A stretch of 4,864 nucleotides of DNA from a virus (lineage: Duplodnaviria; Heunggongvirae; Uroviricota; Caudoviricetes). The notes below the pieces were generated by a model. That model was not told the origin of the DNA and did no database searches. It was given only the letters and a program-made list of their open reading frames with translations. How positions within the stretch are numbered: position 1 is the first letter of the stretch; every line of letters begins with the position of its first letter. The DNA lies in IMG/VR virus record IMGVR_UViG_2597490253_000007; one strand, 5' to 3'. The translations under genes were made by a program, and so were the position numbers. Positions 1 to 4,864 of this stretch are shown here, in pieces.

Positions 1-921
1 ACCGGGCGTCCGGCCATGCTGCATATTTTCGAGCCGGTGGAGGACGGGCAGACCCGTGGGGCTAATCAGTTTTACAGCGTCATGGAACGGCTGAAGATGC
101 TCGATTCCCTGCAGGCAACACAGCTTCAGTCGGCCATAGTGAAGGCGATGTATGCAGCGACGATTGAAAGTGAACTTGATACCGAAAAGGCCTTTGAATA
201 TATCGCCGGCGCGCCACAGGAGCAGAAGGATAATCCGCTTATTAATATTCTGGAGAAGTTTTCCAGCTGGTATGACACGAATAACGTGACACTGGGCGGT
301 GTCAAAATTCCGCACCTTTTCCCTGGTGATGATCTGAAACTACAGACTGCGCAGGATTCAGACAATGGATTTTCTGCGCTTGAACAGGCGCTGCTGCGGT
401 ATATCGCCGCCGGTCTTGGCGTTTCCTACGAACAGTTGTCCCGTGATTACTCGAAGGTCAGTTACTCAAGTGCCCGCGCCTCCGCCAATGAGTCGTGGCG
501 CTATTTTATGGGGCGGCGAAAATTTATTGCGGCCCGGCTGGCCACGCAGATGTTTTCCTGCTGGCTGGAAGAGGCACTTCTTCGGGGGATTATTCGTCCG
601 CCACGGGCACGTTTTGATTTTTATCAGGCGCGATCAGCCTGGTCACGGGCAGAGTGGATTGGTGCCGGAAGAATGGCCATTGACGGGCTCAAGGAAGTCC
701 AGGAATCAGTGATGCGCATTGAGGCCGGACTGAGCACGTATGAGAAAGAGCTGGCGCTGATGGGCGAGGATTATCAGGACATTTTCCGCCAGCAGGTCAG
801 GGAATCTGCTGAGCGGCAAAAAGCCGGACTCTCACGTCCGGTGTGGATAGAGCAGGCGTATCAGCAGCAGATAGCGGAGAGTCGTAGGCCGGAAGAGGAG
901 ACAACACCACGTGAGACGTAA
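1..921 (+). CDS. B: Phage portal protein, lambda gpB-like; C-terminal part only, 5' end lies upstream of the window
   Basis: Open frame runs from position 1 (codons 1-15 ACC GGG CGT CCG GCC carry no stop) to TAA at 919-921. It sits immediately upstream of the C-D-E homologs, as in lambda. Assignment to the lambda portal family is by gene order and recollection, not a search. The ORF-track start at 16 is only the first Met in the window. Confidence 0.85.
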   Translation, partial: TGRPAMLHIFEPVEDGQTRGANQFYSVMERLKMLDSLQATQLQSAIVKAMYAATIESELDTEKAFEYIAGAPQEQKDNPLINILEKFSSWYDTNNVTLGGVKIPHLFPGDDLKLQTAQDSDNGFSALEQALLRYIAAGLGVSYEQLSRDYSKVSYSSARASANESWRYFMGRRKFIAARLATQMFSCWLEEALLRGIIRPPRARFDFYQARSAWSRAEWIGAGRMAIDGLKEVQESVMRIEAGLSTYEKELALMGEDYQDIFRQQVRESAERQKAGLSRPVWIEQAYQQQIAESRRPEEETTPRET

Positions 922-3055
922 TCTTTCACACATTATTGCCGCAGCATTCAATGAACCGCTGCTTCTGGAGCCCGCCTATGCGCGGGTTTTCTTTTGCGCG
1001 CTCGGGCGCGAGATGGGGGCAGCAAGTCTTTCGGTACCACAACAGCAGGTACAGTTTGATGCTCCCGGAATGCTGGCTGAAACGGACGAGTACATGGCCG
1101 GAGGTAAACGACCGGCCCGTGTTTACCGGGTGGTGAACGGTATTGCTGTACTGCCGGTGACCGGCACGCTGGTGCACCGGCTGGGTGGTATGCGGCCATT
1201 TTCCGGAATGACAGGCTATGACGGCATTGTCGCCTGTCTTCAGCAGGCAATGGCGGATAGCCAGGTGCGGGGCGTACTGCTGGACATTGACAGTCCGGGC
1301 GGGCAGGCCGCCGGCGCGTTTGACTGCGCTGACATGATTTACCGCCTCCGTCAGCAGAAGCCGGTCTGGGCACTGTGCAATGACACGGCCTGTTCTGCAG
1401 CCATGCTGCTGGCGTCGGCCTGCTCCCGACGGCTGGTTACCCAGACATCCCGTATCGGCTCCATTGGCGTGATGATGAGCCATGTCAGCTATGCCGGTCA
1501 TCTGGCGCAGGCCGGTGTGGATATCACGCTGATTTACTCAGGGGCGCACAAGGTGGATGGCAATCAGTTTGAAGCGTTGCCGGCAGAGGTTCGCCAGGAC
1601 ATGCAGCAGCGGATTGATGCGGCGCGCCGGATGTTTGCCGAAAAAGTGGCGATGTTTACCGGTCTGTCTGTTGATGCCGTCACGGGAACAGAGGCTGCCG
1701 TTTTTGAAGGTCAGTCCGGCATTGAGGCCGGGCTGGCGGATGAATTAATCAATGCGTCGGATGCCATCAGTGTGATGGCCACGGCGCTGAACAGTAATGT
1801 CAGAGGAGGCACTATGCCGCAATTAACTGCAACGGAAGCCGCCGCGCAGGAGAACCAGCGAGTGATGGGGATCCTGACATGCCAGGAAGCGAAAGGACGT
1901 GAACAGCTTGCCACGATGCTGGCAGGACAACAGGGCATGAGCGTTGAACAGGCCCGGGCGATTCTGGCCGCGGCGGCACCGCAGCAGCCGGTGGCATCCA
2001 CGCAGAGTGAAGCCGATCGCATTATGGTGTGTGAAGAAGCGAACGGTCGTGAACAACTGGCGGCAACGCTGGCGGCGATGCCGGAGATGACGGTGGAAAC
2101 AGCCCGCCCGATCCTGGCTGCTTCACCGCAGGCGGATGCCGGACCATCACTCCGTGATCAGATCATGGCACTGGATGAGGCAAAAGGGGCTGAGGCGCAG
2201 GCTGAACAGCTGGCTGCCTGCCCGGGAATGACAGTGGAGAGCGCCCGGGCTGTGCTGGCTTCGGGATCAGGTAAGGCAGAACCGGTCTCTGCATCCACAA
2301 CCGCCANNNNNNNNNNAGTCACGGGAACAGAGGCCGCTGTTTTTGAAGGTCAGTCCGGCATTGAGGCCGGGCTGGCGGATGAATTAATCAATGCGTCGGA
2401 TGCCATCAGTGTGATGGCCACGGCGCTGAACAGTAATGTCAGAGGAGGCACTATGCCGCAATTAACTGCAACGGAAGCCGCCGTGCAGGAGAACCAGCGA
2501 GTGATGGGGATCCTGACATGCCAGGAAGCGAAAGGACGTGAACAGCTTGCCACGATGCTGGCAGGGCAACAGGGCATGAGCGTTGAACAGGCCCGGGCGA
2601 TTCTGGCCGCGGCGGCACCGCAGCAGCCGGTGGCATCCGCGCAGAGTGAAGCCGATCGCATTATGGCGTGTGAAGAAGCGAACGGTCGTGAACAACTGGC
2701 GGCAACGCTGGCGGCGATGCCGGAGATGACGGTGGAAAAAGCCCGCCCGATCCTGGCGGCTGCACCACTGGCGGATGCCGGGCCCTCGCTTCGTGATCAG
2801 ATCATGGCCCTGGATGAGGCAAAAGGGGCAGAAGCGCAGGCTGAAAAACTGGCGGCCTGCCCGGGAATGACCGTGGAGAACGCCCGGGCTGTGCTGGCTG
2901 CGGGATCAGGTAAGGCCGAACCGGTCTCTGCATCCACAACCGCCCTGTTTGAACATTTCATGGCGAATCATTCACCGGCAGCGGTGCGGGGTGGCGTGTC
3001 ACAGACGTCAGCAGACGGTGATGCGGACGTGAAAATGCTCATGGCCATGCCATGA
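911..3055 (+). CDS. C: Prohead (head maturation) protease, lambda gpC-like, S49/ClpP-like family, with C-terminal scaffold region; as assembled 714 aa, but interrupted by an N-gap and an in-frame 213-codon duplication, so true length is uncertain (possibly about 501 aa)
   Basis: GTG start at 911 overlaps the portal stop by 11 nt, comparable to the B/C overlap in lambda, with GAAGAGGAG at 891-899 as a possible RBS. The N-terminus (RRNLSHIIAAAFNEPLLLEPAYARVFFCAL) closely matches what I recall of lambda gpC. Likely S49 serine nucleophile context is DTACSAAMLLASA, with a conserved HKVDGN segment downstream. Stop TGA at 3053-3055. The frame passes through N(10) at 2307-2316, which is why the track shows XXXX. 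Confidence 0.85.
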   Translation: MRRNLSHIIAAAFNEPLLLEPAYARVFFCALGREMGAASLSVPQQQVQFDAPGMLAETDEYMAGGKRPARVYRVVNGIAVLPVTGTLVHRLGGMRPFSGMTGYDGIVACLQQAMADSQVRGVLLDIDSPGGQAAGAFDCADMIYRLRQQKPVWALCNDTACSAAMLLASACSRRLVTQTSRIGSIGVMMSHVSYAGHLAQAGVDITLIYSGAHKVDGNQFEALPAEVRQDMQQRIDAARRMFAEKVAMFTGLSVDAVTGTEAAVFEGQSGIEAGLADELINASDAISVMATALNSNVRGGTMPQLTATEAAAQENQRVMGILTCQEAKGREQLATMLAGQQGMSVEQARAILAAAAPQQPVASTQSEADRIMVCEEANGREQLAATLAAMPEMTVETARPILAASPQADAGPSLRDQIMALDEAKGAEAQAEQLAACPGMTVESARAVLASGSGKAEPVSASTTAXXXXVTGTEAAVFEGQSGIEAGLADELINASDAISVMATALNSNVRGGTMPQLTATEAAVQENQRVMGILTCQEAKGREQLATMLAGQQGMSVEQARAILAAAAPQQPVASAQSEADRIMACEEANGREQLAATLAAMPEMTVEKARPILAAAPLADAGPSLRDQIMALDEAKGAEAQAEKLAACPGMTVENARAVLAAGSGKAEPVSASTTALFEHFMANHSPAAVRGGVSQTSADGDADVKMLMAMP
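1679..2306 (+). repeat. Direct repeat copy 1 (628 bp), ending at the N-gap
   Basis: Sequence from gtcacgggaacagagg... to ...gcatccacaaccgcca recurs at 2318-2945 with about 25 nt differences by eye (~96% identity). Confidence 0.9.
1814..3055 (+). CDS. Putative nested scaffolding protein, lambda Nu3-like, translated in-frame from an internal start within the C-like gene and co-terminal with it; length inflated by the duplication
   Basis: Strong Shine-Dalgarno AGGAGG at 1804-1809, 4 nt upstream of ATG 1814 (MPQLTATEAA...), in the same frame as C. In lambda, Nu3 is encoded in-frame within the 3' part of C and shares its stop. The downstream sequence is Ala/Glu/Gln-rich and repetitive, typical of scaffold proteins. 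An identical RBS+ATG recurs at 2443-2448 / 2453 in the second repeat copy. Confidence 0.5.
   Translation: MPQLTATEAAAQENQRVMGILTCQEAKGREQLATMLAGQQGMSVEQARAILAAAAPQQPVASTQSEADRIMVCEEANGREQLAATLAAMPEMTVETARPILAASPQADAGPSLRDQIMALDEAKGAEAQAEQLAACPGMTVESARAVLASGSGKAEPVSASTTAXXXXVTGTEAAVFEGQSGIEAGLADELINASDAISVMATALNSNVRGGTMPQLTATEAAVQENQRVMGILTCQEAKGREQLATMLAGQQGMSVEQARAILAAAAPQQPVASAQSEADRIMACEEANGREQLAATLAAMPEMTVEKARPILAAAPLADAGPSLRDQIMALDEAKGAEAQAEKLAACPGMTVENARAVLAAGSGKAEPVSASTTALFEHFMANHSPAAVRGGVSQTSADGDADVKMLMAMP
2307..2316. other. Assembly gap (10 N) inside the C/Nu3-like coding region
   Basis: Run of n characters in the sequence; the flanks are near-identical to each other. Confidence 0.98.
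2318..2945 (+). repeat. Direct repeat copy 2 (628 bp), starting right after the N-gap
   Basis: Near-identical to 1679-2306 at an offset of exactly 639 bp (213 codons), so the reading frame is preserved. Differences are a mix of synonymous and nonsynonymous changes, concentrated in the 3' two thirds. Confidence 0.9.
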
Positions 3056-3091
3056 AGTCAGTGCTGACCATCAATATGAGGTTTTAACAAA

Positions 3092-3439
3092 ATGGTGACG
3101 AAAACCATCACTGAACAGCGTGCGGAAGTACGTATTTTTGCCGGTAATGATCCGGCTCATACCGCCACAGGCAGCAGCGGGATTTCTTCTGCAACACCGG
3201 CTCTGACGCCCCTGATGCTGGATGAAGCCACCGGGAAACTGGTGGTCTGGGATGGACAGAAAGCCGGTAGTGCGGTTGGCATACTGGTACTGCCGCTTGA
3301 AGGCACAGAGACGGTGCTGACCTATTACAAGTCGGGGACCTTTGCGACGGAGGCAATCCGCTGGCCTGACAGTGTGGATGAACACAAAAAGGCAAATGCC
3401 TTTGCCGGCACAGCCCTGAGTCACGCGGCTCTGCCGTAA
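3092..3439 (+). CDS. D: Head decoration protein, lambda gpD-like (115 aa)
   Basis: ATG at 3092 with GAGG at 3078-3081 as RBS; stop TAA 3437-3439. Size is close to lambda gpD (~110 aa). Segments such as DPAHTATG, TPLMLD, WDG, AVGIL, YKSGTF and AFAGTA match my recollection of gpD. Position between C and E is as in lambda. Confidence 0.9.
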   Translation: MVTKTITEQRAEVRIFAGNDPAHTATGSSGISSATPALTPLMLDEATGKLVVWDGQKAGSAVGILVLPLEGTETVLTYYKSGTFATEAIRWPDSVDEHKKANAFAGTALSHAALP

Positions 3440-3447
3440 CACGTTAT

Positions 3448-3467
3448 CAGGCCACCATGGTGGCCTG
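3448..3467. promoter_or_regulatory. Perfect 20-bp palindrome (CAGGCCACCATGGTGGCCTG) in the D-E intergenic region; possible RNA stem-loop or dimeric protein-binding site
   Basis: Exact reverse-complement symmetry read directly from the sequence, 9 nt after the D stop and about 30 nt before the E start. It is followed by ACTGATTTCTG, which is only weakly U-rich. Confidence 0.4.
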
Positions 3468-3496
3468 ACTGATTTCTGAATGAAAGGAACTGATTT

Positions 3497-4525
3497 ATGG
3501 GATTGTTTACGACCCGCCAGTTACTCGGTTATACCGAACAAAAAGTGAAATTCCGTGCGCTGTTTCTGGAGCTGTTTTTCCGCCGTACGGTGAATTTCCA
3601 CACCGAAGAGGTGATGCTGGACAAAATTACCGGAAAAACGCCGGTGGCGGCCTATGTCTCCCCGATCGTTGAAGGAAAAGTGCTTCGCCATCGCGGTGGT
3701 GAAACCCGCGTGTTACGTCCGGGCTACGTCAAGCCGAAACACGAATTTAATTACCAGCAGGCGGTTGAGCGCCTTCCTGGTGAAGATCCGGCTCAGCTGA
3801 ACGACCCGGCCTACCGTCGTCTGCGTATCATTACCGATAACCTCAAACAGGAAGAGCACGCCATTGTCCAGGTGGAAGAAATGCAGGCGGTGAATGCCGT
3901 GCTGTATGGCAAATACACCATGGAAGGGGATCAGTTTGATACTGTCGAGGTGGATTTCGGGCGCTCTGAAGGAAATAACATTGAGCAGGCTGACGGTAAA
4001 AAATGGTCTGAGCAGGACCGTGATACGTTTGATCCGACGCATGATATTGACCTCTACTGCGATCAGGCCAGCGGCCTTGTGAATATCGCCATTATGGACG
4101 GTACGGTCTGGCGTCTGCTGAATGGCTTTAAGCTGTTCCGCGAAAAACTGGATACCCGTCGCGGCTCAAATTCACAACTCGAAACGGCAGTGAAAGATCT
4201 GGGCGCAGTGGTGTCCTTCAAGGGGTATTACGGCGATCTGGCCATTGTGGTGGCGAAAACGTCTTATGTGGCAGAGGACGGTACCGAAAAACGTTATCTG
4301 CCGGAGGGCATGCTGGTGTTGGGGAATACGGCGGCAGAGGGGATTCGTTGCTATGGTGCCATTAAGGATGCACAGGCGTTGTCTGAAGGAGTGGTGGCTT
4401 CTTCCCGTTACCCGAAACACTGGCTGACCGTGGGCGATCCGTCCTGTGAATTCACCATGACGCAGTCCGCTCCGCTGATGGTGCTGCCGGATCCGGATGA
4501 GTTTGTGGTGGTACAGGTGAAATAA
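3497..4525 (+). CDS. E: Major capsid protein, lambda gpE-like (342 aa)
   Basis: ATG at 3497 with AAGGA at 3484-3488 as RBS; stop TAA 4523-4525. Length (342 aa) is about that of lambda gpE, and many segments (YVSPIV, PGYVKPKHE, DPAYRR, VEEMQAV, KLDTRRGSNS, LETAVKDLG, MVLGNT, TMTQSAPLM, PDPDEF) match my recollection of gpE. Confidence 0.95.
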   Translation: MGLFTTRQLLGYTEQKVKFRALFLELFFRRTVNFHTEEVMLDKITGKTPVAAYVSPIVEGKVLRHRGGETRVLRPGYVKPKHEFNYQQAVERLPGEDPAQLNDPAYRRLRIITDNLKQEEHAIVQVEEMQAVNAVLYGKYTMEGDQFDTVEVDFGRSEGNNIEQADGKKWSEQDRDTFDPTHDIDLYCDQASGLVNIAIMDGTVWRLLNGFKLFREKLDTRRGSNSQLETAVKDLGAVVSFKGYYGDLAIVVAKTSYVAEDGTEKRYLPEGMLVLGNTAAEGIRCYGAIKDAQALSEGVVASSRYPKHWLTVGDPSCEFTMTQSAPLMVLPDPDEFVVVQVK

Positions 4526-4533
4526 TCCGTGAG

Positions 4534-4562
4534 CGGGGGCGAAATGCCCCCGTGTCTTTTTT
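4534..4562 (+). terminator. Putative rho-independent terminator (or partial terminator/attenuator) between E and FI
   Basis: GC-rich hairpin CGGGGGC (4534-4540), loop GAAAT, GCCCCCG (4546-4552), followed by TGTC and then TTTTTT at 4557-4562, beginning 9 nt after the E stop codon. Confidence 0.6.
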
Positions 4563-4576
4563 CACAGGAGGCTGAG

Positions 4577-4864
4577 ATGGCAACAAAAGAAGAAAATCTG
4601 AATCGTCTTCGTCAACTGGCTGACCTGCTGGGGCGCGAGGCGGATATGTCGGGGAGTGCTGCGGATATTGCTCAACGTGTGTCTGAGTGGGAAGAGGAGC
4701 TTGCTGTTTCCCCGGAGGGCATTATGCACTCTGATGAGAGCGGGGCTGATCAAAATCACACAGACGATGGTGAGCAGTTGAACAACACGGATGCTCCGGA
4801 TGATGTTAAAGCCGTCCGGGTACGGAAGTGCCTGCAAGTAATGGGGTATTGCCCGGAGACAGGT
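4577..4864 (+). CDS. FI: FI-like DNA-packaging/head assembly protein, N-terminal part (3' end beyond the window)
   Basis: ATG at 4577 preceded by AGGAGG at 4566-4571 (5-nt spacing); open for 96 codons to the window end. The N-terminus MATKEENLNRLRQLADLLGRE...AQRVSEWEEEL resembles what I recall of lambda gpFI, and the gene follows E as in lambda. Absent from the ORF track because no stop falls within the window. Confidence 0.6.
   Translation, partial: MATKEENLNRLRQLADLLGREADMSGSAADIAQRVSEWEEELAVSPEGIMHSDESGADQNHTDDGEQLNNTDAPDDVKAVRVRKCLQVMGYCPETG

What the first reader, a model, noticed from the sequence alone, without database searches (positions are those of the whole stretch)
1679..2945. 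N-gap inside the protease/scaffold gene flanked by ~96%-identical 628-bp direct repeats at an exact in-frame offset (639 bp)
The two flanks of the N(10) gap are near-identical copies of the same 628-bp segment (1679-2306 and 2318-2945), offset by exactly 213 codons, so the assembled ORF reads through as 714 aa. The copies differ at about 25 positions, both synonymous (e.g. GCT GCC vs GCC GCT, GGA vs GGG) and nonsynonymous (A/V, T/A, V/A, T/K, S/A, Q/L, Q/K, S/N, S/A), mostly in the 3' two thirds. This is either a scaffolding artefact, in which two contig ends that truly overlap were joined with a placeholder gap (for example two related prophages or a mixed population), or a genuine diverged tandem duplication of the scaffold domain. 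The gene model cannot be trusted until this is resolved.
Basis: seen in the sequence. Interest (0 to 1): 0.55.

Follow-up and report, generated by a model that had tools for sequence, protein, structure and literature searches.

The report
Scaffold join duplicating prophage protease gene
The 628-bp "repeat" is not a real duplication: an assembly placeholder gap joins contig ends from two different but related lambda-like prophages, turning an ordinary 501-residue head protease/scaffold gene into a false 714-residue one.

Summary
A 10-N run lies at 2307-2316. Segments 1679-2306 and 2318-2945 match at 602 of 628 bases, offset by 639 bp (213 codons).

The repeat is an assembly artefact.
- Everything left of the gap (1-2306) matches one lambdoid prophage of E. 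coli UTI89 and phage 21. It differs from that UTI89 prophage at 4 positions, against 65 for the other UTI89 prophage.
- Everything right of the gap (2317-4864) matches a second UTI89 prophage about 148 kb away. It differs at 1 position, against 294.
- 25 of the 27 differences between the copies are the differences between those two prophages.
- Both contig ends fall exactly on positions that distinguish the two prophages.

Every gap-free sequence examined has one copy. The stretch spans 4225 bp (4864 minus 639) in all 30 listed complete E. coli genomes. The gene is 1506 nt (501 aa) in the four annotated genome loci and in phage 21, and other cultured phages match over the same 1506 bp. 83 IMG/VR loci also have one copy.

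No junction of this kind was found in three public collections, although the control patterns matched. No protein with this 213-residue duplication ranked at the top of a 5.8-billion-protein search.

The real gene is the phage 21 gene 5/6 homologue: a lambda C-type S49 prohead protease with a nested Nu3-type scaffold. The in-frame read-through is a one-in-three coincidence (629 + 10 = 639). Low interest.

The parts
1..2306 (+). Left contig, carrying the haplotype of the phage-21-like prophage ('A', UTI89 1.266 Mb)
   Evidence: 4 differences in 2306 bases to UTI89 prophage A, against 65 to prophage B. It carries the A allele at 37 of 38 A/B-discriminating sites in 1-1677 and at all 25 in 1678-2306. 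The overlap segment differs from phage 21 at 2 of 628 positions.
2307..2316 (.). 10-N placeholder gap between the two contigs
   Evidence: This is the only N run in the window. The prophage haplotype switches exactly here.
2317..4864 (+). Right contig, carrying the haplotype of a second lambdoid prophage ('B', UTI89 1.415 Mb)
   Evidence: 1 difference in 2548 bases to UTI89 prophage B, against 294 mismatched positions to prophage A in an ungapped comparison, many of them past collapsed coordinate about 4060 where register is lost. The first 629 bases are 100% identical to the single-copy gene in at least 25 complete genomes.
1678..2306 (+). Copy 1 of the overlapped segment (codons 257-465 of the real gene, A haplotype)
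   Evidence: The best match in complete genomes is 99.7%, leaving two private alleles at 2100 and 2261.
2317..2945 (+). Copy 2 of the same segment (B haplotype)
   Evidence: It also matches 7 IMG/VR loci exactly at the 26 informative sites.
911..3055 (+). Assembled 714-aa ORF, a false model of the S49 prohead protease/scaffold gene (real length 1506 nt, 501 aa)
   Evidence: One search gives the ORF. Pfam PF01343 Peptidase_S49 covers residues 146-293. The gene is 1506 nt in the four annotated genome loci and in phage 21. The other top cultured phages match over 1506 bp. Both ways of collapsing the overlap give 1506 nt and 501 aa.
1814..2306 (+). Nested in-frame scaffold gene (phage 21 gene 6, lambda Nu3 equivalent). 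The start ATG is at 1814 behind GAGGAGG at 1803-1809. The left contig ends before its stop.
   Evidence: Transferred from the phage 21 annotations in M81255.1 and OL657228.1. The sequence was read.
2453..3055 (+). The same nested scaffold gene in the right contig, complete (200 aa)
   Evidence: Same register plus 639.
1881..2275 (+). Three 'Tri boxes' (1881-1984, 2021-2131, 2162-2275), which are internal repeats of about 50 aa in the scaffold part. They appear again at 2520-2623, 2660-2770 and 2801-2914 in copy 2.
   Evidence: Repeat_region features of M81255.1 mapped onto the window.
1..921 (+). 3' part of the lambda-type portal gene. Its stop overlaps the GTG start at 911 by 11 nt.
   Evidence: PF05136 and the RefSeq annotation of the homologous loci.
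3092..3439 (+). Head decoration protein (lambda D / phage 21 Shp family)
   Evidence: PF02924.
3497..4525 (+). Major capsid protein (lambda E family)
   Evidence: PF03864.
4577..4864 (+). 5' part of the DNA-packaging protein FI gene
   Evidence: PF14000.

Best explanation
The direct repeat is an assembly artefact. The sequenced genome, most likely an E. coli of the UTI89/ST95 kind, carries at least two lambdoid prophages with nearly identical head-gene modules. One contig ran through the portal gene of the phage-21-like prophage ('A') and stopped at codon 465 of its S49 protease/scaffold gene. Another contig began at codon 257 of the paralogous gene in a second prophage ('B') and continued through the decoration, capsid and FI genes.

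A scaffolding or contig-ordering step placed the two contigs next to each other. Because the 629-bp ends differ at 27 positions they were not merged, and a minimal 10-N placeholder was written between them. The offset is 629 + 10 = 639 = 3 x 213. The frame is therefore kept by a one-in-three coincidence, and a gene caller reads a 714-aa protein with four X.

What is shown: the haplotype of each side, the single-copy state in every gap-free relative examined, and the absence of any such junction elsewhere.

What is inferred: the step that produced the join, that both prophages sit in one genome, and whether the two contigs are really neighbours.

The real gene on either prophage is an ordinary 501-aa lambda C-type prohead protease with a nested 200-aa Nu3-type scaffold protein.
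For: 1. Haplotypes. The left contig differs from UTI89 prophage A at 4 of 2306 positions and from B at 65. The right contig differs from B at 1 of 2548 positions and from A at 294. 25 of the 27 differences between the copies are exactly the A/B differences in UTI89, so the haplotype switches at the N run.

2. The two haplotypes occur as separate single-copy genes in the same chromosome, in the same orientation and about 148-150 kb apart. Examples are UTI89, S88, IHE3034, NU14, UM146 and ATCC 11775. At least 16 records appear in both top-25 lists.

3. In all 30 listed complete genomes the window's stretch spans 4225 bp = 4864 - 639. The gene is 1506 nt in the four annotated genome loci and in phage 21. 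The other top cultured phages match over 1506 bp.

4. In 83 IMG/VR loci that hold both boundary motifs, each motif occurs once. The spacing is the standard one in 77 loci, shorter by 57 bp in 5 and shorter by 12 bp in 1.

5. The junction pattern (end of the segment, 0-30 bases of any kind, start of the segment) has no match in IMG/VR, JGI metagenomes or GTDB species genomes. It does match the window itself. The normal 3' boundary has at least 120 matches in IMG/VR.

6. Searching the 714-aa product against 5.8 billion proteins ranked no protein with this duplication at the top. Among the 120 listed hits, the only one covering 100% of the query is a 657-aa protein with a different 468-bp duplication.

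7. Both contig termini (2306, and 2317 = position 1678) fall exactly on A/B-discriminating bases. The chance of this is about 0.002, as expected if the contigs broke where reads of the two prophages diverge.

8. Copy 2 is 100% identical to existing single-copy genes and copy 1 is 2 bases from phage 21. The copies therefore did not diverge in place after a duplication.
Against: No reads are available, so the join itself cannot be inspected. I did not verify that a 10-N run means 'gap not estimated or negative'. That rests on my general knowledge of assembler and submission conventions. Real tandem duplications in this very gene do exist in gap-free genomes, for example 468 bp in O145:H28 RM12581 and RM13514, so the gene can tolerate them. 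Natural A/B recombinant prophages also exist, such as FDAARGOS_1292 with a crossover in 2029-2099. An unequal A x B exchange would give the same flank haplotypes. The source assembly was not found, so the presence of two prophages in that genome is inferred from relatives.
Confidence: 0.9

Rival explanations
1. The artefact is the same, but the two haplotypes are allelic. The sample was a mixture of two strains or prophage variants at one locus, and the two contigs represent the same place in two genomes.
For: The sequence alone cannot separate paralogous from allelic variants. Haplotypes of this segment are very diverse and mosaic among E. coli prophages.
Against: Many complete genomes carry exactly these two haplotypes together on one chromosome. 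That makes two prophages in one genome the simpler reading. A mixture would have to show A-type only on the left and B-type only on the right.
Confidence: 0.07
2. The contigs are true neighbours. The genome has a hybrid A-left/B-right prophage, like the recombinant in FDAARGOS_1292, and further related prophages misled the assembler at both contig ends. The join is then correct in order and only the overlap is uncollapsed.
For: A natural hybrid exists with A-type sequence up to 2028 and B-type from 2100. It is the best whole-window match among complete genomes, at 99.4%.
Against: The separate UTI89 prophages match the unique flanks at least as well. They show 2 and 1 differences outside the overlap, against 4 and 2 for the hybrid. 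Both full 629-bp haplotypes are present in the assembly, so at least one more copy must exist. The data do not require a hybrid.
Confidence: 0.15
3. A genuine 639-bp tandem duplication, formed by unequal recombination between the two prophages. It would give a 714-aa protease with six Tri boxes and two internal scaffold start sites. The N run would merely mark a short stretch that could not be sequenced at the junction.
For: The offset is in frame. A gap-free 468-bp duplication in the same gene exists in two O145:H28 genomes. Tri-box copy number varies naturally between 451 and 551 aa.
Against: The gap lies exactly at the would-be junction, with no unique junction sequence. A junction between copies that differ by 4% is unique sequence that assemblers normally cross. 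No such junction exists in three public collections, although the controls matched. No such protein ranked at the top among 5.8 billion. The examined gap-free relatives, apart from the two O145:H28 genomes with a different 468-bp duplication, are single-copy. Both contig ends sit on paralogue-discriminating bases. The 639-bp offset includes the arbitrary 10 N.
Confidence: 0.03

Closest known systems
Phage 21 gene 5 / gene 6 (head-tail preconnector, i.e. capsid protease/scaffolding protein; M81255.1, OL657228.1)
   Same: 98.5% nucleotide identity over the gene. Copy 1 differs from phage 21 at 2 of 628 positions. The gene order is the same: portal, protease/scaffold, decoration, major capsid. 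The nested in-frame scaffold start and the three annotated Tri boxes are also the same.
   Different: Phage 21 has one copy of the segment (1506 nt, 501 aa). The window shows two copies separated by N.
The two S49 family peptidase genes of E. coli UTI89 prophages (WP_001253914.1 at 1.266 Mb and WP_001253958.1 at 1.415 Mb)
   Same: The left contig equals the first and the right contig equals the second, almost base for base.
   Different: In UTI89 they are two separate 1506-nt genes 148 kb apart. In the window, half of one is abutted to two thirds of the other.
Bacteriophage lambda C (prohead protease, MEROPS S49) with nested Nu3 (scaffold)
   Same: The window gene has an S49 peptidase domain (PF01343) and is related to SppA structures 3RST and 3BEZ. 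It sits in the lambda-type head module and has an internal in-frame start for the scaffold protein. The roles of C, Nu3 and the portal B in forming the initiator of head assembly are described in PMC3224144.
   Different: The scaffold part here is longer (200 aa) and holds three Tri repeats. To my knowledge, not checked here, lambda C is shorter, about 439 aa.
False duplications at scaffold gaps in draft assemblies (uncollapsed overlapping contig ends)
   Same: The N run lies exactly between two copies of the same reference interval. The copy boundaries equal the contig ends. Finished genomes are single-copy.
   Different: The two ends are paralogous, from two prophages, and not two readings of one locus. 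The result is both a false duplication and a possible misjoin.
468-bp tandem duplication in the S49 gene of E. coli O145:H28 RM12581 and RM13514 (CP007136.1, CP006027.1)
   Same: It affects the same gene, is also in frame, and also includes the internal scaffold start.
   Different: It is gap-free with a defined junction at a short imperfect homology. The copies are identical except at the junction, and the period and boundaries differ. It is the kind of evidence the window's repeat lacks.

Membership tests
Scaffolding artefact (uncollapsed or paralogous contig-end overlap at a placeholder gap) | A run of N lies exactly at the boundary between the two copies | tested here: met
   N at 2307-2316. 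Copy 1 ends at 2306 and copy 2 starts at 2317.
Scaffolding artefact (uncollapsed or paralogous contig-end overlap at a placeholder gap) | Both copies map to the same interval of gap-free reference sequences, which hold it once | tested here: met
   The span is 4225 bp in all 30 listed complete genomes. The gene is 1506 nt in the annotated genome loci and in phage 21. 83 of 83 IMG/VR loci with both boundary motifs hold each motif once.
Scaffolding artefact (uncollapsed or paralogous contig-end overlap at a placeholder gap) | The differences between the copies are explained by known sequence variants, not by divergence in place | tested here: met
   25 of 27 differences equal the UTI89 prophage A/B differences. 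The flanks are A-type on the left and B-type on the right. Copy 2 is identical to existing single-copy genes.
Scaffolding artefact (uncollapsed or paralogous contig-end overlap at a placeholder gap) | Reads support one copy per locus and none span two copies | not testable with these tools
   No reads or assembly graph are available, and the source assembly was not found.
Genuine tandem duplication | A defined, continuous junction sequence between the copies | tested here: not met
   The junction consists only of N.
Genuine tandem duplication | The same junction or product is seen in independent sequences | tested here: not met
   There are 0 matches in IMG/VR, JGI metagenomes and GTDB genomes, with working controls. 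No protein with the 213-residue duplication ranked at the top of the search.
Lambda C / phage 21 gp5 prohead protease-scaffold (peptidase family S49) | S49 peptidase domain | tested here: met
   PF01343, E = 1.5e-34, residues 146-293. SppA 3RST, E = 2.5e-16.
Lambda C / phage 21 gp5 prohead protease-scaffold (peptidase family S49) | Catalytic residues of the Ser/Lys dyad | tested here: inconclusive
   S162 aligns with the Ser of the AASGG motif of B. subtilis SppA. The position of the Lys in SppA's 'IKSGAH' is Y209 here, with K214 nearby. Which SppA residues are catalytic is from memory, not tested.
Lambda C / phage 21 gp5 prohead protease-scaffold (peptidase family S49) | Position between the portal and the decoration/major capsid genes, with a nested in-frame scaffold gene | tested here: met
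   The gene order follows from Pfam. The nested start at 1814, with its ribosome-binding site, matches the phage 21 annotation.

The most novel reading that the evidence does not exclude
The duplication is real. An unequal exchange between two resident lambdoid prophages created a head protease gene with a 213-codon in-frame duplication. It would carry six Tri repeats and two internal scaffold start sites, so it could make scaffold proteins of two lengths. The N run would hide only a few junction bases.
Probability: 0.03. Interest if true: 0.3.

Novelty: not a real feature. Interest (0 to 1): 0.06.

Why it matters
The main consequence is practical. The 714-aa gene model is false and should not enter protein databases or comparative analyses. 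The scaffold at this point may join two prophages that lie about 150 kb apart in related genomes, so prophage boundaries, counts and synteny drawn from this scaffold are unreliable. The case also gives a recognisable signature. An N run flanked by near-identical, in-frame direct repeats whose differences match known paralogue variants points to abutted paralogous contig ends. There is no new biology in the repeat itself.

Tried and rejected
1. Finding the source assembly. I searched for the exact sequence across the gap in IMG/VR and GTDB genomes and for the left contig's private allele at 2100 in IMG/VR. Nothing was found.

2. Divergence in place after a duplication. Rejected, because the differences are standing variants shared with other prophages.

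3. Unequal recombination between the Tri repeats as the source of the 639-bp offset. Rejected. Natural Tri-related length variants differ by 150 bp or 57 bp. The 639 bp includes the arbitrary 10 N and starts inside the protease domain.

4. A literature search for the meaning of 10-N gaps returned only unrelated papers, where '10 ns' means nanoseconds. That convention is stated from my own knowledge only.

5. I tried to work out which assembler would end contigs exactly on variant bases. I reached no firm conclusion and report only the coincidence and its rough probability.
Full report
**Observation.** The window holds one run of N, at 2307-2316. Segments 1679-2306 and 2318-2945 are 628 bp each and identical at 602 positions, at an offset of 639 bp. 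The homology includes one more base: 2317 corresponds to 1678 and is a mismatch. The two flanks of the gap therefore overlap by 629 bp with 27 differences. Twenty of the differences lie in the last 207 bp.

**What the region is.** The window is a lambda-type head module. It holds the 3' part of the portal gene (1-921, PF05136) and an S49 peptidase gene (from 911, PF01343). These are followed by the head decoration gene (3092-3439, PF02924), the major capsid gene (3497-4525, PF03864) and the start of FI (4577 onward, PF14000).

- The peptidase gene is the homologue of phage 21 gene 5, at 98.5% identity.
- The phage 21 records annotate it as capsid protease/scaffolding protein, similar to lambda C. 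They also annotate a nested in-frame gene 6 (lambda Nu3 equivalent) and three 'Tri boxes' of unknown function.
- Mapped onto the window, the nested start is the ATG at 1814 behind GAGGAGG at 1803-1809. The Tri boxes are at 1881-1984, 2021-2131 and 2162-2275. All of these recur 639 bp downstream.
- The protease part is related to the solved SppA structures.
- In lambda, the C protease, the Nu3 scaffold and the portal form the initiator of head assembly (PMC3224144).

**Single copy in gap-free sequences.** The whole window finds 1549 complete E. coli genomes that cover at least 80% of it. In all 30 listed, the match spans exactly 4225 bp, which is 4864 minus 639.

- In the four annotated genome loci the gene is 1506 nt, or 501 aa.
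- Phage 21 has the same 1506-nt gene. The other top cultured phages, including ev017, 4A7, 1W and 3W, match over the same 1506 bp.
- In 120 IMG/VR loci retrieved by the normal 3' boundary of the segment, the 83 that also hold the 5' boundary motif hold each motif once. The spacing is standard in 77, 57 bp shorter in 5 and 12 bp shorter in 1.

**Where the two copies come from.** Copy 1 and copy 2 were searched separately against complete genomes. They hit different places in the same chromosomes.

- In UTI89, copy 1 matches at 1,266,453 (99.7%) and copy 2 at 1,414,933 (100%).
- In S88, IHE3034, NU14, UM146, ATCC 11775 and others, the two hits are also about 150 kb apart and in the same orientation.

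Both UTI89 loci are lambdoid prophage head modules with the same gene order. The base-by-base comparison gives the following.

| Contig | Differences to UTI89 prophage A | Differences to UTI89 prophage B |
|---|---|---|
| Left (1-2306) | 4 | 65 |
| Right (2317-4864) | 294 | 1 |

- Of the 27 differences between the copies, 25 are exactly the A/B differences of UTI89. The other two (2100 and 2261) are private alleles of the left contig.
- Phage 21 carries the same haplotype as prophage A in this segment.
- The prophage haplotype therefore switches exactly at the N run.
- The last base of the left contig (2306) and the first base of the right contig (2317, equivalent to 1678) are themselves A/B-discriminating bases. 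The chance of both is about 0.002. This fits contigs that broke where reads of the two prophages diverge.

**Tests of a real duplication.** If the copies had diverged in place, their differences would be private mutations. Instead they are standing variants. Copy 2 is identical to existing single-copy genes.

- Only an unequal exchange between the two prophages could have made a real duplication with these flanks. Its junction would be unique sequence.
- A pattern made of the conserved end of the segment, 0-30 bases of any kind, and the conserved start of the segment has no match in IMG/VR, JGI metagenomes or GTDB species genomes.
- The same pattern does match the window. The normal boundary has at least 120 matches in IMG/VR. 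The negative result is therefore meaningful.
- The 714-aa product was searched against 5.8 billion proteins. A true duplicate would score highest, but no protein with this 213-residue duplication ranked at the top. Among the 120 listed hits, the only one covering the whole query is a 657-aa protein.
- That 657-aa protein comes from E. coli O145:H28 RM12581. It is due to a different, gap-free 468-bp tandem duplication, with copies identical except at a junction of short imperfect homology. The same junction is present in the sister genome RM13514 and in no other listed genome.
- This shows what a documented duplication in this gene looks like, and the window's repeat has none of those properties.

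**How the artefact most likely arose (inferred).** Two head modules differ by only 27 positions over this 629-bp segment and share a 145-bp identical stretch at 1700-1844. This creates branches in a short-read assembly, and the contigs ended inside the shared region.

- A scaffolder or a reference-guided ordering step then linked the A-type left contig to the B-type right contig.
- The ends differ at 27 positions, so they were not merged. A minimal 10-N gap was written between them. The meaning of 10 N is my own knowledge of common conventions and was not verified here (led nowhere).
- 629 + 10 = 639 is divisible by three by chance, which is why the ORF reads through.
- Either way of collapsing the overlap gives a 1506-nt, 501-aa ORF. 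Such a collapsed gene could still be a chimera of two paralogues, and the two contigs may not be neighbours at all.
- A natural A/B recombinant prophage does exist: FDAARGOS_1292, with a crossover between 2029 and 2099. I therefore keep a modest probability that the order of the contigs is right.
- A mixed sample, instead of two prophages in one genome, cannot be excluded from sequence alone. It is less simple, given how many genomes carry both haplotypes.

**Verdict.** The feature is a scaffolding artefact, not a biological duplication. The underlying gene is a well-known phage 21/lambda C-Nu3-type prohead protease/scaffold gene. The tandem-duplication alternative is left at about 3%. Interest is low, and the value lies in flagging the false 714-aa gene model and a possible misjoin.

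Noticed in passing
window 1881-2275 (and 2520-2914); proteins P0119, P0038, P0010/P0011; locus L006 4163-4462: The scaffold part holds three repeats of about 50 aa (the 'Tri boxes' of phage 21, function unknown). The protein shows natural length variants. Versions of 451/452 aa lack one 50-aa unit, and 482-aa versions lack 19 aa and are very common. The standard length is 501 aa, and 551-aa versions have one extra 50-aa unit. The 551-aa locus L006 has single N bases at the repeat boundaries, so that variant may itself be an assembly product.
   Followed up: partly
L005 4813-5748 (CP007136.1, E. coli O145:H28 RM12581); also NZ_CP006027.1 (RM13514): A gap-free 468-bp in-frame tandem duplication lies in the same S49 gene and gives a 657-aa product. 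The copies are identical except at the junction, which sits at a short imperfect homology (GAGGC..GGCTG). It duplicates the internal scaffold start. It was seen only in these two outbreak-related genomes, and in RM13514 the RefSeq annotation shows two S49 features.
   Followed up: partly
L001 (NZ_CP070124.1), equivalent to window 2029-2099: The best whole-window match among complete genomes is a natural recombinant, A-type up to 2028 and B-type from 2100. Across 77 IMG/VR loci, the 26 informative sites occur in many mosaic combinations. This points to frequent recombination among lambdoid prophage head genes.
   Followed up: partly
window 2100 and 2261: The left contig has two private alleles in its last 207 bases. 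C at 2100 (K397T) was seen in none of the compared genomes, phages or IMG/VR loci. T at 2261 (A451S) occurs in some other haplotypes. They may be contig-end errors or real rare variants.
   Followed up: partly
proteins P0088 (721 aa), P0095 (577 aa), P0002 (748 aa), P0085 (517 aa): Other odd gene models exist for the same gene. Two are fusions after '...VLAAGSG' to two different tail-fibre-like sequences. Two are in-frame fusions of the portal to the S49 gene at the same acceptor, '...|NGIAVLPV'. They could be prophage deletions or further assembly chimeras.
   Followed up: no
window 3447-3468 and 4533-4553, + strand: GC-rich hairpins, the second followed by a T run, lie just after the decoration gene and the major capsid gene. 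They look like terminators or RNA-stabilising hairpins inside the late operon.
   Followed up: no
window 911-921: The GTG start of the protease gene overlaps the end of the portal gene by 11 nt. The RefSeq and phage 21 records annotate it the same way.
   Followed up: no
L004 5234-6736 (residues 162, 209, 214 of the 501-aa protein): In the alignment to B. subtilis SppA, the nucleophile Ser position is conserved (S162). The position of SppA's Lys in 'IKSGAH' is Tyr here, with a Lys five residues later. The general base of this phage protease is therefore not obvious from the alignment.
   Followed up: no

What the first reader, a model, noticed from the sequence alone, without database searches (positions are those of the whole stretch)
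1862..2306. Three tandem degenerate ~47-aa motifs in the scaffold region of the C-like protein
Within one copy of the large repeat, the protein contains three successive units sharing the pattern [hydrophobic]-x-E-A-(K/N)-G-x-E-Q-L-A-x-x-L-A-x-x-P/Q-G/E-M-(S/T)-V-E-x-A-R-x-(I/V)-L-A-A. They begin at about nt 1862 (MGILTCQEAKGREQLATMLAGQQGMSVEQARAILAAA), 2021 (IMVCEEANGREQLAATLAAMPEMTVETARPILAAS) and 2162 (IMALDEAKGAEAQAEQLAACPGMTVESARAVLASG). As far as I recall, the lambda C/Nu3 region carries this motif only once, so the module looks expanded here. Six copies are present as assembled (again at 2501-2945). Repeat number in a scaffold protein could plausibly affect capsid assembly, and such internal repeats would also make the region hard to assemble.
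Basis: partly seen in the sequence, partly recalled or inferred. Interest (0 to 1): 0.5.

Follow-up and report, generated by a model that had tools for sequence, protein, structure and literature searches.

The report
Phage 21 scaffold "Tri box" repeats
The three repeats are real, but they are the "Tri boxes" already annotated in the head protease/scaffold gene of coliphage 21, a very common E. coli prophage gene, and the apparent six copies are an assembly artefact.

Summary
The protein read from 911 carries three significantly similar units of about 40 aa, spaced 47-50 aa apart, at nt 1868-1981, 2018-2128 and 2159-2269.

It is not new. Window 1-2306 is 99.9% identical to coliphage 21. GenBank M81255 annotates the same three stretches in gene 6, the Nu3 homologue, as "Tri1 box", "Tri box" and "Tri3 box", function unknown.

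One unit is also the norm: 137 of the best 150 representative clusters have one, 9 have two and 3 have three. The three-unit gene occurs in about a third of complete E. coli genomes. A four-unit variant occurs in about 2%.

The "six copies" are an artefact. Two 95.9%-identical alleles of the same 628 nt flank a 10-N gap. In finished genomes both map onto a single copy.

The units share only 55-63% DNA identity, with third codon positions at 36-39%. This is an old duplication kept at protein level, and it cannot itself break assemblies.

AlphaFold predicts each unit as a small three-helix bundle on flexible linkers. I infer a multivalent protein-binding module shared by protease and scaffold. 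That function is untested.

The parts
16..921 (+). 3' part of the portal gene (lambda B / phage 21 gene 4 homologue); context
   Evidence: Pfam Phage_portal_2 E=2.8e-49; annotated portal in phage 21 records
911..2306 (+). Phage 21 gene 5 homologue (lambda C-like S49 head protease fused in frame to the scaffold region), cut by the contig end at 2306. The true protein is 501 aa; its last 36 codons are at 2945-3055.
   Evidence: 99.8% nt identity to M81255/OL657228 over all 1396 nt. Peptidase_S49 at aa 146-293, E=1.3e-34. The reconstructed 501-aa protein differs from phage 21 gp5 at 6 residues.
1814..2306 (+). Nested in-frame gene 6 (lambda Nu3-like scaffold, 200 aa). ATG at 1814, preceded by the Shine-Dalgarno sequence AGAGGAGG at 1802-1809.
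   Evidence: Sequence. The start and RBS are annotated at the equivalent positions in M81255 and OL657228.
1868..1981 (+). Unit 1 (= Tri1 box, annotated at the equivalent of window 1881-1984): GILTCQEAKGREQLATMLAGQQGMSVEQARAILAAAAP
   Evidence: HMM domain aa 320-357; Tri1 box annotation; predicted three helices, pLDDT about 80-84
2018..2128 (+). Unit 2 (= Tri box, window 2021-2131): RIMVCEEANGREQLAATLAAMPEMTVETARPILAASP
   Evidence: HMM domain aa 370-406; annotation
2159..2269 (+). Unit 3 (= Tri3 box, window 2162-2275): QIMALDEAKGAEAQAEQLAACPGMTVESARAVLASGS. This is the most degenerate unit (the conserved GRE is GAE here).
   Evidence: HMM domain aa 417-453; annotation
2307..2316 (.). Run of 10 N: a scaffold gap between two contigs
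   Evidence: Sequence
2318..2945 (+). Second allele of the same 628 nt (repeat of 1679-2306, 95.9% identity), carrying units 1'-3' at 2507-2620, 2657-2767 and 2798-2908. This is an overlapping contig end, not a real duplication.
   Evidence: Alignment, 26 mismatches, 20 of them in the last 228 nt. The left side is 99.9% phage 21; the right side is 99.5% phage 204576 and about 93% to the listed phage-21-type relatives (ev017, 4A7). Both copies map to one 962-nt span in finished genomes.
2946..3055 (+). C-terminal tail of gene 5/6 after the last unit (LFEHFMANHSPAAV...DADVKMLMAMP) and the stop codon
   Evidence: ORF; alignment to phage 21 gp5; two short predicted helices at low confidence
3092..3439 (+). 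Head decoration protein gene (lambda D / phage 21 shp homologue); context
   Evidence: Pfam HDPD E=5.7e-25
3497..4525 (+). Major capsid protein gene (lambda E / phage 21 gene 7 homologue); context
   Evidence: Pfam Phage_cap_E E=1.8e-65

Best explanation
The window is the head-gene block of a phage-21-type lambdoid prophage of E. coli: portal, C/Nu3-like protease-scaffold, D-like, E-like, FI-like. The three units are the 'Tri boxes' of phage 21 genes 5/6. They are three diverged tandem copies of a ~40-aa module that is present once in lambda C/Nu3 and in most lambda-type head modules.

Shown:
- The triplication is old and maintained at protein level.
- It lies in the C-terminal region shared by the full-length protease (gp5/C) and the internally initiated scaffold (gp6/Nu3).
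- Copy number differs between lineages: 1, 2, 3 or 4.

Predicted: each unit folds on its own into a small three-helix bundle, and the units are joined by flexible Pro/Gln/Ala-rich linkers.

Inferred, not shown: the unit is a protein-protein interaction module. Through it, scaffold and protease would associate with each other and/or with the inner surface of the assembling shell or the portal. Three units would make that contact multivalent. The whole region would be removed by the protease before DNA packaging, as in lambda.

The apparent six units result from two overlapping contig ends, from two prophage alleles, joined across a 10-N gap.
For: Identity:
- 99.8-99.9% nt identity to phage 21.
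- The Tri1/Tri/Tri3 repeat_region annotation coincides with the units.
- Synteny and Pfam domains fit.
- The nested start with its RBS is present.

Repeat reality: z = 11-16 against shuffles; three HMM domains; three hits each to single-unit PHROG scaffold profiles.

Protein-level selection and age: identity at codon positions 1 and 2 is 67-79%, against 36-39% at position 3. DNA identity is 55-63%.

Expansion relative to the norm:
- Lambda has one unit.
- Of the 150 best representative clusters, 137 have one unit, 9 have two and 3 have three. Of 52 full-length proteins (at least 380 aa), 50 have one.

Copy-number dynamics:
- A four-unit variant is colinear in 104 of 5426 complete E. coli genomes.
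- Two-unit variants have in-register junctions.
- A distant lineage with the same head module has an independent two-unit form.

Lambda Nu3 is reported to interact with itself, C, B and E (PMC3224144).

Artefact.
Against: - The function of the unit is untested. The GenBank record itself says 'function unknown; putative'.
- No solved structure or named family covers the unit.
- The binding partner cannot be inferred from context, because the unit always travels with the whole lambda-type head module.
- The capsid-targeting element could instead be the C-terminal tail after the units.
- Lambda and phage 21 have MCPs of the same family and near-equal length (341 vs 342 aa). Both build T=7 heads (from memory, not tested here). 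Unit number therefore has no obvious effect on capsid geometry.
Confidence: 0.85

Rival explanations
1. The gene really carries six units, through a genuine 639-bp tandem duplication in this strain.
For: As assembled, the reading frame stays open across the N run, giving a 714-aa ORF.
Against: The two copies are separated by exactly a 10-N scaffold gap. They differ at 26 of 628 positions, like two alleles. The left flank is 99.9% phage 21. The right flank is 99.5% phage 204576 and about 93% to the listed phage-21-type relatives (ev017, 4A7). In all listed best hits among 1870 matching complete genomes, both copies map onto one 962-nt span. Genomes carry up to 5 related copies, which explains contig breaks.
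Confidence: 0.03
2. The 'Tri boxes' act at the DNA or RNA level, for example as binding sites or structures, rather than as protein repeats.
For: They are annotated as DNA repeat_regions in M81255. OL657228 marks pattern matches to CII sites inside the gene.
Against: DNA identity between units is only 55-63%, with exact runs of at most 8 nt. The repeat finder and TRF do not detect them. Third codon positions are near saturation (36-39%) while positions 1 and 2 are 67-79% identical. The protein motif is conserved in 1836 clusters across distant lineages.
Confidence: 0.03
3. The units are folded but functionally passive. They would act as spacer or bulk that sets the length or volume of the scaffold, or as protease substrate, and copy number would drift neutrally through unequal recombination.
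For: Copy number varies from 1 to 4 among closely related prophages with the same MCP family. Phage 21 gp6 is 200 aa and lambda Nu3 is 201 aa although they have 3 and 1 units. Lambda fills the difference with a low-complexity leader.
Against: The exposed EAKGRE turn and the hydrophobic core positions are nearly invariant across very distant lineages. That conservation is hard to explain for a mere spacer. At least one unit is always retained.
Confidence: 0.2
4. The similarity is compositional: Ala/Glu/Gln-rich low complexity rather than true repeats.
For: The region is Ala-rich.
Against: Composition-preserving shuffles never reach the observed scores (0 of 2000, z 11-16). The profile has six invariant and five nearly invariant columns in a fixed register.
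Confidence: 0.01

Closest known systems
Coliphage 21 genes 5 and 6 (head protease / scaffold) with Tri1, Tri and Tri3 boxes. GenBank M81255 and OL657228. From memory, described by Smith & Feiss, Gene 1993; that paper could not be read here.
   Same: 99.8-99.9% nucleotide identity. Same gene order, same nested start, and the same three repeat units at the same positions.
   Different: Six amino-acid substitutions in allele A and eleven in allele B. The window is a draft-assembly scaffold with a gap and an overlapping second allele.
Lambda C (S49 prohead protease) and nested Nu3 scaffold
   Same: Same S49 domain, same nested-gene arrangement and same head module. Unit 1 is 28/45 identical to the single lambda unit.
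   Different: Lambda has one unit plus a long low-complexity leader. Phage 21 has three units and a short leader. Total scaffold length is nearly the same, 201 vs 200 aa.
Four-unit and two-unit variants in E. coli and Salmonella prophages (for example P0028; Gifsy-1 type with three units)
   Same: Same module in the same gene and the same head operon.
   Different: Copy number is 2 or 4. Units 2-4 of the four-unit form are much more alike than the phage 21 units, which suggests more recent expansion.
P22 scaffolding protein C-terminal helix-turn-helix coat-binding domain (analogy by function only; from general knowledge)
   Same: A small helical module at the C-terminal end of a scaffold. Its assumed role here is contact with the shell.
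   Different: No sequence similarity to any PDB chain. The fold is predicted as three helices, not two. The module is repeated, and the scaffold is removed by proteolysis.
UBA-like / RuvA domain III three-helix bundles
   Different: The scores are too weak and too generic to indicate homology. Sequence identity is 2-20%.

Membership tests
Phage 21 gp5/gp6 (lambda C/Nu3-type protease-scaffold) with Tri boxes | Near-identical sequence to the phage 21 reference | tested here: met
   99.8% over 1396 nt and 99.9% over 2306 nt
Phage 21 gp5/gp6 (lambda C/Nu3-type protease-scaffold) with Tri boxes | N-terminal S49 (SppA-type) peptidase domain | tested here: met
   PF01343 E=1.3e-34, 119.8 bits against a cutoff of 24.9; TIGR00706 domain similarity below cutoff
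Phage 21 gp5/gp6 (lambda C/Nu3-type protease-scaffold) with Tri boxes | In-frame internal start with its own RBS, giving a ~200-aa scaffold that shares the C-terminus | tested here: met
   AGAGGAGG-N4-ATG at 1802-1816; same position annotated in M81255 and OL657228. Expression was not tested.
Phage 21 gp5/gp6 (lambda C/Nu3-type protease-scaffold) with Tri boxes | Three tandem Tri units in the scaffold part | tested here: met
   Three HMM domains that coincide with the annotated Tri1/Tri/Tri3 boxes once the coordinate offset of 1590 is applied
Phage 21 gp5/gp6 (lambda C/Nu3-type protease-scaffold) with Tri boxes | Position between the lambda-type portal gene and the D-like and E-like genes | tested here: met
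   Pfam Phage_portal_2, HDPD and Phage_cap_E on the neighbouring ORFs
Helix-hairpin-helix motif (Pfam PF00633) | Score above the Pfam gathering threshold | tested here: not met
   13 bits against a cutoff of 24, E=0.098, in unit 3 only
UBA-like three-helix bundle superfamily | Significant structural similarity to solved members | tested here: inconclusive
P22-type scaffold coat-binding helix-turn-helix | Sequence or fold relationship to the P22 gp8 C-terminal domain | tested here: not met
Scaffold function (binds MCP or portal, removed before packaging) | Physical interaction of the unit with capsid, portal or protease | not testable with these tools
   Only literature on whole lambda Nu3 is available: Nu3-Nu3, Nu3-C, Nu3-B and Nu3-E interactions (PMC3224144)

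The most novel reading that the evidence does not exclude
The ~40-aa unit is an unnamed, widespread three-helix domain of lambda-type scaffold/protease proteins. It occurs in at least 1836 clusters at 50% identity and has no Pfam or NCBIfam model. Its copy number (1, 2, 3 or 4) would be actively polymorphic among E. coli prophages through in-register unequal recombination. Copy number would tune the valency of scaffold-shell or scaffold-portal contacts, with measurable effects on assembly efficiency or on compatibility between mosaic head modules.
Probability: 0.2. Interest if true: 0.4.

Novelty: already known. Interest (0 to 1): 0.12.

Why it matters
It matters little as a discovery. The triplication has been annotated in the phage 21 GenBank record for decades, and the gene is in about a third of finished E. 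coli genomes.

There are two practical points:
- The 714-aa, six-unit ORF in this assembly should not be annotated as a protein. It is two prophage alleles joined across a gap.
- The unit has no curated family and no known function, although it is conserved across the lambda-type head module and varies in copy number. It is therefore a tractable target for anyone studying how the lambda-type scaffold and protease are recruited into the prohead.

Tried and rejected
- PDB sequence search with the 200-aa scaffold found only a chance hit at E=1.6.
- Foldseek of the whole scaffold model against the PDB found nothing at E<=0.001. This is expected for a beads-on-a-string model with pTM 0.28.
- The Pfam HHH hit in unit 3 is below threshold, so I rejected it.
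- NCBIfam has no model for the scaffold part.
- Literature searches for 'Tri box' and for the phage 21 head-gene paper found nothing in the held library. The 1993 reference is therefore cited from memory, and the GenBank annotation is the actual evidence.
- I tried to infer the binding partner from gene context. Distant one-unit and two-unit relatives sit in the same terminase-portal-S49-D-E module, so context does not discriminate. Stand-alone two-unit proteins (P0108, P0144) are on contigs under 1 kb, with no context.
- The repeat finder and TRF do not see the units at DNA level. This fits their divergence.
Full report
**What the window is.** The 4864-nt window encodes five genes in lambda head-gene order:
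- the 3' part of a lambda-family portal gene (16-921; Phage_portal_2, E=2.8e-49);
- a long ORF starting at 911 with an S49 peptidase domain (E=1.3e-34);
- a lambda D-like decoration gene (3092-3439);
- a lambda E-like major capsid gene (3497-4525);
- the start of an FI-like gene.

Window 911-2306 is 99.8% identical to coliphage 21, and window 1-2306 is 99.9% identical (M81255, OL657228).

**Check of the observation.** The three quoted peptides are in the ORF. Their cores start at nt 1871, 2021 and 2162, so the periods are 50 and 47 aa. Pairwise local alignment scores are 80-99, against shuffle means of 23-25. That gives z = 11-16, with 0 of 2000 shuffles reaching the observed score and 18-23 identities over 36-38 residues. 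A unit HMM finds three domains in the window protein (aa 320-357, 370-406, 417-453) and one in lambda C (aa 363-399). PHROG single-unit scaffold profiles are each hit three times. The repeats are real.

**The six copies are an artefact.**
- Positions 2307-2316 are ten N.
- The 628 nt before the gap (1679-2306) and after it (2318-2945) are the same stretch at 95.9% identity. There are 26 mismatches, 20 of them in the last 228 nt.
- The left side is 99.9% phage 21. The right side (2318-4864) is 99.5% identical to 'Escherichia phage 204576' and about 93% to the listed phage-21-type relatives such as ev017 and 4A7.
- When window 1500-3100 is searched against 5426 complete E. coli genomes, the best places cover 99% of the 1601-nt query in two pieces. 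They occupy only 962 nt of the record, which is exactly 1601 minus the 639-nt offset.

So two overlapping contig ends from two prophage alleles were joined across a gap. The frame stays open only because 639 is a multiple of 3. With either allele removed, the protein is 501 aa, as in phage 21.

**Already known.** GenBank M81255 (phage 21 head gene operon) carries three repeat_region features inside gene 6: 'Tri1 box', 'Tri box' and 'Tri3 box', each 'function unknown; putative'. With the ungapped offset of 1590 between locus and window, they fall at window 1881-1984, 2021-2131 and 2162-2275. The same records annotate gene 5 (the protease, a lambda C homologue, 501 aa) and the nested gene 6 (a Nu3 homologue, 200 aa). 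Gene 6 starts at the ATG at window 1814, behind AGAGGAGG. From memory, the record belongs to Smith & Feiss, Gene 1993. I could not find or read that paper in the held library.

**Is the module expanded relative to homologues?** Yes.
- Lambda C/Nu3 has one unit.
- A profile of 33 diverse units (A2) was searched against 1.84 billion representative proteins. It found 1836 clusters at E<=0.001.
- Re-scanning the best 150 for near-complete units gave 137 with one, 9 with two and 3 with three. Among 52 proteins of at least 380 aa (complete protease-scaffold fusions), 50 have one unit.
- In the phage collection, about 20 records carry the whole three-unit region. These are phage 21, ev017, 4A7, the PhiR12 group, and Gifsy-1 at 53% identity. 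About 90 records match only over one unit, including lambda, 434, N15, HK630 and phi80.
- The three-unit gene is nevertheless very common. It covers at least 80% of the query in 1816 of 5426 complete E. coli genomes, with up to five places per genome.
- A four-unit form (P0028) is colinear in 104 complete genomes.
- Two-unit forms have in-register junctions (P0013, P0018, P0022).
- A distant relative with the same head module has an independent two-unit form.

Copy number therefore changes by in-register recombination, and one unit is ancestral.

**Age and level of selection.** The units are 55-63% identical in DNA, with exact runs of at most 8 nt. The repeat finder and TRF do not detect them. 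Identity is 67-79% at codon positions 1 and 2 but 36-39% at position 3. The triplication is old and conserved as protein. It is not a DNA element, and it is too diverged to confuse an assembler. Contig breaks here are better explained by several related prophages per genome. Most database proteins of this family are annotated 'partial', which fits that explanation.

**How it most likely works.**
- Shown: the units lie in the region common to protease and scaffold, and at least one is retained in every lineage examined. The context is always the lambda-type module of terminase, portal, S49, D and E.
- From the literature: lambda C and Nu3 overlap in frame, gpC is the protease, and Nu3 interacts with itself, C, B and E (PMC3224144; references listed in PMC8508860).
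- Inferred: each unit is an autonomous small helical interaction domain on a flexible tether. The shared C-terminal region would bring both scaffold and protease into the prohead, and three units would make the contact multivalent.

I cannot tell whether the partner is the MCP, the portal, the protease domain or another scaffold molecule. I also cannot tell whether the C-terminal tail is the real targeting element instead. Phage 21 and lambda have MCPs of the same family and near-equal length (341 vs 342 aa). From memory, both build T=7 heads. Their scaffolds are almost equally long, 200 vs 201 aa. Unit number therefore does not obviously set capsid geometry.

**Verdict.** The feature is already annotated in phage 21 and is widespread in E. 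coli prophages. The six-copy count and the assembly argument are wrong. Interest is low. The only open point is the unknown function of a conserved, unnamed domain with variable copy number.

Noticed in passing
window 2307-2316 and flanks 1-2306 / 2318-4864: The scaffold gap joins two different prophage alleles. The left side is 99.9% phage 21. The right side is 99.5% 'Escherichia phage 204576' (CP025907) and about 93% to the listed phage-21-type relatives (ev017, 4A7). The 714-aa ORF across the gap is not a real protein.
   Followed up: yes
window 4533-4553 (+ T run to 4562): A strong terminator-like hairpin (9 pairs, 7 G-C, then TCTTTTTT) lies between the end of the major capsid gene (4525) and the FI-like start (4577), inside what should be one late operon.
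   Followed up: no
window 3447-3468: A perfect palindrome, TCAGGCCACCATGGTGGCCTGA, lies between the D-like and E-like genes. The consensus scan scored it as terminator-like.
   Followed up: no
L004:1-1043 (GCA_032727965.1 contig) and 104 complete E. coli genomes: A four-unit variant of the same scaffold module exists. Units 2-4 are much more alike than the phage 21 units. It is absent from the phage collection at megablast level.
   Followed up: partly
proteins P0013, P0018, P0022: Two-unit variants of the phage 21-type protein. Their junctions are in register between units, for example unit 1 N-part fused to unit 2 C-part in P0022. This points to unequal recombination between the diverged repeats. 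They could also be assembly collapses.
   Followed up: no
L001:2333-2938 (lambda nu3) vs window 1814-2305 + 2945-3055: Lambda Nu3 (201 aa) and phage 21 gp6 (200 aa) are almost the same length although they have 1 and 3 units. Lambda has a low-complexity leader of about 57 aa where phage 21 has 12 residues. The lambda tail 'ALDRLMQGAP' aligns with the start of unit 2 ('EADRIMVCEE') and may be a vestige of a second unit.
   Followed up: partly
one search hit list: Most database proteins matching the scaffold part are annotated 'partial'. Contigs therefore very often break inside this gene, which fits several related prophages per genome (up to 5 places per complete genome).
   Followed up: partly
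window 1819-1832 and 2053-2066 (minus strand; from OL657228 annotation): The phage 21 genome record marks two 'CII binding site' pattern matches (ttgynnnnnnttgy) inside gene 5/6, one of them within unit 2. These are pattern-based annotations only.
   Followed up: no
proteins P0133, P0125, P0118: Some database 'proteins' carrying the lambda unit are chimeras of lambda C with unrelated lambda segments (tape-measure-like, portal-like, J-like). They probably come from vector or misassembled sequences.
   Followed up: no

What the first reader, a model, noticed from the sequence alone, without database searches (positions are those of the whole stretch)
1804..1816. Strong internal ribosome-binding site and in-frame ATG inside the protease gene (nested Nu3-like scaffold start)
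AGGAGG at 1804-1809 followed by ATG at 1814 in the C reading frame is a stronger initiation context than most gene starts in this window. In lambda, the scaffold protein Nu3 is made from an in-frame internal start in C and is co-terminal with it; this site is a good candidate for the equivalent. The site is duplicated at 2443-2453 within the second repeat copy, which, if the duplication is real, would give two nested products of different length.
Basis: partly seen in the sequence, partly recalled or inferred. Interest (0 to 1): 0.45.

Follow-up and report, generated by a model that had tools for sequence, protein, structure and literature searches.

The report
Known nested scaffold start; duplication is artefact
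The strong internal ribosome-binding site and ATG are real and mark the already-annotated start of the phage-21 scaffold protein (gene 6, the lambda Nu3 equivalent) nested inside the head protease gene, while the "second copy" comes from two different prophages being joined across a 10-N assembly gap.

Summary
The window is a phage-21-type lambdoid prophage head module: portal, gene 5 (S49 protease, lambda C type), shp/D, major capsid and FI. AGGAGG at 1804-1809 and the in-frame ATG at 1814 are there. This is the strongest Shine-Dalgarno context of all 115 ATGs in the window. GenBank M81255 and OL657228 (phage 21) already annotate a ribosome-binding site and a nested, co-terminal 200-aa CDS (gene 6, "scaffolding protein") starting at exactly this ATG. 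It aligns with lambda's AGGAGG-N4-ATG at 5342 (C residue 309).

In 65 homologous genes the ATG is always present. An SD core precedes it in 89%, against 2.8% of other in-frame ATGs. Nearby glycines use the rare GGA codon 79% of the time, against 11% elsewhere, which points to selection on the nucleotides.

The second site (2443-2455) follows a 10-N gap (2307-2316). Window 1-2306 matches one prophage of E. coli GN06489 (99.9%). Window 2317-4864 matches another prophage 150 kb away (100%). Both gap edges fall on SNPs that separate the two prophages. Every listed phage record and complete genome holds one copy.

Verdict: the start site is real but already known, and the duplication is a scaffolding artefact. 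Interest is low.

The parts
1..921 (+). 3' part of the portal protein gene (phage 21 gene 4 / lambda B), prophage-A allele
   Evidence: ORF 16..921. Annotated portal in M81255, OL657228 and NZ_CP147608. Window 1-2306 is 99.9% identical to L004.
911..2306 (+). Gene 5 (lambda C-type S49 head maturation protease plus scaffold), GTG start, prophage-A allele, cut at gene position 1396 of 1506 by the scaffold gap
   Evidence: Annotated CDS start. Peptidase_S49 covers residues 146-293. phrog_53 head maturation protease, E=1e-227.
1804..1809 (+). Shine-Dalgarno sequence AGGAGG of the nested scaffold gene, encoded by Arg-Gly-Gly codons (AGA GGA GGC)
   Evidence: Annotated ribosome_binding_site in M81255 and OL657228. 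dG -12.0, the strongest in the window. SD core conserved in 58/65 homologues; GGA codon bias 79% vs 10.6%.
1814..2306 (+). Nested in-frame gene 6 (Nu3-equivalent scaffold), ATG at 1814-1816. Natively 200 aa and co-terminal with gene 5; here cut by the gap after 164 codons
   Evidence: CDS 'gene 6' / 'scaffolding protein' starts here in the phage 21 records. Aligns with lambda Met309 of C. The 200-aa protein is deposited as 'head-tail preconnector gp6 [Escherichia phage 21]'.
1881..2275 (+). Three 'Tri boxes' (1881-1984, 2021-2131, 2162-2275): triplicated ~35-45-aa scaffold motif (RIMxxxEAxGRExxAxxLAxxPGMTVExARxILAA), single in lambda
   Evidence: repeat_region features Tri1/Tri/Tri3 in M81255, mapped to window coordinates. 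Protein repeats shown.
2307..2316 (.). Run of 10 N: scaffold gap joining two contigs from different prophages
   Evidence: Both edges sit on A/B prophage SNPs.
2317..3055 (+). 3' 739 nt (gene positions 768-1506) of gene 5 from a second prophage (B allele). It holds the second copy of the SD (2443-2448) and ATG (2453-2455) and a complete nested gene 6 (2453-3055, 200 aa)
   Evidence: Window 2317-4864 is 100% identical (0/2548 mismatches) to L003, prophage B of NZ_CP147608, and only 92.7% identical to prophage A.
3092..3439 (+). shp / head decoration protein gene (lambda D equivalent)
3497..4525 (+). Major capsid protein gene (lambda E equivalent)
4577..4864 (+). 5' part of the FI DNA-packaging protein gene, with its own AGGAGG at 4566-4571

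Best explanation
The site at 1804-1816 is the translation start of the prohead scaffold protein of a phage-21-type prophage (phage 21 gene 6, the lambda Nu3 equivalent). Ribosomes start independently at a strong SD (AGGAGG) plus ATG placed 9 codons after the end of the S49 protease domain of gene 5. They read the same frame to the same stop codon. One stretch of DNA therefore yields a full-length protease-scaffold fusion (501 aa, from a GTG start with a weaker SD) and a 200-aa scaffold-only protein. The shared C-terminal part presumably brings the protease into the procapsid together with the scaffold. The stronger internal start presumably makes scaffold far more abundant than protease; both points are inferred by analogy with lambda C/Nu3. 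The SD is written into the protein-coding sequence as a GGA-G.. (Gly-Gly/Ala/Val) codon pair kept by selection on the nucleotides. The second copy of the site at 2443-2455 is not a second start in one gene. The window is a chimeric scaffold in which the left contig (prophage A, ending inside gene 5) and the right contig (prophage B, starting inside its own gene 5) overlap by 628 bp of homologous sequence. They were joined head-to-tail with 10 N. Each real gene has one internal start.
For: Site and frame. It is the strongest SD of 115 ATGs in the window. Prior annotation: M81255 gives an RBS plus CDS 'gene 6' starting at L001:2404, which is window 1814. OL657228 gives an RBS plus 'scaffolding protein' at the same place. 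The exact 200-aa product is in public databases under that name. Homology to lambda: VRGGTM aligns with LSGGRM, and the lambda DNA there is AGGAGGGCGAATG at 5342. Domain boundary: Peptidase_S49 ends at residue 293 and the internal Met is residue 302. Conservation: in 65 non-identical homologues from Enterobacteriaceae, Vibrio, Photobacterium, Pseudomonas, Marinobacter and others, an in-frame ATG is at the aligned position in all. An SD core with 3-11 nt spacing is present in 58/65 (89%), against 2.8% of 939 other in-frame ATGs. Mean duplex dG is -7.8 vs -2.8 kcal/mol. Gly codons in the 5 residues upstream are GGA in 67/85 cases, against 10.6% elsewhere in the same genes. Artefact: there is a 10-N run at the junction. 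The left part is 99.9% identical to prophage A and 97.0% to B. The right part is 100% identical to B and 92.7% to A, and the two lie 150 kb apart in complete genome NZ_CP147608. The base before the gap continues prophage A/phage 21 (ATG TTT), and the base after the gap continues prophage B (GCA). Contig 2 starts at the first A/B mismatch after the longest (218 nt) identical A/B run, and contig 1 ends on an A/B mismatch. All 19 near-full-length phage hits listed, the 40 best complete-genome hits and 58 evenly sampled complete-genome hits place both copies on one 628-629-nt or 1262-nt single-copy stretch. 1870 of 5426 complete E. coli genomes carry this gene, with up to 5 copies per genome. Many deposited 'S49 family peptidase, partial' fragments show that draft assemblies often break here.
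Against: There is no direct protein-level evidence for this prophage or, within the tools, for phage 21: the GenBank RBS is labelled 'putative'. The RefSeq lambda record places nu3 at 5132, not 5342. The experimentally determined lambda Nu3 N-terminus could not be retrieved from the held literature. That it is Met309 rests on my memory of UniProt P03711 and Ziegelhoffer et al. 1992. Seven of 65 homologues lack a recognisable SD core. The homologues are phylogenetically related, so the counts are not independent events. The raw reads of the source assembly were not available, so the mis-join is inferred rather than observed.
Confidence: 0.9

Rival explanations
1. The duplication is real. The strain carries an in-frame ~639-bp tandem duplication inside gene 5, giving a 714-aa protease-scaffold and two nested scaffolds (about 413 and 200 aa).
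For: The spacing of the copies in the window is 639 = 213 x 3, so the frame is kept across the gap as written. The copies differ by about 3%, so they are not a trivial copy-paste.
Against: The junction is 10 N and was never sequenced. The length of an N-run is a convention, so the in-frame spacing carries no information. The left and right halves match two different prophages of one complete genome at 99.9% and 100%. Both gap edges continue the ordinary single-copy sequence and sit on inter-prophage SNPs. No duplicated arrangement appears in any listed phage record or complete genome.
Confidence: 0.03
2. The conserved Gly-Gly/Ala-x-Met is a protein-level feature (a flexible linker or a protease cleavage site). 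Its resemblance to an SD-ATG is incidental, and no separate product is initiated here.
For: The motif lies in a linker just after the protease domain. Small residues are typical of linkers and cleavage sites. In lambda, C is itself processed (established knowledge, cited in PMC3224144).
Against: What is conserved is the nucleotide string GGAG, not the amino acids. The first Gly is GGA in 79% of cases against 10.6% background. The next residue varies among Gly, Ala, Val and Glu, all of which have G-initial codons. Met is invariant and always ATG. In lambda, genetics showed that Nu3 is a separate overlapping gene (Shaw & Murialdo 1980, cited in PMC8508860).
Confidence: 0.04
3. The nested scaffold starts elsewhere, for example at the position equivalent to the RefSeq lambda nu3 start (5132, residue 239 of C, inside the protease domain).
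For: NC_001416 annotates nu3 at 5132..5737, 201 aa, and that 201-aa protein is in the databases.
Against: The codon aligned to lambda Met239 is Ile in the phage-21-type genes (SRMDATRQ vs QRIDAARR). No other in-frame start in gene 5 has an SD better than -7.4 kcal/mol. Both phage 21 annotations choose 1814. The SD-ATG at the 5342-equivalent position is the one conserved across the family.
Confidence: 0.03

Closest known systems
Phage 21 gene 6 (nested in gene 5), GenBank M81255 / OL657228
   Same: Essentially the same gene. Window 1-2306 is 99.8% identical to M81255. The RBS and ATG sit at the same position, and the co-terminal product of 200 aa and the three Tri boxes are the same.
   Different: The only differences are a few SNPs. 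The prophage-B allele after the gap differs by about 3% in this gene, and window 2317-4864 as a whole is 93.5% identical to M81255. The window carries the assembly artefact; the phage records do not.
Bacteriophage lambda C / Nu3 (protease with nested in-frame scaffold)
   Same: The proteins are 58% identical. Both have an S49 protease domain and sit between the portal and decoration genes. The AGGAGG-N4-ATG sits at the aligned position (lambda 5342, C residue 309), the product is co-terminal, and the RIMGIL..EA.GRE..GMTV..AR.ILAA scaffold motif is shared.
   Different: The lambda nested product is 131 aa with one copy of the motif and a 36-residue insertion after the start. The phage-21 type is 200 aa with three motif copies and a longer C-terminal tail. 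Lambda C starts with ATG; gene 5 here starts with GTG. RefSeq annotates lambda nu3 at 5132.
Other nested or fused protease-scaffold arrangements in tailed phages and herpesviruses (e.g. P2 gpO, herpesvirus UL26/UL26.5)
   Same: The logic is the same: the protease carries the scaffold's C-terminal capsid-targeting part, and a shorter scaffold-only product is made from the same frame. This comparison rests on established knowledge and was not tested here.
   Different: No sequence relationship was tested. Herpesviruses use a separate promoter rather than an internal ribosome-binding site.

Membership tests
Lambda C/Nu3-type nested protease-scaffold gene | N-terminal S49 (ClpP/SppA-like) serine protease domain | tested here: met
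   PF01343 Peptidase_S49, E=1.5e-34, residues 146-293. SppA structures matched at E=4e-16. phrog_53 head maturation protease, E=1e-227.
Lambda C/Nu3-type nested protease-scaffold gene | Position in the head module between the portal gene and the decoration and major capsid genes | tested here: met
   ORF order in the window and the annotations of L001-L004.
Lambda C/Nu3-type nested protease-scaffold gene | In-frame internal SD plus ATG just downstream of the protease domain, co-terminal with the long ORF, at the position homologous to lambda's | tested here: met
   Conserved in 58/65 homologues against a 2.8% background.
Lambda C/Nu3-type nested protease-scaffold gene | C-terminal scaffold region homologous to lambda Nu3 | tested here: met
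   Alignment columns 353-400 (ENxRxMGILxCxEAxGRE...ARxILAAAPQ). phrog_8399 head scaffolding protein, E=1.6e-34.
Lambda C/Nu3-type nested protease-scaffold gene | A separate scaffold polypeptide is actually made from the internal start and is needed for prohead assembly | not testable with these tools
   This needs proteomics, ribosome profiling or genetics. For lambda it is cited as known (Ray & Murialdo 1975; Shaw & Murialdo 1980).
Phage 21 gene 6 | Near-identity to M81255 with the same start codon and RBS | tested here: met
   4 mismatches in 2306 nt. CDS start L001:2404 equals window 1814.
Genuine in-frame tandem duplication | Continuous sequence across the junction, with both copies and both flanks from one lineage | tested here: not met
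   There are 10 N at the junction. The left half is prophage A (99.9%) and the right half is prophage B (100%), 150 kb apart in a complete genome. The gap edges sit on A/B SNPs.
Genuine in-frame tandem duplication | The arrangement is seen in finished genomes or phage isolates | tested here: not met
   Both copies map to a single 628-629-nt stretch in all 58 evenly sampled full-coverage complete genomes. They also map to single-copy stretches in the 40 best hits and in all 19 near-full-length phage hits listed.

The most novel reading that the evidence does not exclude
The source strain really carries an A/B-recombinant prophage with an in-frame tandem duplication of the end of the protease domain plus the three-Tri-box scaffold region. 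This would give a 714-aa protease-scaffold with six Tri boxes and two nested scaffold proteins of different length from two identical internal start sites.
Probability: 0.02. Interest if true: 0.35.

Novelty: already known. Interest (0 to 1): 0.08.

Why it matters
It matters little as a discovery. The nested start has been annotated in phage 21 records (M81255, OL657228) and is the textbook lambda C/Nu3 arrangement. There are two practical points. First, automated annotation (PGAP: 'S49 family peptidase') omits the nested scaffold gene in thousands of E. coli prophages, and RefSeq lambda places nu3 at a non-conserved ATG. The family-wide SD-ATG conservation shown here gives a simple rule for annotating it. 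Second, the apparent duplication shows how scaffolds of multi-prophage genomes can create false in-frame gene duplications across short N-runs.

Tried and rejected
Literature: I looked for the experimentally determined N-terminus of lambda Nu3 or phage 21 gp6. The held papers only cite Ray & Murialdo 1975, Shaw & Murialdo 1980 and Medina et al. 2010. The key subscription papers (Medina 2010, Casjens & Hendrix 2015) are not held, and searches for Smith & Feiss 1993 and Ziegelhoffer 1992 found nothing. The statement that lambda Nu3 begins at Met309 therefore rests on memory plus the comparative evidence.

RNA structure around the internal start: the z-score is 0.03, so there is no special structure, and I dropped this line.

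Tandem Repeats Finder on the Tri boxes: it found nothing. The repeats are too diverged at the DNA level and are visible only as protein.

PDB sequence search: only SppA-type protease domains matched, and there is no solved scaffold part.

A real tandem duplication was considered and rejected (see rivals), as was an alternative nested start at the lambda-5132 equivalent.

I did not use structure prediction, the large protein searches or the metagenome scans, because the question was settled without them.
Full report
**What the window is.** ORF listing and database comparison show a lambdoid head-gene module. It holds the 3' part of the portal gene (to 921) and a long ORF from a GTG at 911. After that come a decoration-protein gene (3092-3439), a major capsid gene (3497-4525) and the start of FI (4577-). 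The long ORF is 98.5% identical over the aligned parts to phage 21 gene 5 (M81255, OL657228) and to many E. coli prophages annotated 'S49 family peptidase'. It carries a Peptidase_S49 domain at residues 146-293 and matches phrog_53 'head maturation protease' end to end.

**Check of the observation.** AGGAGG lies at 1804-1809 and ATG at 1814-1816, in the frame of the ORF that starts at 911 (903 nt = 301 codons downstream).
- AGGAGG-N3-9-ATG occurs three times in the window against 0.34 expected by chance. The matches are this site, its copy at 2443-2455, and the FI start at 4566-4579.
- The predicted pairing with the 16S 3' end is -12.0 kcal/mol, the strongest of all 115 ATGs in the window. The annotated gene starts score -9.1 (gene 5 GTG), -10.3 (FI), -6.8 (shp/D) and -5.9 (major capsid).

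**The site is already annotated.** In M81255 ('Bacteriophage 21 head gene operon') a 'ribosome_binding_site' and a CDS 'gene 6' start at locus position 2404. With gene 5 starting at 1501, that is window position 1814. The CDS ends at the gene 5 stop. The 2022 complete phage 21 genome OL657228 annotates the same nested CDS as 'scaffolding protein', with its RBS at the equivalent of window 1804-1808 (PMC9119081). The exact 200-aa product is in public protein collections as 'head-tail preconnector gp6 [Escherichia phage 21]'.

**Relation to lambda.** A protein alignment of the phage-21-type genes with lambda C (58% identity) places VRGG-T-M302 opposite LSGG-R-M309 of lambda C.
- The lambda DNA there reads TCAGGAGGGCGAATG, that is AGGAGG, four bases, then ATG, at lambda coordinate 5342.
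- The RefSeq lambda record instead annotates nu3 from 5132. The codon aligned to that ATG is Ile in the phage-21-type genes.
- From memory, not from a tool, UniProt P03711 and Ziegelhoffer et al. 1992 give the 131-aa product from Met309 as Nu3.
- That C and Nu3 overlap, and that Nu3 is the scaffold, is cited in held papers (Shaw & Murialdo 1980 and Ray & Murialdo 1975, through).

**Is the site more than chance? A comparative test.** A scan of one genome per bacterial species found 294 related loci, of which 80 were fetched. After removing identical sequences and incomplete ORFs, 65 genes remained. They include phage 21 and lambda, and come from Enterobacteriaceae, Vibrio, Photobacterium, Pseudomonas, Marinobacter, Zooshikella and others.
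- An in-frame ATG sits at the aligned position, about 26-32 residues after the G(L/F)AD motif that closes the protease domain, in every one.
- An SD core (GGAG, GAGG or AGGA) with 3-11 nt spacing precedes it in 58 of 65 (89%), against 2.8% of the 939 other in-frame ATGs in the same genes.
- The mean anti-SD duplex energy is -7.8 kcal/mol, against -2.8 for the other ATGs.
- The nested products are 120-154 aa in most and 191-202 aa in the phage-21 group.
- The conserved element is the nucleotide string, not the peptide. The residues read GG, GA, GV or GE, all from G-initial second codons. The glycines within five residues upstream use GGA in 67 of 85 cases, while GGA is 10.6% of glycine codons elsewhere in these genes.
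- This is the signature of selection for ribosome binding inside a coding sequence. The sequences are related, so the counts are not independent events. Even so, the pattern holds across protein identities down to about 36%.

**Mechanism.** Shown: a strong, conserved SD-ATG lies nine codons past the protease domain, in frame and co-terminal. Inferred: ribosomes start there independently, so the region yields a 501-aa protease-scaffold fusion and a 200-aa scaffold. The weaker GTG start of gene 5 against the strong ATG start of gene 6 fits the excess of scaffold over protease known for lambda (established knowledge). No particular RNA structure surrounds the site (z = 0.03).

**The 'second copy'.** The direct repeat 1679-2306 / 2318-2945 straddles ten N at 2307-2316.
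- Window 1-2306 is 99.9% identical (2 mismatches) to one prophage of the complete genome E. coli GN06489 (NZ_CP147608, around 2.89 Mb). It is only 97.0% identical to a second prophage of that genome.
- Window 2317-4864 is 100% identical (0 of 2548) to that second prophage (around 2.74 Mb, 150 kb away). It is only 92.7% identical to the first.
- The last base before the gap (A) continues the ordinary phage 21/prophage A sequence (ATG TTT GAA). The first base after the gap (A) continues the ordinary prophage B sequence (GCA GTC ACG).
- In gene coordinates, the right contig begins at position 768. That is the first A/B difference after the longest identical A/B stretch in the region (218 nt). The left contig ends at position 1396, also an A/B difference. 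This is what assembly-graph branch points look like, not a biological junction.
- In all 19 near-full-length phage hits listed, in the 40 best complete-genome hits and in 58 hits sampled evenly down the ranking, both copies map onto one single-copy stretch. The gene is 1506 nt, and the spans are 628-629 or 1262 nt.
- The gene occurs in 1870 of 5426 complete E. coli genomes, with up to five copies per genome. Many deposited 'S49 family peptidase, partial' fragments show that draft assemblies commonly break inside it.
- The 639-nt in-frame spacing depends on the arbitrary length of the N-run and carries no information.
- The duplication is therefore a scaffolding artefact, and each real gene has one internal start.

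**Comparison and novelty.** The feature belongs to the lambda C/Nu3 arrangement, and specifically to phage 21 genes 5 and 6. All testable defining features are met. Only production of the protein could not be tested. Compared with lambda, the nested product is longer because the scaffold motif is triplicated; M81255 already annotates these 'Tri boxes' as of unknown function. Nothing here is new: the site is already known and the unusual part is an artefact. Interest is low (0.08). The only novel reading left open is a real duplication, with probability about 0.02.

Noticed in passing
window 2307-2316 and flanks 1679-2945: A 10-N scaffold gap joins contigs from two different prophages of one genome, creating a false in-frame 639-nt duplication and a 714-aa chimeric ORF. 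Both gap edges sit exactly on SNPs that separate the two prophages.
   Followed up: yes
window 1881-1984, 2021-2131, 2162-2275 (and 2520-2623, 2660-2770, 2801-2914): The scaffold part holds three diverged copies of a ~35-45-aa motif (RIMxxxEAxGRE...GMTVExARxILAA), annotated 'Tri boxes, function unknown' in M81255. By a rough regex for its EAxGR core, 52 of 65 homologues (lambda included) show one hit; only the phage-21-like and Providencia genes show two or three. The effect of copy number on scaffold function is unexplored here.
   Followed up: partly
L005 833 (lambda 5132) versus L005 1043 (lambda 5342): RefSeq NC_001416 annotates nu3 from the ATG at 5132 (201 aa), which is not conserved: it is Ile in the phage-21-type genes. 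The family-wide conserved AGGAGG-ATG is at 5342 (131 aa). PGAP annotation of E. coli prophages omits the nested gene altogether.
   Followed up: partly
L016, L018-L025, L039, L040, L042, L043, L052, L059 (genome-contig hits): Lambda or lambda-like C gene sequences sit on short contigs, several with low read coverage stated in the contig name, in assemblies labelled Neobacillus, Chromatium, Kitasatospora, Shewanella, Pseudomonas, Akkermansia, Oceanobacillus, Leeuwenhoekiella, Amycolatopsis, Enterococcus and others. This is most likely lambda DNA contamination of sequencing libraries.
   Followed up: no
window 4533-4561 and 3447-3468: There are two strong intergenic hairpins. GCGGGGGCGAAATGCCCCCGT followed by a T-run lies between the major capsid stop and the FI start and looks like an intrinsic terminator. 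The perfect palindrome TCAGGCCACCATGGTGGCCTGA lies between shp/D and the capsid gene. They may act as attenuators or mRNA-stability elements that set capsid, decoration and FI ratios in the late operon.
   Followed up: no
window 911-921: Gene 5 starts with GTG and overlaps the end of the portal gene by 11 nt. This suggests translational coupling and a low initiation rate for the protease relative to the nested scaffold.
   Followed up: no

What the first reader, a model, noticed from the sequence alone, without database searches (positions are those of the whole stretch)
3448..3467. Perfect 20-bp palindrome in the D-E intergenic region
CAGGCCACCATGGTGGCCTG is an exact inverted repeat between the decoration and major capsid genes. 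As RNA it would form a stable GC-rich hairpin (about 8-bp stem, 4-nt loop) directly after the D stop, which could act as a stability element or weak attenuator tuning D:E expression. As DNA it is the kind of symmetric site a dimeric regulator or a restriction/modification enzyme would recognise. Perfect palindromes of this length are uncommon by chance.
Basis: seen in the sequence. Interest (0 to 1): 0.4.

Follow-up and report, generated by a model that had tools for sequence, protein, structure and literature searches.

The report
Terminator-like RNA hairpin between capsid genes
The palindrome is real, but it is best read as an ordinary RNA stem-loop: this phage lineage's version, with a poor U-tail, of the terminator-shaped hairpin found between the decoration and major capsid genes of most lambda-like phages.

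Summary
The perfect palindrome is 22 bp (TCAGGCCACCATGGTGGCCTGA, 3447-3468). It lies 7 nt after the stop of the shp/D-like decoration gene and 28 nt before the start of the major capsid gene, in a phage-21-type head operon. It is rare by chance: 3 of 2000 simulated windows reached 22 bp, and the phage 21 version is the longest perfect palindrome in that 42.9-kb genome.

The palindromic perfection itself is incidental. Close relatives carry CCGCGG, CCGCGT or single-mismatch versions. More distant relatives have hairpins of different sequence at the same junction. Across 14 lineages, 4 of 9 stem pairs show compensatory changes, and there are several G·U pairs that work only in sense-strand RNA.

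In nearly all other lineages the hairpin is followed by a U-run, the shape of an intrinsic terminator (lambda: AAAGGCCGC-CUGU-GCGGC-U7). In this lineage the U-tract is marginal.

My best reading is an intercistronic RNA stem-loop derived from an intra-operon terminator. It would be at most a weak terminator and would more likely act as a barrier that protects the RNA end. A DNA-level binding or restriction site is not supported. Function is inferred, not shown. Three lineages lack the hairpin, so it is dispensable. Interest is low.

The parts
3092..3439 (+). shp / lambda-D-like head decoration gene (115 aa); stop TAA at 3437-3439
   Evidence: ORF. It is 96% identical in DNA to phage 21 shp (M81255). 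Homologs carry Pfam PF02924.
3447..3468 (+). 22-bp perfect palindrome, read as a sense-strand RNA stem-loop with a 9-bp stem and CAUG loop
   Evidence: -15.8 kcal/mol. Pair probabilities are 0.92 or higher. Covariation with homologous hairpins is shown.
3443..3473 (+). Possible extended stem: GUUA/UGAU weak pairs with a bulged C added below the core
   Evidence: -16.8 kcal/mol. This extension was not tested by covariation.
3474..3483 (+). Marginal U-containing tail (UUCUGAAUGA) after the extended stem
   Evidence: Tail score is -3.36 in this register (1.6% of random tails score as well). It is -2.41 directly after the core stem (15% of random). Lambda scores -5.42.
3485..3488 (+). Shine-Dalgarno AGGA of the capsid gene
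   Evidence: Annotated at the equivalent position in M81255. The sequence is shown.
3497..4525 (+). Major capsid protein gene (gp7 / lambda-E-like, 342 aa)
   Evidence: PF03864.
4533..4562 (+). Second, stronger terminator-shaped hairpin just after the capsid gene: stem-loop 4533-4553, then GTC, then T6 at 4557-4562
   Evidence: A hairpin at this E-FI junction is present in nearly every relative examined; one distant relative shows none.

Best explanation
The palindrome is the DNA image of a stem-loop that forms in the sense-strand late mRNA, in the 57-nt spacer between the decoration gene (shp/D) and the major capsid gene (gp7/E).

It is the phage-21-lineage version of a hairpin found at this junction in most lambda-like head operons. 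Elsewhere that hairpin has the full shape of an intrinsic terminator: A-tract, GC stem, U-run.

Inferred mechanism:
- RNA polymerase carrying the phage Q antiterminator reads through the hairpin, so D and E stay on one late transcript.
- For unmodified polymerase the element is at most a weak stop, because its U-tract has decayed to UUCU after a weak stem extension.
- Once made, the stable hairpin most likely blocks 3'-to-5' exonucleases or marks processed ends, protecting the D-side message.
- Together with the hairpin after E, it brackets the capsid cistron.

Shown here: the structure, its position, its homology to terminator-shaped hairpins, and selection on RNA pairing across lineages.
Inferred only: weak termination, the RNA-stability role, and read-through by Q.
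For: 1. The hairpin is strong and forms in context.
2. A GC-rich hairpin occupies the same junction in lambda, Gifsy-1, and in Citrobacter, Salmonella, Pluralibacter, Edwardsiella, Trabulsiella, Serratia, Buttiauxella, Erwinia, Kluyvera, Enterobacter and Aeromonadaceae prophages. The stem sequences differ.
3. On a MAFFT alignment of 14 lineages, 92.9% of cells pair, against 84.2% in shuffles (0 of 500 shuffles as high) and 24-46% when partners are slid. Four of 9 pairs change on both sides, for example A-U (window), G·U (Citrobacter) and G-C (Salmonella) at one position. Ten cells are G·U or U·G, which pair only in + strand RNA.
4. Almost all other lineages have a U-run right after the stem, with tail scores of -4 to -5.7.
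5. In phage 21's late operon the only gaps of 50 nt or more are shp-7, 7-FI, I-J and J-stf. Each holds a hairpin of -18 to -20 kcal/mol, and the last two are annotated as terminators.
6. Intergenic folds beat shuffles in most relatives (z = -2 to -4).
7. Terminators inside lambdoid late operons are a recognised feature whose role is unknown. The proposed roles are partial termination or stopping transcription that lacks antitermination (PMC8022706).
Against: - No transcript data were available, so no 3' end, half-life or termination efficiency has been measured.
- The U-tract is not better than chance directly after the core stem (-2.41; 15% of random tails). It is only marginal in the extended register (-3.36; 1.6%).
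- Among 77 close relatives, nucleotide diversity in the palindrome (0.082) equals that of synonymous sites (0.05-0.07). It is five times that of the rest of the spacer.
- About 8-20% of close relatives carry a stem mismatch. Transitions hit both arms about equally, so there is no strand signal within the clade.
- Three related lineages (Klebsiella, Providencia, one Salmonella) have no hairpin, and one prophage has deleted it. It is therefore dispensable.
Confidence: 0.55

Rival explanations
1. Decaying relic. The hairpin descends from a real D-E terminator but has no remaining function in the phage-21 lineage. It persists only because too little time has passed for it to erode.
For: - The U-tract has been lost.
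- Diversity within the palindrome equals synonymous-site diversity.
- Mismatch variants are common.
- The hairpin is absent in three lineages and deleted in L071.
Against: - About 90% of roughly 200 close relatives keep a hairpin of -12 kcal/mol or stronger, and 68% of a 120-locus sample are perfect palindromes.
- The basal 5 bp on each side are invariant in 77 loci, and polymorphism is confined to the loop and the apical 3' arm.
- Compensatory changes link this hairpin to those of the Citrobacter, Salmonella and Gifsy-1 relatives.
Confidence: 0.25
2. Working attenuator. The hairpin terminates a useful fraction of late transcription and so lowers E (and downstream) mRNA relative to D.
For: - The lenient scan lists it as terminator-like.
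- In the extended register the tail begins UUCU.
- The homologous elements in relatives look like canonical terminators.
Against: - The proximal tail after the GC stem is CUGA, and the stem extension that reaches the U's consists of weak A-U and G·U pairs with a bulge.
- From general knowledge, not tested here: late transcription in phage 21 is by Q-modified, terminator-resistant polymerase, and D and E are needed in roughly equal copy number in lambda-type heads.
- The stronger terminator shape lies after E, not before it.
Confidence: 0.12
3. Translational element. The hairpin insulates or exposes the capsid-gene ribosome-binding site, or acts as a ribosome standby site, to set E translation.
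For: - The hairpin lies 16 nt upstream of the Shine-Dalgarno sequence.
- In lambda-type relatives the hairpin and U-run abut the Shine-Dalgarno sequence.
- The spacer downstream of the hairpin is much more conserved than the hairpin itself.
Against: Predicted unpaired probability of the Shine-Dalgarno sequence, start codon and initiation region is essentially unchanged when the hairpin is deleted or an arm is scrambled (0.45 versus 0.35-0.47). Relatives with a 26-nt spacer and no hairpin exist.
Confidence: 0.08
4. DNA-level symmetric site, recognised by a dimeric regulator or a restriction-modification enzyme, or acting as a cruciform.
For: It is a perfect 22-bp palindrome. It contains NcoI (CCATGG), BstXI and HaeIII sites, as read directly from the sequence. 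Both the CCATGG and CCGCGG centres keep the symmetry.
Against: - It is single-copy in phage 21, with no second full site.
- The centre is not conserved, and 23% of the sample carry the asymmetric CCGCGT.
- Relatives have non-palindromic loops (GAA, CUGU, UCA) and T·G asymmetries that keep RNA pairing but break DNA symmetry.
- The chance that a 2-nt centre is self-complementary is 1 in 4.
Confidence: 0.03

Closest known systems
Lambda D-E intergenic hairpin (AAAGGCCGC-CUGU-GCGGC-U7, lambda about 6105-6127) and its equivalents in lambda-type prophages
   Same: - Same junction: after the decoration gene and before the major capsid gene.
- Same GGCC/GCGGCC-type GC core and similar stem length and stability.
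- Linked to the window's hairpin through intermediate relatives by compensatory changes.
   Different: Lambda-type elements have a conserved A-tract and a U7 run that abuts the E Shine-Dalgarno sequence. The window's element has no adjacent U-run and lies 16 nt from the Shine-Dalgarno sequence. Its loop happens to be self-complementary, which is what makes the DNA a perfect palindrome.
Intra-operon intrinsic terminators of lambdoid late operons (e.g. those annotated at I-J and J-stf in phage 21 OL657228, and the one at the end of the procapsid module in phage L/P22)
   Same: GC-rich hairpins occupy the few sizeable intergenic gaps of a Q-antiterminated late operon. Their role is acknowledged as unknown (PMC8022706).
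   Different: Those have clear U-runs (tail scores -4.6 to -5.7). This one does not, and it is not annotated in the curated phage 21 record.
Intercistronic mRNA-stabilising hairpins (e.g. the REP hairpins of malE-malF, the puf operon hairpins); recalled from general knowledge
   Same: A stable hairpin without a U-run between two cistrons of one operon. The expected action is a block to 3' exonucleases, giving segment-specific mRNA stability.
   Different: It is not a dispersed repeat: there is one copy per phage, always in the D/E context. No decay data exist for it.

Membership tests
Intrinsic (Rho-independent) terminator | GC-rich stem of about 5-14 bp with a 3-8 nt loop | tested here: met
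   A 9-bp stem with 6 G-C pairs and a 4-nt loop, -15.8 kcal/mol.
Intrinsic (Rho-independent) terminator | U-rich tract immediately 3' of the stem | tested here: inconclusive
   The tail after the core stem is CUGAUUUCUG. Its score of -2.41 is matched by 15% of random tails. After the weak extended stem the tail is UUCUGAAUG, scoring -3.36 (1.6% of random). Lambda scores -5.42 and the phage 21 I-J and J-stf terminators -4.65 and -5.73. The lenient scan accepts the site.
Intrinsic (Rho-independent) terminator | Produces transcript 3' ends in vivo or in vitro | not testable with these tools
   No RNA-seq, Term-seq or transcription assay was available.
Lambda-like D-E junction hairpin (positional family defined here) | Hairpin in the spacer between the PF02924 decoration gene and the PF03864 capsid gene, with pairing kept across lineages | tested here: met
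   92.9% of cells paired and 4 of 9 pairs with double changes. The hairpin is absent in 3 lineages.
REP/BIME-type dispersed palindromes | Many copies dispersed in intergenic regions of the host genome with a shared consensus | tested here: not met
   One copy in the phage 21 genome. Among the 60 sampled rows of 1949 matching E. coli records, every match covering the hairpin lies under the head decoration and major capsid genes.
RNase III processing hairpins (T7 R sites, lambda sib type) | About 20 bp or more of near-continuous double-stranded RNA | tested here: not met
   The stem is 9 bp, or at most 13 bp with a bulge.
Palindromic operator / dimeric protein binding site | Sequence-conserved symmetric half-sites, usually recurring at regulated promoters | tested here: not met
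   The site is single-copy. Half-sites vary asymmetrically, and structure rather than sequence is conserved. No promoter-like site was found in the window.
Any curated Rfam family | Covariance-model match at or near the gathering score | tested here: not met
   Nothing at this site even at E <= 1. The only hit in the window is a chance ssnA match at 1067-1109.

The most novel reading that the evidence does not exclude
The D-E and E-FI hairpins together form a conserved post-transcriptional cassette in lambda-like head operons. They bracket the major capsid cistron so that a discrete, long-lived capsid (and decoration) mRNA is carved out of the roughly 25-kb late transcript. The phage-21 lineage kept the upstream hairpin after losing its U-run. 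That would be a natural separation-of-function case, showing that the selected role is RNA-end protection rather than termination.
Probability: 0.2. Interest if true: 0.45.

Novelty: new member of a known kind. Interest (0 to 1): 0.2.

Why it matters
The importance is modest. Terminator-shaped hairpins inside antiterminated phage late operons are common, and phage genome papers acknowledge that their role is unexplained (PMC8022706).

This case adds three things:
- The junction between the decoration and capsid genes carries such a hairpin across most lambda-like phages.
- RNA pairing at that hairpin is under selection.
- One large, clinically common E. coli prophage lineage keeps the hairpin without a proper U-run.

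That lineage offers a simple genetic handle for asking whether these elements act through termination or through RNA stability. For annotation, the practical message is that the 'perfect palindrome' should not be read as a protein-binding or restriction site.

Tried and rejected
- **Rfam scan of the window:** nothing at the site.
- **DNA-site idea:** I searched phage 21 for further copies or half-sites and found one full site only.
- **Mini-ORF in the hairpin (AUG GUG GCC UGA):** rejected, because phage 21 and most relatives have CCGCGG or CCGCGU with no AUG there.
- **Chi-like or Dcm/Dam motifs:** none present, read directly from the sequence.
- **G·U wobble as a strand signal within the close clade:** rejected. 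Transitions occur about equally in both arms, so each is a wobble on one strand and a mismatch on the other. The strand signal appears only across lineages.
- **The AT to GC centre change as evidence for selection on DNA symmetry or for template-switch correction:** not significant, because 1 in 4 dinucleotides is self-complementary. No intermediates were seen in 200 loci.
- **Insulation of the ribosome-binding site:** no effect on predicted accessibility.
- **First pattern scan:** it used a wrong spacer length and found nothing. The corrected scan is.
- **scan_promoters_terminators on lambda:** it reported no terminator. Its greedy stem pairs the A-tract with the T-run, so that negative is a tool artefact.
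- **Literature:** searches for a described lambda D-E terminator, or for late-mRNA processing at this site, found nothing in the held library. The Liu 2013 and Sampson 1988 papers are not held.

Full report
**1. Observation**

The 20-mer is at 3448-3467 as reported. The perfect inverted repeat is really 22 bp: TCAGGCCACCATGGTGGCCTGA, 3447-3468. Every other perfect palindrome in the window is 10 bp or shorter. In 2000 first-order Markov simulations of the window, 3 reached 22 bp. The feature is therefore real and unlikely by chance. The repeat finder did not list it.

**2. Context**

The window is a phage-21-type (Jouyvirus, lambdoid) head-gene block. Its contents are as follows.

| Coordinates | Feature |
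|---|---|
| 16-921 | End of the portal gene |
| 911-3055 | Gene for the gp5/gp6 protease-scaffold (C/Nu3-like) |
| 3092-3439 | shp/D-like decoration gene |
| 3497-4525 | gp7/E-like major capsid gene |
| 4577 onward | FI-like gene, running off the window end |

DNA identity to phage 21 is about 96%. About 1,950 of 5,426 complete E. coli genomes carry this region. The palindrome starts 7 nt after the shp stop. It ends 16 nt before the capsid-gene Shine-Dalgarno sequence (AGGA, 3485-3488).

**3. Folding**

As RNA the 22-mer forms a 9-bp stem with a CAUG loop, at -15.8 kcal/mol. In a 220-nt context, pair probabilities are 0.92 for the outermost pair and at least 0.99 for the other eight. Weak flanking pairs can extend the stem to 13 bp with a bulge (3443-3473). 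The 57-nt spacer folds better than its dinucleotide shuffles (z about -3).

**4. Close relatives**

I used two samples of IMG/VR prophages: 80 loci found through the capsid protein and 120 found through the conserved spacer flanks. In the 120-locus sample the variants were:

| Variant | Loci | Note |
|---|---|---|
| Centre CCGCGG (as in phage 21 itself) | 61 | Perfect palindrome |
| Centre CCATGG (as in the window) | 21 | Perfect palindrome |
| CCGCGT | 28 | 8-bp stem, 6-nt loop |
| Single mismatches or wobbles | 10 | |

- One locus (L071) has deleted the hairpin, together with the last codons of shp, between CCTGA direct repeats.
- Transitions occur in both arms about equally. Within this clade there is therefore no strand-specific wobble signal.
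- Among 77 loci, nucleotide diversity in the palindrome is 0.082. That is as high as at synonymous sites (0.069 in shp, 0.049 in the capsid gene) and five times that of the rest of the spacer (0.015).
- All polymorphism lies at 3456-3463, which is the loop and the apical part of the 3' arm. The basal five pairs are invariant.

The perfect symmetry is thus not conserved. The lower stem and the flanks are conserved, and constraint on the upper stem is weak.

**5. Distant relatives**

I collected D-E spacers from lambda, Gifsy-1, species-representative genomes and contigs encoding capsid proteins 60-92% identical to the window's.

*Hairpin present.* A GC-rich hairpin sits in this spacer in most of them, with different stems:

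| Relative | Stem-loop | Tail |
|---|---|---|
| Citrobacter | CAGGCCGC-CGUU-GUGGCCUG | AUUUAUUAU |
| Salmonella | CAGGCCGC-UCA-GCGGCCUG | AAUUUUUCU |
| Pluralibacter | CGGGCCGC-GCC-GCGGCCUG | |
| Gifsy-1 | AAGGCCGC-GAA-GCGGCCUU | UAUCGUAUUU |
| Edwardsiella | CGGGUCGC-UUUA-GCGGCCCG | UUUUUAUUU |
| Trabulsiella | AAUCGGGUC-GUUUCA-GACCUGAUU | |
| Lambda-type clade | AAAGGCCGC-CUGU-GCGGC | U7 |

Serratia-type and Buttiauxella relatives also have hairpins with U-runs. The lambda-type clade comprises about 20 distinct enterobacterial sequences.

*Hairpin absent.* Three lineages have none: Klebsiella L288 and Providencia L088/089, with 26-nt spacers, and Salmonella L295.

*Covariation.* A MAFFT alignment of 14 lineages gives these counts:
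- 92.9% of cells pair, against 84.2% in shuffles (0 of 500 shuffles as high) and 24-46% with slid partners.
- 4 of 9 pairs change on both sides. One position shows the series A-U (window), G·U (Citrobacter), G-C (Salmonella).
- 10 cells are G·U or U·G. These pair only in + strand RNA and would be A·C mismatches on the other strand or asymmetries in duplex DNA.

Caveats: I chose the sequences, they are related to one another, and the helix was defined from the window.

This is the main evidence that selection acts on a sense-strand RNA structure, not on a DNA palindrome.

**6. Terminator likeness**

I scored the 15 nt after each stem with a d'Aubenton-Carafa-type tail score.

| Element | Tail score |
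|---|---|
| Lambda D-E | -5.42 |
| Serratia type | -5.06 |
| Gifsy-1 | -4.10 |
| Phage 21 I-J terminator (annotated) | -4.65 |
| Phage 21 J-stf terminator (annotated) | -5.73 |
| Window, after the core stem | -2.41 (15% of random tails as good) |
| Window, after the weak extended stem (tail UUCU...) | -3.36 (1.6% of random) |

The lenient scan tool lists the site as terminator-like. The element is therefore a terminator-shaped hairpin whose U-tract has largely decayed in this lineage. The scan tool's negative on lambda is an artefact of its greedy stem extension into the T-run.

**7. Operon architecture**

In phage 21's late operon most genes overlap or abut. The only gaps of 50 nt or more are shp-7, 7-FI, I-J and J-stf. 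Each holds a hairpin of -18 to -20 kcal/mol. The curated record annotates terminators at I-J and J-stf but nothing at shp-7 or 7-FI.

The capsid gene is also followed by a hairpin in nearly every relative examined; one distant relative (L134) shows none. In the window this is 4533-4553 plus T6. In lambda it is GGCCC-UUCG-GGGCC. The capsid cistron is thus bracketed by two hairpins in most of the family.

**8. Alternatives tested**

- *DNA binding or restriction site:* the site is single-copy, its centre varies, and symmetry is not conserved. The NcoI, BstXI and HaeIII sites are trivial consequences of the sequence.
- *Insulation of the ribosome-binding site:* predicted accessibility of the capsid-gene initiation region is unchanged when the hairpin is deleted or an arm is scrambled.
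- *RNase III site:* the stem is too short.
- *REP element:* the sequence is not dispersed.
- *Rfam:* no match.
- *Mini-ORF in the loop:* not conserved.

**9. Mechanism**

This section is inference. Late transcription in phage 21 depends on Q21, which makes RNA polymerase resistant to terminators. This is general knowledge; the QBE, pR' and tR' sites are annotated in OL657228.

The hairpin is therefore most likely read through during lytic growth and forms afterwards in the mRNA. Such a structure can block 3' exonucleases and define stable processed segments. For polymerase that lacks Q it could still act as a weak stop.

The phage L genome paper states that intra-operon terminators in lambdoid late operons are common and that their roles are not known. 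It proposes partial termination, or stopping spurious transcription that lacks antitermination (PMC8022706).

The high diversity in the upper stem and the loss of the hairpin in three lineages show that it is dispensable. A relic with little remaining function is a serious rival.

**10. Verdict**

The element is a new, unannotated member of a known kind: an intercistronic, terminator-derived hairpin in a phage late operon. Interest is low. The one mildly interesting point is that this lineage keeps the hairpin without the U-run, which could be used to separate termination from RNA-stability roles.

Noticed in passing
window 1679-2305 and 2318-2944, with N10 at 2307-2316: Two direct copies about 96% identical, offset by 639 bp and separated by a run of 10 N. 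They inflate the gp5/C-like ORF to 714 aa, against 501 aa in phage 21. This looks like a scaffold join of two overlapping, slightly different contigs (possibly two prophages), not a real duplication.
   Followed up: partly
window 4533-4562: A strong terminator-shaped hairpin (GCGGGGGCGAAATGCCCCCGT, then GTC, then T6) lies 8 nt after the capsid-gene stop. A hairpin at this E-FI junction is present in nearly every relative examined, including lambda (GGCCC-UUCG-GGGCC); one distant relative (L134) shows none. It is not annotated in the curated phage 21 record.
   Followed up: partly
window 4577-4864: An FI-like DNA-packaging gene (MATKEENLNRLRQLADLLG...) starts at 4577 and runs off the window end. 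That is why the ORF list shows nothing there on the + strand.
   Followed up: yes
L071 (IMG/VR), equivalent to window about 3415-3468: A natural deletion between CCTGA direct repeats removes the last ~10 codons of shp and the whole hairpin. The shp frame then ends at a new TGA within the spacer.
   Followed up: no
L288 (Klebsiella), L088/L089 (Providencia), L295 (Salmonella): These relatives, with capsid proteins 79-86% identical, have no D-E hairpin. Two of them have a spacer of only 26 nt. The element is therefore dispensable in some lineages.
   Followed up: partly
window 1800-2300 and 2440-2940 (gp5/gp6 scaffold region): Three tandem protein modules of roughly 38 aa (EAKGREQLATMLA..., EANGREQLAATLA..., EAKGAEAQAEQLA...). 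They appear to correspond to the 'Tri' boxes that M81255 annotates as repeats of unknown function.
   Followed up: no
window 3388-3406: A near-palindrome, AAAGGCAAATGCCTTT, lies inside shp. The scan flags it as a minus-strand terminator-like site. It encodes the conserved KKANAF motif and is probably a coincidence of coding.
   Followed up: no
L093-L108, L126, L130, L133, L136-L149 and others (genome contigs): Lambda capsid-gene sequence, identical or nearly so to lambda, appears on short low-coverage contigs of unrelated assemblies (Bacillus-like, Streptomyces-like, Akkermansia, Prevotella and others). This is almost certainly lambda DNA contamination of sequencing libraries.
   Followed up: no
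MT713136.1 (Aeromonas phage AP1) 250152-250356: A 205-bp stretch 95.6% identical to the window begins exactly at the capsid-gene start codon, in a 254-kb Aeromonas phage record with no annotated feature there. It may be contamination or an assembly chimera.
   Followed up: no
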